This document shows, piece after piece, positions 1 through 64,000 of a stretch of 64,000 nucleotides of DNA. The notes under the pieces are model-generated. The model was given only the letters and a program-made list of their open reading frames with translations, was not told where the DNA came from and ran no database searches. How positions within the stretch are numbered: position 1 is the first letter of the stretch; each line of letters begins with the position of its first letter. A program made the translations under genes and the position numbers. Source of the stretch: a virus; IMG/VR virus record IMGVR_UViG_3300032242_001752, positions 24,563-88,562 of that record; one strand, 5' to 3'.

Positions 1-306
1 AAAACACCTGCTTGGGAGCGTAAAGAAGGCAAGAACCCTAATGGCGGATTAAACGCCAAGGGCCGTGCTTCTGCTAAAGCTCAGGGCCACAATCTAAAGG
101 CCCCAGTAAAATCTGGCGATAATCCTCGTCGCGCATCTTTCCTTGCTCGTATGGCTGGTAATCCAGGCCCAGAGCGTAAGCCTAATGGCGAACCTACAAG
201 ACTTCTACTTAGTCTACAGGCATGGGGAGCTTCCTCAAAAGCTGACGCTAAGAAGAAAGCAGCAGCTATGTCAAAACGACTAGATGCTAAAAAGAAAAAG
301 AAGTAA
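1..306 (+). CDS. 5'-truncated basic phage protein (DUF6321-like)
   Basis: Frame 1 open from base 1 to TAA 304-306: KTPAWERKEGKNPNGGLNAKGRAS...NPRRASFLARM...LSLQAW. Confidence 0.7.
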   Translation, partial: KTPAWERKEGKNPNGGLNAKGRASAKAQGHNLKAPVKSGDNPRRASFLARMAGNPGPERKPNGEPTRLLLSLQAWGASSKADAKKKAAAMSKRLDAKKKKK

Positions 307-314
307 GGAGCATT

Positions 315-371
315 ATGCCAGAGTGTAAATGCGATAATTGTAAATGTCGAAAGGACCAGCCAAATGGCTAA
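315..371 (+). CDS. 18-aa Cys-rich micropeptide MPECKCDNCKCRKDQPNG
   Basis: SD AAGGAG at 305-310, ATG 315, stop overlaps start of next gene. Confidence 0.5.
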   Translation: MPECKCDNCKCRKDQPNG

Positions 372-612
372 AGAAAAGATTTGTAGTTGCGGTAAGTGTT
401 CCGCATGTAAGGCTAAGGCTAAGAAGAAAGCTCCTAAGAAAGCTCCTCTAGGCCAGGGCGGTAGATTTAAGGCTATTGAAAAAGAAGCCGCCAAATCTGG
501 CGCAAAAAACCCAGCCGCTGTTGCCGCAGCTGCCGGCATGAAAAAGTACGGCAAAAAGAAAATGGTAAAGCTTGAACAAAAAGGCAAGCGCGACGCTAAG
601 AAAGGCAAATAA
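364..612 (+). CDS. Small Lys/Ala-rich basic protein with N-terminal Cys cluster
   Basis: ORF track; composition. Confidence 0.7.
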   Translation: MAKEKICSCGKCSACKAKAKKKAPKKAPLGQGGRFKAIEKEAAKSGAKNPAAVAAAAGMKKYGKKKMVKLEQKGKRDAKKGK

Positions 613-614
613 CC

Positions 615-854
615 ATGGCAATGCACTCAAAGAAGAACGCAGCTAATAAAGGCAAGAACCCTTGGACCGGCTCAAAGGCTGATGAAAAAGCCGATAAGAA
701 AGAAATGCAGGGCATGAGCCCTAAGCAGAAGGCTGCCTTTAAGAAGGGCGACAAGAAGATGGATGCTAAGAACCCATCTAAAAAGGCTGACATGAAGATG
801 GATGCTGCTTTGGCTAAGAAGGTCAAGAAGACTGTTCCTGCTAAAAAGAAGTAA
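615..854 (+). CDS. Small Lys-rich basic protein
   Basis: ORF track; followed by terminator. Confidence 0.7.
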   Translation: MAMHSKKNAANKGKNPWTGSKADEKADKKEMQGMSPKQKAAFKKGDKKMDAKNPSKKADMKMDAALAKKVKKTVPAKKK

Positions 855-866
855 ATAAAAAAGTTT

Positions 867-892
867 AGCCCCCTAACTGGGGGCTTTTCTTT
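867..892 (+). terminator. Rho-independent terminator
   Basis: AGCCCCC-taact-GGGGGCT followed by TTTCTTT. Confidence 0.75.
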
Positions 893-997
893 TATCCTAT
901 AAGTGACCCCATGCGGGGGTTGATTCAAACTTGCGTTTTACTTTGCGACTCCAATGGAGATTACTATGTCATATCTTGAAAGCCCGAGGGCTCGATA

Positions 998-1324
998 ATG
1001 ACCGCTAAGTTTATAAACGCCTCTGTAACTTCCCTAAAGGGCCTAGACAAGTCCCTTACTACAGAGCTACGCGCCGATGCTGTTAAAGCTGGTTGGCCTG
1101 CAAAAGTAGCTAAAAACCTAACTGTAACTGTAGATAAACTGTCTATTCTTATTAAGTACCCTGACGAGTATAACCAGCAGGTAGACGATTTAGAATACGG
1201 TACAGAGGATCTTACCCCTAAGCCTATATTTCGCACTTTCTTAAACAAGCACTCTGATTTAATAGATAATCAGGTTTCTGAGTGGTCATTAGACTATTTA
1301 ATTAATGGAGATATTATCCCATGA
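998..1324 (+). CDS. Putative neck/tail-completion protein
   Basis: DDLEYGT...PKPIFRTF motif typical of neck proteins; position before sheath. Confidence 0.5.
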   Translation: MTAKFINASVTSLKGLDKSLTTELRADAVKAGWPAKVAKNLTVTVDKLSILIKYPDEYNQQVDDLEYGTEDLTPKPIFRTFLNKHSDLIDNQVSEWSLDYLINGDIIP

Positions 1325-1932
1325 GTTTTATCTTAAGTGAGGACCTAGCTCTTAAAACGCTACTTACAGGAATTACTGTAACAGACGACAAGAACGCTAG
1401 CCGTGCTGTGGGAGTTTGGTTTGCTAACCCTGACGTGGAATCTCGTAGCCAAAGCTACCCATACATTACTATTGAGCTACTAGATTTTGACCCAGCCGGC
1501 TACCGTCAGCATTCTGGTATTTTCGTAGATAATGACCTTCAGGGTACAATAACCCCAGCGTCAGGCACAGACTACATCTATGAGATTCCTATTGCCTGGG
1601 ACTTAATGTACCAGATTACTACCTATTCTCGTCATCCTAGGCATGACAGAACCATTATTGCTTACCTTTTAAATAAGGTATTTGTATCAAAACGCGGCTA
1701 TTTGACCGTCCCTAACGACCTGGGAACTGAGTCATCTTATCGCCATTTGATATTAGAAGAGTTCACAAAACGTGATACCATTGAAGATAACCGCAGGTTA
1801 TATAGAAATGTATTCACTGTAACTGTGAGTAGCGAAGGTACTGTCGCGTCGTACACATCGACTAAGGAAGTATCTACAGTTAAAATTAACGCTGAAATAA
1901 ACGACATCCCATCTGGCAAACAACCTATCTAA
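1321..1932 (+). CDS. Putative tail terminator/completion protein
   Basis: YPYITI...YQITTYSR pattern; directly upstream of sheath. Confidence 0.55.
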   Translation: MSFILSEDLALKTLLTGITVTDDKNASRAVGVWFANPDVESRSQSYPYITIELLDFDPAGYRQHSGIFVDNDLQGTITPASGTDYIYEIPIAWDLMYQITTYSRHPRHDRTIIAYLLNKVFVSKRGYLTVPNDLGTESSYRHLILEEFTKRDTIEDNRRLYRNVFTVTVSSEGTVASYTSTKEVSTVKINAEINDIPSGKQPI

Positions 1933-1971
1933 TATTTGATAACCCCCTAACTATTATCAAGGAGAAATCTA

Positions 1972-4698
1972 ATGGCGACATATAACCGCCCTGGAGTGTA
2001 CATCGAAGAAGTCGCAACCACTCCACCAGTACCAGGCACATCTACTGCCTCTGTAGCTACCTTTATGGGCGCGCTAGTTAAAGGCCCACTAGACGCTACT
2101 TTGGTAACATCATGGGTACAGTTTACTTCACTGTACGGTGATGTTACAGCTAACTCAGTTGACCCAGATGTCCCAACTGCAGTTTACCTATTTTTTGCAA
2201 ATGGTGGAAGCCAGTGCTACATTCAGCGTGTAGTTGTAACCATGGCTGCTGTACAGTCTGGTGCAACAACTACTGCTAGCAAGACACTTAACGTAGGTGC
2301 TGTATCTAGCCTACTTACTTCTGACGGTGGTGCTTCTGGTTCTATATCTGTAGGTATGTTTATTACCGGTACAGGTATCCCAGCTGGAACTACTGTTACT
2401 GCAATTAACTCTCTTGCTCTTACCCTAAGCCAGAACGCCACTGTTCCTGCTAATACTACTTTGACTATTGGTACTCCAATATCATCTTCTGCGATTATTT
2501 ACGGAAGCACAACTTCTGGAACCACAGCGACACTTGCTATTCAGACCCCTGTTACAAGCACAACTATTGGTACCCAGTCTGTAGTTGGTAGCGCAACAAT
2601 TGCTACTCAGACACCTACTGGTACTACTAACATCACTATTGCTACCGGTACTCAAGCATTTACTTCAGGTCAATCTGTAACTATTTCAGGTGTTACGCCT
2701 GCAGGATACAACGGAACTTGGGTTGTTCAGGCTGGTACAACATCTACAAGCCTTATTGTTGCAATCGGTTCTAACCCAGGAGCTATTACAGTTGCTGGTT
2801 CAGTAGCTCCTGCACAAGCTAATATTACTACTGGAACTCAATCATTTACTGCTGGTCAGTTTGTTACTATTGCAGGTGTTACTCCAGCTGGTTACAATGG
2901 TACTTGGACTGTGCAAACTGGTACTACTGCAACTAACCTTATTATTAACACTACCTCTAACCCAGGAGCTATTACAGTTGCTGGTGCGGTAGCCCCCGCT
3001 GGTCAGACTCTTACTACGTACACTACTAGCTCAGCTCACAATCTAAAGGTTGGTCAGACTGTAGTTATCGGAGGAACTAACCTTGCTCCAACTATTCACG
3101 CAGGTAATTTCGTAGTCACTGCTGTCCCATCTGCAACCACTTTCTCTGTAGTAAACCCATTGGCACCTATTGCTCCTATTACAGCTGCAGGTACAGTTAC
3201 AGTTCCAAACAACTCGGTAACTACTGGAGAACTTGTACTTACCGCTAAGAATCCTGGTGTATGGAGTAACGGTCTATACTACGAAATCTCTAGCTCAACC
3301 ACTAGCGGAACATACCCAGGTAAGTACTTTAACTTGGCTATCTACTCTGGTGGAACAAGCTCAGGATTTATTGTAGAACGCTTTAGCGACCTTACAATGT
3401 TGACTACAGACTCTTCATATGCGCCTACTATTATTAACGCATCATCTTCATACATAATTGCCACAGACCCTAACTCTGCAAACCACGGTTCTGATAAGTT
3501 TACCGCCGCAAATAATCCATTATCAGTTGCTTTAACAGCTGTTTCTGGTATTAACTCTGCGACAGTAACTTCAAGCACAACTGTAATTCTTACATCAGAC
3601 CCTGGTGTAAGCACTGGTATGTATGTTTATGGTAGCGGTATTACTAACGGAACTACAGTATCTACTTACGTACCATCTACTAAGACCGTTACATTAAGCG
3701 CTGCTATGTCAATTTCAGCTGGAGCGGTTATCACATTTGTAAATACTCCGCTTACAGGTGGTAGCGATGGAACGACTGTAAACAATACAGCTATTGCTGC
3801 TACTGCTTCTTTGGCAAAGTTGGACGTTCTTGCATCTCCACTATTGCTGAACGCTCCTGGTGTTACTGAAGTAACTAACGTAAACAACATGCTTAACTAC
3901 GCTTATAACCGTAGTGACTGCTTTGTTATCATCGACCCTACTCAGACCACTACTGATAGCGTAAGCCAGCTAGCGCTTGCAAATAACTATACAGGTGGTT
4001 CAGGAGGTTCTGCAGCTCTTGGTTTTGGAGCAGTTTACTATCCCAACTTAACAATCCCAAGCCTTACTTCAACAGCTCCTGGAGCAACTTCTACGGCTTA
4101 TCCAGGTGGTGCAGTTGCAGCTAAGTACGTCACAACTGATGCATCTCGCGGTGTGTTTAAGTCACCTGCTGGTCTAGAAGCTAGATTGGCTGGAGTAGTA
4201 TCAGTAGCTAAGCTAACTAACACAGAACTGGACTACCTAAACAACGGTAGCAGCAGCACTACGTTTGCTAACGCAACTCCAGTTAATGCTATTCGTTACA
4301 TTCCAGGCTCTGGAATTGTAGTTATGGGAGCTCGTACTCTTAGCACCTCATATAACAATAAGTATGTTTCAGTTCGTCGTAGCTTGATTCAGCTACGTAG
4401 ACAACTTACTGATGCTACAGCTTTTGCTGTATTTGAGCCAAATGACCAGCGTCTATGGAACCGCATTAAGACCACATGTGAAGTTAACCTAATTGGCTTC
4501 TGGCAGTCAGGTGGTTTGCGTGGAAGTACTCCATCAGATGCGTTCTATGTAAAGTGTGACAGCACCATTAACACTGTATCAAGCATTGCTGCTGGTGAAG
4601 TTCACGTTGAAGTCGGTGTGGCTCTACAGCGCCCTGCTGAATTCATTGTAATCCGTATTAGCCAGTACGACAGTGGTTCTGTTGTCACAGTCCTTTAG
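1972..4698 (+). CDS. Contractile tail sheath protein with inserted beta-rich repeat domains
   Basis: N-term RPGVYIEE; C-term KSPAG, GARTL, YVSVRR, FEPND, PAEFIVIRI. Confidence 0.95.
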   Translation: MATYNRPGVYIEEVATTPPVPGTSTASVATFMGALVKGPLDATLVTSWVQFTSLYGDVTANSVDPDVPTAVYLFFANGGSQCYIQRVVVTMAAVQSGATTTASKTLNVGAVSSLLTSDGGASGSISVGMFITGTGIPAGTTVTAINSLALTLSQNATVPANTTLTIGTPISSSAIIYGSTTSGTTATLAIQTPVTSTTIGTQSVVGSATIATQTPTGTTNITIATGTQAFTSGQSVTISGVTPAGYNGTWVVQAGTTSTSLIVAIGSNPGAITVAGSVAPAQANITTGTQSFTAGQFVTIAGVTPAGYNGTWTVQTGTTATNLIINTTSNPGAITVAGAVAPAGQTLTTYTTSSAHNLKVGQTVVIGGTNLAPTIHAGNFVVTAVPSATTFSVVNPLAPIAPITAAGTVTVPNNSVTTGELVLTAKNPGVWSNGLYYEISSSTTSGTYPGKYFNLAIYSGGTSSGFIVERFSDLTMLTTDSSYAPTIINASSSYIIATDPNSANHGSDKFTAANNPLSVALTAVSGINSATVTSSTTVILTSDPGVSTGMYVYGSGITNGTTVSTYVPSTKTVTLSAAMSISAGAVITFVNTPLTGGSDGTTVNNTAIAATASLAKLDVLASPLLLNAPGVTEVTNVNNMLNYAYNRSDCFVIIDPTQTTTDSVSQLALANNYTGGSGGSAALGFGAVYYPNLTIPSLTSTAPGATSTAYPGGAVAAKYVTTDASRGVFKSPAGLEARLAGVVSVAKLTNTELDYLNNGSSSTTFANATPVNAIRYIPGSGIVVMGARTLSTSYNNKYVSVRRSLIQLRRQLTDATAFAVFEPNDQRLWNRIKTTCEVNLIGFWQSGGLRGSTPSDAFYVKCDSTINTVSSIAAGEVHVEVGVALQRPAEFIVIRISQYDSGSVVTVL
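2770..2985 (+). repeat. 30-bp exact direct repeat (2770-2799, 2956-2985) marking a 62-codon tandem domain duplication in the sheath gene
   Basis: TCTAACCCAGGAGCTATTACAGTTGCTGGT occurs twice, 186 nt apart. Confidence 0.9.
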
Positions 4699-4710
4699 GA
4701 GGAAAAATAA

Positions 4711-5340
4711 ATGGCACAAAGCGCAATTTCACGCTTTTCTAAACTAGCGACTGACCCGTTAAGAAATTTCAGGTTCGTTGTTGATTTTCGCGTAACTGGT
4801 GACACAGGTGTACCTGGGTCAGCTCAACCGGGAACTAGCAGCTTCTTGAACTTCAAGGGTGGGTTTACATCAATCGATGGTCTAAACATCAGCACTCAGA
4901 GCATCAGCTACCGTGAGGGCGGTATGAACACTACCCTTCACCAAGTTCCTGGTATGACTTCATTCTCACAGATTACTCTTAACCGTGGTGTTATTTTGGG
5001 TCAGTCTGAAGGAATCAACTGGATGAAGCAGCTATTTGCAGCTTCAGCTGGTGAAGGTATCCCGGGTGTTGATGGCTCTAGCTTCCGTTGCGACCTAGAC
5101 ATCTACGTACTAGACCACCCAATTACAGGTTCTCCGCTAATTGCTGCTGGAGATATCGTAAGCACCTCAGCCTACAAGATGAAGTTTATTGTGCACAATG
5201 CGTTCATCGTAAACCTATCTTACTCAAACCTGAATGCTACAGATAACCAGTTGATGTACGAAACTCTATCTCTAGTACACGAAGGTCTATCAGTGCAGCT
5301 AGCTAACTTCGGTTCTAGCGTCTCAGCTACACTGACATAA
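4711..5340 (+). CDS. Tail tube protein (T4 gp19-like)
   Basis: DPLRNFRF, YREGG, PG...ITLNRG, ETLSLVHEG; follows sheath. Confidence 0.92.
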   Translation: MAQSAISRFSKLATDPLRNFRFVVDFRVTGDTGVPGSAQPGTSSFLNFKGGFTSIDGLNISTQSISYREGGMNTTLHQVPGMTSFSQITLNRGVILGQSEGINWMKQLFAASAGEGIPGVDGSSFRCDLDIYVLDHPITGSPLIAAGDIVSTSAYKMKFIVHNAFIVNLSYSNLNATDNQLMYETLSLVHEGLSVQLANFGSSVSATLT

Positions 5341-5390
5341 TTTAATAATTAAAATCTGGTAAAATATCTATATCTAATTAGGAGTATAAA

Positions 5391-6191
5391 ATGGCAGACA
5401 ATTTGACTAACGACCCAGCCGTGTTAGCGGAAGCGGTAAAAGAACTAAATAGTACAGATGATACAAAGATAACTACTTTGTCTCCTTCTAACTCTGATGT
5501 TATTTTGCCGGGTGGGTTTATCGCCAAAGATGGTTCTGTAATTAAGTTTGCCGAAGTGCGTGAGCTAAACGGCATTGATGAAGAAGCAATCTCTAAGGCA
5601 GGTTCTGTAGGCCGCGCCCTTGCTGCAATGTTGCAGCGAGGCGTGGTATCTATTGGAGCTAATCCAGCAGATAAGAATGACATTGATGGTTTGCTTAGCG
5701 GAGACCGTGACGCACTACTACTAGGTATTAGAAGGGTAACTTTCGGAGATACCGTAGAGTTTGAGTTTCCATGTCCTCACTGTAAGACAGACCTAGATGT
5801 AATAGTAGACCTGGGTAAGGATATTCCAGTTGTAGAATTGGATGACCCTATTCAAGGCAGAACTTTTACCTATGTTTCAAAAAAGCATGGAGCAATTGTA
5901 GTAGGTCTGCCTACAGGTAACGTTCAGAAGAAGCTAGTAGAGAACTCTGACAAGACTGTTTCTGAATTAAATACTATTCTTTTGGCTGGCTGTATTAAAA
6001 CCATTAATGGTTCTGCATCATTAGGTGCTACCTCAGCTCTAGCACTTGGCATGGTTGACCGCGAGGCAATCGTTGCTGAGATTGTAAAGAACAACCCGGG
6101 CCCACGCCTCGGGGAGGTGAAGACGACTTGCGAGGCTTGTGGCGAGGATATTCCTATGCCACTGTCGTTAGCTGACTTGTTTCGTCTATAA
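5391..6191 (+). CDS. Tail assembly chaperone / baseplate hub assembly protein (T4 gp26-like) with two CxxC
   Basis: VRELNGIDEE, GDRDALLLGIRRVTFG, CPHC, CEAC; between tube and tape measure. Confidence 0.75.
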   Translation: MADNLTNDPAVLAEAVKELNSTDDTKITTLSPSNSDVILPGGFIAKDGSVIKFAEVRELNGIDEEAISKAGSVGRALAAMLQRGVVSIGANPADKNDIDGLLSGDRDALLLGIRRVTFGDTVEFEFPCPHCKTDLDVIVDLGKDIPVVELDDPIQGRTFTYVSKKHGAIVVGLPTGNVQKKLVENSDKTVSELNTILLAGCIKTINGSASLGATSALALGMVDREAIVAEIVKNNPGPRLGEVKTTCEACGEDIPMPLSLADLFRL

Positions 6192-6330
6192 AGAAAAAGA
6201 TTACGAACAACTACTCGACCAATACGAAGTACTATCTCGATCATTTCCTGGCTGGACCCTGTCTGACATAAGAGAGTTGTCCGTAAGAGAACGTAAGAAC
6301 TGGCTGTCTAGGGCAGCCCGAGGTAAGTAA
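6181..6330 (+). CDS. Probable +1 frameshift extension of tail chaperone (FVYKEKDYEQLLDQYEVLSRSFPGWTLSDIRELSVRERKNWLSRAARGK)
   Basis: Open +1 frame with no ATG; GWTLSDIRELSVRER..W resembles chaperone GT extensions; TTT CGT at 6180-6185. Confidence 0.65.
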   Translation, partial: FVYKEKDYEQLLDQYEVLSRSFPGWTLSDIRELSVRERKNWLSRAARGK

Positions 6331-6339
6331 GGCGAGTAC

Positions 6340-8430
6340 ATGGCTGACGTAAAATCCAGTATGAATTTAGGTAGCACAGGTTCTACCTCTAAGTCGTCGC
6401 GCCTAGTCGCTGACCTTAAAGATAATTATGTAAAGCTAGACCAAGTTCTTGCTGGCATTGAAAAAAAGTCTAAATCAATTGCGGAAAATCTAAAGAGCGC
6501 ATTCCCTGGAGGTATGGGCGGAGGCTCAGGCCCAGGTGCTGGAAGTTCTATGAACTTCGTTGATGGCGGAACAGTGCCGGTAGGCGGACGCTCTAATAGC
6601 GGATTTGTTCAACAGGCTACCGGAGGTAAGTTTGACTGGAAGGGCGCAGCCGGAACTATGGCTGCCGCTGCTTTTTCTGGAGCCTCAAAGCTAGTTGTTC
6701 CTGGCGACTATATAACCAATGACATAGCTAAAAATAGATATTCATTCTTTAATAGCGGTGCTCCAGGAACTAACTCTAGTGCATTTACAGGAATGATGAA
6801 TGCCGGAACACCTATTAGCAATATGGATGCTACAAATGCTATTATGGCTGGTTCTAGCATGGGATTCATGCCGGGACTAAAAAATTATAGTACTATCAGC
6901 AATAGCGCAGCTGGGATATCTAACCTGGTACCTGGTGTAGGTCTTGAAGCTGGTATGAATGCTACTGCAGCACTTAACCAAGGCTCAAGCGTTAATAAGC
7001 TTCGTATGATTGGTATTCAAGTCCGTGACAATAACGGATTTATGCGCGGTGTTGAAGACATTGCTAAAGATTTATGGAATACCTTAAATAGAAATAAGAC
7101 TAGCGGTGGCGGCACTCGTAGCGGCAAAATTACTCAAGAGGACCTGTCTTACTCTTTACAGCCTGGTATGTCTTTGGATATGCTATTAAACCAATATTTT
7201 GGTAGCGATGCTGTTTTACGTCAAAGCGTTATTTCATACCTATATCAGTTTGCTTCTCAGGGAACAGGGGCAGTTACTAAAGATACGCTTCAGGCTAGTG
7301 GTGCAATGCCTGGAATTTCTGCAAGTATGGGTGCTAGAGAAGCAGCTTCTTATAAGTTTACGGACACCTATACCGACTCCGGTATTCAAGGCATTATGTC
7401 GGCTAATGGTGTTATTACGGGAGCAGCTAATTTTCTATCAGATAGTGCAACCGCATTAGGTAAACCTGCAGTCACTGCTGCAACATTTTTAGAGACTATG
7501 GGTGGTGCCGGTAATGGCGCTGGAGCTGATATTTTTGGTGGTTTTGGTAAGCTAATACAGGGTAGGAGTTTAAGCACAGCGCTTGAAAAAGCTGGTGGTG
7601 CGATTGCATCACGTGCTTTAGAAACATCAGTAGGACTTGCTTATGTGGGAATTACCGCTGCAGCTTTATCTATAATTAATGACGCTATGACAAGCGTTAC
7701 TGCAGATAAACTTACTCCTTTTCAAAAAGTAGCTTTTGGAGTTAACGTTGCCACCCAAGGTTCCCCTAAAAATGGTGGATTTGGTACCGGTGTTGCCCTT
7801 TCTAATTCTGACCTAGGTATTGGTTCTGGTTCCGTAGTGACTATGGACCCATGGAATGATAAGTACGGTGTTACAAGCGGATGGCATGAACACCGTACGT
7901 ATAAAATAGGAAATAGAAGCATTACTGATATTCACGACGGTGTTGACTACGGTGCTCCTGGAGGAACTCCAATTAATCCAGTAGCTGATGGAATGGTTGT
8001 AGCTAATAAATGGGAGCCAGGCGGTAAAGGTAATTACTTAGTAGTTGCACACCGAAATGGTTATCAAACTATCTATGGCCACATGAAAGATAAAAGTGCT
8101 TTGCCTACAGGTATGCACGTATCTACTGATACTGTACTAGGTCAAGTAGGTAAAACCGGAGCTGCTACTGGAAATCACTTGCACCTTGGTGTTCAAGATA
8201 GTCACGGAAAATTATATAACCCTAATGACTTTTTAAATAATAAACTTCCGGCTATTGGCGGCGGAAGTGGTATGGGTGTAGCTACCTCTGATTACACCAA
8301 TAATTACGGCGGAGTAACTGTCAACATTAACATGCCTGCTAATGCTGCTATTAATGAAAATACTTTAGCTCAGGAAATTAAACGCGTACTTACTCAAGAC
8401 GCTAGAATCAAAGAGGCGGTAAGAGCTTAA
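6340..8430 (+). CDS. Tape measure protein with C-terminal M23 peptidase
   Basis: Gly/Ala-rich helical body; HDGVDY, YGHM, TGNHLH motifs. Confidence 0.8.
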   Translation: MADVKSSMNLGSTGSTSKSSRLVADLKDNYVKLDQVLAGIEKKSKSIAENLKSAFPGGMGGGSGPGAGSSMNFVDGGTVPVGGRSNSGFVQQATGGKFDWKGAAGTMAAAAFSGASKLVVPGDYITNDIAKNRYSFFNSGAPGTNSSAFTGMMNAGTPISNMDATNAIMAGSSMGFMPGLKNYSTISNSAAGISNLVPGVGLEAGMNATAALNQGSSVNKLRMIGIQVRDNNGFMRGVEDIAKDLWNTLNRNKTSGGGTRSGKITQEDLSYSLQPGMSLDMLLNQYFGSDAVLRQSVISYLYQFASQGTGAVTKDTLQASGAMPGISASMGAREAASYKFTDTYTDSGIQGIMSANGVITGAANFLSDSATALGKPAVTAATFLETMGGAGNGAGADIFGGFGKLIQGRSLSTALEKAGGAIASRALETSVGLAYVGITAAALSIINDAMTSVTADKLTPFQKVAFGVNVATQGSPKNGGFGTGVALSNSDLGIGSGSVVTMDPWNDKYGVTSGWHEHRTYKIGNRSITDIHDGVDYGAPGGTPINPVADGMVVANKWEPGGKGNYLVVAHRNGYQTIYGHMKDKSALPTGMHVSTDTVLGQVGKTGAATGNHLHLGVQDSHGKLYNPNDFLNNKLPAIGGGSGMGVATSDYTNNYGGVTVNINMPANAAINENTLAQEIKRVLTQDARIKEAVRA

Positions 8431-9761
8431 TGGGAAATACTAGTAGCAGTCCTAGCAATAGAGGCGGAGCGGCTTGGAGTACTCCTGCAACTTACGCTTA
8501 CACATTGGGTAATGCTTACAACTATCCTGACTTTAATATCTCCTCAAGTAACCCGTTGAACTTTGAAGTCCAACCATTTTTATTTGACTTGATAAAAAGA
8601 AATGAAGATGTTGTACAACTTTATAAAGCCCCGTACGCTGACGCAAATGGGGACCAGAAAATATATTCTTCTGAGCTTGAAGCCAGCGTAGCTGCCTCTC
8701 CTACTCTTTACCACAAAGTAGGAACTCCTGTACACCTTACAAAAAGGGGTACAAATGAAACTTTAGATTTGGCTTATTACTATGTACCTGGCCCTGAAGC
8801 TATTAAAAAAACTCCTGAGATTAATAGCGCTCCGGCAGAGGACATCATAATTCCTGCCGGTCCACAAGACCCAAATCAGTATCAATGGAACTTGCCGCCT
8901 CACAAGTGGAGCTTGCCGTTTACTCCAGGAACTGATTTGAATAACATGCCTACTGGTCACAGAAAATCTCCGTCTGATGACAGATATCGTAGAGGACGTA
9001 TTTGGTGGAGAGCTACTGATACCACAATTACTACTACAGATGGCACAGGAAAATCCGTTCCTATTGATAACTCTGATAGAAAATACGGATTCCAATTCCT
9101 ATGGAATCCTGAAAGTTTTAGCACCGCTGTGTCTGTTCAAATGGACGCAACCCCTCAGGTACAAGATAGATTTGCCTCTACTGTAGGAGCGTTCCCTGCT
9201 ACTGAGACTATTAGTTTTACTTTAAGAATTGATAGAACAAACGACTTTGCCGCTGCTAATGCGTACTTTAAGAGACCTACTAATATTATTCAGGACACCA
9301 CTAATAATGGCGCTAATAACTTTATTAGCAATAAAGATACTGCTCGTTTTATTAAGTACTACCAAAACTCTGGAAGTTTTAATAGCGCTTTAATAAAAGA
9401 TGGTAAAACAATCACAGTTGAGCAGAAGCTGGTTGACTTATTTCAGCGCGGTACCTTAGCCGATATCGAGTACTTGTATAAGGCAATTAACGGTGCTGGC
9501 CCAGGCGGAGGCTCTTCTATTGCGGACCGTTGGAAAAATGGTCGTGGAATAGTTACAGCTGATATTGGTTGGCTAATGCCTACCCTATTAAATATTGATA
9601 TTGGTCCATTAGCCTATGTAGGATATGTGACCGGTATGAGTGTTACCCATATTGGATTCACTCCCGACATGATTCCTATTAGAAGCGATGTGACAGTATC
9701 GTTCAACTTGCTTGCGACTGCTGGACTTAACACCACTTCTAATACCGGAGGTACTAAGTAA
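8430..9761 (+). CDS. Baseplate/tail tube initiator protein
   Basis: FQFLWNPESF and FTPDMIPIRSDVTVSF motifs; position. Confidence 0.6.
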   Translation: MGNTSSSPSNRGGAAWSTPATYAYTLGNAYNYPDFNISSSNPLNFEVQPFLFDLIKRNEDVVQLYKAPYADANGDQKIYSSELEASVAASPTLYHKVGTPVHLTKRGTNETLDLAYYYVPGPEAIKKTPEINSAPAEDIIIPAGPQDPNQYQWNLPPHKWSLPFTPGTDLNNMPTGHRKSPSDDRYRRGRIWWRATDTTITTTDGTGKSVPIDNSDRKYGFQFLWNPESFSTAVSVQMDATPQVQDRFASTVGAFPATETISFTLRIDRTNDFAAANAYFKRPTNIIQDTTNNGANNFISNKDTARFIKYYQNSGSFNSALIKDGKTITVEQKLVDLFQRGTLADIEYLYKAINGAGPGGGSSIADRWKNGRGIVTADIGWLMPTLLNIDIGPLAYVGYVTGMSVTHIGFTPDMIPIRSDVTVSFNLLATAGLNTTSNTGGTK

Positions 9762-10048
9762 TGCCTATTTATCTTGGCTCTAGATATGAAAAAATGCCAG
9801 TTAAGTTCTTTACGTTTAATCCCAATAGAGACCCTGGACCTGTAGTTTACTACGAATTTTCTTCAGTACCTACATCTAAAATGAACTACTCCGTATATCA
9901 GTGGAAGACCGGTGACCGCATAGAATCTTTGGCTGCCCAGTTTTATTCTTACCCTACTAAATGGTGGATTATTGCTGACCATAACCCGCAGATTTCTGAC
10001 TGGTTAAACGTTCCTATTGGCACAGAGATTAGGATTCCGCGTGCCTAG
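9761..10048 (+). CDS. LysM-like baseplate protein (P2 gpX-like)
   Basis: GDRIESLAAQFY...WWIIADHNP...GTEIRIP. Confidence 0.85.
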   Translation: MPIYLGSRYEKMPVKFFTFNPNRDPGPVVYYEFSSVPTSKMNYSVYQWKTGDRIESLAAQFYSYPTKWWIIADHNPQISDWLNVPIGTEIRIPRA

Positions 10049-11387
10049 TACAGTTAGTCTACTAGCAGATAACGGCGCAGTTACCTCTGGTTATGCGTCT
10101 GTTTATTTTCCTGAAAGCCCTAATGCTCCTAGAAGGGTATATAAAGTTACCCTTCGGCAAGAAGTATTTTCGCATGACTATGCTGATATTTATTTCAGGG
10201 ACTGGAAAGTAAATCCTTCTACTATTAAACCAATGACTAAAATAGTATTAACTATTAGAAATAAGAAATACCACGGATTTGTTCATAATGTTGAGAATGT
10301 TCAGGAGTCCGCTAAGAACTTTACAAAGATTGGTTTCATAGGTGCTTCACACGTATTTAGGCAGTCTAGCCAAAAGATTTATCGTGATGTAACTGCTAGC
10401 CAGGTGATTGTTGAGTTGGCAAAGAAGTATAACTTTGCATATAAAGTTACCCCACATAAGAGAGTCTATTCTTCTATTGTTCAAGGTGGCCGAACTGATT
10501 GGCAGCTAATGGTAGATTTAGCTAATGAATGTGGTTACTTCTTACGAGCAGAAAACACCGAGATTTACTTTCACCCATTAATGGAAGACTTTAACTACTA
10601 TATAAATGAAGCTGTAATTTTTGATAAGGGCGACGCTGGATTTAAAGGCAGAAGACCAATCTATAATTTTAGTCCGGTAATTAGCGAAACCATGACCCAC
10701 TTTGGTTTTAAAAAAGCCGCTACTTCTATTGCTGGTGTTAACCCTATTGACGGAACTACCTTTAAAATTACTAATCAAGACCCGTTTACCCCTAACCGTG
10801 TAAGCTCAAACCCTGAATCTTTTGACGACCATGATACTACTGCTGTAGCAAATGACTATACTACTGCATCACTTTTGGCTAAAAGTTCAGATGACTATAG
10901 TAGCTTTCCATACATTGCGGATGTAGACACCATCGGTATTGAAAAAGTACGCCCATGCCTTCCCGTATACCTAAATAACGTAGGTGACCAATACTCAGGA
11001 TACTGGACGGTCTTAAGTATTAGGCATGAAGTAATTGAGGCTCAGTTAAATCAGCCGCTATACACATGTTCCATGACCGTAGCCACTGACTCTTTAGGGC
11101 AAATATCTGATCCTAATAAGCCTGTTATTCCACCAACTAATCCAGTTAGAACTATTATTCCTAATGTAGATAATACGGTTATTGTTCCACAAACTGTTAT
11201 TAATAGTCCTGGTTTATCTATTATTCCAATTCCACAATACGAAATTGTTGATAGAATTAACCGTCCAGGTATTGATGTTCAGCTAGCTTCTGTGTCTAAG
11301 TGGGCATCTACTCACGGCGACCTTAATTACAGATATAGTGAAAATAACATGCCGCCTATTGTCCGTGCAAAGGTGATTACGATATGA
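10041..11387 (+). CDS. Baseplate hub protein (gpD/gp44/VgrG-like)
   Basis: TASQVIVELAKKY, QGGRTDWQLMVDLANECGY, YSGYWTVLSIRH; GTG start at 10041 inferred. Confidence 0.8.
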   Translation: MPSTVSLLADNGAVTSGYASVYFPESPNAPRRVYKVTLRQEVFSHDYADIYFRDWKVNPSTIKPMTKIVLTIRNKKYHGFVHNVENVQESAKNFTKIGFIGASHVFRQSSQKIYRDVTASQVIVELAKKYNFAYKVTPHKRVYSSIVQGGRTDWQLMVDLANECGYFLRAENTEIYFHPLMEDFNYYINEAVIFDKGDAGFKGRRPIYNFSPVISETMTHFGFKKAATSIAGVNPIDGTTFKITNQDPFTPNRVSSNPESFDDHDTTAVANDYTTASLLAKSSDDYSSFPYIADVDTIGIEKVRPCLPVYLNNVGDQYSGYWTVLSIRHEVIEAQLNQPLYTCSMTVATDSLGQISDPNKPVIPPTNPVRTIIPNVDNTVIVPQTVINSPGLSIIPIPQYEIVDRINRPGIDVQLASVSKWASTHGDLNYRYSENNMPPIVRAKVITI

Positions 11388-12112
11388 GTCGCGTAGGTCA
11401 GTATTTTGGTATTTATAGAGGAGTAGTTGTTGCTACTAACGACCCTCTTAATAAAAATAGAGTCATGCTTAAGGTTCCACAGGTTTCGGGAGAAGAAGTC
11501 ACTAACTGGGCCTGGCCTATTATCGGCGCATCTGCAAATAAAAAAACACCGTACGGTTCTTGGATTAGCACAGCCACGCAAACAACTGCAGATAGTACTA
11601 TAAATAACATAATTGCTTTGGACACTGTAGAAGGAAGCTACGGCATAGATTTAATTAACCCTAGTACTACGACCCCGGCCACTTCTGCAATTAAGTTTAG
11701 CTATGCTGGCACGTACAATATTCAGATATCTGCTCAGTTATACACCACTATCGGTGGAAATGGTTTTTTAAACGCGGATATGTGGATGAGACAGAATGGT
11801 ATAGATGTGCCAAATTCTGTGGGTTCTATATCTGTCGGTTCTAAAAACCCTTATACAGTTGCTAGCTGGAATTACATAATAGATATTTCTGCTGGTGATA
11901 CTTTACAGTGGATTTGGCACGTAAATACCTCTACGTCCACCTCTTTGCTTGCCACCTCTGCACAAGCTGGTCCGCCTGCTCAACCTGAAACTCCTTCATT
12001 TACCGTGTCTGCTACGCATGTGAGTGGCTATTTACCTAGTCCTGGAAATCCTTGCTGGGTTATGTTTGAGGGCGGAAACCCTAATTTTCCACTATGGTTA
12101 GGAACATTCTAA
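11384..12112 (+). CDS. Baseplate spike-family protein: gp5/gpV OB-fold with internal insertion
   Basis: YRGVVV..NDP...RV..KVP...TNWAWP at N-term; P..G..CWVMFEGGNPNFPLWLG at extreme C-term. Confidence 0.8.
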   Translation: MSRVGQYFGIYRGVVVATNDPLNKNRVMLKVPQVSGEEVTNWAWPIIGASANKKTPYGSWISTATQTTADSTINNIIALDTVEGSYGIDLINPSTTTPATSAIKFSYAGTYNIQISAQLYTTIGGNGFLNADMWMRQNGIDVPNSVGSISVGSKNPYTVASWNYIIDISAGDTLQWIWHVNTSTSTSLLATSAQAGPPAQPETPSFTVSATHVSGYLPSPGNPCWVMFEGGNPNFPLWLGTF

Positions 12113-12538
12113 ATGAGTGAAATGCAATTAAATTATCCATTTGCTTTTGGTAAAAGCGGAGATAGCGCTTATATTACTGGAGTATCTGATACTAACGACT
12201 ATAGGATTATTTGGCAAAATAGAATCCTTCTTACGCTTGGAACTAGGCCCGGAGAACGGGTTATGCGACCAGATTTTGGCAGCAACCTATATAGCGCATT
12301 ATACGAAAATGAATCTACGGCTGCTGAAATAGCCCATGACAGCATTGTTCAAGCATTTAGCAAGTGGCTATCTGACCTAGAACTTAAGACCATAACTCCG
12401 TTATTTGACGCAAATACCGGGTTAATGACTGTGACAATTGTCTACGGACTGCCAAATGGTGAAGTAGATAGTGTTACAATTAATACAGGTATTTTTAACC
12501 GAGCTGGCGAGCTTATTCAGGAGATAAAGAATGTCTAG
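12113..12538 (+). CDS. Baseplate wedge protein (T4 gp25/GPW family)
   Basis: LGTRPGERVMRPDFGS motif. Confidence 0.9.
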   Translation: MSEMQLNYPFAFGKSGDSAYITGVSDTNDYRIIWQNRILLTLGTRPGERVMRPDFGSNLYSALYENESTAAEIAHDSIVQAFSKWLSDLELKTITPLFDANTGLMTVTIVYGLPNGEVDSVTINTGIFNRAGELIQEIKNV

Positions 12539-14699
12539 TACAGTAACCTCTACTGTAACTTATATCCCGCAAATTGATTACACTTCTAGGGATTATGTTT
12601 CCATAGTCAACGATTTGACTACTATTGCCCAGCAGTTCAACCCTACCTGGAGTGCTAGCGATCCTACGGATATCGGTGTTACTCTAATTGAGCTATTTGC
12701 CTATTTAGGTGACCTATTAAATTATTATGCAGACCGTTCTGCATCAGAAGGGTTCCTAGCTACAGCTAGTCAGAGACAAAGCATTTTGCAATTAGCAGCT
12801 ATGTTTGGATATACCGTTACTACTAATCAACCAGCGGTTGCAACAATTACGCTTGCAAATACTTCTGGAAGCTCTGTCACTGTGCCTGCATTAACCCAAT
12901 TAAAATCTACCCAGGTAGTTAACGGACAAAATACAGATGTTACTTTTGAACTAGATGCTGATACTACTATTTCAGCAAACAGTTCTGTTACCACTACGGC
13001 TACTCAGGGCATTACATATTCGAATGTTACTCTAGGAACTTCCACAGGCGCGCCTAATCAAGTATTTAAAATTAATGCTATTGGCGTAATAGTTAATGGC
13101 GTAGGAGCTACTGCAAGCCTTAAAGTGTATGTCGGTACTACACAGTACACTTATGTGTCTTCTCTAATTGACAGCGCTTCTTATGACTCTACATTTACTA
13201 CATCAATTGATGCTGATGGTTACACCTACATCATTTTTGGAGATGGAGTAGCTGGCCGTATTCCACCAGCATCTTTGACTGTAAGCGCTACTTATAGACT
13301 TGGAGTAGGTTCTCAAGGAAACGTCCCCGCAGGTACTATTCTAAGCCTAGCTACTAATAACGTATCTAACGTTACCGTTACTCAACCTTCTGCTGCCACT
13401 GGCGGAGCTGATATAGAAAGCAGCGACTCAATTAGAGTTAATGCTCCAAGAGCGTTAAGAACTTTGCGCAGAGCAGTTTCATTAAAAGATTATGCTTACA
13501 TGGCTTTACAAGTAGCCGGTGTAGCAAAAGCTATTGCAGACTCATCTGTATGGACCACAGTTAACTTATATATTGGACCTTACAGCACTGCCGCTACAAG
13601 TACATATGGGCCTTACACCGGTGTTACTGCCATTGCTGCCACTGCATCAGACAGTACTACCGGAAGCGGTTATCTAACCTACACTTGTGCAAACTCCGGA
13701 TTAGCTGTTGGTCAATATGTAACAGTTACAGGTATGGCACCTGTTAACTATAATATTTACACTCCCGCATTAATAACATACGCAGATACTACGAAGTTTA
13801 CTGTTGCGGGTAGCATAGCAGGAACATTTAATCAGTCGTTATCTGCTACAGCCCAAGTAACATCTACAGGCTCTAACTCATCTGATTTTAATACTTTAGC
13901 TAGCACAGTTCTTACCTACTTCACTGATAAGGTAGCTCCAAACGTTACGCTTAACGTACTTCCTCCTACATATGTGCAACTTAACTTAGATATGACTGTT
14001 CAAGTTTTAAAACAGTATCAGCAATCAGCTGTTTTGGCTCAAGTAAATAACGTTTTATCAAATCTATTTGATTATACAAACGCATTCTTTGCTGATAAAG
14101 TTCCGCAGCAGTATATTCTTCAGGCTTTAAGTAATATTGATGGTGTAGACATCACTACAAAAGTAACTCATCTTCGCAAAAATAAAGATGAAAAAATCTT
14201 TAGCGTGGCTAGCTGGACAGCTACTACCTCAGCAGTTACTCTAACAACTACTGCTGCGCACACAATAACTGTGGGCTCTACGATTAGGGTTTATAACGTA
14301 GACCCTACTATTGATGGCTCATATACAGTAACCTCTGTGGGAAGCACGACAGTTACGTTTAACCTAACTGGAACTGCTACTCCTACAGGTATTACGGCAT
14401 CTGCATGGACTACTGCGTCTACACAGTTAACTGGTTTATCAAGCGTTGCAGGTATTACTGTCGGTATGAACGTTACTGGAACTAACTTAGTAAGCACTGT
14501 AAAATCGGTTGGTACTACAACTATTGACCTTGTTACTAAGCCAACGGGCTCTGGTTCAGGAGCGCTTACGTTTACTAAGCCATATACAGCTGCAGATAAC
14601 TACGTTAAAGTAGTTGCTGTAGATGACATTGTATGTGCTACAAATGAAATTCCTATTCAAGGCATATTTAATATTACCGCTGTTGGCGGACTTTCTTAA
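12531..14699 (+). CDS. Baseplate wedge protein (gpJ/T4 gp6-like) with inserted beta domains
   Basis: IDYTSRDY, DIGVTLIELFAY, FGDGVAGRIP, GGADIES, RAVSLKDY. Confidence 0.9.
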   Translation: MSSTVTSTVTYIPQIDYTSRDYVSIVNDLTTIAQQFNPTWSASDPTDIGVTLIELFAYLGDLLNYYADRSASEGFLATASQRQSILQLAAMFGYTVTTNQPAVATITLANTSGSSVTVPALTQLKSTQVVNGQNTDVTFELDADTTISANSSVTTTATQGITYSNVTLGTSTGAPNQVFKINAIGVIVNGVGATASLKVYVGTTQYTYVSSLIDSASYDSTFTTSIDADGYTYIIFGDGVAGRIPPASLTVSATYRLGVGSQGNVPAGTILSLATNNVSNVTVTQPSAATGGADIESSDSIRVNAPRALRTLRRAVSLKDYAYMALQVAGVAKAIADSSVWTTVNLYIGPYSTAATSTYGPYTGVTAIAATASDSTTGSGYLTYTCANSGLAVGQYVTVTGMAPVNYNIYTPALITYADTTKFTVAGSIAGTFNQSLSATAQVTSTGSNSSDFNTLASTVLTYFTDKVAPNVTLNVLPPTYVQLNLDMTVQVLKQYQQSAVLAQVNNVLSNLFDYTNAFFADKVPQQYILQALSNIDGVDITTKVTHLRKNKDEKIFSVASWTATTSAVTLTTTAAHTITVGSTIRVYNVDPTIDGSYTVTSVGSTTVTFNLTGTATPTGITASAWTTASTQLTGLSSVAGITVGMNVTGTNLVSTVKSVGTTTIDLVTKPTGSGSGALTFTKPYTAADNYVKVVAVDDIVCATNEIPIQGIFNITAVGGLS

Positions 14700-14710
14700 G
14701 GAGAAAATAA

Positions 14711-15421
14711 ATGGCAAGCTATCCAAGTAACGTTAAATCGTTTACAACTAAGGTTGACGGAGTCACTACAGTCGCCGCCGCTGACATTAATGACGTTCAA
14801 AGTGAAATTGTAGCTGTTGAGACAGCTCTGGGCACTAACCCTGCTACTTCTGTGCTAGGTTCTGGCTCTATTGGCTCATACACAGCTGCTCCGGGCACAC
14901 TAACTAACGTGAGTGCCAGGCTTCAAAATATTGAGGCCGGACTTAGTGCCAGCTCTACAGACGGTTCTCGCATTGGATACACTCAATTAGCCACTGGTTC
15001 TGTTGGTACATCTACTTCTATCACGGTTGCTGGTGCTAGCTATGTAAAACTTGTTGTAGTAATAAATATTACTACTATTGGTTCTGGTACAGCTATTACT
15101 ATGGGCGCAAACAGTGCCACCTCATCTAAATACGGTCACTTTAGCTTTGCCGCTACTCCAGCAGGTTTGGGTAGCGCAGCTGGTTCTGGTGGTATTCCGG
15201 TGTCTAGCGCACAGGTTCCTGCAAGCGGTGACACTATCACAGTTGAATTCTACAACGTTGCTGGTGCTGGAGTTAAGCCTGTTAGCTTTATTAACGCGTA
15301 TGGTTGGGGTACCGGCGCTTTGATTTCTGGTGGAACAGTTACCTCTGCTATTACTACAATTACTATAACCTGTAGCACAGCTCCAACTACATCTACTTAC
15401 ACAGTTTACGGCGTTAAGTAA
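14711..15421 (+). CDS. Putative tail fibre/minor tail protein
   Basis: ADINDVQSEIVAVETALG N-terminus; Ser/Thr/Gly-rich beta C-terminus. Confidence 0.55.
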   Translation: MASYPSNVKSFTTKVDGVTTVAAADINDVQSEIVAVETALGTNPATSVLGSGSIGSYTAAPGTLTNVSARLQNIEAGLSASSTDGSRIGYTQLATGSVGTSTSITVAGASYVKLVVVINITTIGSGTAITMGANSATSSKYGHFSFAATPAGLGSAAGSGGIPVSSAQVPASGDTITVEFYNVAGAGVKPVSFINAYGWGTGALISGGTVTSAITTITITCSTAPTTSTYTVYGVK

Positions 15422-15432
15422 CAGGAAAATAA

Positions 15433-18400
15433 ATGACAATCTATGGTTCTAAACCCTATTACTCTTTTACATACGGTTCTCCGGCTGTATTAGACTTTAG
15501 CATATCTCCGTTTAAAGCGATTGCTACGGACTATGGAACTATATCTTTGTCTTGGTATATGCCTGGTTATGATGCTACTTTCTCAAAGTTAATCGTATTA
15601 AGAAGCGCACTAGGATTTCCTACAACTGCTGACGAAGGCGATTTAATTTATTCCACGACTAAGGTTGCTTTGTCTGTTGGAGGAAGCGGAACCCCAGTTA
15701 CTTTAACTGGAGTAACATCATCCGGAACTAAATTTACAGTGTCTAGCACTACTGGTTTATCTGTAGGACAAACTATTACAGTGACTTCAGGTACGGGTAC
15801 TTTATCCACTTCCGATATTACATATATTTCACAAATACTTAGTTCTACAACTTTTTCAGTTAATCTGGCACCTAGCGTTGCGCTCTCTGGAGCTACCATA
15901 ACTGCAACTAATTCTTTGTTAAATAAGAAGTTTACCTATGTAGATAGTGGTGCGTATATCGACCAGCTAACTGGCTCTACAACTCCTACATACACTGCAA
16001 CTACAGCGTTAGCTGTAAATAATGACACTCGCGTTACGCTAAAAGCAAGCAATTCAAACATTGCTGTTAAACAGTCAGTTACATATAAATCCAGCGGAAA
16101 AACTACAGGTCCTAACTCCGGTAGCGGTATCGTTGGTGGAACTACTGTTGCATCTATCAACGGAACTTCTTTAGTTCTTAGCGACTACGCTAATATCCCA
16201 TCTGATACCGTACTAACATTTTCCCCTGTTTCTTTAGATACAGGGCAGACTTATTACTACTCTATCTTTGTATATTCAAATAACTATTGGCAAAGAGTAG
16301 GTAAGCCTGCTGCCGGAGTTTCTATTAAAAATTATAATACCGCAACAACGATGTATGAACATTTGCCAGAGGTGTATCGTTCTCCTGCCGCGCTATCGTC
16401 ATTCTCCACTGCTACTCAAAACGTAGATCTGTATAACTTTTTACGAGTATTTGCTGTTCAGTACGATCTTACAAAGACTATGATTGATAACGCTAAGAAT
16501 AGATATGATGTTAAAAATCTTGATGGTCGTATGATTCCCGCTATGCTGGCGAGTTTTGGATTTAACTATGAAAGTGTTTTAGGGCTTCAGCAAGCTAGAA
16601 GGCTGCTTCAATACGCATCCTTTATTTATTTGAATAAAGGCTCTGTAAAAGGGCTTAAAGAGTTTATTGCAGCATTTGCGGGTTATAACGTGACTATTGG
16701 TAGCATAAAAAATCTTCTGCTTACACTAGACTGCTCTTCTTTTGAAAACGGAACTGGTTTTTGGGATATTACTTCCGGTACAGCCACTATAACTAATACC
16801 AACTCAACAACAGAAGGCGGAAGTCCGGCCCCTTATTTAGAGGCTAATTCTCCAGTGGGTTACTTAAATAAACAGGCTGGTTATCTAAAAGTATCTGCAA
16901 CCTCCGGCGCGTCTGCTGTAACTATCAGCTACGGAAACTCATTAGATGATTATGCAATTAGCACAACGGTTACTACAACCACTACGGGTTATGTAACCTT
17001 AACTACTGATAAATCTAACCCATTTACTGTAGGTCAATCGGTAAATATTAAAGGCCTTTCCCCAGCATCTGTAAACGGTGTTTATAAAATAGTTAGCGTA
17101 AGTTCCTCCAGAGTATTTACTTTAGCTAATGCCGCTGTTTCATCAGGAACTGCTATTTCGGGGTCAGGTTTTGCATCCGTATTTGATCCTACTTTGTATG
17201 GAGTACCTGTAACTGCCGGTAACTACTATAAATTAGGTATTTATAGCCAACCAAAAACTGGAAGCAGTTGCAGTATTACAGTTGGTATTAACTGGTATGA
17301 CCAATTTGGGTCATACTTAAGCACTGTATTTGATGGCCCTTACGGTGCAACTACCCCTGGTTCTTGGACTCAAACTATAAATACTGCCCAGCTTGCTCCG
17401 GCAAGAGCCGCATACGCTGTTCCTTACTTTACCCTAGATACATTTACTGGTACTCCGGACGTAGAATACTTTGATGCAGCGCAGTTTGAACAAGCCTATA
17501 GTACGGCATATAATCCGCTTCCATACACAGACGCTAGACGTTTAGATTTGTATTTAACTCCTACCAGAGCTAATGAAATTATTAATCCTGGTTTTGAAAC
17601 ATCTGTAGCTAACTGGTCAGTTACTAATGGAAGCATTGCTCTAGAAACTGGGGCATCTAATATTTATCCAACCGCTAGCATTGGCGCAGGTACTTCTGTA
17701 AGTGCTGGATCAGCTAAGATTACGGCAACAGGTTCGATTACCACACTTACTCAACTACTTTCAATATCTAACGTGTCCGTAGCCACTAGCGGAAGGTTAC
17801 TTATTGGAACAGGGTATAGCACTTATGGAACCAATAATTTATCCCTAGGCCAAACTATAACTAAAATATCTGGAACGGGTACTTTAGCAGCTAGTACCTT
17901 GATATCGTCTATTCAATCTTCTTCAAGATTTACAGTTAGCCCTAACCCAACTGGTAGTGGAAATATGACTATTGGTGTATCTGGCACTAAAATACTTCCA
18001 AATTTATCTTATGCACTTAGTATGTACGTAAGCGGAACAGCCGGAGCAACAATAACTCCTACAGTTGTTTGGAAAAATTCTTCTGGAACTACTGTTCAAA
18101 CAGATACTGGCTCAGCTACTACGCTAACTTCTTCGTTCCAGAGAGTATCTTTACTGCCATCTTCTATTTTTGGAACGGTATCTACTTCTTCATTATTTAG
18201 CACATCATTAGTTTTAACAACTGACATTTCTGCAGTCACTGGTCAATCGGTAAGCGGTGCAGGCATTTTAGCCGGAACTACCGTATCTTCTTACAATAGT
18301 AGTACTAAAACTATTACGCTTAGCCAAGCCGCAACTGTAACTGCTGGAACAACTATTACCATAAGCCAAATGGTATCTCCGGCAACGGCATCTATTGCAG

Positions 18401-18678
18401 TAATTAACTTTGTATTTAATGGAGCTAACGGAAACGTGTACTATGTAGACTCCGTGCTTTTTGAGCTTGCAGCCAGTGCCTTGCCGTACTTTGATGGAGG
18501 AACTGGCTATAGGATGACTGACGACCTTATCTGGGAAAGTAATTCTGTTACAGATGGTAGAGGATTGTACTACAAAAATAGGTCTGCGGCTATTGCTAGA
18601 CTTAATACAGAGTTAACTGAGTATATTCCTATGGGAGCTACTTTTGCCTTAATCACAGGCCGCTCAGCATTGTATTGA
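15433..18678 (+). CDS. Large baseplate/tail protein (gpI-like core plus CBM-like domains)
   Basis: MYEHLPEVYR...YLNKGSVKGLKEF core; NPGFET and YFDAAQFEQ carbohydrate-binding-like motifs. Confidence 0.7.
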   Translation: MTIYGSKPYYSFTYGSPAVLDFSISPFKAIATDYGTISLSWYMPGYDATFSKLIVLRSALGFPTTADEGDLIYSTTKVALSVGGSGTPVTLTGVTSSGTKFTVSSTTGLSVGQTITVTSGTGTLSTSDITYISQILSSTTFSVNLAPSVALSGATITATNSLLNKKFTYVDSGAYIDQLTGSTTPTYTATTALAVNNDTRVTLKASNSNIAVKQSVTYKSSGKTTGPNSGSGIVGGTTVASINGTSLVLSDYANIPSDTVLTFSPVSLDTGQTYYYSIFVYSNNYWQRVGKPAAGVSIKNYNTATTMYEHLPEVYRSPAALSSFSTATQNVDLYNFLRVFAVQYDLTKTMIDNAKNRYDVKNLDGRMIPAMLASFGFNYESVLGLQQARRLLQYASFIYLNKGSVKGLKEFIAAFAGYNVTIGSIKNLLLTLDCSSFENGTGFWDITSGTATITNTNSTTEGGSPAPYLEANSPVGYLNKQAGYLKVSATSGASAVTISYGNSLDDYAISTTVTTTTTGYVTLTTDKSNPFTVGQSVNIKGLSPASVNGVYKIVSVSSSRVFTLANAAVSSGTAISGSGFASVFDPTLYGVPVTAGNYYKLGIYSQPKTGSSCSITVGINWYDQFGSYLSTVFDGPYGATTPGSWTQTINTAQLAPARAAYAVPYFTLDTFTGTPDVEYFDAAQFEQAYSTAYNPLPYTDARRLDLYLTPTRANEIINPGFETSVANWSVTNGSIALETGASNIYPTASIGAGTSVSAGSAKITATGSITTLTQLLSISNVSVATSGRLLIGTGYSTYGTNNLSLGQTITKISGTGTLAASTLISSIQSSSRFTVSPNPTGSGNMTIGVSGTKILPNLSYALSMYVSGTAGATITPTVVWKNSSGTTVQTDTGSATTLTSSFQRVSLLPSSIFGTVSTSSLFSTSLVLTTDISAVTGQSVSGAGILAGTTVSSYNSSTKTITLSQAATVTAGTTITISQMVSPATASIAVINFVFNGANGNVYYVDSVLFELAASALPYFDGGTGYRMTDDLIWESNSVTDGRGLYYKNRSAAIARLNTELTEYIPMGATFALITGRSALY

Positions 18679-18702
18679 CGTTTTATATTTTTTGTGTATA
18701 CT
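18675..18702 (+). promoter_or_regulatory. Sigma-A-type promoter for replication module
   Basis: TTGACG-16nt-TATACT with extended -10 TG. Confidence 0.6.
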
Positions 18703-18728
18703 GATACTTCCGTTCATAGGAGGTAAAT

Positions 18729-19349
18729 ATGAGACGAGTAACCATCGCGGTTATAGGTAACGCAAAAACAACCAGGGCTAACGTAGAGGCCCTAATTAGT
18801 GATGTAGTGGATTCGGTTGACGAAGCTGCTATTGCCACAGTATATGATGAGACCCCATCTGAGGGCATTGTCTGGGCTCAACAGTGGGCTGCCGATAAAG
18901 GCATCAAGTTAAATAATTATCCGAGCAATAACTACACTCAGTTATTTGAAGATTACAAGGCTGAAGACGTAAAGTTCTTCATGCTTTGGTCTGATGAAGA
19001 TACCGAGTGTCAACTAGCGGCCTCAAAGGCTCAGGAAGCCCGTGTAATGGCTTATGACCTTACAGACGGACTTATACACATACCGCTCAATTCTAACCCC
19101 ATCTTGCGCCCACAGGAGCCCAAAATACCGGTAGCTGAAACTGTTACGGTAGTTACACCAGAGCCAGCTGTGGAAATTAAAGCAACTCCTGATATTGAAG
19201 TGGCCGAGGAAGATGAAGAAATCATCGACAATGTTGATTACGATAGTGAGTATGACCTAGAGGAAACTCTAACTGTGCTAGTATCTGAACTTGGTAAAAT
19301 CTTTGCGCGTTCATTCGCCAAAGAGTTTAAAAAAATTATCAAGGACTAG
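18729..19349 (+). CDS. Hypothetical protein (Rossmann-like N-terminus, acidic C-terminus)
   Basis: ORF track; SD GGAGG. Confidence 0.65.
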   Translation: MRRVTIAVIGNAKTTRANVEALISDVVDSVDEAAIATVYDETPSEGIVWAQQWAADKGIKLNNYPSNNYTQLFEDYKAEDVKFFMLWSDEDTECQLAASKAQEARVMAYDLTDGLIHIPLNSNPILRPQEPKIPVAETVTVVTPEPAVEIKATPDIEVAEEDEEIIDNVDYDSEYDLEETLTVLVSELGKIFARSFAKEFKKIIKD

Positions 19350-19350
19350 T

Positions 19351-20223
19351 ATGCCAATTGAACTAAGTAGGCAAGCGCAGGATTGCCTAGCATTCCTGTA
19401 CCTAAATCCTACACTTACAATTAATCACCGTACCCTGATGGAGCACAAGGGCTTAAGCAGACGAAAGAGCCTATCTGTCCTACAGGAGCTACGAGACGCA
19501 AACTGCCTCAAAATGACTAGACTAGTCGGAGGCGGAACTAAAACTAAAGTGGTAATGTCAGACGTGACCAAATCGGTATTGTCTGGTTATCGCCATATAG
19601 CAGTACAGCTAGTAAGCAGTATTTACAATAGCTATACAGCTAGTACTACTAATATAGCTACAAATAAATTCCTCGACGAGGTCGAGGGGAAGGAAAAGCA
19701 AGTGGGTTATGATTTCTTTGAAAAGACTTCGTCTCCGGATGATGAGACTCTGGTGGAGCGTGCAAAGCACATGGCTGCTAAGAAAGCTGAGTACGCGGAG
19801 GTTCGCGAGGCTAAGGCGCAAAAACACAAGGACCAACACCGCTCTAAGATCGCACCGGTACACTGGACCTGCAAGGATGTCGCGTACGAGTTTGCCGATA
19901 GGATGGCAGACATATGGACTATCAAACCATTCAATGTCACGCAGTCAAGATTCGTACAGGCCCTTTCCGTATTCCGGAAACAGCAGGATACGAATGGAGA
20001 GTTGGAGCTTAAGCTCATCGAACTATTCTTCAGCACCATCAAGCATGACAAATACACAGATGGCAACCATCTCTGGAGAGCCTTCCTCTACAAAGCCCCC
20101 AGTTTGCTAACGCAGGCTCGAGAGAGTATTATCACCGTAGAGCAGATGGAAACGAATATTATTCGGGACCAAGAATTAACTAACCGTAAGCTTGCTCTGC
20201 TAGACGAGGATGACGATGTATAA
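19351..20223 (+). CDS. Putative replication initiator (N-terminal HTH)
   Basis: wHTH-like N-term, low-complexity linker, directly upstream of DnaC-like ATPase; start at ATG 19351 inferred. Confidence 0.55.
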   Translation: MPIELSRQAQDCLAFLYLNPTLTINHRTLMEHKGLSRRKSLSVLQELRDANCLKMTRLVGGGTKTKVVMSDVTKSVLSGYRHIAVQLVSSIYNSYTASTTNIATNKFLDEVEGKEKQVGYDFFEKTSSPDDETLVERAKHMAAKKAEYAEVREAKAQKHKDQHRSKIAPVHWTCKDVAYEFADRMADIWTIKPFNVTQSRFVQALSVFRKQQDTNGELELKLIELFFSTIKHDKYTDGNHLWRAFLYKAPSLLTQARESIITVEQMETNIIRDQELTNRKLALLDEDDDV

Positions 20224-20902
20224 GCCAGATGAACTACCTGCCCGTAGACGCACTTGGGTAAAGATTGCAAGTATTCCACCAGCCAAACTAGGTTGGACCC
20301 TAGAGGATTGCACAGCGGTTCCTAGTGATGTTATGACAGCAGTTACCAAGTGGACTTCGGCGATTACATCAAACAAAGTAATTCGCGCTGAGGGTAAAGC
20401 AACCTGTGGACTTGGTCTGATGCTATATGGACTACCTGGTCGTGGTAAAACCACAATGGCAAATACTTTGCTACAAGAAGTTTTACGAACCGCTGCCCCT
20501 GAAGTTCTAGGCATGACACCGGGTAAGATTGTTTCTAGACCTGCCTACTTTATTACCTACAACGCTCTTCTTGACCTTAAGGGCGCAATCATGGAAGACC
20601 ATGACAATGATGACGAGCTGCTTTATAACGGCATCCTTGGCGAAGCGTATGATGACGCTTACAATGTTCGAGTATTAGTCCTAGACGATGTAGGCAAGGA
20701 ACACGCAAGCGCTTCGGGGTGGCAAAAGAATATGCTGCACCATGTGCTTCGTACGCGGTTTAATAATGGACTGCCAACTATCGTTACGACTAATCTAAAG
20801 ATTGATGACTGGGAGGCTCACTACGGGTCTGCTACGCAGTCGTTCGTACACGAATCGTTTATATATGTAAACATGGATTCGATTTCAGATTTGAGAAAAT
20901 AA
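20210..20902 (+). CDS. DnaC/IstB-like AAA+ helicase loader
   Basis: GLPGRGKT, LVLDDVGKE, RFNNGLPTIVTTN. Confidence 0.88.
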   Translation: MTMYKPDELPARRRTWVKIASIPPAKLGWTLEDCTAVPSDVMTAVTKWTSAITSNKVIRAEGKATCGLGLMLYGLPGRGKTTMANTLLQEVLRTAAPEVLGMTPGKIVSRPAYFITYNALLDLKGAIMEDHDNDDELLYNGILGEAYDDAYNVRVLVLDDVGKEHASASGWQKNMLHHVLRTRFNNGLPTIVTTNLKIDDWEAHYGSATQSFVHESFIYVNMDSISDLRK

Positions 20903-20903
20903 C

Positions 20904-21203
20904 ATGGCAGGTAAGCGATTACTACAGGTCTTTTTAAGTCCTACTTCAGATAATCCAGGCCCAGGAATTTTTGAGGTAAACACAGATGCTTTTAAGCACC
21001 TAACTTGCAACTGTCCAGGATTTATAGCAAAAAATACTTGCAAGCATACGTCATTAATTGAGCGCAGGATAGAAGAGAACAATGGCCTATATCCATTTGA
21101 TTTTGCAGAGAAAGTTACAAATACTGAAATAATTGAGGCCATGAGTAGTGAACAAAACTTTAGAGAATTTGTAATTAAATACGCTAAAGTAGAAATTTAC
21201 TGA
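20904..21203 (+). CDS. SWIM zinc-finger protein
   Basis: CNCPGF...CKH. Confidence 0.7.
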   Translation: MAGKRLLQVFLSPTSDNPGPGIFEVNTDAFKHLTCNCPGFIAKNTCKHTSLIERRIEENNGLYPFDFAEKVTNTEIIEAMSSEQNFREFVIKYAKVEIY

Positions 21204-21610
21204 TGCAAGGTAATGATATTAGCAATTCCTTACCTCAGCGGATTATAGTAACCGCAGAGGTAATTACAGACGTGAGTGAAGAAACTACAAAAGTTTTAGG
21301 ATTCGTGCCTGTAAAAAGAAGGCGCAAAGAGTACAACCGATTGGTGCTTAGTCACCTATACATGGTAACTTTAAAGCGTGGTATTACAATGGAGCTGGTC
21401 AGCTTTACACATTCAGATGATGACATGGTAGAGTTGATGCTTCATCTAGATAAGGTCGGAACGAATCCGTTTCGTTACGGCACATCTTACAAGTCGGTTG
21501 ATAAGTTAGTTTCAGAACTTCCTTACCGACCAGAAGTCATCGGCGTAATTGATATTCCATCGCGACTACTTAGGTACGGTCGATGGGGAATGGACTTTCC
21601 TAGTTTATGA
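21203..21610 (+). CDS. Hypothetical protein (possibly degenerate HAD-like)
   Basis: ORF track; translationally coupled in replication operon. Confidence 0.6.
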   Translation: MQGNDISNSLPQRIIVTAEVITDVSEETTKVLGFVPVKRRRKEYNRLVLSHLYMVTLKRGITMELVSFTHSDDDMVELMLHLDKVGTNPFRYGTSYKSVDKLVSELPYRPEVIGVIDIPSRLLRYGRWGMDFPSL

Positions 21611-22833
21611 GTACAGAAACAAAACTAATTGGAGCGGCTATCCGTGTCCGAGATTTAGCACCGCTATTTGAGCGCGGAGTATCCGACAACTGGTTTTCTA
21701 ATGAAGATGACAAGCGTGTCTGGTCATTTATGCGAACTCACTTTGCTAAGTATGGTGAAAGCCCTAGCGAAGAAGTAGTAGCTGCTAACTTTCCGACCTA
21801 TCGAATCGCAGAACTAACTGACTCGATGGATTTCCTACTAGACGACCTAGTAGATAAACGTCGCAAACTTTCTATTAGCAATACTCTACGCTCTGCTGTA
21901 GAGGCTATTCAAACGGATAAAGACCATGAGTCAGCTTTGCTTATTATGCAAAGTGGGTTGGTCAAGCTTGAGGAAGAGGGACTGAACAAGACCTCAGATA
22001 TCAACTTGATTACCACAACAGAATCTCGCTGGGAAGACTATCTGTTCCGTAAGAATAATCCTGGCCTACTAGGTGTTGCCACCGGTTTTCCTACAATTGA
22101 CGCTGTCACTAACGGCCTACAGAATGGTCAGTTAATCGTTATCGTGGCTACGCCTAAGACAGGTAAGTCAACGCTTGCTTTGCAGATTGCTAATAATATT
22201 CACAAGCAAGATATGTCGCCTATGTTCCAGTCATTTGAGATGACTAACCGCGAACAGCAAAACCGATATGACTCAATGCGAGCTTTGGTTTCGCACAACA
22301 GACTTATCTCAGGTACTCTTAACAAAGATGAAGAAAAGCGCTTTCAAGATTCCCTAACTGCAATGGCTGATGACCCTACAAATTTCTGGCTTGTAGATGC
22401 GGCCCACGGAATTACCGTGTCAGCTATCCAGAGTAAGATTCAAACCCTAAACCCAGACGTTGTATTCATCGATGGTGTTTATCTGATGATGGACGAGCAG
22501 ACTGGTGAGTCAAACACGCCACAGGCTTTGACAGGCATTACTCGTTCACTAAAGCGCTTGGCTCAAAGAACTAATAAGCCTATCGTGATTACCACTCAGG
22601 CCCTTAACTGGAAAACTAAAAAGGGTAAAGTATCCACAGACTCTATCGGTTACTCATCATCATTCCTACAGGATGCTGACGTAGTATTCGGACTTGAACG
22701 TGAGGACGAGAACGTAGATGACACCAGAACGCTAAAGGTTATGGCTGCTCGTAACAGCGGTAACGTAGAGGCCTCTCTGATGTGGGACTGGGCCAGTGGT
22801 CTATTCCGTGAGATGACTGGAGATGACGTATGA
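21607..22833 (+). CDS. dnaB: Replicative DNA helicase
   Basis: TGFPTID..TNGLQNGQL, PKTGKST, SFEM, VFIDG, QDAD. Confidence 0.93.
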   Translation: MSTETKLIGAAIRVRDLAPLFERGVSDNWFSNEDDKRVWSFMRTHFAKYGESPSEEVVAANFPTYRIAELTDSMDFLLDDLVDKRRKLSISNTLRSAVEAIQTDKDHESALLIMQSGLVKLEEEGLNKTSDINLITTTESRWEDYLFRKNNPGLLGVATGFPTIDAVTNGLQNGQLIVIVATPKTGKSTLALQIANNIHKQDMSPMFQSFEMTNREQQNRYDSMRALVSHNRLISGTLNKDEEKRFQDSLTAMADDPTNFWLVDAAHGITVSAIQSKIQTLNPDVVFIDGVYLMMDEQTGESNTPQALTGITRSLKRLAQRTNKPIVITTQALNWKTKKGKVSTDSIGYSSSFLQDADVVFGLEREDENVDDTRTLKVMAARNSGNVEASLMWDWASGLFREMTGDDV

Positions 22834-23780
22834 GACTAGAAGAAATGGAAAAAGTCCTAGAAAGGCTTAGCATTGAGCCAATAAATTCTAGAGGCTCAGA
22901 AATTCTTGCACTATGCCCAGGCCACAAAGAGCTAACAGGCAAGGAAGATAGAAACCCATCTTGGTGGATTAACTCAGAGACCGGTGCGCACATCTGTTTT
23001 TCTTGCGGGTTTAAAGGCAATATCTGGTCTTTGATTGCTACCGTACAAGGGTATAAAGACGCAAATGGTTTTCTAGATTATGCAGACGCTAAAGACTGGT
23101 TGTATTTATCATTTGACAATATACAGCTCGGTCCTGCAGAAGAAGACCAAGAGCAAGAGTCTATTTTTAAAGAAGTAACTAATATTACAGAATCAAGACT
23201 TGCTCTATTTACCTTGCCGCCTGCTCATGCTTTGGCTGCCAGGGGACTCACACTTCAAGCAGCTGAGCAATACCAGCTACTATGGGACACAGCTCATTCA
23301 AACTGGATTACGGTAATTAGAGATCCGTATTCAAATAAATTATTAGGATGGCAGGAGAAAGGCTATTCCCGTCGTTATTTCAGGAATTACCCACAAGGCG
23401 TAGAAAAGTCTACGACCCTGTTCGGATATAAGCAATACACGGGAGGACGCATGATTGTGGTAGAATCTCCTTTAGACGTAGTTAGGCTAGCATCTGTGGG
23501 AATTCAAGGTGGCGTATCTACTTACGGGTCTATCATCTCTAATACTCAACTAGAGCTAATTAAAGATGCAGATGAAATCGTATTTGCTTTAGATAATGAT
23601 GAGTCAGGAATGAACTCTACGAAAAAGATGCTCGAACAAAATTTCGAAGCATGGTACTTCAACTATTCGAACACAGATATGAAAGATATAGGCGCTATGA
23701 GCAAGGCTGAAATCCTTAATGGATTATCTACAGCTAAACACTCTGTGCACGGATTAGGGGCACTTACATGGGATTTGTAG
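22830..23780 (+). CDS. dnaG: DNA primase (Zn finger + TOPRIM)
   Basis: CPGH...CFSC; VVESPLD; LDNDESG. Confidence 0.9.
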   Translation: MRLEEMEKVLERLSIEPINSRGSEILALCPGHKELTGKEDRNPSWWINSETGAHICFSCGFKGNIWSLIATVQGYKDANGFLDYADAKDWLYLSFDNIQLGPAEEDQEQESIFKEVTNITESRLALFTLPPAHALAARGLTLQAAEQYQLLWDTAHSNWITVIRDPYSNKLLGWQEKGYSRRYFRNYPQGVEKSTTLFGYKQYTGGRMIVVESPLDVVRLASVGIQGGVSTYGSIISNTQLELIKDADEIVFALDNDESGMNSTKKMLEQNFEAWYFNYSNTDMKDIGAMSKAEILNGLSTAKHSVHGLGALTWDL

Positions 23781-25351
23781 GAACACTTCTTCCTTATCAG
23801 CCAGAGGCTGTAGATAAGATGACCGAACGCGGAAAAATGCTTGTTGCATACGATTTAGGATTAGGTAAAACAGTTCTAACTATTGCCGCAGTAGAAAAAC
23901 TTATGGATGACCAAAAGATTACTGAGCCAGGATTAATTATCTGTTTATCCAGCCTGAAGTATCAATGGGAATCATCTATTACAAAATTTACTAACGGCTC
24001 AAAAGCTATTGTAATTGATGGCTCACCTGAGCAAAGAAAAAAGCAATATGAAAGAGCTATGCGCTGGCGACTATCTGGAATTGACTATATCATCATGAAC
24101 TATGAGCAAGTAGTTAATGACTGGGCATATGTAAGTAAATTGCCTAGAGGTTTTATTGTGTTGGACGAAGCCACTGCAATTAAATCTTTTAAATCAAAAC
24201 GCGCTAAAGCAGTTAAGCGATTGGCTACTTGTGACTATCGATTTGCGCTTACAGGAACCCCTATCGAAAACGGTAAACCAGAAGAACTATTCAGCATCAT
24301 GCAGTTTGTAGATGACAGTGTTCTTGGTCGATTCGACAAGTTTGATATGACCTTTATCGTTCGTAATGGCTGGGGTGGAGTAGACCGCTATCGCAACTTA
24401 CCTACCTTACATGAGAGGATGAAAGAAGCATCTGTTCGTAAAGCACAAAAAGACCCAGATGTAGCACCTTTCTTGCCCGCCACTATTCACAAAGACCCTG
24501 TATACGTAACTATGGACAGAAAGACATCTAAACTATATAAACGTATTTCAGATGATTTACTTATGGACCTAGATAATGCTCAAACACTATTTGGTAGTTC
24601 ATTTAATATAATGTCGCATTATGGGTTTGAAAAATCATGGGGAGGCCCTGCAGACGAGCTCCGGGGACAAGTTATGTCTAAAATAGGCGCTCTAAAAATG
24701 CTGACATGCTCCCCAGATTTGCTAAAAACAAGTGCTAAAAAGTTCAGGGACGGCAATGGTGAAGGGTCTGCTTATGCGGATATTTTAGATCAAGAGGGTT
24801 TACTAGACAGTATGCCAAATACAAAACTAGATTCCTTTATCGCCTATGCCAAAGATTTCCTAGAGCAAGATGAAAAAAATAAGCTAGTTGTATTTTGCTC
24901 TTATGTAGATATGGTTGATATAATTGCAGATAGGATTGGCCGAGACATTAGCGTTACTTATACCGGTCAACTAGATGCTAAGACTAAGGAGAATCATAAA
25001 AATGCGCTTAACAATGACCCTAATATTCGTGTGTTCATTAGTTCTGATGCCGGCGGTTATGGCGTTGACCTTCCGGCTGCGAACATGCTCATTAACTATG
25101 ATTTACCTTGGTCTTCTGGTCTGGCTACTCAGCGTAACGGGCGCATTCGTAGAGCTTCTTCTGAGTGGAAAACCATAGTTATTCAAGACTTTTTAGTTTC
25201 TGGCTCAGTAGAAGTTAGGCAATACGCAGCTCTTCAACAAAAAAATGCAGTAGCTTCGGCCGTTATTGATGGCGAAGGAATTAATGATAAAGGAGGGGTG
25301 GACTTTACCATCGGAACTCTTCGCGGGTTCTTATTGGATACGTCTGTATAA
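23768..25351 (+). CDS. SNF2-family DNA helicase
   Basis: LGLGKT, LDEAT, LTGTPIEN, QRNGRIRR. Confidence 0.9.
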   Translation: MGFVGTLLPYQPEAVDKMTERGKMLVAYDLGLGKTVLTIAAVEKLMDDQKITEPGLIICLSSLKYQWESSITKFTNGSKAIVIDGSPEQRKKQYERAMRWRLSGIDYIIMNYEQVVNDWAYVSKLPRGFIVLDEATAIKSFKSKRAKAVKRLATCDYRFALTGTPIENGKPEELFSIMQFVDDSVLGRFDKFDMTFIVRNGWGGVDRYRNLPTLHERMKEASVRKAQKDPDVAPFLPATIHKDPVYVTMDRKTSKLYKRISDDLLMDLDNAQTLFGSSFNIMSHYGFEKSWGGPADELRGQVMSKIGALKMLTCSPDLLKTSAKKFRDGNGEGSAYADILDQEGLLDSMPNTKLDSFIAYAKDFLEQDEKNKLVVFCSYVDMVDIIADRIGRDISVTYTGQLDAKTKENHKNALNNDPNIRVFISSDAGGYGVDLPAANMLINYDLPWSSGLATQRNGRIRRASSEWKTIVIQDFLVSGSVEVRQYAALQQKNAVASAVIDGEGINDKGGVDFTIGTLRGFLLDTSV

Positions 25352-25352
25352 T

Positions 25353-25529
25353 ATGCCTAGTTATAGTTTTAAATGCCCAAACTGTGAAGCAACAGCTACG
25401 GTTACTCAAGATGTAAGCGATAATCCAAAAACTCCTGAGTGTCTTAGCTGTGAAACAGATATGATTAGAGTATACGGAGGCCTTTCTGTACAATTCAGAG
25501 GCGGCGGATGGGGAAGTAGTCGCGGATGA
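25353..25529 (+). CDS. FmdB-family zinc-ribbon protein
   Basis: MPSYSFKCPNC...CLSC...FRGGGWGS. Confidence 0.8.
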   Translation: MPSYSFKCPNCEATATVTQDVSDNPKTPECLSCETDMIRVYGGLSVQFRGGGWGSSRG

Positions 25530-25762
25530 CATTTGAAGAATGGTTGCAGTACGGCCTTACACAGGGTTGGTGTGGCCCATCTATTTGCGAAATACATGAT
25601 GGCTTACCGATGAGTGTTGAGGAAGAAATAGCTTATGAAAATGGAGAAGACCCGTGCATCCATATCATAAGACTTTACGAAACTCAGCTAGACAAAGCTG
25701 AGGTGGAAAAAAATCACGCCCCAAGCATCTGGAGAGCAACAAACTCTGGATATGAGCTATAA
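25526..25762 (+). CDS. Hypothetical protein
   Basis: ORF track; C..HDG...DPCIHIIR. Confidence 0.6.
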   Translation: MTFEEWLQYGLTQGWCGPSICEIHDGLPMSVEEEIAYENGEDPCIHIIRLYETQLDKAEVEKNHAPSIWRATNSGYEL

Positions 25763-25771
25763 GGAGATAAA

Positions 25772-25903
25772 ATGGCAAAAGGAAAGCCAGCACCAGCAGC
25801 GCCTGTTAAATCAGGCAGCGGTCGTAACAACGGTAAAGCGTTTAAAAAGCGTCCTAAAGTTTGGGATGCAATTAAGCGTAAGTTAGTCACTAAAAAAGAC
25901 TAA
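25772..25903 (+). CDS. 43-aa basic protein
   Basis: SD AAGGAG; MAKGKPAPAAPVKSGSGRNNGKAFKKRPKVWDAIKRKLVTKKD. Confidence 0.6.
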   Translation: MAKGKPAPAAPVKSGSGRNNGKAFKKRPKVWDAIKRKLVTKKD

Positions 25904-25905
25904 AA

Positions 25906-25940
25906 TAAAATCCCCCTGCCAAATAAGCAGGGGGATTTTT
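25906..25940. terminator. Bidirectional terminator between convergent operons
   Basis: AAAATCCCCCTGC-caaataa-GCAGGGGGATTTTT. Confidence 0.85.
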
Positions 25941-25949
25941 ATTTACAGA

Positions 25950-26342
25950 CTAGGCTGTTGGTGGAGTTTCTTCTGCAGGTTCTTCTGCAGGAGCATCTAC
26001 ATGGTCTTCTAGTTCAGACAAGTCACCAAAGTCAGATAGCTGAGGTGTTTCAGCTGCTGATTCTTCAAGCGCCTTTTTGATTTCAGGGTCATTAGCCGAC
26101 TGCTTTGCGACAGCCGCACGGAATCCTTTTTCAATGTCTTCGTCAGAGATGCTAGCATCCCAAGCAAGTTGAACACCAAAATAAATGATGATAGAAGCAA
26201 ATACGGTCATAACACCGTTTATAGCTCCTAGAAGTGGGCCAATACCGCTAGCGGAACCTGTGGCCATACCCGGAATAGCTGCAAAGAAAATTACACCTAC
26301 TGAACGGACAATTAAATTCTTTAATTTATTTAGCAATTGCAA
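25950..26342 (-). CDS. Holin-like membrane protein
   Basis: Two hydrophobic segments, acidic tail, downstream of M23 lysin. Confidence 0.55.
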   Translation of the reverse strand: MQLLNKLKNLIVRSVGVIFFAAIPGMATGSASGIGPLLGAINGVMTVFASIIIYFGVQLAWDASISDEDIEKGFRAAVAKQSANDPEIKKALEESAAETPQLSDFGDLSELEDHVDAPAEEPAEETPPTA

Positions 26343-26877
26343 TCTCCTGTTTACAAGTTGGGCAAACCTTTACGTCTGCGTGAACGGGTGCAGCGACTGG
26401 TGCAGCGGGAGCAGCAGGTGCAACAGCTGGCTTTGCAGCCTTCTGTTTTGCAATCTGGCCTTTAATGTAATCGTGAGCGTTAAATACTTTACCGCCAAAC
26501 ACGCCTTCTACAGTTGTGCTTAGAGTAAAGTGAAGGTGGCAACCAAAGCTCGCTGAGCCTGTGTTACCTGCTTTACCAACTACGTCTCCTGACTTCACGA
26601 CTGTTCCAACCGGTAGCGGCGATGGTTCATTCATGTGGCAGTAACCAAAGTAGTGATTATTGTCGGTTTTTAGTACAACAACGTTACCAAGAACGGTGCT
26701 TTGTGCTAGAGGTCTGTTAAGTACGATTGTTCCATCGTTTACAGCGAGCAAAGGCTCGCCAACTGCAAAACCGTTATAGTCGGTTCCACGGTGACCAGGA
26801 GCTTTGTGCCACTGGTCTACTGCGCCAAATAGTGATCCGAGTTTGACCTTCTTTACTGGGAAAATCCAGTTACCCAT
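26326..26877 (-). CDS. M23 peptidase, putative endolysin
   Basis: HRGTDY, YCHM, HLHF; SD GAAAGGA before ATG 26877. Confidence 0.85.
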   Translation of the reverse strand: MGNWIFPVKKVKLGSLFGAVDQWHKAPGHRGTDYNGFAVGEPLLAVNDGTIVLNRPLAQSTVLGNVVVLKTDNNHYFGYCHMNEPSPLPVGTVVKSGDVVGKAGNTGSASFGCHLHFTLSTTVEGVFGGKVFNAHDYIKGQIAKQKAAKPAVAPAAPAAPVAAPVHADVKVCPTCKQEIAIAK

Positions 26878-26925
26878 AGTGGGATTCCTTTCGAAGGGTT
26901 GGAGGGACACTTCTATTGTCGCTTA

Positions 26926-27087
26926 TTAATCCCTATTTCGCAGTGGATACGTGGCTATCCAGATGACTAGCGAGCCGATAATACACCAGCCAACTACGAC
27001 TTTAGCAGACCCTTCTAGGACTACCCAGGCCACAAACATGCCCAAAAGCGTCCATAATTGGCCTAGGAGGTCATTTAAGAACTTCAT
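26926..27087 (-). CDS. 53-aa two-TM membrane protein
   Basis: MKFLNDLLGQLWTLLGMFVAWVVLEGSAKVVVGWCIIGSLVIWIATYPLRNRD read from minus strand. Confidence 0.7.
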   Translation of the reverse strand: MKFLNDLLGQLWTLLGMFVAWVVLEGSAKVVVGWCIIGSLVIWIATYPLRNRD

Positions 27088-27377
27088 TTAACTTTCCTTC
27101 GATTAGAACCAGATGAGCCGGAAGACGCGCCTCCAGCGGCATTAGCTGCGGCACTAGCAGCGCTTTGAGCTGCCATTAGCCCGGCTTGGGTTGCTACTTG
27201 CGTAACGATAATTGCCGAAATAACCACCTTCTGTGCCTTTTTACGGACAGCAGGTGGCAAATCAGCACCGATGTTGTTCAAAGCATTGGCAACATCAGTA
27301 AACCCTTGAAATACTGCCCCCAGTACCGGAACTGCTGCAATAGGGTTATTATTGCTATAGTCCTTTGGGGGTATTAT
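27084..27377 (-). CDS. Probable -1 frameshift extension (97 aa, hydrophobic) of the PA14 protein
   Basis: Open -1 frame from slippery T TTA AAA; no credible independent start. Confidence 0.6.
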   Translation of the reverse strand: MIPPKDYSNNNPIAAVPVLGAVFQGFTDVANALNNIGADLPPAVRKKAQKVVISAIIVTQVATQAGLMAAQSAASAAANAAGGASSGSSGSNRRKVK

Positions 27378-28852
27378 TTTAAAACTAAAACAAACTGCTG
27401 TCTAGAAAGGTACGCACCGTCAGCGTAATATTTAGGATTACTTTTCTTTGGCCGTCTTTTGTCAGCGGCAGTTGGTTTAGGAATATTTGCTAAGTCAATC
27501 TTGGCCTGAGCAAGTTGCGCCTCTAAACTGTCTACCTTTTGAGCGGCATTGTCAATTCCAGAGAAAGTAACGCTGTATTGATTCTTTAAGTCCCTTAAAT
27601 TAGCATCGGCTACTGCTTTAGTATCACTACTAGTTTGCCAAGTATTTTCCGCAGATTGTACGTCTGAATTCTTTTGGTTTAAAACAGCCCGTTTTCCGGA
27701 TAACGTGGCACCGGCATATCCATAAGCAGTTACCTTACCGTCATAGGCATCGCAAGCATTTTGGTAAACAACATTTGCCTGCTCTTCAGCAGCCACTGCT
27801 TGAACATAATCGTTTGTCTTTTGGTCCAAGATAGTCTTTAGGGCTGGGTCTTTAACCATAGTTACTACTGCATCTTGGGTAAAGAAGGATGCTGGAGCTA
27901 CTGCATAAGCGCTACCATTTAAAGGCTTGTAGTTCAAGGTAGAACAAGCACCACCAGTCCACTCGTAGAACCAAGCATCTACAGCGTAAGATTTACCACC
28001 AGTAAAGCTAAACAGGCCAGTTGAGTTTGCTCCACAGCCTTTTAGTGACCAGTCATTGATTACCTGAGTACCGTTGATAGACATGTAGAAACCGTCATCA
28101 GCAGGGGCCTGGAAGTAAACTTTAGTGGTAGTTGGATATGTAATGTAACCACGGTAGTGAAGCATAATGTAATCAGAGCCACAGCCAAGAATATCTCCAT
28201 TACCCCAGTTAGCGTTAATCTGCGTAACTGTAGTTGTCTTACACTTTGTGTAGGCAGTATCTGACTTCTGTGGGGGATTACCGTTACGGCTAATTCCTGT
28301 ATAGACATCTACTTTCAAACCAGGTGTACTACCAGAACCGCCAGCGTTAATCAACTTAGTGTCGTAATCATTTTGTGCTTGGTTCATGGCTGCCTGAGCA
28401 TTATCGCTATTTTGCTGGGCGGTTACATAATTTGCGTATGTGCTATCTACAAGGTCACTAGCTGCATTGACTGCATCTACGGCTTTAGAAACAGCCGCTT
28501 CCGCAGCTTGCTCATCAGCAAATGCTGCATCGTAGCTTGCTCTTTTATCTGTGTAGTCAGCTTGAGCAGCGTCTAGGGCATCTTGCGCCTGAGTAACAGC
28601 TGTTTGGGCATCATTAATTTGATTTGCCTGGTCATTAGAAGAGTTAGTCCAGCTGTCTAATTCAGCTTGGGCGCTATTTAGCTGAGATTGTAAATCAGCA
28701 ATTTTAGCTTGGGCAGCTGCAACTTGATTATTGTAATCAGTGGTGCTGTCAGCAGAGGCAGGGCTTGATAAAAAGAATACGAACAGTAGTGCGAGAGGGG
28801 TTACGAATAGTGCTGCGAACTTACGCAGTCTAGACACTTGGTTCCTTTTCAA
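27374..28852 (-). CDS. Secreted coiled-coil protein with PA14 domain
   Basis: Signal peptide (ASA-DS); INANWG, ADDGFYMSING, FYEWTGG. Confidence 0.8.
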   Translation of the reverse strand: MKRNQVSRLRKFAALFVTPLALLFVFFLSSPASADSTTDYNNQVAAAQAKIADLQSQLNSAQAELDSWTNSSNDQANQINDAQTAVTQAQDALDAAQADYTDKRASYDAAFADEQAAEAAVSKAVDAVNAASDLVDSTYANYVTAQQNSDNAQAAMNQAQNDYDTKLINAGGSGSTPGLKVDVYTGISRNGNPPQKSDTAYTKCKTTTVTQINANWGNGDILGCGSDYIMLHYRGYITYPTTTKVYFQAPADDGFYMSINGTQVINDWSLKGCGANSTGLFSFTGGKSYAVDAWFYEWTGGACSTLNYKPLNGSAYAVAPASFFTQDAVVTMVKDPALKTILDQKTNDYVQAVAAEEQANVVYQNACDAYDGKVTAYGYAGATLSGKRAVLNQKNSDVQSAENTWQTSSDTKAVADANLRDLKNQYSVTFSGIDNAAQKVDSLEAQLAQAKIDLANIPKPTAADKRRPKKSNPKYYADGAYLSRQQFVLVLK

Positions 28853-29014
28853 AAATAGGGGATAATTTATTGTCCCTCATAAGGGTGTATTTTTTCTGCT
28901 TAAACTTGACAAAGCCCCTAAAACCTGTGCTATGGTTTTACCCATAACTGAATATAGTGTCACTTCGACAATAAACGACCCCAGCACTAAAGCAATGAAA
29001 GGTAAGGTCGCCAA

Positions 29015-29539
29015 ATGAAAAAGTACGTAATAATCGCCAGCGTAATGTTAACTCTCGCTGGTTGTTCTGCTTCTGCAGCAACTGCTGTAGTTACAGATTT
29101 ACAAAAAACAAATACACAGGTTTCACATGTGTCTTTTAACCAAGCTTTAACATCTAAAGCTAATGGTAAAAAAATGATTCGCACTGTGAACTACCTAATA
29201 TCACGCGTAGGAAGAACCTCTTACGTATTCTCAGGAGAAACCCCATATGGTTGGGATTGCTCCGGTATGGTCCGTTGGACATACAAACAATTTGGTATCA
29301 CGCTCCCTCACTCTGCTAATAAACAGGGTCATTTGGGAGCCCGTGTAAACAAACCTAAAATAGGCGACATAGTTGTTTTTGCCTATAAGGGACGCACGGA
29401 TTTCTACCACGCCGCCATCTACATTGGTAAAGGCAAAGTAATCAACGCTAACTACGGCTCAGGCACCACTATAATCGAGCCATTATCGGACTACAAAGGT
29501 AGCGAAATTCGGTTTATCCGAGTGTTACCTACGATATAA
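29015..29539 (+). CDS. NlpC/P60 peptidoglycan hydrolase (lipobox LAGC)
   Basis: GWDCSG, HAAIYIG. Confidence 0.9.
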   Translation: MKKYVIIASVMLTLAGCSASAATAVVTDLQKTNTQVSHVSFNQALTSKANGKKMIRTVNYLISRVGRTSYVFSGETPYGWDCSGMVRWTYKQFGITLPHSANKQGHLGARVNKPKIGDIVVFAYKGRTDFYHAAIYIGKGKVINANYGSGTTIIEPLSDYKGSEIRFIRVLPTI

Positions 29540-29549
29540 TGTAACGGTC

Positions 29550-29622
29550 GCCTCAATAGCTCAGTTGGTAGAGCGCAATACTTGTAATATTGATGTCGCG
29601 GGTTCGATTCCTGCTTGAGGCT
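29550..29622 (+). tRNA. tRNA-Thr(TGT)
   Basis: Acceptor GCCTCAA/TTGAGGC; anticodon arm CAATA-ctTGTaa-TATTG; TTCGATT T-loop; CCA not encoded. Confidence 0.95.
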
Positions 29623-29728
29623 CTTTTATGGTAAAATCTTCTTAGACACGCCAATCGGGTGTCATAAATAATACTGTGCTACGGGCAGTAAAAGTACCAA
29701 GGCACAGTTGTCGTCTAAAGGAGACAAC

Positions 29729-30283
29729 ATGAACATATTAAGTGATGAGTTCCCAGACCCATGGGATAAGCACAGAAATCCATATGACCCATATGGTAAA
29801 GCAATTCCAAATCCGCATGACCCTGCGGATGTTTATAAAAAGTGGCAAAAACCTGCCGCCCCTAAAGTCATTACTATTAATGACTTGTTTCCCAGCTTAG
29901 ACCGCTGGGCTATTGGCTATTCGTCAATCCTAGAACAACTTAAGGAAATGTCTGCTGTAAAGGCGAGCTACCCTCCTTATGACATTATTGACCAAAACCC
30001 ATTTTCCACCCTTATCAACGTCGCTGTGGCTGGTTTCACTAAAAAGGACCTTACAATCACAGTCGAAGAAAGGACGTTGAAAATTGAAGGAACAAAAGAA
30101 GAAAAAGAATCAGAAGGAACGCTCGTTCACAACGGCATTGCTGGACGCGATTTTAAACTCACCTTTGCCTTGGCTGAGTTTTATGAAGTAGAGTCAGCTG
30201 CTGTTAAAGACGGTATCCTAACGGTCAAGCTCATTAAAAATATTCCTGATGAAAAAAAGCCAAAGGTTATTGACATCAAGTAA
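29729..30283 (+). CDS. Small heat-shock protein (Hsp20)
   Basis: SYPPYDI, AVAGF, GIAGRDF, DGILTV; SD AAGGAG before ATG 29729. Confidence 0.9.
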   Translation: MNILSDEFPDPWDKHRNPYDPYGKAIPNPHDPADVYKKWQKPAAPKVITINDLFPSLDRWAIGYSSILEQLKEMSAVKASYPPYDIIDQNPFSTLINVAVAGFTKKDLTITVEERTLKIEGTKEEKESEGTLVHNGIAGRDFKLTFALAEFYEVESAAVKDGILTVKLIKNIPDEKKPKVIDIK

Positions 30284-30297
30284 TTTTGATGTAAACT
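30270..30297 (+). promoter_or_regulatory. Promoter for the RNA operon
   Basis: TTGACA-16nt-TAAACT; predicted start near the 14-bp hairpin at 30303-30339. Confidence 0.65.
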
Positions 30298-30343
30298 AAA
30301 AGTCCTCCCGGCAAGCTTTCGACGTGTTTGCCGGGGGGAGCTA

Positions 30344-30423
30344 GGGCCTGAAATGGTGTCGATTGCAGAACAAAGCCTCCAGTAGGAATCTGTAAGACCA
30401 CAGTTCAATTCTGTGCAGGTCCA
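30344..30423 (+). ncRNA. ssrA: Mini-tmRNA: tRNA-like domain only
   Basis: Acceptor GGGCCTG/CAGGTCC+A with G3.U70; stemless D-loop AAATGGTGTCGA; P2 TTGCAGA/TCTGTAA; GAC; T-arm CACAG-TTCAATT-CTGTG; 19-nt loop where the MLD should be. Confidence 0.8.
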
Positions 30424-30424
30424 C

Positions 30425-30590
30425 GATGCACGCATGTCCAGCGGCATTGGGGTCACGTACCTCACCTTAGTCGCGAGGCTAGGCGTTTAAGGCTCTTTAC
30501 TGCTGAGTCCACAAAACCAACCAGCAGAGCGAAAGCTTGAGACGACTCGCAAGAGTGGGAACGCCCGAAAGGGTCAGTACTAGGTTTTCC
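30425..30590 (+). ncRNA. Unidentified structured RNA with four GNRA-capped hairpins
   Basis: GCGA, GAAA, GCAA and GAAA tetraloop stems; AAAACC/GGTTTT closing helix. Confidence 0.55.
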
Positions 30591-30592
30591 AA

Positions 30593-30664
30593 TGACCATT
30601 AGCTCAATGGCAGAGCAGAGAGCTGTTAACTCTAAGGTTCCTGGTTCGAGTCCAGGATGGTCAG
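30593..30664 (+). tRNA. tRNA-Asn(GTT)
   Basis: Acceptor TGACCAT/ATGGTCA+G; AGAG-ctGTTaa-CTCT; CCTGG-TTCGAGT-CCAGG. Confidence 0.95.
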
Positions 30665-30684
30665 CTTTATGGTAAAATATAGGT

Positions 30685-30849
30685 ATGCCAAACGCACCTA
30701 AGACCCCGACGCGCACCGTAAGAGTGCCTGATGATCTGTGGCTTGCCGCTCAAAAAGAAGCCGCCAAGCAGGGAATCACCGTAACCAGCGTCCTTCTAGA
30801 AGCTCTAGAAAAATTTATTTCTGAGGGACTTGACAAAGTCTCAGAGTAA
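30685..30849 (+). CDS. Ribbon-helix-helix DNA-binding protein, 54 aa, probably leaderless
   Basis: MPNAPKTPTRTVRVPDDLWLAAQKEAAKQGITVTSVLLEALEKF; TGGTAAAAT 6 nt upstream of ATG. Confidence 0.75.
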   Translation: MPNAPKTPTRTVRVPDDLWLAAQKEAAKQGITVTSVLLEALEKFISEGLDKVSE

Positions 30850-30911
30850 GTGTTAGCGTTGTACCGCTAAGACATAGCATCCCCTACGGGGGTTAGACTA
30901 CAGAGGTACAA

Positions 30912-31346
30912 ATGCCAATTAATCAAGAAACACCAAGCCCGGATATTGAACGTGTCCGCAAAGAAGTTCAGCAATACGTCTTTCTAAAAGACGAAGTATC
31001 TGGAATTGAAACTAGAGTAGGCGAGCTAAGAAAGCGTATTCTATCCCTAGTTGAAGAACTGGGCGAAACTAACGACAAGGGAAGCATTGTACTTCCTATT
31101 TCCGATTCTGTCAGCAACACAGCTAGCGTGGTAAAGCAGCGCCGTGTGTCTAAAGTATTCGACGAAGACAAAGCCCACAACCTATTAGCAGAAAAAGGTT
31201 TAACTGAGTTTTGCACAAAAACCATTGTGGTACTTGACCAAGATGCTGTCATGGCTGCATACTATGATGGTAAGTTAACCGATGCAGACATCGAAACAAT
31301 GTTCCCTGAGAAAGTTTCATGGGCACTAATTTTGGAGAAGAACTAA
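30912..31346 (+). CDS. Hypothetical coiled-coil phage protein
   Basis: ORF track; TTGACA promoter at 30830. Confidence 0.65.
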   Translation: MPINQETPSPDIERVRKEVQQYVFLKDEVSGIETRVGELRKRILSLVEELGETNDKGSIVLPISDSVSNTASVVKQRRVSKVFDEDKAHNLLAEKGLTEFCTKTIVVLDQDAVMAAYYDGKLTDADIETMFPEKVSWALILEKN

Positions 31347-31579
31347 TGGCTAAGATGGCAGAACTACACGCAGAACTAACTGAACTACCTGACTCAGAAA
31401 AGTCATATATGGAAGGCTTTTTTAGAGGCCGCGCCGAAGGACTTGCTATCGGTCAAGAAGAGGGCGAATTCACAGAACGTGAACGCATTATCAAGCTGCT
31501 AGAAACTAATTTGCCTTTGGTATTTACTGAAACAGTTGCTCAAGTAACCGTAGCTTTAATTAAAGTAGAAGATAAATGA
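31346..31579 (+). CDS. Hypothetical protein
   Basis: ORF track; ERERIIKLLE motif. Confidence 0.55.
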   Translation: MAKMAELHAELTELPDSEKSYMEGFFRGRAEGLAIGQEEGEFTERERIIKLLETNLPLVFTETVAQVTVALIKVEDK

Positions 31580-31640
31580 GTTTCCTTATCGGATGCTTCA
31601 TTGTTCTAGTCGTATTTGGAATTATAAGTTTTTTTAACGC

Positions 31641-32078
31641 ATGACCCAAATAAACCCAGGGCTATACTCCAGTGCTACTGATGACTGGGGTACGCCTAAA
31701 CCATTATTTGATGAACTAGACTCTGAGTTTAGTTTTACCCTAGATGCCTGTGCTAGTGCTCATAACTTCAAAGTAAACAAGTATTTTACTAAAGAAGACA
31801 ACGCGCTAGTGCAGGACTGGGTAGGGATTGTCTGGATGAATCCGCCTTATGGACGTACTATTGGTCAGTGGATGAAAAAGGCATTTGACGAATCTCAAAA
31901 AGGTGCTACAGTAGTCTGTCTAGTACCTGCTAGAACTGATACCGCGTGGTGGCACGATTACGCTATGAAAGGCGAAATTCGTTTTCTACGTGGTAGAGTA
32001 AAGTTTCAACAACCGGGTAAGAGCGGAAAAGACTCCGCTCCATTCCCGAGTGCTATAGTAATTTTTAGGAGCAACTAA
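31641..32078 (+). CDS. Phage DNA N6-adenine methyltransferase (Dam family)
   Basis: DDWGTP, FTLDACA, WMNPPY, VPARTDT. Confidence 0.9.
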   Translation: MTQINPGLYSSATDDWGTPKPLFDELDSEFSFTLDACASAHNFKVNKYFTKEDNALVQDWVGIVWMNPPYGRTIGQWMKKAFDESQKGATVVCLVPARTDTAWWHDYAMKGEIRFLRGRVKFQQPGKSGKDSAPFPSAIVIFRSN

Positions 32079-32569
32079 TGCAAACATTTCTGCCGTATAA
32101 AAACTTTGCCGAATCGGCCAGCGCTTTAGATAATAAGCGTTTAAACAAACAAATACTTGAAGGCTATCAAATCCTCAAGGTACTTAATAATGATGACCCT
32201 AAAGCTGGTTGGAGAAATCACCCAGCTGTAAAAATGTGGAAAGGCCACGAAGGACAGCTTTGGCTATACATCATGAACATGGTAGATGAAGCCAATAAGC
32301 GTGGAATTAAGACCGAAAACAACATGGACAACCTCCGTGTACTAAAAAAATACACCTCAAGAAATTGGGGATGGGCTTTACCTAAGTGGTATACAGACCC
32401 CTTCACAATGCGTAGAGTCCTTGCTACCCATAAAGCTAACCTTTTCCGTAAAGACCCTGTATACTATTTTGAGTTTGCCTCGTCAGTTACCGATAAAGCA
32501 AATACACCATGTTGCGAAAAATGCAACTATTACTGGGTAACCCATAAGGAGAAATCTAATGAAAGTTAA
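32078..32569 (+). CDS. Pyrimidine-dimer DNA glycosylase (DenV-like, actinobacterial MSMEG_6728 type)
   Basis: MQTFLPY...LDNKRLNKQILEGYQI...HPAVKMW. Confidence 0.85.
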   Translation: MQTFLPYKNFAESASALDNKRLNKQILEGYQILKVLNNDDPKAGWRNHPAVKMWKGHEGQLWLYIMNMVDEANKRGIKTENNMDNLRVLKKYTSRNWGWALPKWYTDPFTMRRVLATHKANLFRKDPVYYFEFASSVTDKANTPCCEKCNYYWVTHKEKSNES

Positions 32570-32807
32570 AGTTTATACAAATCCAAACTGTGTACAGTGC
32601 GATGCAACGAAGCGTTGGCTAACCGCAAACAAAATTAACTTTGAAACCAAGCTAATTTCAGAAAGCCCTGAAATTGAGGACCTTATCAAAGAAAAAGGGT
32701 TTGTTGCTGCCCCAGTTGTGACCGCAGATGAAATGTCATGGTCAGGGTTTAGACTAGAAAAGCTTAAAACAATCAACAATATAATTTTTTCTGAGGAACA
32801 CAAGTGA
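32559..32807 (+). CDS. nrdH: NrdH-like glutaredoxin
   Basis: CVQC, APVV, WSGFR. Confidence 0.9.
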   Translation: MKVKVYTNPNCVQCDATKRWLTANKINFETKLISESPEIEDLIKEKGFVAAPVVTADEMSWSGFRLEKLKTINNIIFSEEHK

Positions 32808-32986
32808 GCGATAAAATAACTCTTACCAAAAAAGATGTTTTTGGATTTGCGTTAATTATAGTACTTATGCTAGGCTCTTTGGTCTATGGATTTTTTCTAT
32901 TAAAAAACAAGACCCCAGAAAACTGTTGGGGTCAGTATACGACAGAAGATGCAGCTATTTATAACTGCGAAAAACATCATGGCTGA
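32804..32986 (+). CDS. Small membrane protein
   Basis: Single TM segment. Confidence 0.6.
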   Translation: MSDKITLTKKDVFGFALIIVLMLGSLVYGFFLLKNKTPENCWGQYTTEDAAIYNCEKHHG

Positions 32987-33449
32987 AAAAGATTTTATTG
33001 ACGACATGTTCGGAGAACTTGATGTTTACTACCCAGGTAGTAAACGTAAAAGACTTCAACCTGTAGAAAAGCCTGCTCTGGACACAGACTGGCAAAAAGA
33101 TTCATATAAAAAAACTTTGCCAAATGGTAGAGAAATTGAAGTTTATACGCTAGGCTCATTAGCTAAAGCACTAAACCGAACAATTCCAACGCTAAGGCAA
33201 TGGATGCAAAGAGGAAAACTTCCTCAAGCTCCGTACCGTTTACCAGCTAAAGCTGATAAAAACGGTAAGGTGTTTGAAGGCAGGCGACTCTACAGTAAGG
33301 AAATGGTAGAAGTTACAGTAAATTTGTTTCTAAAGGCTGGACTTTTAGACACAGATCGTATAGACTGGAACATACACCGGAATCTTACTAGTAGGATTGC
33401 CGAGGCGTGGGAAACAATCCGCGCAGAAGAAAACAAAACAATCGATTAA
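32979..33449 (+). CDS. MerR-like HTH DNA-binding protein
   Basis: YTLGSLAKALNRTIPTLRQWMQRGKLP...RRLYS. Confidence 0.75.
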   Translation: MAEKDFIDDMFGELDVYYPGSKRKRLQPVEKPALDTDWQKDSYKKTLPNGREIEVYTLGSLAKALNRTIPTLRQWMQRGKLPQAPYRLPAKADKNGKVFEGRRLYSKEMVEVTVNLFLKAGLLDTDRIDWNIHRNLTSRIAEAWETIRAEENKTID

Positions 33450-33458
33450 GGAAAATAA

Positions 33459-34115
33459 ATGCCAATCAACAATGCCCCAGATGCCGCTAGCTACCTTGCC
33501 GACGACATCGATGCCCGTCCATCACAGGCCACCGCAACATCCACATCAGTTCAGTCTGGTTGGGATGCAGCAGGTAGCCTAAGCACCTCAAGTGACTTCC
33601 CAACAGAAGTTAAGTTTGAGGAAAACAAGCACCAGGTCTTCAAGTTTCTTGACGAGAATGGCCCATTTGCTATTTACAAGCAGCACTTTCTAAAGCAGAA
33701 GACAAGCGGTAAGCGCTCGTATGTCTGCATCGGTGCTAACTGCCCACTCTGTGTCAAGCTTGAAGACAGACCAGAGAACAAGCGCGCATTTACAGTTGTA
33801 ACCCTAAACTCACCAGAGAGTATGCAGCGTCAGATGCTCATTTCAGGTGCACGCCTATATCAGGCCTTGCATGCCGCACACTACTCACCACAGGGTCCTT
33901 TGACTAAGGGATACTGGGCTGTCGTGCGTATCGGTAAGGGTCCACAGACCAATTACACAGTAACTCCAATTAAGGAACGCGACCTAGGCGAAGACTGGAA
34001 CCTAGATGCAGATGCAGCCGCTAAGGTTGTAGAGGCATCAGACGTTTACACCCGTAGCCTAATCAAAGAGCACTCATTTGAAGAGCTTGACGAAATCGCA
34101 GATTCTTTAATCTAG
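33459..34115 (+). CDS. Putative single-stranded DNA-binding protein (gp32-like)
   Basis: H...C....CPLC, GKGPQTNYTV; upstream of polymerase. Confidence 0.65.
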   Translation: MPINNAPDAASYLADDIDARPSQATATSTSVQSGWDAAGSLSTSSDFPTEVKFEENKHQVFKFLDENGPFAIYKQHFLKQKTSGKRSYVCIGANCPLCVKLEDRPENKRAFTVVTLNSPESMQRQMLISGARLYQALHAAHYSPQGPLTKGYWAVVRIGKGPQTNYTVTPIKERDLGEDWNLDADAAAKVVEASDVYTRSLIKEHSFEELDEIADSLI

Positions 34116-34175
34116 ATTCGATAGTAGTGGGCGGGGATTTGACATCCCCGCCTATTACGCTATTGTGGAGATACT

Positions 34176-36158
34176 ATGAATATTATTACTACTGCCGAAC
34201 AACTTTCCGAAATGGTAGATTACTACCTAACTCAAAATGCCTTTGCCTTTGACGTTGAAACCGTAGGCCCTCGTAGAGGTATGACCCCCGTAAATGAAGT
34301 CCTGTGGATTACATTTGCAACTAATGGTCGCTGCGATGTTATTCCTATGGGACATCCAAATGGCGACTTTATCGAAGAAGTTTTCCCACTGACCGGTCAG
34401 GGAGAAATTCGTAAGGAAAAGGGATTACCCCTTAGACCTAGCGACTACAGCCGTGACTCAAAGAAAGCAACCAAGGTCTTTGGACCTGCACCAGAACAGC
34501 TATATCCAGCTGAGGTGTTCAAGGCCCTAGAGCCACTTATGTTTTCTGAAACTATCCTAACTATTGGTCATAATTTAGTATTTGACTTGACATCAGTAGC
34601 TAAGTACTACGGTGGTCGAGTTCCTACTGGTCCATACTTTGACACGATGATTGCATCGTTTATCTCAGACAACCGTAATAAGAATAAGTGCGGTCTTGCT
34701 GACTGCCTTAAGCGCGAGTTTGGGTATGAAATGGAAAAAGGCGTGGGTAAAGAGGTTGAGGTTTATGACTTTAACACCGTAGCCAAGTACGCCTATCTGG
34801 ACTCAAAGTACACTTTCTTATTGTGGAAGTCACTTGTACCAAAGCTAGAGGATGCCGACCTTAACCGCGTTATGTCCTTAGAAATGGACGTGCTTGCTGT
34901 TCTATGCGACATGAAATTAACCGGTGCAACTATTGATACCGAATCACTTAAAAACCTTAAGTTTGAGTTAGAACTAAAGGTAGATGAGACTCGTGCAAGA
35001 ATTTATTTAATTGCAGGTCGAGAGTTTAATATTAATTCCAACCAAGAAAAGCAGGCACTTCTATACGGGTCTAAAGAAGAAGGCGGTAGAGGCTTAAAAG
35101 CTAAAGTGCTTACCACAAAAGGTAATGAAAAGGATAAAGCCGGAACTTCATTATCTGAATCAGATTACTCAGTATCTGCAGAGGCGCTAGAGCCTTACAG
35201 AGATAAGGATGATTTAGTAACAGCTTTGCTAGAGTATGCAGATTATAATAAGCTACTTTCAACCTATGTAATTCCATATCTTGGAGGAGAAGTTGAGCGC
35301 ACAACCGCTGGAAAGACTCGCACAGAGACCAAAGATACGCTGCTAATTGACGGCAGACTTCACGGAGACTTTGTGCAACACGGTGCTGAAACCGGTCGTT
35401 TCTCTAGCCGCAACCCTAACTTGCAAAATGTTCCGGCACCTAGCACTATTCATGGTAAGGCCATTCGTAATCTATTTGTGGCTCCGCCAGGACATAAGTT
35501 AGTTGTAGCTGACTACTCACAGATTGAACCTAGAGTCATTGCCTCATTCTCGGAAGATCCGATTATGATGGATAACTATTTGACCGGCCAAGATATATAT
35601 ACAACCATTGGTAACACAATGAATGTAGGGCGTAAAGCAGGTAAGGTACTTGTTCTAGCCATGGCGTACGGAGTAGGTCCTGACAAGATTGCTAGCCAGA
35701 TTGGCTGTACCAAGACTGAGGCTAAAAATCTATTAGATAGGTTTGCCAGAGAGTTCCCAGCCATTTCTGCTTACCGTTCTAAAGTAATCGGTGCAACTCG
35801 AGCAGGTAAACCTGTTCCTCACATCAAGACCCTTACAGGTCGTCGTCGCTATCTTCCAGAGATTATGTCAAGAGATAACGGGCTACGAGCAGGTGCTGAG
35901 CGTCAAGCGTTTAATACTAAAATCCAAGGCAGTGCCGCAGATATTATTAAGATTGCTATGGTTCGCGCCTGGAACATGATTCCAAAAGAAGCAAAGATTA
36001 TACTCACAGTTCACGATGAACTAGTATTAACTACACCAGCAGAACTTGCTGATGAAACTGCAGAAAAACTGCGCCAAGCGATGGAAGAGATTGAGGTTTT
36101 AAAAGTGCCTTTAATTGCTGACATCACAATAGTAGATAGGTGGGGTGAGGCAAAGTGA
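34176..36158 (+). CDS. polA: DNA polymerase family A with 3'-5' exonuclease
   Basis: FDVET, TGRFSSRNPNLQN, ADYSQIEPR, IQGSAADI, TVHDEL. Confidence 0.95.
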   Translation: MNIITTAEQLSEMVDYYLTQNAFAFDVETVGPRRGMTPVNEVLWITFATNGRCDVIPMGHPNGDFIEEVFPLTGQGEIRKEKGLPLRPSDYSRDSKKATKVFGPAPEQLYPAEVFKALEPLMFSETILTIGHNLVFDLTSVAKYYGGRVPTGPYFDTMIASFISDNRNKNKCGLADCLKREFGYEMEKGVGKEVEVYDFNTVAKYAYLDSKYTFLLWKSLVPKLEDADLNRVMSLEMDVLAVLCDMKLTGATIDTESLKNLKFELELKVDETRARIYLIAGREFNINSNQEKQALLYGSKEEGGRGLKAKVLTTKGNEKDKAGTSLSESDYSVSAEALEPYRDKDDLVTALLEYADYNKLLSTYVIPYLGGEVERTTAGKTRTETKDTLLIDGRLHGDFVQHGAETGRFSSRNPNLQNVPAPSTIHGKAIRNLFVAPPGHKLVVADYSQIEPRVIASFSEDPIMMDNYLTGQDIYTTIGNTMNVGRKAGKVLVLAMAYGVGPDKIASQIGCTKTEAKNLLDRFAREFPAISAYRSKVIGATRAGKPVPHIKTLTGRRRYLPEIMSRDNGLRAGAERQAFNTKIQGSAADIIKIAMVRAWNMIPKEAKIILTVHDELVLTTPAELADETAEKLRQAMEEIEVLKVPLIADITIVDRWGEAK

Positions 36159-36613
36159 CCTCTTGGCCATTTGTAAATCCAGATGAGGATGGGGACATCC
36201 ACAAAATACCAGTTAGTACATTATATAGATGGTACCTGTACGATACCCTAGGCGATGAAGCTAATCAATATATTGATGTGTTTAACTTATCACCTGTCAG
36301 TGAAGAGGGCGATGAAAAAGAGATTGAAGAGTCGGAACGCAGACTAGGCGTAATAGATTCACTACTTCCATTTATTTCGCTATATGCAACTATGACGGCG
36401 CAATGCTCGTTCGAAGCACACCGCAAGGAGATGTTAAAAATTCCGGGTGTTACTGAAAGTGTGTTAGAATCTAGTGCAGATACTTTAAAAGAGTTTTATA
36501 GCGCATTAACTTTTAATGGTCTAGTGTCAGCTTTTGCAGCTGCTGTTGACCTTAAATTAGTTACATTACCAGGATTTAGAACAGGAATCCAAAAGGAGAA
36601 AAATGAACAGTAG
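36155..36613 (+). CDS. Hypothetical protein
   Basis: ORF track; coupled to polA. Confidence 0.6.
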   Translation: MTSWPFVNPDEDGDIHKIPVSTLYRWYLYDTLGDEANQYIDVFNLSPVSEEGDEKEIEESERRLGVIDSLLPFISLYATMTAQCSFEAHRKEMLKIPGVTESVLESSADTLKEFYSALTFNGLVSAFAAAVDLKLVTLPGFRTGIQKEKNEQ

Positions 36614-37031
36614 TTCATGGTGGGCAGATAAGCTCGGTACACCAAGACAATCGCAACCACAACCTAGATTACCGGAGCAACAGGTTCCGGTAGTAAACCC
36701 AGGAGTAACCCCACAGTACCCAGGGTATACGCCTAATCAAGGATATCCACCGGTAACTCAGCAACCTGTATATAACCCAGAGCTAGAGGGACACAGATTG
36801 CCAGCTAGCGCAATGACACCAAGTCGTTGTCCAAACTGTTCCAGCGGTAACTATGGCAAGATGACCCCAGAGACAGCCCCACGTTGCTATGACTGCGGAT
36901 ATCCAATTCAACAGTCAGGCTCAGGTATGCCAGGAGTTAGAATTCCTACAAACGGAAATACTGAAGCTGCTAAGCAAATCAGTACCCAAAATAATTTTAA
37001 TCCAAATACGATCATCGATAGGATTGGCTAA
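36603..37031 (+). CDS. Pro/Gln-rich zinc-ribbon protein
   Basis: CPNC...CYDCGYP. Confidence 0.6.
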   Translation: MNSSSWWADKLGTPRQSQPQPRLPEQQVPVVNPGVTPQYPGYTPNQGYPPVTQQPVYNPELEGHRLPASAMTPSRCPNCSSGNYGKMTPETAPRCYDCGYPIQQSGSGMPGVRIPTNGNTEAAKQISTQNNFNPNTIIDRIG

Positions 37032-38047
37032 TGTCACTTCAAAAAGTTCTAGCACAAATTAATAAAAAGTATGGCGAAAACACCGTTGTACTAGCATCAG
37101 ACGTAGCTGCACCAACTCGTTTTACATCAGGTTCATTGTCGCTAGATATGATTTTGGGTGGAGGTTGGCCAACCAACCAGTGGCATGAAATTATCGGTGA
37201 GGCAAGCAATGGTAAGACTGCTTTGGCACTTAAGACCATTGCCGCTAACCAAAAGCGTGACCCTAACTTTACAACTATTTGGATTGCTGCTGAGCAGTGG
37301 GTACCAGAGTACGCAGAGATGTGTGGCGTAGACCAAACTCGCGTTCACGTATTTACCAGCAATGTCATGGAAACAGCCCTTACAGCGGTCCTAGAGTTCA
37401 TTGAAACCAAAGAAGTAGACTGTGTGGTAATTGACTCACTTCCAGCCCTCGTGCCTTCAGCAGAAGACGAGAAAGAGATGGATGAGTTTACCGTTGGCCG
37501 TGGAGCTATGCTTATGGGCAAGTTTTTCCGCAAGATGGAAAAGGCGGGTAAACGTGACCTACTAGGTGGCGAACGTCCTTTCATCGGTCTAATCATCAAC
37601 CAGTTCCGTATGAAGATTGGTGTCATGTATGGTGACCCTCGTACCACTCCAGGCGGAGAGGCTAAAAACTATTTCTTCTTTACTCGTATTGACGTTAAGC
37701 GTGACGAGTGGATTGAGATTGGCACAGGCCAGGAAAAGCGTAAAGTTGGTCAGACTATTAAGTTCCAAACTAGAAAGAACAAGTCAGCTCCTCCGGGACA
37801 AACTGCCTTTGTAGATTTCTACTTCGACGACGGCTCAGGCATCGACAAGGGCGAGTATGACTTTGCTAAAGAAATCGTATCGCTAGCAATCATTAATAAA
37901 ATTGTTACACGCGCTGGCGCGTATTACCGTTATTCAGAACGTCAGTGGCAGGGTGCAGATGCGTTGCTTAATTCAATTCGTGAAGAAGTTGATTTGCAAG
38001 AGCAGTTGACTAAGGACGTGATGAGCACCCTAAAGGGAGTGCTATAA
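37031..38047 (+). CDS. recA: RecA recombinase
   Basis: SGSLSLD..LGGG, GEASNGKT, VVIDS, INQFR, TTPGG. Confidence 0.93.
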   Translation: MSLQKVLAQINKKYGENTVVLASDVAAPTRFTSGSLSLDMILGGGWPTNQWHEIIGEASNGKTALALKTIAANQKRDPNFTTIWIAAEQWVPEYAEMCGVDQTRVHVFTSNVMETALTAVLEFIETKEVDCVVIDSLPALVPSAEDEKEMDEFTVGRGAMLMGKFFRKMEKAGKRDLLGGERPFIGLIINQFRMKIGVMYGDPRTTPGGEAKNYFFFTRIDVKRDEWIEIGTGQEKRKVGQTIKFQTRKNKSAPPGQTAFVDFYFDDGSGIDKGEYDFAKEIVSLAIINKIVTRAGAYYRYSERQWQGADALLNSIREEVDLQEQLTKDVMSTLKGVL

Positions 38048-38250
38048 TGCCTAGAGTTAAGTTTATTAGAGCCTGCTCCATTATCGACTGTGCTGTAGAC
38101 CATTATGCTAAAGGATTTTGTAAACAGCATTACATGGCTGCAAACAGGGAAAAGTTTAATCCTAGTAAAAATCCAAATAAGCCAGCGGCACCAGAGTTTG
38201 ACTATGAAGACTTTTGGCAATTTGTGAAGAAAGAATTAAAAATTGGCTAA
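38047..38250 (+). CDS. Small Cys/His zinc-binding protein
   Basis: CSIIDC...AKGFCKQHY. Confidence 0.55.
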   Translation: MPRVKFIRACSIIDCAVDHYAKGFCKQHYMAANREKFNPSKNPNKPAAPEFDYEDFWQFVKKELKIG

Positions 38251-38587
38251 ATCAGAGGGTCAAAAGCAATCCCTTAAACACGAGAAGCGTCTTGCCAAAG
38301 CTGTCGGAGGTCAACGTAATGTTGCCTCCGGCGCTTTTTGGTTTCGTAAAGGTGATGTCAGGTCTCAAGACCTTCTAATTGAGCATAAATGGACCGGTAA
38401 AAAGTCATTTACCCTTAAGTCAGATATCCTAGAGAAGATTACCACTGAAGCCCTCCTAGACAGTCGTACGCCTGTTTTAGGCATAAGCCTAAATGACGTT
38501 AATTATGTAGTCATGGACGAAAATGACTTTTTAACTATGCGCGAGTTTCTGATACAATGTATAGAGGAGCACACGGAAGAGAAGTGA
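38243..38587 (+). CDS. PD-(D/E)xK nuclease (resolvase-like)
   Basis: SGA...KGDV...IEHK. Confidence 0.7.
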   Translation: MAKSEGQKQSLKHEKRLAKAVGGQRNVASGAFWFRKGDVRSQDLLIEHKWTGKKSFTLKSDILEKITTEALLDSRTPVLGISLNDVNYVVMDENDFLTMREFLIQCIEEHTEEK

Positions 38588-38606
38588 CCCTACCATCGGA
38601 GTTCAT

Positions 38607-38981
38607 TTGTCCAACCCCTTTATTAGCCTATTTTCTGAGCCGGAAGAGTGGCAAAATCAAGCCAAGTGTGGCACTAGAGACTATAATGAAATCACTAAAG
38701 AATATACGTCTGTGTATGACCCAGACTTGTGGTTTCCGCCTCGTGATAAAGATTTATATAAACCAATAGCAGATAGAGCTAAATCAATTTGTTTTGGTAG
38801 AGATGGTCGCGGAGAATGCCCTGTAAGACTACAGTGTTTAATGTTCGCAGATAAGACCGAAGAGGTGCACGGAATCTGGGGCGGAATGAGCCACAGAGAA
38901 AGAAATGCACTAAAGCGTAAAGCAGAAAAACAAGGAACCACTCTAGAAGAACTTGCAAAAAAATCTAGTAGACAAACTTAA
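38607..38981 (+). CDS. whiB: WhiB-family Fe-S transcription factor
   Basis: WQNQAKC...AKSIC...CPVRLQC...GIWGGMSHRER. Confidence 0.92.
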   Translation: MSNPFISLFSEPEEWQNQAKCGTRDYNEITKEYTSVYDPDLWFPPRDKDLYKPIADRAKSICFGRDGRGECPVRLQCLMFADKTEEVHGIWGGMSHRERNALKRKAEKQGTTLEELAKKSSRQT

Positions 38982-39018
38982 AAAAGTATGCTAGGTTCTT
39001 CAGTGGAGGAAATAAAAT

Positions 39019-39894
39019 ATGCCAGATAAAAAACTGAAAAAGATACCTGCCGGTGCACTGAAGAACTTTGTAGATGCGGGTAAAGCAACAACTAGAGTGA
39101 TTAGCAAAGTTGAACGCTTTGTATTATCACAGCCAATTGATAACTCGCGTGCATTTAACGGGCTACATCCATCAGCCATGGTAAGCGAATACTGGTGCCA
39201 TCGTGCATCCTATTTCCACTTAAAAGGAAATATTCCAGCCCCACAAGACCGTAACTTTAAACGCGAATTAATTTTTGCGCAGGGTCATGGAATCCACAAT
39301 ACGTGGCAGAACTGGCTACGCGACATGGGTAAGCTGTATGGCGTTTGGAAATGCCTTAACTGTGACGCACACTTCTGGGATACTAGCCCAGTAAACTGTG
39401 ATGCCTGCCAAACAAATGGTCCATTGGTATATAAAGAAGTTCCAGTAGAACACAAGCCACTAATGATTACCGGCCACTCAGATGGTTGGTTAAAAGGGTT
39501 CGGCGATGACCTAATGCTTGAAATTAAGTCAGTAGGTGCCGGTACATTTATGTGGTACGACCGTTCAGCCTGGTTTGCAGGCGATCAGAATTTTGATTCG
39601 GCCTGGAAAAATCTTAAAGCCCCATTCTCAGCCCACATTGCCCAGGTACAGTTGTACATGAAAGTATTAGAACTATCTGGTCGTACAGATGTTCCACAGG
39701 AGGCTGTGCTTATTTATGAGGCAAAGCCTACGCAAGATGTAAAAGAGTTTGTAGTTCGTAAGGATGATTGGGCAATTCAAACGATTATCGATGGCGCGCA
39801 ACTTGTGGTAGACTCACTAGATAAGAATGTTGCACCAGATTGTAATATCGGTGGTGCGCTAAAGTGCAAGCAATGCGGAGGGTTCAATGAGTAA
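39019..39894 (+). CDS. Cas4-like PD-(D/E)xK exonuclease
   Basis: HPS...C.R, GHSDG, LEIKS, QVQLYM, terminal Cys cluster. Confidence 0.8.
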   Translation: MPDKKLKKIPAGALKNFVDAGKATTRVISKVERFVLSQPIDNSRAFNGLHPSAMVSEYWCHRASYFHLKGNIPAPQDRNFKRELIFAQGHGIHNTWQNWLRDMGKLYGVWKCLNCDAHFWDTSPVNCDACQTNGPLVYKEVPVEHKPLMITGHSDGWLKGFGDDLMLEIKSVGAGTFMWYDRSAWFAGDQNFDSAWKNLKAPFSAHIAQVQLYMKVLELSGRTDVPQEAVLIYEAKPTQDVKEFVVRKDDWAIQTIIDGAQLVVDSLDKNVAPDCNIGGALKCKQCGGFNE

Positions 39895-40390
39895 GACAAC
39901 TTTAATTACAAACGACACTAGCAAGTATATCTTGGATATGCTTGATGAGCAAGGTCTATCAGTAGACCGTGAAACATATATGCCGCGTCCACAGCTACCT
40001 GCTGATATTACAGAGCTAGATGATGAAGACCTAATGCGTTTGTATACCCATCTGTCGGCATATAGCGAGTTCTTAGGAACTCAGCTAGCCTGCGCAATCA
40101 TTGATGAAAAAGACGCAGAGCGCAATAGAGATTACGCTGAGTCAGAGGCAATGCTACGTCACCAGACAAACAATGCCAAGACCACAGTGACTATTATCAA
40201 GGCCCTAGTTGATGGCGACCCTACACTTGCAGAAGTTCGTCAAGAGGCCCTGGTTAAGTATTCGTACCGTAAGATGCTAGAAACCATGGTAAACAACTAT
40301 GAGCGTAGCACTGCCGTATGTAGTCGTGAACTAACTCGTAGAACATCTAGCGATAACTTTAAGACTAGAAGTCGTAAGTTTACCGCATAA
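39887..40390 (+). CDS. Coiled-coil protein, possibly UvsY-like recombination mediator
   Basis: Helical pattern and context (RecA, SSB, exonuclease, RuvC). Confidence 0.4.
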   Translation: MSKTTLITNDTSKYILDMLDEQGLSVDRETYMPRPQLPADITELDDEDLMRLYTHLSAYSEFLGTQLACAIIDEKDAERNRDYAESEAMLRHQTNNAKTTVTIIKALVDGDPTLAEVRQEALVKYSYRKMLETMVNNYERSTAVCSRELTRRTSSDNFKTRSRKFTA

Positions 40391-40980
40391 TGGCAAAAGA
40401 TAAAGTATTTGGACCAGGCTTGGGGTTAGATGTAAATAACATCGCTATCGGCATAGACCAATCTTATTCAGGATTCGGAATAACTGTACTCGATGTAGAT
40501 GATGTATCTGACTATAAAACTACTGTATTTAAAGCAGAAGGACTACACGTTGACCGTTTAGTCTGGATTCAAGAAAAACTTACAGAAGTGATGGACTACT
40601 ATACTTATTATAATAGGCCTTCGTCAATCACCGTAGCTATGGAAGGTTATGCCTTTGGTACCACAATGGCCCATATGCTAGGTGAGTTAGGTGCCATAGT
40701 AAAATTGGTGTGCTATAACGAGCTGGATGGGTTTGAGGGAAAATATCCATACATTATTCCGCCAACTACTTTAAAGAAGTACATAACTGGAAAAGGCACA
40801 GGGGTACAGAAAAACCAAATCCTTTTAAATGTGTACAAGAAATGGGGCGTAGAGTTTAATGATGACAACGCCGCAGACTCGTATGCCCTAGCTATGCTAG
40901 CTGCAGGTAAAGGTTCCCTGGCCTACGAGCTAGAAATCCTGGAAAAGATTAAGGGACCTAACTTTAGGGAAAAGCCATAA
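40390..40980 (+). CDS. ruvC: RuvC-like Holliday junction resolvase
   Basis: IGIDQS..G, AMEGY, PTTLKK, DNAADS. Confidence 0.85.
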   Translation: MAKDKVFGPGLGLDVNNIAIGIDQSYSGFGITVLDVDDVSDYKTTVFKAEGLHVDRLVWIQEKLTEVMDYYTYYNRPSSITVAMEGYAFGTTMAHMLGELGAIVKLVCYNELDGFEGKYPYIIPPTTLKKYITGKGTGVQKNQILLNVYKKWGVEFNDDNAADSYALAMLAAGKGSLAYELEILEKIKGPNFREKP

Positions 40981-41410
40981 TGTGGTCCGCATTCAGTAAT
41001 GGTGTAAAAAAACGATTATTTGTAATTCGAATATTTGCATATTTAATAGCCAGAAGTTATTTAACTATTGATAAACAAAATGCAAGAATAAGAGAATTAG
41101 AAAAAGAATTAAAAAGTAGGAGAAGGTAAATGTTAGAAACAATTGCAGCAGTCGTGCTTGCCATAGCAGTATTAGTTTTAAGTATTATTTTATTAGCCGC
41201 AGTGATGACGTTCCTAGGCGTAGTAAAAGGCGTAGACCTAGAGCACCTGCACGACGATGACCTCGAATAAAAATTTAAAGGGCACAGGACTAACAGGCTG
41301 GTGCATAACCGGCCATCACACTACCTGCCCAGTAGTGATAAAATTTACTACAGGAACAATAGATGAAAAAGTGTGTAGCTGCGAATGCCACACAGAACAA
41401 GGAGAATAAC

Positions 41411-41860
41411 ATGCCCATGCCCGTAGATGTACCAACAAATATCCTAGGACCATTTAGAGACCTAGATGAAGCACAGCAGGAATTTATCCGTAAATCCGGA
41501 CCTACAACTCAAGAGCTAAGGGAACAACTTATTCAAGATAATTTTGAAAAAGCGCTAGCAGCTAAGTTTTTAGAGGCTGAAGAATTATTAATTAAAAAGC
41601 ACAAAGACTATGGGCCAAAGAACATTAGCCAAAGTCCTGGTGGACCATTGAACGGCCTTAGAGTACGTATGCACGATAAGCTGGCCAGAATCAATCACCT
41701 ATACGATAGCGGAGCTGAGCCTGAAAATGAAAGCCTGCGCGATAGCTTCATAGATTTGGCGAATTATGCAATTATTGCCCTTATGGTTCTAGACGGTGAC
41801 TGGGATAATAGAACTATTGAGCCTCAGCCCGACCTTAGAGAAAATTTGGATTGGGCCTAA
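41411..41860 (+). CDS. DUF1599 / nucleotide-modification-associated domain protein
   Basis: KKHKDYG, RMHDKLAR, ESLRDSFIDLANYAII. Confidence 0.75.
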   Translation: MPMPVDVPTNILGPFRDLDEAQQEFIRKSGPTTQELREQLIQDNFEKALAAKFLEAEELLIKKHKDYGPKNISQSPGGPLNGLRVRMHDKLARINHLYDSGAEPENESLRDSFIDLANYAIIALMVLDGDWDNRTIEPQPDLRENLDWA

Positions 41861-41921
41861 ATTAGCCTATTTTACCCTTATAGTAGTAAATACGGGAGTA
41901 CTAACTACTTAAAGGAATAAT

Positions 41922-42203
41922 ATGTCTGAATCACAAGATGAAGCAGTACTGCGCGTAAGCGCATCTAGCAGCCCGCAGTCAGTAGCCTCAGCAATTGCCC
42001 ACGCTATTTATGAAAAAGGAACTTGTAAACTCCGTGCCGTAGGTGCGGGACCAGTTAACCAAGCCGTAAAAGCGATTGCTATTGCCAGTGGGTACACAGC
42101 ACCCCGAGGAATCAGCCTGGTTTGTATTCCAGGTTTCCAATCCGTTGAAATTAACGGAGAAAACATCAGCGCTATAGTGTTTAAAGTAAATTCGGTTAAT
42201 TAA
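41922..42203 (+). CDS. spoVS: SpoVS-family protein
   Basis: LRVSASSSPQSVASAIA...AVGAGPVNQAVKAIAIA...PGF...ISAIVF. Confidence 0.88.
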   Translation: MSESQDEAVLRVSASSSPQSVASAIAHAIYEKGTCKLRAVGAGPVNQAVKAIAIASGYTAPRGISLVCIPGFQSVEINGENISAIVFKVNSVN

Positions 42204-42266
42204 GCATATTTAACTAATTTACTGTACCGTTATAGTATCAACCATCTTAGGCCAAAGAGGTAAACT

Positions 42267-42575
42267 ATGGACCAACCAAACAGCAAGTTCAAGACTATGG
42301 GAACTAGCAATGTTCACGCTAATAACGTATCAGGAGCCCCTGAAAGAGGGAAACTGGTAAAAAAGAAGAACACAGCAGCCGGCAATAACTGGGGTAAAAC
42401 CGGTGTTAAGCCACGTGTTAAGGTTACAAGCAGAAGTGAACACGGAATTCCTGCTAAGATGCCAGCTTGGAAAGACCCACAGATTGGTCCTACCCAGGGC
42501 TCTGGTCGTCTATTCAAAGCAGCAATTAACCGTACTGCCCCTAACTTTACTGATGGCATGTCTGACCACAACTAA
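42267..42575 (+). CDS. Basic hypothetical protein
   Basis: ORF track; followed by terminator. Confidence 0.6.
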   Translation: MDQPNSKFKTMGTSNVHANNVSGAPERGKLVKKKNTAAGNNWGKTGVKPRVKVTSRSEHGIPAKMPAWKDPQIGPTQGSGRLFKAAINRTAPNFTDGMSDHN

Positions 42576-42589
42576 GTTAGCCCCCAGAG

Positions 42590-42613
42590 AACCCGCCGAA
42601 AGGCGGGTTTTTT
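42590..42613 (+). terminator. Rho-independent terminator
   Basis: AACCCGCC-GAAA-GGCGGGTT followed by T-run. Confidence 0.85.
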
Positions 42614-42620
42614 ATTGCCC

Positions 42621-42649
42621 TTGACAAATCAAAAATTATCAGCGATAAT
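42621..42649 (+). promoter_or_regulatory. Sigma-A promoter
   Basis: TTGACA-17nt-GATAAT. Confidence 0.65.
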
Positions 42650-42664
42650 CAGTGTAGGTCACAA

Positions 42665-42937
42665 ATGAGTGTGACTACAGCCGAGAGAAGGTTTATGTTA
42701 ATCGATGAGTTAAAAGCACTATCCGCTAAATCCGATATGGTCGGTTGTATAGTTGGCGTTTGGGTAGTTGAACAAGACAAAGAGTTTCAAGAAGTATTTG
42801 GCACCCTTATAGGTAAGCCTAACTTGAACATGTCAGAGGCATTTAAATTAATTAAAAAATACTATCCAGATGTGCCGTTTAAACAAACGTCATTTAATTA
42901 CCACATCCGAGGAGTCTGCACTTGTCTGACAGCTTAG
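42665..42937 (+). CDS. Hypothetical protein
   Basis: ORF track; C-terminal H..G.C.C. Confidence 0.55.
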   Translation: MSVTTAERRFMLIDELKALSAKSDMVGCIVGVWVVEQDKEFQEVFGTLIGKPNLNMSEAFKLIKKYYPDVPFKQTSFNYHIRGVCTCLTA

Positions 42938-43932
42938 CCAAAGAACTAGCGAAACTTTTAAGGGAAGACCCAGTAAAAGAATTTCCAATCCTACAGGCAC
43001 AAAAAATGACAATTAAACCGTCAACTATTATTAAGCCAAAAAAGGGAAAGAACGAGTGGAAGTTAGCTGCTTTGCTACCGGACACCCAAATCGGTTATCG
43101 TGTATATGAAGACGGTACAGTAATCGAATTCCATTCCGAAAAAGCAATTGATATTGCCCTACAAATCCTAAACTATGCGCACCAACAGTTTGGCGTTGAC
43201 ACAGTAGTTAATCTAGGCGATACCCTAGACCTACCCGCACAGAGCCGTCACCACCAAGAGATTGCGTTCCAGAACTCGACTAACCTAGCCATCCAGCGCG
43301 GTTACGAGTACCTAGCCGCCCAGCGTGCCACTGTACCGGATGCGGAAATTGTATTCCTAGAAGGTAACCACGACTGCCGTATATATAAGTATTTGGCAGA
43401 AAACGCGCCAGCGGTGTCAAATATGCGCCAGGCTGGAACTACCCCAAGTGATTGGCCAGTAAACAGCCTGCCACATCTGTTGCGTATGGATGAACTTGGA
43501 ATCAAGTATGCCAGCGGATATCCGGCAGGAGAGTACTGGCTAAACGAGAACTTGCGCTGTATCCACGGTGACAGAGTTAATTCAAGCGGTAGCACTGCAA
43601 TGAAATATATTAATTCAAACCACCATGTTTCCGTAATTTATGGGCACATCCATCGCATTGAAATGCTGTACCACACGAACCATACAAGCACTGGCCCAGG
43701 CCGTAACGCTGCGTTTAGCCCTGGATGCCTATGTCGCGTAGACGGGTCTGTACCGAGCGTTAAAGGCGGAATTACCCCTAATGAGAAGCCAGTTAAATAC
43801 TGGGAGAACTGGCAACAGGGCGTTGGATTTGCGTGGTACAAAGATACGGGTGAGTTTACCTTGCTATCAGTACCTATCCTAGATGACTGGGCAGTATTTA
43901 TGGGCCAAGAGTTTAGAACACATATTCAATAA
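42922..43932 (+). CDS. Calcineurin-like metallophosphoesterase
   Basis: PDTQ, LGD, GNHD, HGD, GHIH. Confidence 0.88.
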   Translation: MSDSLAKELAKLLREDPVKEFPILQAQKMTIKPSTIIKPKKGKNEWKLAALLPDTQIGYRVYEDGTVIEFHSEKAIDIALQILNYAHQQFGVDTVVNLGDTLDLPAQSRHHQEIAFQNSTNLAIQRGYEYLAAQRATVPDAEIVFLEGNHDCRIYKYLAENAPAVSNMRQAGTTPSDWPVNSLPHLLRMDELGIKYASGYPAGEYWLNENLRCIHGDRVNSSGSTAMKYINSNHHVSVIYGHIHRIEMLYHTNHTSTGPGRNAAFSPGCLCRVDGSVPSVKGGITPNEKPVKYWENWQQGVGFAWYKDTGEFTLLSVPILDDWAVFMGQEFRTHIQ

Positions 43933-43952
43933 ATAGCGCCTAAACTATAGGT

Positions 43953-44474
43953 ATGCCGAGTCAAAACGTCCAAAGCCTCGGTGCCAATGGTTTATATGGC
44001 ACCTATACCACCTACGGAGGTGGAGGCGTACCTGTCGCTCGTTCAGAGCTTGACTACTTACGCATGGGTGTTGGTCGTGAGCCGTCTGCGGAATATCCAG
44101 ATGGTTATTTAGGCACAATCAGAACTCGCCGCGATGATCGTGGTCGCCCTAATAGCGTATCTGAGCAGGTCCTTGATGGACTAAAAGTACGCCAAACGCA
44201 ACGTGGTTATCAGCGCGGCGTTCATCGCGGCGAGCGTATTGACCCGAGTGATTACTACTTGCCGCCCCAGTTCGCAGAGAACCGTGGAATTATGAGACAA
44301 ATGGCTGCCGCTAAAAAGGGTAAGCCAACACCACGTTTTGCACCAGCCTTCTCACTAGCCCCAGCCCCTCACCTTGTAAATGATGGTAAGGCAAATACCC
44401 GTTCCCACGCCCCGCTAGAAATGAACGAAGTCCGAAAGACCCAGTTGCGCGGCCTAAGCCCACAGTGGAGATAA
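43953..44474 (+). CDS. Hypothetical protein (probably leaderless)
   Basis: ORF track; TAAACT 6 nt upstream of ATG. Confidence 0.65.
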   Translation: MPSQNVQSLGANGLYGTYTTYGGGGVPVARSELDYLRMGVGREPSAEYPDGYLGTIRTRRDDRGRPNSVSEQVLDGLKVRQTQRGYQRGVHRGERIDPSDYYLPPQFAENRGIMRQMAAAKKGKPTPRFAPAFSLAPAPHLVNDGKANTRSHAPLEMNEVRKTQLRGLSPQWR

Positions 44475-44475
44475 T

Positions 44476-44718
44476 ATGGCATTTTTAGCAGCATTTGGTG
44501 AATTAGGTGCAGCGGCTGAAGGCGCAGCTGCAGCTGAGGGCGCAGCTGGTGCAGCCGAAGGTGCAGTTAGCAAAGGTAATGCACTAAATAAGCCTGGTAT
44601 GCAGCAACTTAGCAGTTCAAATGGTAAAGAGAAAAAAGAATTACCGAAAGAGACATTGAACGATGAAGCAGCTGCCGCAAGTAGAGTAGCTAATTTTGAA
44701 ATAGGAAAGTCTGCATAA
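44476..44718 (+). CDS. Ala-rich hypothetical protein
   Basis: ORF track. Confidence 0.55.
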   Translation: MAFLAAFGELGAAAEGAAAAEGAAGAAEGAVSKGNALNKPGMQQLSSSNGKEKKELPKETLNDEAAAASRVANFEIGKSA

Positions 44719-44864
44719 TGGATACCCCACAAACAGGAACTATGACCGATAGGTCAGTAGATAAAGAAGCTGAAAAGTCTGATGGTGCTGTCGTAGCCAT
44801 GCCAAGCGAAAGCCGTAAAGAGGCCTTTAGCACTGGCATGGGAAATAGTAATTACGGAGTTTAA

Positions 44865-45221
44865 ATGCCTAATACCCCAGATGGTAAATATGGATATAGG
44901 GCATGGGATAAGCCTGTAGGTGTACCAAAAGAAGCTGCAATGCCTCCACAAGAGTACATTGGCCCTTTTGCAAGTAACAGTGAGAGATTGGTCACACAAG
45001 CCCTTAAAGTCGGTAATTTGACTGGCCAAGAGATACAGCAGTATGTCCGTCCGCCACTACCACAGGTGCAGTTATTCCCACAGCGTTTTGGATACGAAGT
45101 TAGCGAATACGGTATCAGAGACATCGTAGAACTTACAGGACGACCACAGACTCGCGTAGATTACTCACAGCAGCCTACAACCACAGAATCCACAAGCACA
45201 AACGCGTTAGGAAATACTTAA
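44865..45221 (+). CDS. Hypothetical protein
   Basis: ORF track. Confidence 0.6.
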   Translation: MPNTPDGKYGYRAWDKPVGVPKEAAMPPQEYIGPFASNSERLVTQALKVGNLTGQEIQQYVRPPLPQVQLFPQRFGYEVSEYGIRDIVELTGRPQTRVDYSQQPTTTESTSTNALGNT

Positions 45222-45222
45222 T

Positions 45223-45432
45223 ATGGATTTACGCATGATTGACCCAACAGGTGAAGGCACATCATTTCCTTCACCATACCCAGCAGACGCAGGCCGCACA
45301 AGTTATAATGGGGATAGTAACTGTAAAAGCTGTGGACTTATTCTAAACCCAGTTCAGTCACTTAACTCGGACCTTTGCCCGTCTTGCTCAAGACGTACCG
45401 CAATAAATCGCGTTAAAAATAAGATGGTCTAA
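45223..45432 (+). CDS. Small zinc-ribbon protein
   Basis: CKSCG...CPSC. Confidence 0.6.
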   Translation: MDLRMIDPTGEGTSFPSPYPADAGRTSYNGDSNCKSCGLILNPVQSLNSDLCPSCSRRTAINRVKNKMV

Positions 45433-45442
45433 GGAGACAATC

Positions 45443-45649
45443 ATGGCAGTAAATAAATCACGTTCAGAGAACGAGAGCCTAAAAGAAGGCGCGACTGACG
45501 GTAAGTACCGTAAGCGTCGCCCTAACACAACCGTAGCTCCAGGACAGGGTGATCAGACTGTTGCGCAAAACCGCGCAGGTCTACACCCATACATGAATTA
45601 CGGTTTTATCAACAGTGAAGACCCTAACAAAGTAAATCCAGGAAAGTAG
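45443..45649 (+). CDS. Hypothetical protein
   Basis: ORF track; SD AAGGAG. Confidence 0.6.
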   Translation: MAVNKSRSENESLKEGATDGKYRKRRPNTTVAPGQGDQTVAQNRAGLHPYMNYGFINSEDPNKVNPGK

Positions 45650-45654
45650 ACAAA

Positions 45655-45879
45655 ATGCCAGAATTTCATGACCGCCGTACAGGTGAAACCCACCAACTTG
45701 GAGTAAGTATTGAGGGCGTTCACTACCCAAGTTCTAGAGATGCAGTTAATGGGCCAGAGGCCACTAAACAACTTAATGAAAAGTACAAAGGTAAGCCTAT
45801 TAGAAAAGCCCTAGCAAAAACCGCATTAAAGGTACTAGCAGCAGGAATGGATTTTGCTGATAAAAAAGCAAATAAATAA
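45655..45879 (+). CDS. Hypothetical protein
   Basis: ORF track. Confidence 0.55.
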   Translation: MPEFHDRRTGETHQLGVSIEGVHYPSSRDAVNGPEATKQLNEKYKGKPIRKALAKTALKVLAAGMDFADKKANK

Positions 45880-45909
45880 TCCTTAAAAAGACACAGGAAA
45901 TTAACTATT

Positions 45910-46755
45910 ATGCCTAGAAGACCTAATCCAGCGACAATTATTACTGCCAGTAATAAAGAAATTAAACGCGGAAAAGAAATCGCAGCGTCTGGTGGAGACC
46001 AGGTTAGCGATGCGCCATTAAAAGCATCCGAAGCTGGCTTAAATGTAGTAAATAAAAAAACAAATTTAAGCCCAGCTGCACAAGCTAGATTAGACGCAAA
46101 AGGCACAGACTTAGACTTCAATGTTAATGCTCTAGCGCGTAAAGGCGCACAAAAGTTAATGAAGCCTAAAAAAGCAAGAGTTAATATAGGTGCAATATCT
46201 GGGGAAACTAGGTTTGGGTCATCCGCTAGAAAAATAATGAGCCCAGAAACCACCAGTAAATTTGAAGAATTAGTTGCCAATTACCACAATAGAACAGCTG
46301 GCTCTGCACCGGCTGAGGGCCACAAAAGAACAATTCATTCGATGCTAAGAACAGAAGGTGCGCCAGACATCAGGGGAGCAATGAAGATACCTTGTTCTGT
46401 AGTAGGATGTAAAGGCACAACAACTATTGGAAGTAATTTAGGTTCAGGGCTTACTCATAAAGAGTTAAGCGAAGGAAAAAATGCTCCTAAAGTTCCTCAC
46501 AAATTTATGAAAGCGGAACTTGCTGCGACAGGTCAAGAAGAAGGCGGACAAAGCGAAGGCTATAGATGTGTAGGCTGTACTACTGCGCCTAAACAAGGCT
46601 CTGTTGATTTATGGGAGTCTATGGGAGATACTGAAAAAACAAGAGAAGTCGCAAAAACTAAAGTTAGAAAAGATAGAAAAGCTGCTAATAAGCGTACTGC
46701 TTTCAGTAAAGTTGAAACTAGAAATTTGAATGACAAAAAACCAAAAAACAAGTAA
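45910..46755 (+). CDS. Lys-rich hypothetical protein
   Basis: ORF track. Confidence 0.6.
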   Translation: MPRRPNPATIITASNKEIKRGKEIAASGGDQVSDAPLKASEAGLNVVNKKTNLSPAAQARLDAKGTDLDFNVNALARKGAQKLMKPKKARVNIGAISGETRFGSSARKIMSPETTSKFEELVANYHNRTAGSAPAEGHKRTIHSMLRTEGAPDIRGAMKIPCSVVGCKGTTTIGSNLGSGLTHKELSEGKNAPKVPHKFMKAELAATGQEEGGQSEGYRCVGCTTAPKQGSVDLWESMGDTEKTREVAKTKVRKDRKAANKRTAFSKVETRNLNDKKPKNK

Positions 46756-46805
46756 CCACTAGTATAGTATGATAGGCTAAATACCTATTCTAACAGGAGC
46801 ATTAT

Positions 46806-47303
46806 ATGTCTAAAAAAGAAGAGCAAGAGCCCTATTTCCGCCTATTGGTCTGTAAGAACTGTCGTACCATTGACGAATTACCCTCAGCCGAGGAAGACCC
46901 AGGCGATACCCTTTTAAACATTACGGTAGAGCGCCACGGTGATATGCACTATGGCCGTCTATGGAACGTGCCTAAAGCCGTTTGGATGACACCAGCCCTT
47001 AAAGAAGATGTTATTAAGCAACTGTCTGGTGGCGAAGGTGATGGTCTAGGTCTGCCTTTCTATAATACTCGTATGCAGTTTGCGGAAGACGCTATGACCT
47101 GCTACAGTATTCATAACCGCCCAAAGGGTCAGTGCCCTGATTATAAGTCAGACAAAAAGAAACTTTCGGCAGGCACTGAACAAATGCGTAAGGCTGAAAA
47201 CCTAAATAAGTACGCGGGACCTACAGTGTATCTATGCGACTTCTGCCCAGTTAAATCATTCAATATGGTAAAAACCCACGATAAAATCAAAGCATTCGAC
47301 TAA
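46806..47303 (+). CDS. Cys-rich hypothetical protein
   Basis: CKNC, C...H...C, CDFC; SD AGGAG. Confidence 0.65.
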   Translation: MSKKEEQEPYFRLLVCKNCRTIDELPSAEEDPGDTLLNITVERHGDMHYGRLWNVPKAVWMTPALKEDVIKQLSGGEGDGLGLPFYNTRMQFAEDAMTCYSIHNRPKGQCPDYKSDKKKLSAGTEQMRKAENLNKYAGPTVYLCDFCPVKSFNMVKTHDKIKAFD

Positions 47304-47315
47304 AAGGAATATAAA

Positions 47316-47576
47316 ATGTCAGAAGAAACACAGAACAAAACCACCGCTCCAGAGGTACCTACCTTTGAAACAGGCTTTTTAGTGGTTAAGGCTAAGACAG
47401 GCGCTTGGCATGTACTTACAGACCTATCCGCTCCCCTTTCTATAGAGCGTGAAACTACCCTTAATGAGGTCCGCGTAGGCTCCTCAGAGGTCGCTTATTC
47501 ACTAGGCCAACAGCAACTGGCTGCTTTGATTATAACCGCCCTAGCACCCCAGCCCGAAGGTACAATAGAAGAGTAA
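47316..47576 (+). CDS. Hypothetical protein
   Basis: ORF track. Confidence 0.6.
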   Translation: MSEETQNKTTAPEVPTFETGFLVVKAKTGAWHVLTDLSAPLSIERETTLNEVRVGSSEVAYSLGQQQLAALIITALAPQPEGTIEE

Positions 47577-47597
47577 ACTTACTTCTAGGAGAACCTT

Positions 47598-47807
47598 ATG
47601 TTTATCGAAATGTCCTGTAAATGCGGCGCGATGATTCAAATTGACGGGTTCAATGAAAGCTTTACTCAATTTACCACAGTCCGATTTCTAGAGGCCCATA
47701 CTGGCTGCGGTTTTGTAACCCCAGTAAAGCATGAAATGCCTGAACGAACAGTCAGAAAAGAAATGGACATTAGGCAAATTGTGCCTCTAGACGATGACGA
47801 GGATTAA
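47598..47807 (+). CDS. Small Cys/His protein
   Basis: CKCG...H..C; SD AGGAG. Confidence 0.6.
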   Translation: MFIEMSCKCGAMIQIDGFNESFTQFTTVRFLEAHTGCGFVTPVKHEMPERTVRKEMDIRQIVPLDDDED

Positions 47808-48701
47808 ATGCTAAACCCAAAAAACACATCTTATTTCAGTGAACCATCTGCTGTACTAGACCCGCGACTATTTAAAAGCGATAAGGTACAGCCTTCAGTT
47901 CGCTCTGCTGTTTTACAATTACTATTTAACCATTTAGACAAATACTATACAAGTAGTAATGCCTGGGCACATGTCTGGCTAGCTGGTTCAGGCGTATCCT
48001 ATAACTGGGCTGCGCATAGAGACCCAGGTGACTTAGACTGTTTAATTGGAATTGACTATAAGCGATTTAGAGAAGCAAATAACCAATTTACAGGACTAAG
48101 CGATAAAGAAATCGCATCAACTCTTAACGAGGGCTTCCGAGCCGAACTGCACCCAATTACAAATGAGTTTCTGGGTTCTTTTGAACTAACTTTTTATGTA
48201 AATGTTCATAGCAACATTGTGGATATTAAACCTTATGCCGCCTACTCTTTGACCGATGACGATTGGACTGTTGCTCCAGCACCATTAAAAGTTGAAGCTA
48301 GCTCTGCTTGGAAGAACGCCACAGAGAACGATAGGATTCAAGCAATTGATATCCTAACTAAATATCAAAATGCTAAAACTAAATATGAGCAAGTAAATAA
48401 CGAAGCTCTAAAAGCAAACGCCAGATCCGAAATGCGAATTGCTATGGCTCAAGGTATCGCTCTATACGATAGTGTTCACCAAGGGCGTTCTTCAGCCTTT
48501 AGTCCATCTGGCGAAGGCTATTCAGATTTTGCTAATTACCGCTGGCAAGCAGGTAAGCAGTCTGGAGTAATCCAAGCCTTACGTTCACTAAAAGATGAGA
48601 TGGACACCCAAGACGCAGCACTAAATCAGTCACTATACGGAGTAGATTTGCCAGACGCGAGTACGCTTATTCGCCGCGCTGCAACTCGTCGTACTATCTA
48701 A
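47808..48701 (+). CDS. Pol-beta superfamily nucleotidyltransferase
   Basis: LAGSGVSY...GDLDC; distal ELTFYV. Confidence 0.7.
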   Translation: MLNPKNTSYFSEPSAVLDPRLFKSDKVQPSVRSAVLQLLFNHLDKYYTSSNAWAHVWLAGSGVSYNWAAHRDPGDLDCLIGIDYKRFREANNQFTGLSDKEIASTLNEGFRAELHPITNEFLGSFELTFYVNVHSNIVDIKPYAAYSLTDDDWTVAPAPLKVEASSAWKNATENDRIQAIDILTKYQNAKTKYEQVNNEALKANARSEMRIAMAQGIALYDSVHQGRSSAFSPSGEGYSDFANYRWQAGKQSGVIQALRSLKDEMDTQDAALNQSLYGVDLPDASTLIRRAATRRTI

Positions 48702-48709
48702 GGATTAAA

Positions 48710-49165
48710 TTGGCAATTGTTTTATTCATGGATGGCGTATTGCGGTCTGACTCTAAAGTCCCTATTTATGAGGGTATTTCTCTATATAAATCTTTAAATG
48801 TAAATGGTACTGTAATGCTTGCGTGCGCTGACCAGGACGAAGCTGCGCGTTGGTGTAAGGAACATAAACTTACAGATATAGACGGATTTATCTCTAATAA
48901 GACTGTTGGGGAATATGAGGACAAAGACTTTCTCAAGATTAAACACCAGCAAGCTTCCGGCCCGCTGCATCTGGTCGTAGTAGCAGACATAGAATTAGCA
49001 AAAACCTGTTTACAAAATGGTATAAAGACATTACTTTGGTTACATCCAGTATATTTAAGCCCTAAATTTAGGCCAGATGGAAGAGTAGGCCGCAAGAGTT
49101 GGGATGACCTTGTAGGCGAACTAGACAGACAAGTAGAACTAATGGCAGAGGATAACCGACTATGA
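48710..49165 (+). CDS. HAD-fold protein (degenerate motif I)
   Basis: VLFMDGVLR N-terminus. Confidence 0.55.
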   Translation: MAIVLFMDGVLRSDSKVPIYEGISLYKSLNVNGTVMLACADQDEAARWCKEHKLTDIDGFISNKTVGEYEDKDFLKIKHQQASGPLHLVVVADIELAKTCLQNGIKTLLWLHPVYLSPKFRPDGRVGRKSWDDLVGELDRQVELMAEDNRL

Positions 49166-50607
49166 ATATCGTATATTTAGGGGCAGAAGTTCCTAGCAAC
49201 AGAAGCATTCTTGACCACTCAAACGCTAAAAAGGTTGGGGTAAGTTACTGGGGCGTTGTTCGTAGAGGACTACCTAAGACAAAGAAGTATTTACTAGAAA
49301 ACTATTTTAAAGACGATGTAGAACTCTATGTTTTCCCTGGGATACCTGCTTCTACCACGCTTACAGAAGAAGAATTATTGGATTTTTCGGCCGATTATGA
49401 GGAATTTATTGCCGATAATTTACACCGAATTACCCTATTTTCGGAAATAAACCACCCTTCAGCCAGCCAAGAGTTCGTCGTACAGCAACGGGTAGCTGCT
49501 TGGAACGAAGTAGATGATGATAAGTTCGGTGTCGTCTATACATCAGGAAGCCTAGAGGACTTAGCAACTAGATATTTAAATATCTTTATTTCTGGAGATG
49601 TCGCTGAGGCATTGGAGCCTATTTGTAGAAAGTTCTCCTCTCAACATGGAACTAAGTTCCATATCTTAGGCTCTATCAAGCCTGATAAGTTCCGTAACTC
49701 CCCTTTTGAGACAACCAGCACTCTCGCTTGGCTTTCGCCTATGATGAGGGGCGAAACTATTGTATGGTTCGGTAATCAACTACACCGATACCCTAAGCGT
49801 ATGAAAGAACAGGCTCGCTCTCGTTACAAGGCTGCTTACGAGGCTGCTAACTTAGACTTTGATAAAATACTTGCCGATGACGCTGTGGAAATCTCTAAAT
49901 TGGCTGTATGGTCTTACCAACAGTTAGAACTTTGGGCAAATAACTCCTCTCATATATCAGATACAAGTGACTCAAACTTACCTGCCAATTTCTCTCAAAC
50001 ACCCCCCTCTAATGCTGATATATCAGGTACGGAATCAAACAAACTTATCACAAGAAATCCTGCTGAAATTCGCCCTCTCCCTGTGCTTGGAGTGGAAGTT
50101 TCTAGGGTAATTGAACAAGATGAAACTGGTCGTGATGTAATCAAAGAGGTTCCAGTTATTCGCTCTAACAGCACCAGTTTAAGACAATGTAACACTTGTT
50201 TTGTAAAGGATAACTGTCCTGCTTTTAAGCCTGATAACGCTTGTGCGTTTAACCTGCCAGTAGAGGTAAAAACCAAGGAACAACTTAAGGGCTTAATCAA
50301 CTCTCTCCTTGAAATACAAGGGCAACGAGTGGCATTTGCCAAGTTTGCCGAGGACTTAAATGGTGGATACCCTGACCCAAATACAGGCCTAGAAATGGAT
50401 AGATTCTTTAAAATGTTAAAAACAATTAAGGAATTAGACGAGAGCAAAGAAATTATGAGAGTGACTATGGAACGTGGAAGTTCTGCTGGAGTTCTCTCAA
50501 GTTTATTCGGTGAAAGGGCTCAAAAATTGACCGAATTGCCTAACAATGGCCTCAATGAAGAACAGACAAACGAGATAATTAAGAAGATAAATCCAACCGA
50601 TATATAG
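49162..50607 (+). CDS. TGT/DpdA-like TIM-barrel protein (apparently degenerate) with C-terminal Cys4 cluster
   Basis: YEEFI, FHILG, FETTSTLAW spaced like TGT-like motifs; CNTC.....CP......C. Confidence 0.45.
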   Translation: MNIVYLGAEVPSNRSILDHSNAKKVGVSYWGVVRRGLPKTKKYLLENYFKDDVELYVFPGIPASTTLTEEELLDFSADYEEFIADNLHRITLFSEINHPSASQEFVVQQRVAAWNEVDDDKFGVVYTSGSLEDLATRYLNIFISGDVAEALEPICRKFSSQHGTKFHILGSIKPDKFRNSPFETTSTLAWLSPMMRGETIVWFGNQLHRYPKRMKEQARSRYKAAYEAANLDFDKILADDAVEISKLAVWSYQQLELWANNSSHISDTSDSNLPANFSQTPPSNADISGTESNKLITRNPAEIRPLPVLGVEVSRVIEQDETGRDVIKEVPVIRSNSTSLRQCNTCFVKDNCPAFKPDNACAFNLPVEVKTKEQLKGLINSLLEIQGQRVAFAKFAEDLNGGYPDPNTGLEMDRFFKMLKTIKELDESKEIMRVTMERGSSAGVLSSLFGERAQKLTELPNNGLNEEQTNEIIKKINPTDI

Positions 50608-50814
50608 TTGATATATGTGCCTATTTTTAGCGTCAATGGCACTTCCCAGAAAATCGCCAACTCAACAACAATGACGGCTGCGTAAAACGATCCGGAAGTC
50701 CAACGCACAGACTAAAAACCGTATAATTTATTGCTATTATCCATTTGTTTAATTCCCTTTTAGAAAAAATCTCTCTCTATTATTTCGCTCAGCTCATCAG
50801 AACTTCCAGGCAAA

Positions 50815-50842
50815 GAAAAAAGCCCCTATTGCTAGGGGCTTA
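50815..50842 (-). terminator. Terminator ending the minus-strand arm
   Basis: AAAAAAGCCCCTA-ttgc-TAGGGGCTT. Confidence 0.8.
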
Positions 50843-50855
50843 AATCTCTCTCTCT

Positions 50856-51341
50856 TTATCTCAATAGGGCATACGCCATATTTATAGCGAAGGATAATAG
50901 GATATACGGACCTAGGGGAACAGTCTTGTATCTATTTATTACAATAACGCCCAGATTATCCAGCAACAGTAGAAAGCCAATGCCTACGATTACCAGTAGA
51001 AACAGGGTGGCTGGAAACATAAGACCTGCCATAGCCGAGAACCAGCCAACGATTAGGGTCAGGGCTGTTGCGTATTTAACATCGCCCATGCCTACATAGT
51101 CTATAAAGTTTAGGCATAGCCCTAGGATAAAGACACCGAAAGCCAGTGCGAAAGCCAGCCCCAGTTCTGCCCACTTGCCCTGCCATATTGCTAGGGTCAG
51201 CCAAGACGCTAGGGTCAGTAGGATTAGAGGCGCGACTATTTTATTAGGTAGCCTTTGCTCTTTGAGGTCTATGACTATGAGGGGAATCGCTGTTACTACC
51301 ACATAAATTACAGGTAATAGGCTTATTATTTGAGTTATCAT
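50856..51341 (-). CDS. Prepilin peptidase (A24 family, TadV/CpaA-like)
   Basis: IDLKEQRLPN, GMGDVK, VPLGPYI; multiple TM helices. Confidence 0.85.
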   Translation of the reverse strand: MITQIISLLPVIYVVVTAIPLIVIDLKEQRLPNKIVAPLILLTLASWLTLAIWQGKWAELGLAFALAFGVFILGLCLNFIDYVGMGDVKYATALTLIVGWFSAMAGLMFPATLFLLVIVGIGFLLLLDNLGVIVINRYKTVPLGPYILLSFAINMAYALLR

Positions 51342-51448
51342 TTGTTTATCTTTCTTGCTCTTTTAGCAGTTTCATACTCTCTCTTGCGAGCAAGTATCTT
51401 ATCTAATTTGATTTGCTTTGCTAGGGTTAAAATCTCTTGCTCGGTCAT

Positions 51449-51688
51449 TTAGTAATCTTCATCTCTCTCTGGCATATTATCTAAATAGTCCTGTCGGTGT
51501 TCGCCCTCGCTGGCTTGCTCTGCGTAGTAATAGCCAGCACCCTCGCACTCGGGGCAAGTAACTCCGTCTAACTCTCCTAGCGTGTCGCACTCTTTACAGC
51601 CACGCCAGCATAGCGAGCAATAGTCCTCTGAACAGTCACGCTCGGGGTCTGTGTAAGGACCCTCTAGCCATGCGTCATAACTACTCAT
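51449..51688 (-). CDS. Small Cys-rich acidic protein
   Basis: CKECDTLG...CPECEGAG (DnaJ-type Zn repeats). Confidence 0.6.
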   Translation of the reverse strand: MSSYDAWLEGPYTDPERDCSEDYCSLCWRGCKECDTLGELDGVTCPECEGAGYYYAEQASEGEHRQDYLDNMPERDEDY

Positions 51689-51869
51689 TTGTTTCCTCTC
51701 CCTCAATGTCTATAACATCTACATCTTGACTAAATAGGGTTACTGCGTCTATCTCAACGCCCTCTGACCACCATTTCTTTTGCGATAGGTCTAGGACTTC
51801 GCCCCAGTCCTCTCCCTCTTTGGTAGTAATCTCCCAGATTTGTCTTACCTCAACTGTATATTTAGGCAT
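51681..51869 (-). CDS. Small acidic hypothetical protein
   Basis: ORF track; coupled. Confidence 0.55.
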   Translation of the reverse strand: MPKYTVEVRQIWEITTKEGEDWGEVLDLSQKKWWSEGVEIDAVTLFSQDVDVIDIEGEETNE

Positions 51870-52192
51870 TAGTTTTCCTCTCTTAACTGGTGGCAACTGT
51901 CGCATAATCCGTCATTACCAGCCCTCTCTAAACTAGATAAAGGCTCGTCACAGTCCTCGCACATGAACTCTCTCATATGTTCATAGACTTCATCACTTAT
52001 AACCTCGCTGACTTCGCTGAACAGGTCATAGCCCTCTAATATCGTAACAACCTTGCCAAACACTTCTGGCGTAGGGCTAGGCGTTCCGTCAGCGAACTCC
52101 AAAGTTTCGGCAAGCCAATAGGCACATATAATAGGCTGGTCTTGGTTCTCAATAGCCGAAAGTTGTTCTACAACATCTTTAACTGTAATCAT
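51869..52192 (-). CDS. Hypothetical protein with C-terminal Zn ribbon
   Basis: CEDC...CDSC. Confidence 0.6.
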   Translation of the reverse strand: MITVKDVVEQLSAIENQDQPIICAYWLAETLEFADGTPSPTPEVFGKVVTILEGYDLFSEVSEVISDEVYEHMREFMCEDCDEPLSSLERAGNDGLCDSCHQLREEN

Positions 52193-52428
52193 TATCTATC
52201 TCCATTTATGATGTCTAGTTCCTCTTGCGTAAAGATTTCTCTCTCGCTTTCCTCTAAATCTACAACCTCTACTAGACTTACCCAACCCTGATTTATAAAG
52301 TTATGCTGGTTGTTCTTAATAAACTTATGTAGTTCAGCCATAAAGTTTTCGGCTGTATCGGTTGCGTCATCTAAATCGGTAGCGTCAGTTTCTACTGTTA
52401 TCGCTATCTCTATTTCGTATTTAGCCAT
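52192..52428 (-). CDS. Small acidic hypothetical protein
   Basis: ORF track. Confidence 0.55.
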   Translation of the reverse strand: MAKYEIEIAITVETDATDLDDATDTAENFMAELHKFIKNNQHNFINQGWVSLVEVVDLEESEREIFTQEELDIINGDR

Positions 52429-52663
52429 TTGATTCTCTTTCACTCTCGTAATCGCTTTCCCAGTAGGTCAAGTCCTCGCCAGCCAAAATAGCCTGAACAT
52501 ACTCATACTTATCGCTATCGGCTAGGCAGTCAAGCACGAACCAATGGAACCTACTAAGTTTATTAGGGTCAAACAGGATAATACCACCCTCGCCATACGA
52601 GCCGTCAGCAGTTACCCAACCTGCGTAATAATTATCTTGCCAGTTGTCTTTTCCCATAGCCAT
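52421..52663 (-). CDS. Small acidic hypothetical protein
   Basis: ORF track. Confidence 0.55.
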   Translation of the reverse strand: MAMGKDNWQDNYYAGWVTADGSYGEGGIILFDPNKLSRFHWFVLDCLADSDKYEYVQAILAGEDLTYWESDYESERESNG

Positions 52664-52905
52664 TAGTTACGCCACTCCTCGCCAATAACTTTCATTAGAG
52701 CATTAGGGCTTACCTTTAGAACAGAGCATAGGGCAGACATAGTGCCACTAGGAATCTCTCGCTGTAAGTGAAAGTATCTTGATAGGCTTGATTTCTGGAA
52801 TCCAGTAGCGTTAGCAAACTGATTAAGCGACTTGTATCCAAGTTTTTTATAGCGTGCTACGAACCATACCCAAGCAATATCGGCTTGCTTTTTAGTTTTT
52901 ACCAT
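52663..52905 (-). CDS. XRE-family HTH protein
   Basis: SLNQFANATGFQKSSLSRYF...LCSVLKVSP. Confidence 0.8.
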   Translation of the reverse strand: MVKTKKQADIAWVWFVARYKKLGYKSLNQFANATGFQKSSLSRYFHLQREIPSGTMSALCSVLKVSPNALMKVIGEEWRN

Positions 52906-53092
52906 TTGTTTCTCCTGTTTTCTTATTTGTAATGGTGACTTCTACATTTACTTCATAGAATCTCTCAACCAGTTCCCTTGCTGTTTCCCAAGTTCCTAGG
53001 TCAATGTAGGTTCCGTTGTGTAGTTCAGCCAGTTCGTCAGCCAAGCGTTCAGCCAACTCCCCTAGCGTTAGGTGCTTTACATATTTAGCCAT
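52892..53092 (-). CDS. Hypothetical protein
   Basis: ORF track. Confidence 0.55.
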   Translation of the reverse strand: MAKYVKHLTLGELAERLADELAELHNGTYIDLGTWETARELVERFYEVNVEVTITNKKTGETNGKN

Positions 53093-53465
53093 TTGATTTC
53101 CTTATTTCCTCAATTAAGTCAGGGTCACCAAACTCCTTGATGAACTCCTCAACTGTATAAACTCCACCACGATAAGCGACCATGCCTGTATCAAGACCGA
53201 CTACGATAGGTGGATTATCGTCAGAATTGCTTAGGCTGTCCACAGAGCCAATACCAAAGCCAGTAGAGCCTTTATAGCCCCCCTGAACGATAGCGAACTC
53301 ATAGAACAGTTGTGCTGTTAGATACATAGGGTCGTTCAGCCTATCGGTCATGCTAAGAACATTTACTACTGCCGACAGGTTATCCTCACCTGCCCAATGT
53401 CCGTAAAGATGTATCGGGCTTGTTAAGCCCTCGCTTGTAATGTAGATAGAACTTCTATCGCCCAT
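53085..53465 (-). CDS. Hypothetical phage protein
   Basis: MGDRS...LYGHWAG; SD GAAAGG. Confidence 0.65.
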   Translation of the reverse strand: MGDRSSIYITSEGLTSPIHLYGHWAGEDNLSAVVNVLSMTDRLNDPMYLTAQLFYEFAIVQGGYKGSTGFGIGSVDSLSNSDDNPPIVVGLDTGMVAYRGGVYTVEEFIKEFGDPDLIEEIRKSNG

Positions 53466-53552
53466 TTTTCTTGCCTTTCTTGTTGCGTTGGTTTTTAGGT
53501 GCGGGTTCAGTTGTGAAATGTAGCCAGATAAATCCTATGGCTAGGGATAGCA

Positions 53553-53587
53553 AGTATACACCCACTACCCCTGCCACAGCAAGACAC
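53553..53587 (-). promoter_or_regulatory. Promoter TTGCTG-18nt-TATACT with adjacent GTGTC/GACAC motif
   Basis: Read on minus strand: GCGTGTC-TTGCTG...TATACT. Confidence 0.55.
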
Positions 53588-53604
53588 GCTATCTGATTCA
53601 TAGT

Positions 53605-55755
53605 CTAGTGCTTATCCAAAGTGGTCTTGATAACGCCCTTGACCACGCCTTTAGCGACCTTGACTAAATCATCAGGGTCGGTAACCATTTGGAACAGGTC
53701 TGCCCCATGAGCCATACGAGTAAAGTAATCCTCGCCATAGTAGGTAGCCCAGTAGTAGTTAGGGTCGCTTGTATCTGTAATAGGATTATTAGCATATTCG
53801 TTTATGTGCCTTAGCGTGTGTTCATCAGCGATATAAACGACAACAACATAACAGCCTTGTTCTTGTAATCTAGCGATTACTTTTTCGCACTTGTCGGTGT
53901 TAGAGAACTCCCCGTCTGTAAGGATAAATACTAATTTGGTATTAGCATTTGATAATTCCATAATCCTATTTGTTTCTACCAAAGCAGAATAAGGGTCGGT
54001 GCCACCAGTAGTATCAGGAATACGAACCACATTTGCCTTAGCCTTTTCATCTCGGCTAGATAGGGTCTTGCCGATATCACTAAAGGTTAGCAACGATACT
54101 TTTCCGTCAATTTTCTCAATAGCACGCTTAATAATCCAGCCAGAACGACTAGCAGAACCGATTTGGCTATACATAGAACCAGACCTATCAACAAGAACAC
54201 TAGCCTCAATTTGATAATCGTCAGAACCCTCACGCCACCTATCAAACAGTTTATTTATGTCGTTGATATCAGCGTTCATGGCACGCTTAACATTTAACTT
54301 GCCACTAGGCACCTGTCTAATCCAAGCAGGGTCACACTCAATTCTCAAGCGTTCTAGTTCACTAGCAAAACGCCTAGCAGTATTGACTTCCTTAATAGTA
54401 GGCTCGTCAGAACTAGCACGACCTTTAGGCAGAATAGACTTAACACTTCTATCCTTGATAATAGCGTTCATGGTGTCCTTGACCTTTTTAGTCAGACCCT
54501 TATCAGCCTTGGCTCGTTCTACTTCAGCCTTAATAAGTTCAGTTAGTTCATCAGAGATGATATTAAAGTCAGACTTATCAGGCTTGTTATCACTATCCTC
54601 GGTTTCACCAGTATTGCCTTTACCAGCCTTGCCCTTGGTATCATCATCAGATTCAGGGCTTTTGCCACTAAAATCTAAATCAGCCTTATCACCTTTATCG
54701 CCACTAAGTCCGTCTTGTTCTTTCTCACCGACAGGTCTGCCATTTTTTAGAGGGTCACGACCAGAGCAAGACCAGCCTTGACAGGTAGAGCCATAGTTCT
54801 CGGGTAGCATTTCGGCTAGTTGGTTGATTAGTTCTATGCCCCTATCGTATTGGCGAGGATAGACCAGACTTCTATATTCATTTACGATATTAAATATAGT
54901 TTTAGTCTTTTCTGCCCCATATTTAGCCATATGAGCATTTGCCGATAGTTGTCTAACCTCTTGTGAGAAATACCTACGACCAGCCAGCAGAACAAAGTTG
55001 TCGGCAAGGTTAATAGGATTATCAAGCAAGTATTCGCCTACTGTCGCAATAAGGAAAGGTCTAACGCTTGGATATTTAGCAACGAGCATAGTTTCAGCAC
55101 GATTATCCTCAAGCATATTAAATGCTATTTTCCTATTTGGATATTCGGTAATAACATCTCGTTCCCATACCCACTCGTCAGGAGTTCCAGCGTTCATAAC
55201 TTCTTTAGTGACTGTATGTTTCTGTTCCATGACCCACTTACCAAGTTTATTATTTGCTCTTGGTGTGTATAGCAGGTGAGATAGTTCGTGATAGTTCAGA
55301 CCATTAAAGGTAAGCACCAGTTTTTCATCTAATAGGTTTATTAACTTAGCGTTAAAGGTAATGTCCTTACCATTACTGTAAGCAGGTGTATCACCAGTTT
55401 CAGTAAATAAGACATTTACGCCTAGACCAGTCAAAATCCTATCGGCACGCTGGAATATGCTCGCCATGCTGTCTATGGTGTTATTACGCTGTAATAGGGC
55501 TTGCGTAATCTTTTCACCATTTTCATCTAGCCAGTCACGATATTCCTTGCGTAAATCGTTGTCGGCTCGCATACGACCTTTCCACAAGTTATCCTCGTCT
55601 ACACCAGAGGTCTTGGCTATGTGCTGGACTTCTGCCCAGTTATAACTAGCCAGTTTTACTTTTTCAGTATCTACATGGTCGTTTAGGAACATTTGGTAGG
55701 CACCCCAGTAGTTATCCTCTAGGCTCATAATCCTAGTCATTTGTGGCTTGCTCAT
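53605..55755 (-). CDS. HExxH + von Willebrand A domain protein (CobT-like partner)
   Basis: YHELSH, NMLEDNR, DRSGSM, GGT, ILTDG. Confidence 0.85.
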   Translation of the reverse strand: MSKPQMTRIMSLEDNYWGAYQMFLNDHVDTEKVKLASYNWAEVQHIAKTSGVDEDNLWKGRMRADNDLRKEYRDWLDENGEKITQALLQRNNTIDSMASIFQRADRILTGLGVNVLFTETGDTPAYSNGKDITFNAKLINLLDEKLVLTFNGLNYHELSHLLYTPRANNKLGKWVMEQKHTVTKEVMNAGTPDEWVWERDVITEYPNRKIAFNMLEDNRAETMLVAKYPSVRPFLIATVGEYLLDNPINLADNFVLLAGRRYFSQEVRQLSANAHMAKYGAEKTKTIFNIVNEYRSLVYPRQYDRGIELINQLAEMLPENYGSTCQGWSCSGRDPLKNGRPVGEKEQDGLSGDKGDKADLDFSGKSPESDDDTKGKAGKGNTGETEDSDNKPDKSDFNIISDELTELIKAEVERAKADKGLTKKVKDTMNAIIKDRSVKSILPKGRASSDEPTIKEVNTARRFASELERLRIECDPAWIRQVPSGKLNVKRAMNADINDINKLFDRWREGSDDYQIEASVLVDRSGSMYSQIGSASRSGWIIKRAIEKIDGKVSLLTFSDIGKTLSSRDEKAKANVVRIPDTTGGTDPYSALVETNRIMELSNANTKLVFILTDGEFSNTDKCEKVIARLQEQGCYVVVVYIADEHTLRHINEYANNPITDTSDPNYYWATYYGEDYFTRMAHGADLFQMVTDPDDLVKVAKGVVKGVIKTTLDKH

Positions 55756-55757
55756 AG

Positions 55758-57119
55758 TTACTCCTCGTCACTTTCCTTGGCGACCTTGATAGTGATTCCA
55801 AAGTCTTTAGCAATACCGACCTTAGCAGTTGAGAACACCAGTTCAACAGCCTCTCGTTCATCATCAGAGAATCCGTTGATATAGGTTCCGATAGCGTAGT
55901 CCAAGCCTACATTAGAAATGTTCTTGGTAAGCATTTCTAGCCCTCGGGTAGATACAGGTGTTTCTATCTCGCCCTTGTCGTAGGTATCTCTAAGTTTTTG
56001 AGCCACATCTAGCAACGCAACAGACTTGATAAGTTTTTTCTCAATAGCCTTATCATAAGCAAACTCCCACTTGTGAGCAAACCTGTCTTTCCATGCTTGG
56101 TTCATAGGGCGAGAGCCACGATACATAGGGTTATGGTCACCGATAATAACTAGGTCAGGGTGAGCCTTGATAACCTCGCCACCATTTTCTAGCAACTGGA
56201 TTTCTCGTCTATCGTCTAGCAAGCCAAACAAAACTGTTGTGATTCGTTCAGGGATAAAGTCAATTTCGTTCAGTAGTAGAACTCCACCATTTCTTACCAA
56301 GTCTGTTACAGGTCCGTCTTGCCACTTATACTTACCAGCAGTTTCAGTTGGAATCCATGACCCGAATAGGTGGCTAGGTTCCAAGCCCACATTGGCAGAA
56401 ATGTTGTAGTAGCGATAATCCCTAGAACTTGCCCAAGCAAGAACACACATGGTCTTACCAGAGCCAGCGTGACCACGAATCAAAAGGTTCTGGTTGTTCG
56501 CCTTGACAATGTCCAACATCTCAAAGTCAGTCATACCAGACTTGCCGACATTTTTTCGGTTGATATAGCGTTCAGCCCACTTCTTATCTGGCACGCTTGC
56601 CAGTTCAGACATAACAGGCTTGTTAGATACAGGCAGACCTAGGAAAGTCTGGTCAGGCTCGGCAGTCGCAACAGAGTTGATAGCGACAAAAGCAGGTGCC
56701 ATTTCCATAATAGGCTTGAGAGATACGCCAGACTTTCTGCGATTATCTCTAAGATACTGGTTCAGGGAATCATCACCAGCGATTAGTTTTGCCTTTAGGT
56801 CACCGACCATAATGTCGTGAGCCAAGCCCTCGGTGACTGGAATAGAACCAGCAGACATAAGACGACTTGCTAAGGCTGTTATGTTTCCTGTTTCTGCGAA
56901 CTGGATATCGCTGTCGCTAAGAACGACTGCGTTAGGTTCAGATGTGATAGGGGAAATCTCTAGGGCAGGGATAAGTTCTCTAACTTGCCATGCCTGACCA
57001 CGACCACGACCACCAGTAGATAGTCGGGTAAAGGTTAGAACTTCCGTTGCTGTTGGAACTAGAACTGTCTGGTAATTACCAGTAGTAGTAATGCTCTCTA
57101 CGAATAATGCGATACTCAT
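55758..57119 (-). CDS. MoxR/CobS-like AAA+ ATPase
   Basis: GHAGSGKT, WQDGPV, LLLNEID, AWKDRF, STRGL. Confidence 0.88.
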   Translation of the reverse strand: MSIALFVESITTTGNYQTVLVPTATEVLTFTRLSTGGRGRGQAWQVRELIPALEISPITSEPNAVVLSDSDIQFAETGNITALASRLMSAGSIPVTEGLAHDIMVGDLKAKLIAGDDSLNQYLRDNRRKSGVSLKPIMEMAPAFVAINSVATAEPDQTFLGLPVSNKPVMSELASVPDKKWAERYINRKNVGKSGMTDFEMLDIVKANNQNLLIRGHAGSGKTMCVLAWASSRDYRYYNISANVGLEPSHLFGSWIPTETAGKYKWQDGPVTDLVRNGGVLLLNEIDFIPERITTVLFGLLDDRREIQLLENGGEVIKAHPDLVIIGDHNPMYRGSRPMNQAWKDRFAHKWEFAYDKAIEKKLIKSVALLDVAQKLRDTYDKGEIETPVSTRGLEMLTKNISNVGLDYAIGTYINGFSDDEREAVELVFSTAKVGIAKDFGITIKVAKESDEE

Positions 57120-57467
57120 TTGATACTTTCTGATTTAGTGAAACATAGCCAGCACTTCTGGCTACCCCCTAAGTCTATGCTAGGGGTAGGACATTTTGCT
57201 ATTTGATTTTGGCTATCGTTATCAAACCTTAATAATAGGAAAAATAGGGGGCTTTGCTATTTATTCTTGTTTTTACCTATATAAGTAATAGAGGAATAGA
57301 GAGAGGGATATCTCTACGCTTGGCTATGCCCCCGATAGCCTATCCAGCCTGTTATATATAGCAGATACAGAAATCCCCTAAATAGCGTGTAGGTCTGGGC
57401 TTATCCCTAGGCACTTACTAGGCTTATTAGGCAGTAGCCTAAATGGTGGGCGTAGCCTACACTATTC

Positions 57468-57555
57468 TCTCTCTATAAGTCAATAGGCGTTATCAAATCG
57501 TTATACTCTCTCTCTATTAGCACATAGCATAGTTCTCTCTATAAGTCAATAGGCG
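57468..57555. repeat. 22-bp direct repeat TCTCTCTATAAGTCAATAGGCG (x2), each containing a minus-strand TTGACT -35
   Basis: Copies at 57468-57489 and 57534-57555. Confidence 0.8.
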
Positions 57556-57590
57556 ATTATTACATTTTGATAACGATTTACCTAATAGGC

Positions 57591-57672
57591 TTGTTGAGTT
57601 GGAAGCCTTTAGCCATAAAAAGCGGTTTTCCCTCCTCCGGCAGGCTATGGCTAAAGGCTTCCAACTCAACAA
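57591..57672. repeat. IR element 1 (27-bp perfect arms, 82 bp)
   Basis: TTGTTGAGTTGGAAGCCTTTAGCCATA...TATGGCTAAAGGCTTCCAACTCAACAA. Confidence 0.95.
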
Positions 57673-57782
57673 ACTTGGTAAGAAAATGCCCCCCAAGCCA
57701 AGAGAGAAGTGGCTTGAGGGGCTGGCGAGGCACAGAAAGGGGTGAAATAAGCCTCGCCTGTTAGTAGGCTGGACAGTGCCTA

Positions 57783-58127
57783 CTAATCCTGTTTAGTCTG
57801 GTCTGTATCTTGTGGTGTATAGTAACCAAGATAGAACAGTAAGGTATTAGGTGTTACCTTTAGAGCATAGCATAGTTTAGGCACAAACCACAAAGGCATA
57901 GGGGCATTTCCTTTTATGTAGTTACCTACAGTTCCAGCAGTCACACCAAACTTGTTTAGTCTTACAAACTCGGCTAAGGACTTGTAGCCAATGCTGGTAT
58001 AACGATTCTTTATCCAGTTATAGCCAGCCTCGTTACGCTGTCGTTGTGTTTCCCAGTAGTTATGGTATTGAGCCATAATGGTATCTCGGTCACCACTACT
58101 TCTATCTATTTCTATTGGTTCAGACAT
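57783..58127 (-). CDS. XRE-family HTH protein (paralog of 52663-52905)
   Basis: RYTSIGYKSLAEF...LCYALKVTPN. Confidence 0.75.
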   Translation of the reverse strand: MSEPIEIDRSSGDRDTIMAQYHNYWETQRQRNEAGYNWIKNRYTSIGYKSLAEFVRLNKFGVTAGTVGNYIKGNAPMPLWFVPKLCYALKVTPNTLLFYLGYYTPQDTDQTKQD

Positions 58128-58207
58128 TTCTATTTCTCCTTGTAATAAGTTTGGCTTGTAATACGGATAGTTGGATAATGATAAGGCTTAGTAGTTTTAT
58201 TAGGCTA

Positions 58208-58897
58208 TTATTCATCATAGTTGCTACAGCACTCCAATAAACAGTAGCCACGCAGTTCCATACCGAGTTCGTGGGTGATTTCTACATCTTGCTCGTAGAT
58301 GTTGTTTCCGTCTTGCCAGAACGCAGACATAGCGAAACAGTCGTTTTCGTCAATACTAGATAGGCTTATCTTGATAGTAGGGTATTGCTCGGCAAGACTA
58401 TTTAGAGCCTCTACTGGTGGTGACCACGCACTATACATAGCATAGACCAGTTCTAGTGAGTTCTCAACAGGCTTATCATCAAAAGATAGTTCACCCATTA
58501 CTTCTAGGTCTAGGGTCGCCTTATCACCGATTTCCCACTTAGTTCCCCAGTTGCGACAGTTCCACTCATACCACTCGTCACCAGTCGCTAAGTCATGTAG
58601 TATCTTAGGCAAAAAGTTATCTAGGTTTTCATCTAGGTCGTCAGATAACTCAACAGGTTTATTTAGTTCTGCTAGGTCAGGGTCAGCGTTGATAATGTTG
58701 GTGAACTCTGCTTGTTCCTTACCAAGATACGCACTAAGGTTATTAGGCTTTATAATGTTCCATAGCAAGAATACGCCCTCAACCTTTTCCTCTGGATTAT
58801 GAGGATTAGCATAAGGCTTAGCAAGCCTATTCTTGATTTCAGTAACTATCTCTTGTTCACCAGTAATGGTGACTATACTACTCGCCCAGTTCGGCAT
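58208..58897 (-). CDS. DUF1281/YubB-like protein
   Basis: MPNW...WYEWNCRNWGTKW...SAWSPP. Confidence 0.8.
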   Translation of the reverse strand: MPNWASSIVTITGEQEIVTEIKNRLAKPYANPHNPEEKVEGVFLLWNIIKPNNLSAYLGKEQAEFTNIINADPDLAELNKPVELSDDLDENLDNFLPKILHDLATGDEWYEWNCRNWGTKWEIGDKATLDLEVMGELSFDDKPVENSLELVYAMYSAWSPPVEALNSLAEQYPTIKISLSSIDENDCFAMSAFWQDGNNIYEQDVEITHELGMELRGYCLLECCSNYDE

Positions 58898-59003
58898 TAG
58901 TCGTTCTCCTCAATACAAGTGTGGTTATTCCAATCTTGCTCGGCTGTTTCAGAATAGTTATCCACTATAAATCCACAATGATTACATTTAGTCCAGCGTG
59001 CCA

Positions 59004-59252
59004 TTAGTTTTCCTCTTTCTCTTTGATTAGTTCTGCTAGGTCATCAGCCAGTTCGTAACCAGTCTGAGTGAACTCTATGTGACCAGTTAGGGTGTCTTGT
59101 CCGTCTGCGACAAACTCAGCCCAAACTTGTTCTACTTTATCTCTTTCCAAGCCACTATCTACAAAATAGTTCTTGTCGTAATACTCTACAATGATTTCAT
59201 CATCTAGCGTATTGTCCTGTAATAGCATCTCTATTAGTTTTCTGACTTTCAT
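59004..59252 (-). CDS. Small acidic hypothetical protein
   Basis: ORF track; SD GAAAGGA. Confidence 0.6.
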   Translation of the reverse strand: MKVRKLIEMLLQDNTLDDEIIVEYYDKNYFVDSGLERDKVEQVWAEFVADGQDTLTGHIEFTQTGYELADDLAELIKEKEEN

Positions 59253-59360
59253 CTCTCATTTCCTTTCTGTGAAATGTAATACGATTCTATACCCCAACTC
59301 TCTCTCTTTACTACCCTGTGCGACATAGTGTTATCAAATCTTTATAAAAGCCTAACTAAC

Positions 59361-59442
59361 TTGTTGAGTTGGTAGCCATTTAGCCATAGCCCGTCGTCGG
59401 GTAAAAGAGCTGTTTATGGCTAAATGGCTACCAACTCAACAA
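59361..59442. repeat. IR element 2 (28-bp arms, 82 bp)
   Basis: TTGTTGAGTTGGTAGCCATTTAGCCATA...TATGGCTAAATGGCTACCAACTCAACAA. Confidence 0.95.
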
Positions 59443-59560
59443 AATAGATAAGCCCCACCAGCAAAACTAAGGAAAATGCTGGTGAGGCTTATCGCCAGAG
59501 AACCAGTCTGGCAAGGTTGGTAGGCTAGCCCCCGCAAAGAAACTAGCCCACCAAGTTTAT

Positions 59561-60121
59561 TTAGTATTCAGTAATCTCGGTGTCGTCATGACTAAATCCG
59601 TAACCACTGACCTCAAGGTCACTGTTGCTGATTTCAACATCTACGCAAGGGTTTAGGTCCTCTTCAATGTTTTCCCAGTCGTAACCTCTTGGTGCTGTAA
59701 TGTCTATGGTTCCCTTGACCATAATGCTAATAGTCTTGGTAACCTCTTGGTCAAGCCCGAAAATGTCGCACAACTTATCACGAACTTCCTCGTCAATGCT
59801 GTCCCACTCCTCGTTTAGCCACTCGTCAAGTTGCTCTACCTTACGCTTGTATTCGTTGATAGTCGCATACTTTTCGTTGTTGCTGGCTTCTTTTTCCTTG
59901 ATAACCTTGTTTAGTGCTACGAGTTCTTGCTGTAAGGTTGTATCAGGGTTGTTGCTAAACCAGACATTACCTACATACCCATAAAACTTTAGGTCATAGC
60001 CTAAAATCTCAACTAGGGGCTTGATAGGTGTTGTTGCTAGTTCTGTTAGACCTGCCTGTGCGATTTTCTCGTCTAGGGTCAGTTCTGGCTTTGGTTCTTG
60101 GTTCTCTAACATAGTAATCAT
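59561..60121 (-). CDS. Acidic coiled-coil hypothetical protein
   Basis: ORF track. Confidence 0.65.
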   Translation of the reverse strand: MITMLENQEPKPELTLDEKIAQAGLTELATTPIKPLVEILGYDLKFYGYVGNVWFSNNPDTTLQQELVALNKVIKEKEASNNEKYATINEYKRKVEQLDEWLNEEWDSIDEEVRDKLCDIFGLDQEVTKTISIMVKGTIDITAPRGYDWENIEEDLNPCVDVEISNSDLEVSGYGFSHDDTEITEY

Positions 60122-60158
60122 CTCTCTTTCTTGGTTGTCGGGATTTCTATGTATCTTT

Positions 60159-60208
60159 ATTATGCCTGATAATCTCTCTTACCCCACCGGTCGTTATCAA
60201 ACTGTTAC
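60159..60208 (-). promoter_or_regulatory. Box-type early promoter
   Basis: GTTAT-N6-GTTAC (60193-60208), GGGGTA, -10 CATAAT. Confidence 0.65.
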
Positions 60209-60227
60209 ATTTCAGATCACAATAAAC

Positions 60228-60310
60228 TTGTTGAGTTGGTTGCCTATTTGCCTATAAAGCCGTTTTATGCGCGCAAGCGAGCATAGGCAAATAGGCAACC
60301 AACTCAACAA
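60228..60310. repeat. IR element 3 (28-bp arms, 83 bp)
   Basis: TTGTTGAGTTGGTTGCCTATTTGCCTAT...ATAGGCAAATAGGCAACCAACTCAACAA. Confidence 0.95.
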
Positions 60311-60358
60311 AGCCGATAAGACCCCCCTGCCATTTGGCAGAGGGGCTTATCTGGCTTG

Positions 60359-61375
60359 TTAGGCGTTGGCGAACTCTAAGACAGTTCCTAGAATACGAGC
60401 CTTTTCGGCATTTACTACTGGGTCAAAACCAGAGGCGGCTCCAATTAGAGCCTCGCCACCCTTGCGACCAGTTCTAAAGTAGTCAATGCGTTCCGTCAAG
60501 GTGTTCAAGGCTCCCCATGCGGTTCCCTTGATGTTCTCGTTGGTAGGGCTGACTGACCAGAGGTCATGTAGCAAATCAACCTTTTCGTTCCAACGAGTAG
60601 TTGCTACCTTTGGACCAGTCACATCTGGCTCCTCGTAAATGGATTTTACGAGGGTATCAAACTGCGAATCGGTCATGGCGGTTTCAAACAACTTTTTAGC
60701 CATGAGTTCAAAGTTGTCCATGTGGTCAAAGGTAAGACCTAGAACTCTGCGAGCCTCCTCAATTCTGCCACCGACAGTTGCGGTGTGGCGAATCTTGAAA
60801 GACTGCTTAGAACCCTTGATAGCCATGTTTAGCGTGTTCTGGCAGACTACACGAACAGGGGTAATGTTCGCTTGAACTGCGGTAGACCCGTCATGCGAGG
60901 TGTGAACGAGCAAGTAAGTTGTGGTCTTGTCGTTAGCACCATTAGGGTCAAGAACGAACTCTCGGGGAACTACAAGCGAGCCGAACACGACACGCCCTCC
61001 CTTGATAGAGCCTGCTGATTCCCAAGTTGCTCCTCCGTCTAGGATTCCGTCACCAAAAGCGAACAGTTCCTCGTTTTGAACAACCTTGTATCTGTCACCG
61101 ACAACAGATAGAACCTCTGGTGTCTGGTCAAACGGATTATCACGAACTACTAACTGATTAGCGGTAGTGTTGCGGTAACCCTCTGGGATAGCCAAATCCT
61201 CTAACCGAACGTTCCAGTTATTTAGTTTGGCAGATTCTAGCATTTCGCTAGTTGTTACATGTTGGTCTTTATCAAACAATACATTTGCTAGACCATGCCA
61301 AGCGGGTTCACCTCTAAGGGCAAAAGCAACCTGACCATTTGAACCGATTTCTAAGGCGTGAGCCATAGTAATCAC
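60359..61375 (-). CDS. DUF932 (TIGR03299-type) phage/plasmid protein
   Basis: PAWHGL, YKVVQNEE, SHDGS, TPVRVVCQNT, IRHT. Confidence 0.88.
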   Translation of the reverse strand: MITMAHALEIGSNGQVAFALRGEPAWHGLANVLFDKDQHVTTSEMLESAKLNNWNVRLEDLAIPEGYRNTTANQLVVRDNPFDQTPEVLSVVGDRYKVVQNEELFAFGDGILDGGATWESAGSIKGGRVVFGSLVVPREFVLDPNGANDKTTTYLLVHTSHDGSTAVQANITPVRVVCQNTLNMAIKGSKQSFKIRHTATVGGRIEEARRVLGLTFDHMDNFELMAKKLFETAMTDSQFDTLVKSIYEEPDVTGPKVATTRWNEKVDLLHDLWSVSPTNENIKGTAWGALNTLTERIDYFRTGRKGGEALIGAASGFDPVVNAEKARILGTVLEFANA

Positions 61376-61416
61376 TCTCTTTCGTGTTTAGTGTTAGCGT
61401 TGTTGCCAACAAGATA

Positions 61417-61465
61417 AGACTATTAGTTCTCTCACATACCCCATCTGTCGTTATCAAATCGTAAT
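61417..61465 (-). promoter_or_regulatory. Box-type early promoter
   Basis: GTTAT-N6-GTAAT, GGGGTA, -10 TAGTCT. Confidence 0.65.
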
Positions 61466-61469
61466 AAAC

Positions 61470-61551
61470 TTGTTGAGTTGGTTGCTTTGTTGCTTTACAG
61501 CCTTTATGTCGTCCCGATAGACGACAAGCAACAAAGCAACCAACTCAACAA
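61470..61551. repeat. IR element 4 (26-bp arms, 82 bp)
   Basis: TTGTTGAGTTGGTTGCTTTGTTGCTT...AAGCAACAAAGCAACCAACTCAACAA. Confidence 0.95.
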
Positions 61552-61592
61552 AAAAAAGCCCCTCAGCGAGCATTTGTTCTCGCTGAGGGGCT
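61552..61592 (-). terminator. Rho-independent terminator
   Basis: A-run + AGCCCCTCAGCGAG...CTCGCTGAGGGGCT. Confidence 0.85.
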
Positions 61593-61631
61593 GGGGTTGG
61601 CGAGCCAAGACCAAAAGTCTCGCCAAGTTTA

Positions 61632-61976
61632 TTAGATTCGTTCTATGGTTCTTGTGTAATCCATAAGAGCCGAAATCTGCGTGTCGGCTAGTCCAACGGT
61701 TTCACCGTTTTCGTTATAGCCACCAGTAATAATCACATCTCCAACGATGTAATCGGTAAGTCCATAGTCCTCACTCCAAAGGGCAGTTGCGATAGGATTT
61801 TGGTCTAATCCGTTCAACTTGCCCTCCTCGTTTAGATAGAGGTCAATGTCCTTAGTAGGCAGGGGAACAACTTGTATCCACCCTCCTACTGCTTTCTGGG
61901 CAATGTTGAGGAAAGTGCCCTCCTCAAAATCAACCAGTTCCTTATTTCCGTCAGTGCGAATAATGAGTGCTTTCAT
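61632..61976 (-). CDS. DUF3846-family protein
   Basis: QKAVGGWIQ, NEEGKL, NPIAT, IVGDVII. Confidence 0.8.
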   Translation of the reverse strand: MKALIIRTDGNKELVDFEEGTFLNIAQKAVGGWIQVVPLPTKDIDLYLNEEGKLNGLDQNPIATALWSEDYGLTDYIVGDVIITGGYNENGETVGLADTQISALMDYTRTIERI

Positions 61977-62197
61977 TAGTCCTCCTCCTCCTCATCATCA
62001 ACATCACAAGAGAAACAAGAACCGTCTAGGTCTAGTTCTCGTTCACAACCACCACACACAGCCTCAAACTCAATGCTTTCGGTTCCTGAGTAGTGTGAGT
62101 TTAGGTCAGCCAAGAAAGCCTTTTCGGCTTGTTCTTGGGTTTCACCCTCTACTACACCCTCGTATTCATAGAGGGCTTTGATTCTGTAAAATGCCAT
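61976..62197 (-). CDS. Small acidic Zn-ribbon protein
   Basis: CGGC...CFSC. Confidence 0.6.
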   Translation of the reverse strand: MAFYRIKALYEYEGVVEGETQEQAEKAFLADLNSHYSGTESIEFEAVCGGCERELDLDGSCFSCDVDDEEEED

Positions 62198-62245
62198 TTG
62201 GTTCTCTCCTAATCGTTTTGTGTAGCCTCTGCTGACTACTCATTT

Positions 62246-62294
62246 AGTATGGCAGTTTCTCTACATACCCTACCCACCGTTATCATTTCGTTAT
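62246..62294 (-). promoter_or_regulatory. Box-type early promoter
   Basis: GTTAT-N6-GTTAT, AGGGTA, -10 TGcCATACT. Confidence 0.7.
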
Positions 62295-62303
62295 AAAGCT
62301 GGT

Positions 62304-62371
62304 CCAACTCAACAAAGCCCAAAGCCCGATCTTTTATTAGGGGCTTCGGGCTTTGGGCTTTGTTGAGTTGG
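62304..62371. repeat. IR element 5 (26-bp arms, motif in opposite polarity)
   Basis: CCAACTCAACAAAGCCCAAAGCCCGA...TCGGGCTTTGGGCTTTGTTGAGTTGG. Confidence 0.95.
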
Positions 62372-62373
62372 GC

Positions 62374-62415
62374 AAAAAAAAGCCCCCTAGCACTCTGGGA
62401 AAGTGCTAGGGGGCT
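62374..62415 (-). terminator. Rho-independent terminator
   Basis: A-run + GCCCCCTAGCACT...AGTGCTAGGGGGC. Confidence 0.85.
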
Positions 62416-62459
62416 GGTTGGTAGGGCGAAACGAAAGAAAAATCCCCTACCAAGTTTGT

Positions 62460-62666
62460 TTAGACATCAGGAATAGTTCCCTCGTTCTCGTCTGTATCCT
62501 GCCACCAGAATACATCTTGGAACTCGGTTGTATCTAAGACCTGCCACCAATCTAAGTCAAGATTGGTTTCGGGGTTTTGGATTTTTTCTATCGCCTGTTC
62601 TGGTGAATCTGCCTCAATTTTGGTTTCATACCAGATAGTCGCTTTTTGCTGAACTCTGTATTCCAT
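62460..62666 (-). CDS. Small acidic hypothetical protein
   Basis: SD GGAGGAG before ATG 62666. Confidence 0.6.
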   Translation of the reverse strand: MEYRVQQKATIWYETKIEADSPEQAIEKIQNPETNLDLDWWQVLDTTEFQDVFWWQDTDENEGTIPDV

Positions 62667-62813
62667 TTTACTCCTCCCCTGCCAACGGAACATCTCCGTC
62701 ATTGTTCAGGACTAGTTCAAGGTCGTATAGTGCCTCATCAGCACTCGTAGCCCCTGCGTGGTAGTCGCTATAAATAGCCTTTATAGCGTTTAGTTGCTGG
62801 TTGCTTAGTTCCA

Positions 62814-63047
62814 TTAGTTATCCCCCTCAACTTCGTCATCACAATTACAATCAGGGTCATCACAGCCACCTAGTTCTAGGTGAGCCTTGCGAGCCTCCTC
62901 TATCATTGCGAATACATCATTTAGGGCAGAGCCTAATAGGACTGGTTTGCGTTCTGGCTCAATAGGTTCTAGACCCTTGTATTCATCACAGATAAAACAG
63001 ACCTTAGTATCTACTGGAAAAACACTTCCACAAAATACACATTTCAT
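62814..63047 (-). CDS. Small Cys-rich protein
   Basis: CVFC...CFIC...CDDPDCNC. Confidence 0.6.
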   Translation of the reverse strand: MKCVFCGSVFPVDTKVCFICDEYKGLEPIEPERKPVLLGSALNDVFAMIEEARKAHLELGGCDDPDCNCDDEVEGDN

Positions 63048-63100
63048 TTTTGGTTCTCTCAACTTTCGTTTGTTGTTGTAGCCTTGTTGCTACAAGAAAA

Positions 63101-63149
63101 AGAATAACAACTCTCACGCATACCCTACTGGTCGTTATCATTTCGTTAT
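63101..63149 (-). promoter_or_regulatory. Box-type early promoter
   Basis: GTTAT-N6-GTTAT, AGGGTA, -10 TGtTATTCT. Confidence 0.7.
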
Positions 63150-63157
63150 AATAGCCC

Positions 63158-63232
63158 CCAACTCAACAAAGCCACATAGCCAAACACTTTTTATCTAATG
63201 GAGTGTTTGGCTATGTGGCTTTGTTGAGTTGG
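63158..63232. repeat. IR element 6 (31-bp arms, opposite polarity)
   Basis: CCAACTCAACAAAGCCACATAGCCAAACACT...AGTGTTTGGCTATGTGGCTTTGTTGAGTTGG. Confidence 0.95.
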
Positions 63233-63233
63233 C

Positions 63234-63271
63234 AAAAAAAAAGCCCCCTGCCGAGAGAGTGGCAGGGGGCT
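63234..63271 (-). terminator. Rho-independent terminator
   Basis: A-run + GCCCCCTGCC-gagagagt-GGCAGGGGGC. Confidence 0.85.
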
Positions 63272-63542
63272 GGCTTATTTAGTCATCTTCCCCGAAATAC
63301 TGCTCAGGGTCATACTCGGGTGGTTCTTCTGGTGAATACCAGTTTTTTTCGCAGGAGCAACAAGGTCGGTCTTCGCACTCACACATTAGATTTCTCCTCG
63401 TATTGAGCCTCGACAAAACACTCCCAGTCGTGTGAAGGGTCGTTTATCCACTCCTCGGCTTCGGCTTTGCTGGAAAAGGTGGGTGCCCAAGAAATAGGCA
63501 CCCAACCATAACCCTCGCCATAATCAGCGTAAACTCGCCACA

Positions 63543-63881
63543 TTAGTCTTGCTCCTCTGGCTCGTTCCAGTCGGTTCCGTCAAAGATTTTACCGTTTACC
63601 AGTTCACCAATCGCCCCAGAGTAGAGGTCAAAGTAATAAAGGTAAAGGTCGGTTTTTTGAAGGTCCTCAATAGATTCGGGTTTTTCAATCCCCATCTCTT
63701 TCCACCGATTCTGGTTTTCAAAGTCTAACTCTGTCCAGTCCAGTTGGATGTTGGCAGTATAAATTGGCACTGTGCTGTCTGCGTATTCACCTGCCGAGTC
63801 TTCTGGGTATCTCTGCGAGAGGATAAAGGCTCGGTCGTTCCAAATCTCCTCGTTTATTGCTTGTTGTGTGTAAAGGGACAT
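63543..63881 (-). CDS. Acidic hypothetical protein
   Basis: ORF track; start at ATG 63881 inferred. Confidence 0.6.
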   Translation of the reverse strand: MSLYTQQAINEEIWNDRAFILSQRYPEDSAGEYADSTVPIYTANIQLDWTELDFENQNRWKEMGIEKPESIEDLQKTDLYLYYFDLYSGAIGELVNGKIFDGTDWNEPEEQD

Positions 63882-63929
63882 TTCTCTCAACTTTCGTTTA
63901 GTGTAATAGCCTTGCTTGGCTACTTGTTT

Positions 63930-64000
63930 AGTATTTCAGGTTTAGCACATACCCCAGTTGGCGTTATCAAACTGTTATAAAGCGATCCCAACTCAACAAA
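63930..64000 (-). promoter_or_regulatory. Box-type early promoter plus start of IR element 7 (cut by window edge)
   Basis: GTTAT-N6-GTTAT 63963-63978; CCAACTCAACAA 63988-63999. Confidence 0.7.

Follow-up and report, generated by a model that had tools for sequence, protein, structure and literature searches.

A TLD-only tmRNA gene resembling that of Mycobacterium phage DS6A in an uncultured freshwater phage

The locus and the anatomy of the gene

The window analyzed here is a stretch of 64,000 nucleotides, bases 24563-88562 of an 88,562-base IMG/VR virus record (CheckV completeness 97%), and its source is an uncultured freshwater phage. On its forward strand lies an 80-nt gene for a mini-tmRNA, a tmRNA that consists of the tRNA-like domain (TLD) only (Table 1). 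The neighboring genes are typical of phages and encode an SNF2 helicase, a PA14-domain protein, an NlpC/P60 peptidase, Hsp20, Dam, a pyrimidine-dimer glycosylase and a family-A DNA polymerase. Of these, the polymerase has its closest counterparts in Streptomyces phages (full-length identity 39%), the tRNA-Asn gene is 86-88% identical to Streptomyces phage tRNA-Asn genes, and freshwater metagenome contigs carry versions of the hsp20-tRNA region that are 85-95% similar. Together this makes a freshwater actinobacterium the likely host. ARAGORN and Rfam call two tRNA genes in the window, tRNA-Thr and tRNA-Asn, and no others. The reverse strand of tRNA-Thr (window 29550-29623, -) also matches the Rfam family 'Plastid-ycf2 5'UTR', whose threshold of 65.7 bits is above the 41.7 bits scored; this is not a real feature here, the Rfam model evidently containing an antisense tRNA.

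Table 1. Features of the mini-tmRNA gene and its surroundings, in window positions.
Feature	Position	Strand	Basis or remark
tRNA-Thr	29550..29623		ARAGORN, Rfam
Sigma-70-like promoter TTGACA-16-TAAACT	30270..30297	+	consensus scan; predicted
5' leader hairpin of the RNA operon, 11-bp stem, 13-nt loop	30304..30338	+	sequence
Mini-tmRNA (TLD-only tmRNA) gene, 80 nt, G1 to discriminator A73	30344..30423	+	R1 106.7 bits, R2 86.8 bits, covariation
Acceptor stem 5' strand GGGCCTG	30344..30350	+	pairs with 30416-30422; sequence
Stemless D-loop analogue AAATGGTGTCGA, 12 nt	30351..30362	+	sequence; 5' half-profile alignment to tmRNA nt 1-23
P2 helix 5' strand TTGCAGA	30363..30369	+	pairs with 30389-30395; 7/7 pairs with two-sided changes
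P2 cap ACAAAG-CCT-CCAGT-AGG-AA, 19 nt	30370..30388	+	small hairpin CCT-CCAGT-AGG at 30376-30386
P2 helix 3' strand TCTGTAA	30389..30395	+	covariation
GAC linker, P2 to T-arm	30396..30398	+	sequence; same G-A-C in E. coli and five other bacterial tmRNAs
T-arm CACAG / TTCAATT / CTGTG, 5 bp, 7-nt loop	30399..30415	+	sequence; Rfam tRNA model local alignment
Acceptor stem 3' strand CAGGTCC and discriminator A30423	30416..30423	+	sequence
Neighbor module A, ~67 nt	30424..30490	+	directly 3' of mini-tmRNA; not part of gene
Neighbor module B, ~100 nt, GNRA-loop-rich	30491..30592	+	RNA-like; precedes tRNA-Asn; not part of gene
tRNA-Asn	30593..30665		ARAGORN, Rfam
54-aa open reading frame	30685..30849	+	right after tRNA-Asn

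Every feature expected of a TLD is present in the 80 nt, as the original prediction had it from the letters alone: the acceptor stem with G3:U70 (the third pair, G30346:T30420) and A73, the stemless D-loop, P2, the GAC linker and the T-arm can all be read from the sequence. The ViennaRNA fold has the same four helices (-24.2 kcal/mol, z -1.8), and both sequence and fold describe AAATGGTGTCGA as a reduced D-loop that bears GG...UCGA and has no complementary partner. P2 is capped by 19 nt, again as predicted. In a full tmRNA the pseudoknots and tag frame would stand here; the cap is too short for a resume codon and tag frame. Pseudoknots PK1-PK4 are absent, there being no room for them between the P2 strands, where the cap forms a single 3-bp hairpin; the mRNA-like domain (resume codon, tag frame and stop codon) is likewise absent from these 19 nt, and ARAGORN finds no tag. 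The discriminator is followed by CGA, so that CCA is encoded in its first C (C30424) and no further. The tRNA-Thr and tRNA-Asn genes are each followed by C and do not encode CCA either, a parallel that had also been pointed out.

The gene had further been placed in a promoter-driven RNA operon before tRNA-Asn. A sigma-70-like site is indeed predicted upstream of it; tRNA-Asn, however, is not adjacent, as about 170 nt made up of two RNA-like modules lie between. The -35 box of the promoter falls within the final codons of hsp20, and a -10 box reading TAAACT or TATACT occurs at the same spacing in three related contigs (L005, L006 and L009) despite differing spacers, being less clear in a fourth (L004). 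The leader hairpin has no U-run after its stem. A 31-nt stretch of the leader is 100% identical in L009 (L009:3567-3597), where it precedes tRNA-Asn and not a mini-tmRNA, so we assign the hairpin to the operon and not to the TLD gene. In other relatives a different hairpin occupies the leader position. The hairpin may serve to protect the 5' end of the operon RNA or to direct its processing.

Neither downstream module matches an Rfam family, and neither travels with the mini-tmRNA. Module A stands beside a mini-tmRNA in only one other contig of 51 (L004/L007, 88% identity) and is unlinked in the other 49 loci. We had considered a 'split tmRNA' whose tag frame would come from module A, and this idea is ruled out by how rarely the module accompanies the mini-tmRNA. 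Module B contains hairpins, three of them GNRA-capped (GAGC-GAAA-GCTT, ACTC-GCAA-GAGT and GCCC-GAAA-GGGT). It is 94-98% conserved in L005/L017 and L093, and in L009 it bears an insertion and has no adjoining mini-tmRNA. The 54-aa reading frame that follows tRNA-Asn is conserved in both L005 and L009; no Pfam family matches it, and by eye its product looks like a ribbon-helix-helix DNA-binding protein.

Covariation and kinship with known tmRNAs

A 28-mer from the T-arm and acceptor stem, matched exactly, led to four more viral contigs, in which compensatory changes occur in P2 (AGA/TCT, TCG/CGA, ACA/TGT) and in the cap hairpin (CCT/AGG, CCA/TGG, CCG/CGG). A covariance model, R1, was built from these four copies and that of the window, which represent a low-GC phage group only. 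Two wider pattern scans gave 55 copies, 43 of them distinct (alignment A3), with the acceptor stem left unconstrained in the set from the second scan. A looser pattern scan of IMG/VR matched at least 119 contigs; after filtering by script, at least 108 distinct sequences remained, 69-87 nt in length. The patterns prescribed parts of the D-loop and T-loop, and the last of them the final CCA as well, so some of the conservation in these columns is built in; no pattern constrained the helices.

The helices covary strongly. Across the 43 distinct copies of A3, 98.7% of cells pair and 17 of the 22 pairs carry changes on both sides, with a covariation score of 0.592 against 0.158 for shuffled alignments (0/500 reach the observed score) and at most 0.09 for slid partners. 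Alignment A4, with 78 distinct, model-aligned IMG/VR copies among the matches listed, has 97.9% of cells paired, 18 of 22 pairs covarying and a score of 0.793 against 0.178 for shuffles. The slid-partner controls stay at or below 0.12 across alignments, and none of 500 shuffles reaches the observed score. All four helices contribute: P2 shows compensatory changes in 7/7 pairs in both A3 and A4, and the T-arm covaries at three of its five pairs in A3 and four of five in A4. The cap is a covarying 3-bp hairpin, whose third pair, U-A here, is replaced by A-U, G-C or C-G elsewhere; its loop is variable and 4-5 nt long, and there is no anticodon-like 7-nt loop. In the acceptor stem, pairs 4-7 each take four to six pair types with compensation (108 members among the matches listed). 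G3:U70, by comparison, is kept in 77/78 copies of A4 and in 103/108 distinct members among the matches listed, and A73 is present in 43/43 copies found with the acceptor stem unconstrained. A C follows A73 in 101/108 members among the matches listed, 25/108 of which encode the full CCA. The RNA structure and the alanine identity elements are under purifying selection, and because G3:U70 and A73 are kept while acceptor pairs 4-7 change freely, their conservation points to selection for alanylation.

These data bear on whether the gene is a non-functional remnant, either of a full-length phage tmRNA that recently lost its middle, a possibility the original prediction had itself raised, or of an attP-type partial copy of host ssrA. 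In favor of such an origin, tmRNA genes often serve as sites of integration (PMC11915505), and full-length tmRNAs do occur in some phages (PMC4131195). However, the length is constant (77-81 nt in 101/108 distinct copies among the matches listed), and this, together with the heavy covariation, contradicts a recent deletion. The compensatory changes extend to P2 and to the cap hairpin, for which the host gene has no equivalent, and the 5' half is present, whereas attP copies lack it. Moreover, the gene occurs in otherwise unrelated phage genomes and this record contains no full-length tmRNA. We therefore consider a remnant of either kind highly improbable.

The closest known relative is found in Mycobacterium phage DS6A. 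R1 matches DS6A end to end (JN698994:28478-28557; 56.9 bits, E 2.4e-14) despite the 70% G+C of that sequence, and with a broader covariance model, R2, DS6A scores 77.1 bits and the window 86.8 bits. In the GenBank record, the DS6A region has no annotated feature at all. Work on this TLD-only tmRNA reportedly goes back to Mao et al. in 2009, to whom later papers refer. The form is published as a 'TLD only' tmRNA (PMC4131195, Hudson et al. 2014, Table 2 and text; PMC11915505), which corrects the earlier statement that known phage tmRNAs are full length. Both genes are phage-encoded and 80 nt long, and their parts follow one another in the same order: a 7-bp acceptor stem (G3:U70, A73), a D-loop lacking a stem (AATGG..TCGA in DS6A), a 7-bp P2, a cap in which an A-rich loop is followed by a hairpin (AAA-CCG-loop-CGG in DS6A), a 3-nt linker and the T-arm. 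They differ in G+C content (70% in DS6A, 49% here), in one extra D-loop base in DS6A and in the linker (CAC in DS6A, GAC here). The DS6A gene lies between protein genes, whereas that of the window lies in an RNA operon, and the host of DS6A is Mycobacterium, whereas here it can be narrowed to probably a low-GC freshwater actinobacterium. Given the end-to-end matches of R1 and R2 and the shared cap motif, the window gene very probably belongs to the DS6A-type family of TLD-only tmRNAs.

Kinship with bona fide tmRNA was examined using separate nhmmer profiles of the 5' and 3' halves, run against a 16.6-kb database with E. coli ssrA and the tmRNAs of five unrelated bacteria. The 3' half-profile matched 6/6 (E 5e-8 to 0.012), covering in five of the six the final 30-33 nt and ending at the discriminator; in the sixth, from Fictibacillus, the match is shorter and falls at the end of an Rfam hit, which seems to be truncated at that point. 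The 5' half-profile found the first 23 nt of 4/6 tmRNAs as its top matches, with weak E-values (0.02 to 1.6) that are to be expected of so short a profile. E. coli ssrA has TGGATTCGAC at the D-loop position. By eye, the E. coli tmRNA termini read 5' GGGGCTG-ATTCTGGATTCGAC and 3' GGAC-GCGGG-TTCAACT-CCCGC-CAGCTCC-A, and the acceptor stem of E. coli is identical to the family consensus, GGGgcuG/CagcUCC. The literature defines a TLD by alanine identity, a reduced, stemless D-loop, a T stem-loop and a helix H2 that replaces the long variable arm (PMC3968760). The window gene has all of these, and lacks the tag frame, the pseudoknots and the Rfam score of a whole tmRNA. With bacterial tmRNA (SsrA; RF00023) it thus shares the acceptor with G3:U70 and A73, the stemless D-loop, the GAC linker, the T-arm and the position of P2, but bacterial tmRNA is ~340-410 nt long and includes pseudoknots, a resume codon, a tag frame and a stop, none of which the 80-nt gene has. 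The covariation, the DS6A match and the matches to tmRNA termini bear out the identification of the element as a phage TLD without an mRNA-like domain.

Two other kinds of shortened tmRNA invite comparison. The CDS-less tmRNAs of jakobid and oomycete mitochondria (RF02544) and Mallomonadaceae plastids also consist of little more than the TLD and have no tag frame (PMC11915505), but they are organelle-encoded, with a nucleus-encoded SmpB, and the mitochondrial ones are of a permuted, no-CDS form. The organelle and phage reductions are probably independent. Laboratory TLD fragments, used for SmpB co-crystals and in vitro trans-translation, resemble the phage gene in that they join the two tmRNA termini by a short hairpin that closes P2, and they bind SmpB and accept peptide when charged. 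The fragment co-crystallized with SmpB, for example, links 25 residues from the 5' end and 34 from the 3' end of T. thermophilus tmRNA through a UUCG loop (PMC3929946). These fragments are man-made, whereas in the natural family P2 is longer (7 bp) and comes with a conserved A-rich internal loop and a hairpin.

The same comparisons weigh on the alternative that the gene encodes a degenerate tRNA-Ala-like RNA with a role outside trans-translation, such as a nuclease decoy (for instance, one aimed at a host tRNA-targeting defense nuclease), a modulator of AlaRS or EF-Tu, or a processing or punctuation element of the operon. The gene sits among tRNA genes here, 39/138 copies among the matches listed have a tRNA gene no more than 300 nt away, and the Rfam tRNA model gives a weak local match of 20.2 bits (gathering threshold 29), confined to the T-arm and acceptor stem. 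However, the D-loop, the GAC linker and the position of P2 are of the tmRNA type, the half-profiles find tmRNA termini, and the cap with its small, variable loop differs from an anticodon arm. The D-stem and the anticodon arm with 7-nt loop of a canonical tRNA-Ala are absent and ARAGORN makes no tRNA call; in addition, 94/138 copies (again among the matches listed) have no tRNA gene in the fetched locus. A role of this kind seems to us improbable.

Distribution and detection

Judged by its occurrence in related sequences, the gene is an accessory, movable cassette. Only two of 12 contigs whose Hsp20 is 77-86% identical carry a mini-tmRNA near hsp20, and whole-record searches of three near-complete relatives (87-100% complete) found none, so the gene is not essential to this type of phage. 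L009, the closest relative by Hsp20 (86%), has the same promoter and leader hairpin followed directly by tRNA-Asn, and one metagenome contig shows the same arrangement of leader and then tRNA-Asn. A complete 47.5-kb phage and a 45-kb contig have in common with the window, at the DNA level, the 83 nt of the gene at 87% identity and otherwise nothing, apart from one further stretch of 227 nt in the 47.5-kb phage.

Standard finders pass over the gene. ARAGORN makes no call at 30344-30423, and Rfam scans of the region, by gathering threshold and by E-value, give no tmRNA-family match on the element. Covariance models for tmRNA and mt-tmRNA, which had been proposed as a check, likewise return no match on it at E <= 10: with RF02544, 12 candidates were scored across the whole record and none reached that value, and with RF00023 the only candidate scored was the T-arm of tRNA-Thr, so that the element itself may have gone unscored. 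We read this silence as a limit of models built for full-length or organelle tmRNAs and of the first-look filter, and not as evidence against homology. In two contigs ARAGORN does report a 343-nt 'tmRNA' around a mini gene (L164:2976-3318, +; L223:4100-4442, -). Both calls are spurious, as their 'tag peptide' runs through the CCA-encoding mini-tmRNA gene, and annotation artefacts of this sort could hide mini-tmRNAs in databases.

A pattern scan of 185,579 species genomes gave 28 matches, none of them a true member by R1, and so yielded no prophage copy and no host. Among cultured phages, BLAST with the window copy finds no match, and BLAST with the DS6A copy finds DS6A only. One metatranscriptome contig of 170 nt covers 30342-30424 at ~87% identity and continues into a genomic-type flank, with no CCA; RNA ends are invisible in such a contig, and DNA carry-over is possible.

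Several other tRNA-like elements came to light in these searches. Unannotated stretches of Synechococcus phage S-CRM01 (L267:1466-1529, directly after tRNA-Leu) and Tunturiibacter phage Tunturi_5 (L268:1453-1527) have a tmRNA-type GGAC linker, T-arm and acceptor 3' end together with a poor 5' half; at 21 and 27 bits with R2, they were not counted as members. Contigs from Planctomycetota metagenome-assembled genomes contain clusters of ~68-73-nt tRNA-like elements (L133:897-964, -; L145:3216-3283, -; L131:99-169 and 2179-2251, -). Some of these have a GGGCUUG/CAGGUCC-A acceptor, with G3:U70 and A73, and a short closed central helix, and score weakly with R1 (23-27 bits). They may represent a different kind of anticodon-less alanine mini-tRNA.

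Possible roles in host ribosome rescue

We think it rather probable that the gene specifies a functional TLD-only tmRNA of the DS6A type that is transcribed, charged and in competition with host tmRNA, and this is the best explanation overall. The likeliest function is that of an alanine-charged mimic drawing host SmpB away from host tmRNA, although we put the inhibition or diversion of host trans-translation at no better than even odds. We propose that the RNA would be transcribed from the promoter at the hsp20 end as part of a small multi-RNA transcript and excised by host tRNA-processing enzymes, with RNase P acting at G1, together with a 3' trimming enzyme and the CCA-adding enzyme. Host AlaRS would then charge it with alanine via G3:U70 and A73. 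It would be bound by host SmpB and, once charged, by EF-Tu, and would be a competitor of host tmRNA, both for SmpB and for the ribosomes that stall on non-stop mRNAs. As the mini-tmRNA carries no tag frame, SsrA tagging and normal trans-translation would be suppressed during infection. No SmpB, RF-1/ArfB-type or Pth-type domain is encoded in the 88.5-kb phage record, so any SmpB and other partners must be those of the host.

Parts of this proposal have published precedent. G3:U70 and A73 suffice for AlaRS, and SmpB binds the elbow and D-loop of the TLD (PMC3968760, PMC3929946, PMC3895274). Laboratory TLD fragments co-crystallize with SmpB and accept peptide on ribosomes (PMC3929946, PMC3895274). 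According to PMC4131195 and PMC11915505, an SmpB decoy has been hypothesized for the DS6A form, and a similar molecule inhibited endogenous tmRNA in E. coli. As both the decoy idea and a TLD-only phage form are in the literature, neither is new, and the window copy adds nothing categorically new. The published form comes from one phage and takes up a few sentences; here there are at least 108 distinct IMG/VR copies. A tmRNA database of 2025 lists 9 'Standard, no CDS' entries among 97,179 sequences, with 79 bacteriophage sequences in all (PMC11915505). A simple pattern and a covariance model recover the family in otherwise unrelated phages, and ARAGORN and Rfam miss or mis-call all of its members. 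That at least 108 copies in unrelated phages have been missed in this way suggests that phages commonly interfere with host ribosome rescue or divert it, a strategy overlooked by annotation.

A less likely but plausible alternative makes the gene product a tag-free or alanine-tailing rescue RNA. Once charged, such an RNA would enter stalled ribosomes with SmpB and EF-Tu and accept the nascent chain, possibly repeatedly, and the ribosomes would be freed by host peptidyl-RNA drop-off and Pth, or by ArfB. Phage proteins made from broken mRNAs would then escape the SsrA degron, or rescue capacity would rise during host mRNA decay. The family-wide conservation of G3:U70, A73 and the following C suggests that charging matters. 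Beyond this, PMC3929946 (citing Shimizu and Ueda 2006) and PMC3895274 report that SmpB with a TLD fragment supports peptidyl transfer and template-free polyalanine synthesis in vitro, and jakobid and oomycete mitochondria, as well as some plastids, have retained CDS-less tmRNAs along with SmpB (PMC11915505). However, the RNA supplies no stop codon, and with no RF-1/ArfB-type or Pth-type hydrolase in the phage record, release would depend wholly on the host. Moreover, the one published test of a similar RNA gave inhibition and not rescue, as PMC4131195 and PMC11915505 describe it.

Within the favored explanation, a charged TLD-only tmRNA that competes with host tmRNA, simple titration of SmpB may not be the whole story. 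A pure SmpB sponge needs no strict alanine identity, and the published inhibition by a similar RNA was reportedly independent of chargeability (PMC4131195, PMC11915505). That chargeability is so strictly conserved suggests a function for the natural RNAs beyond sequestering SmpB. We speculate, tentatively and with the greater weight against it, that the charged mini-tmRNA is no passive SmpB sponge and would itself enter stalled ribosomes, giving a tag-free handling of non-stop complexes or one with template-free alanine tailing. On this active-substrate reading, G3:U70, A73 and C74, kept almost without exception in more than 100 diverged copies, would be the trace of a need for charging. The conserved alanine identity elements provide a concrete handle for telling a sponge from an active ribosome substrate.
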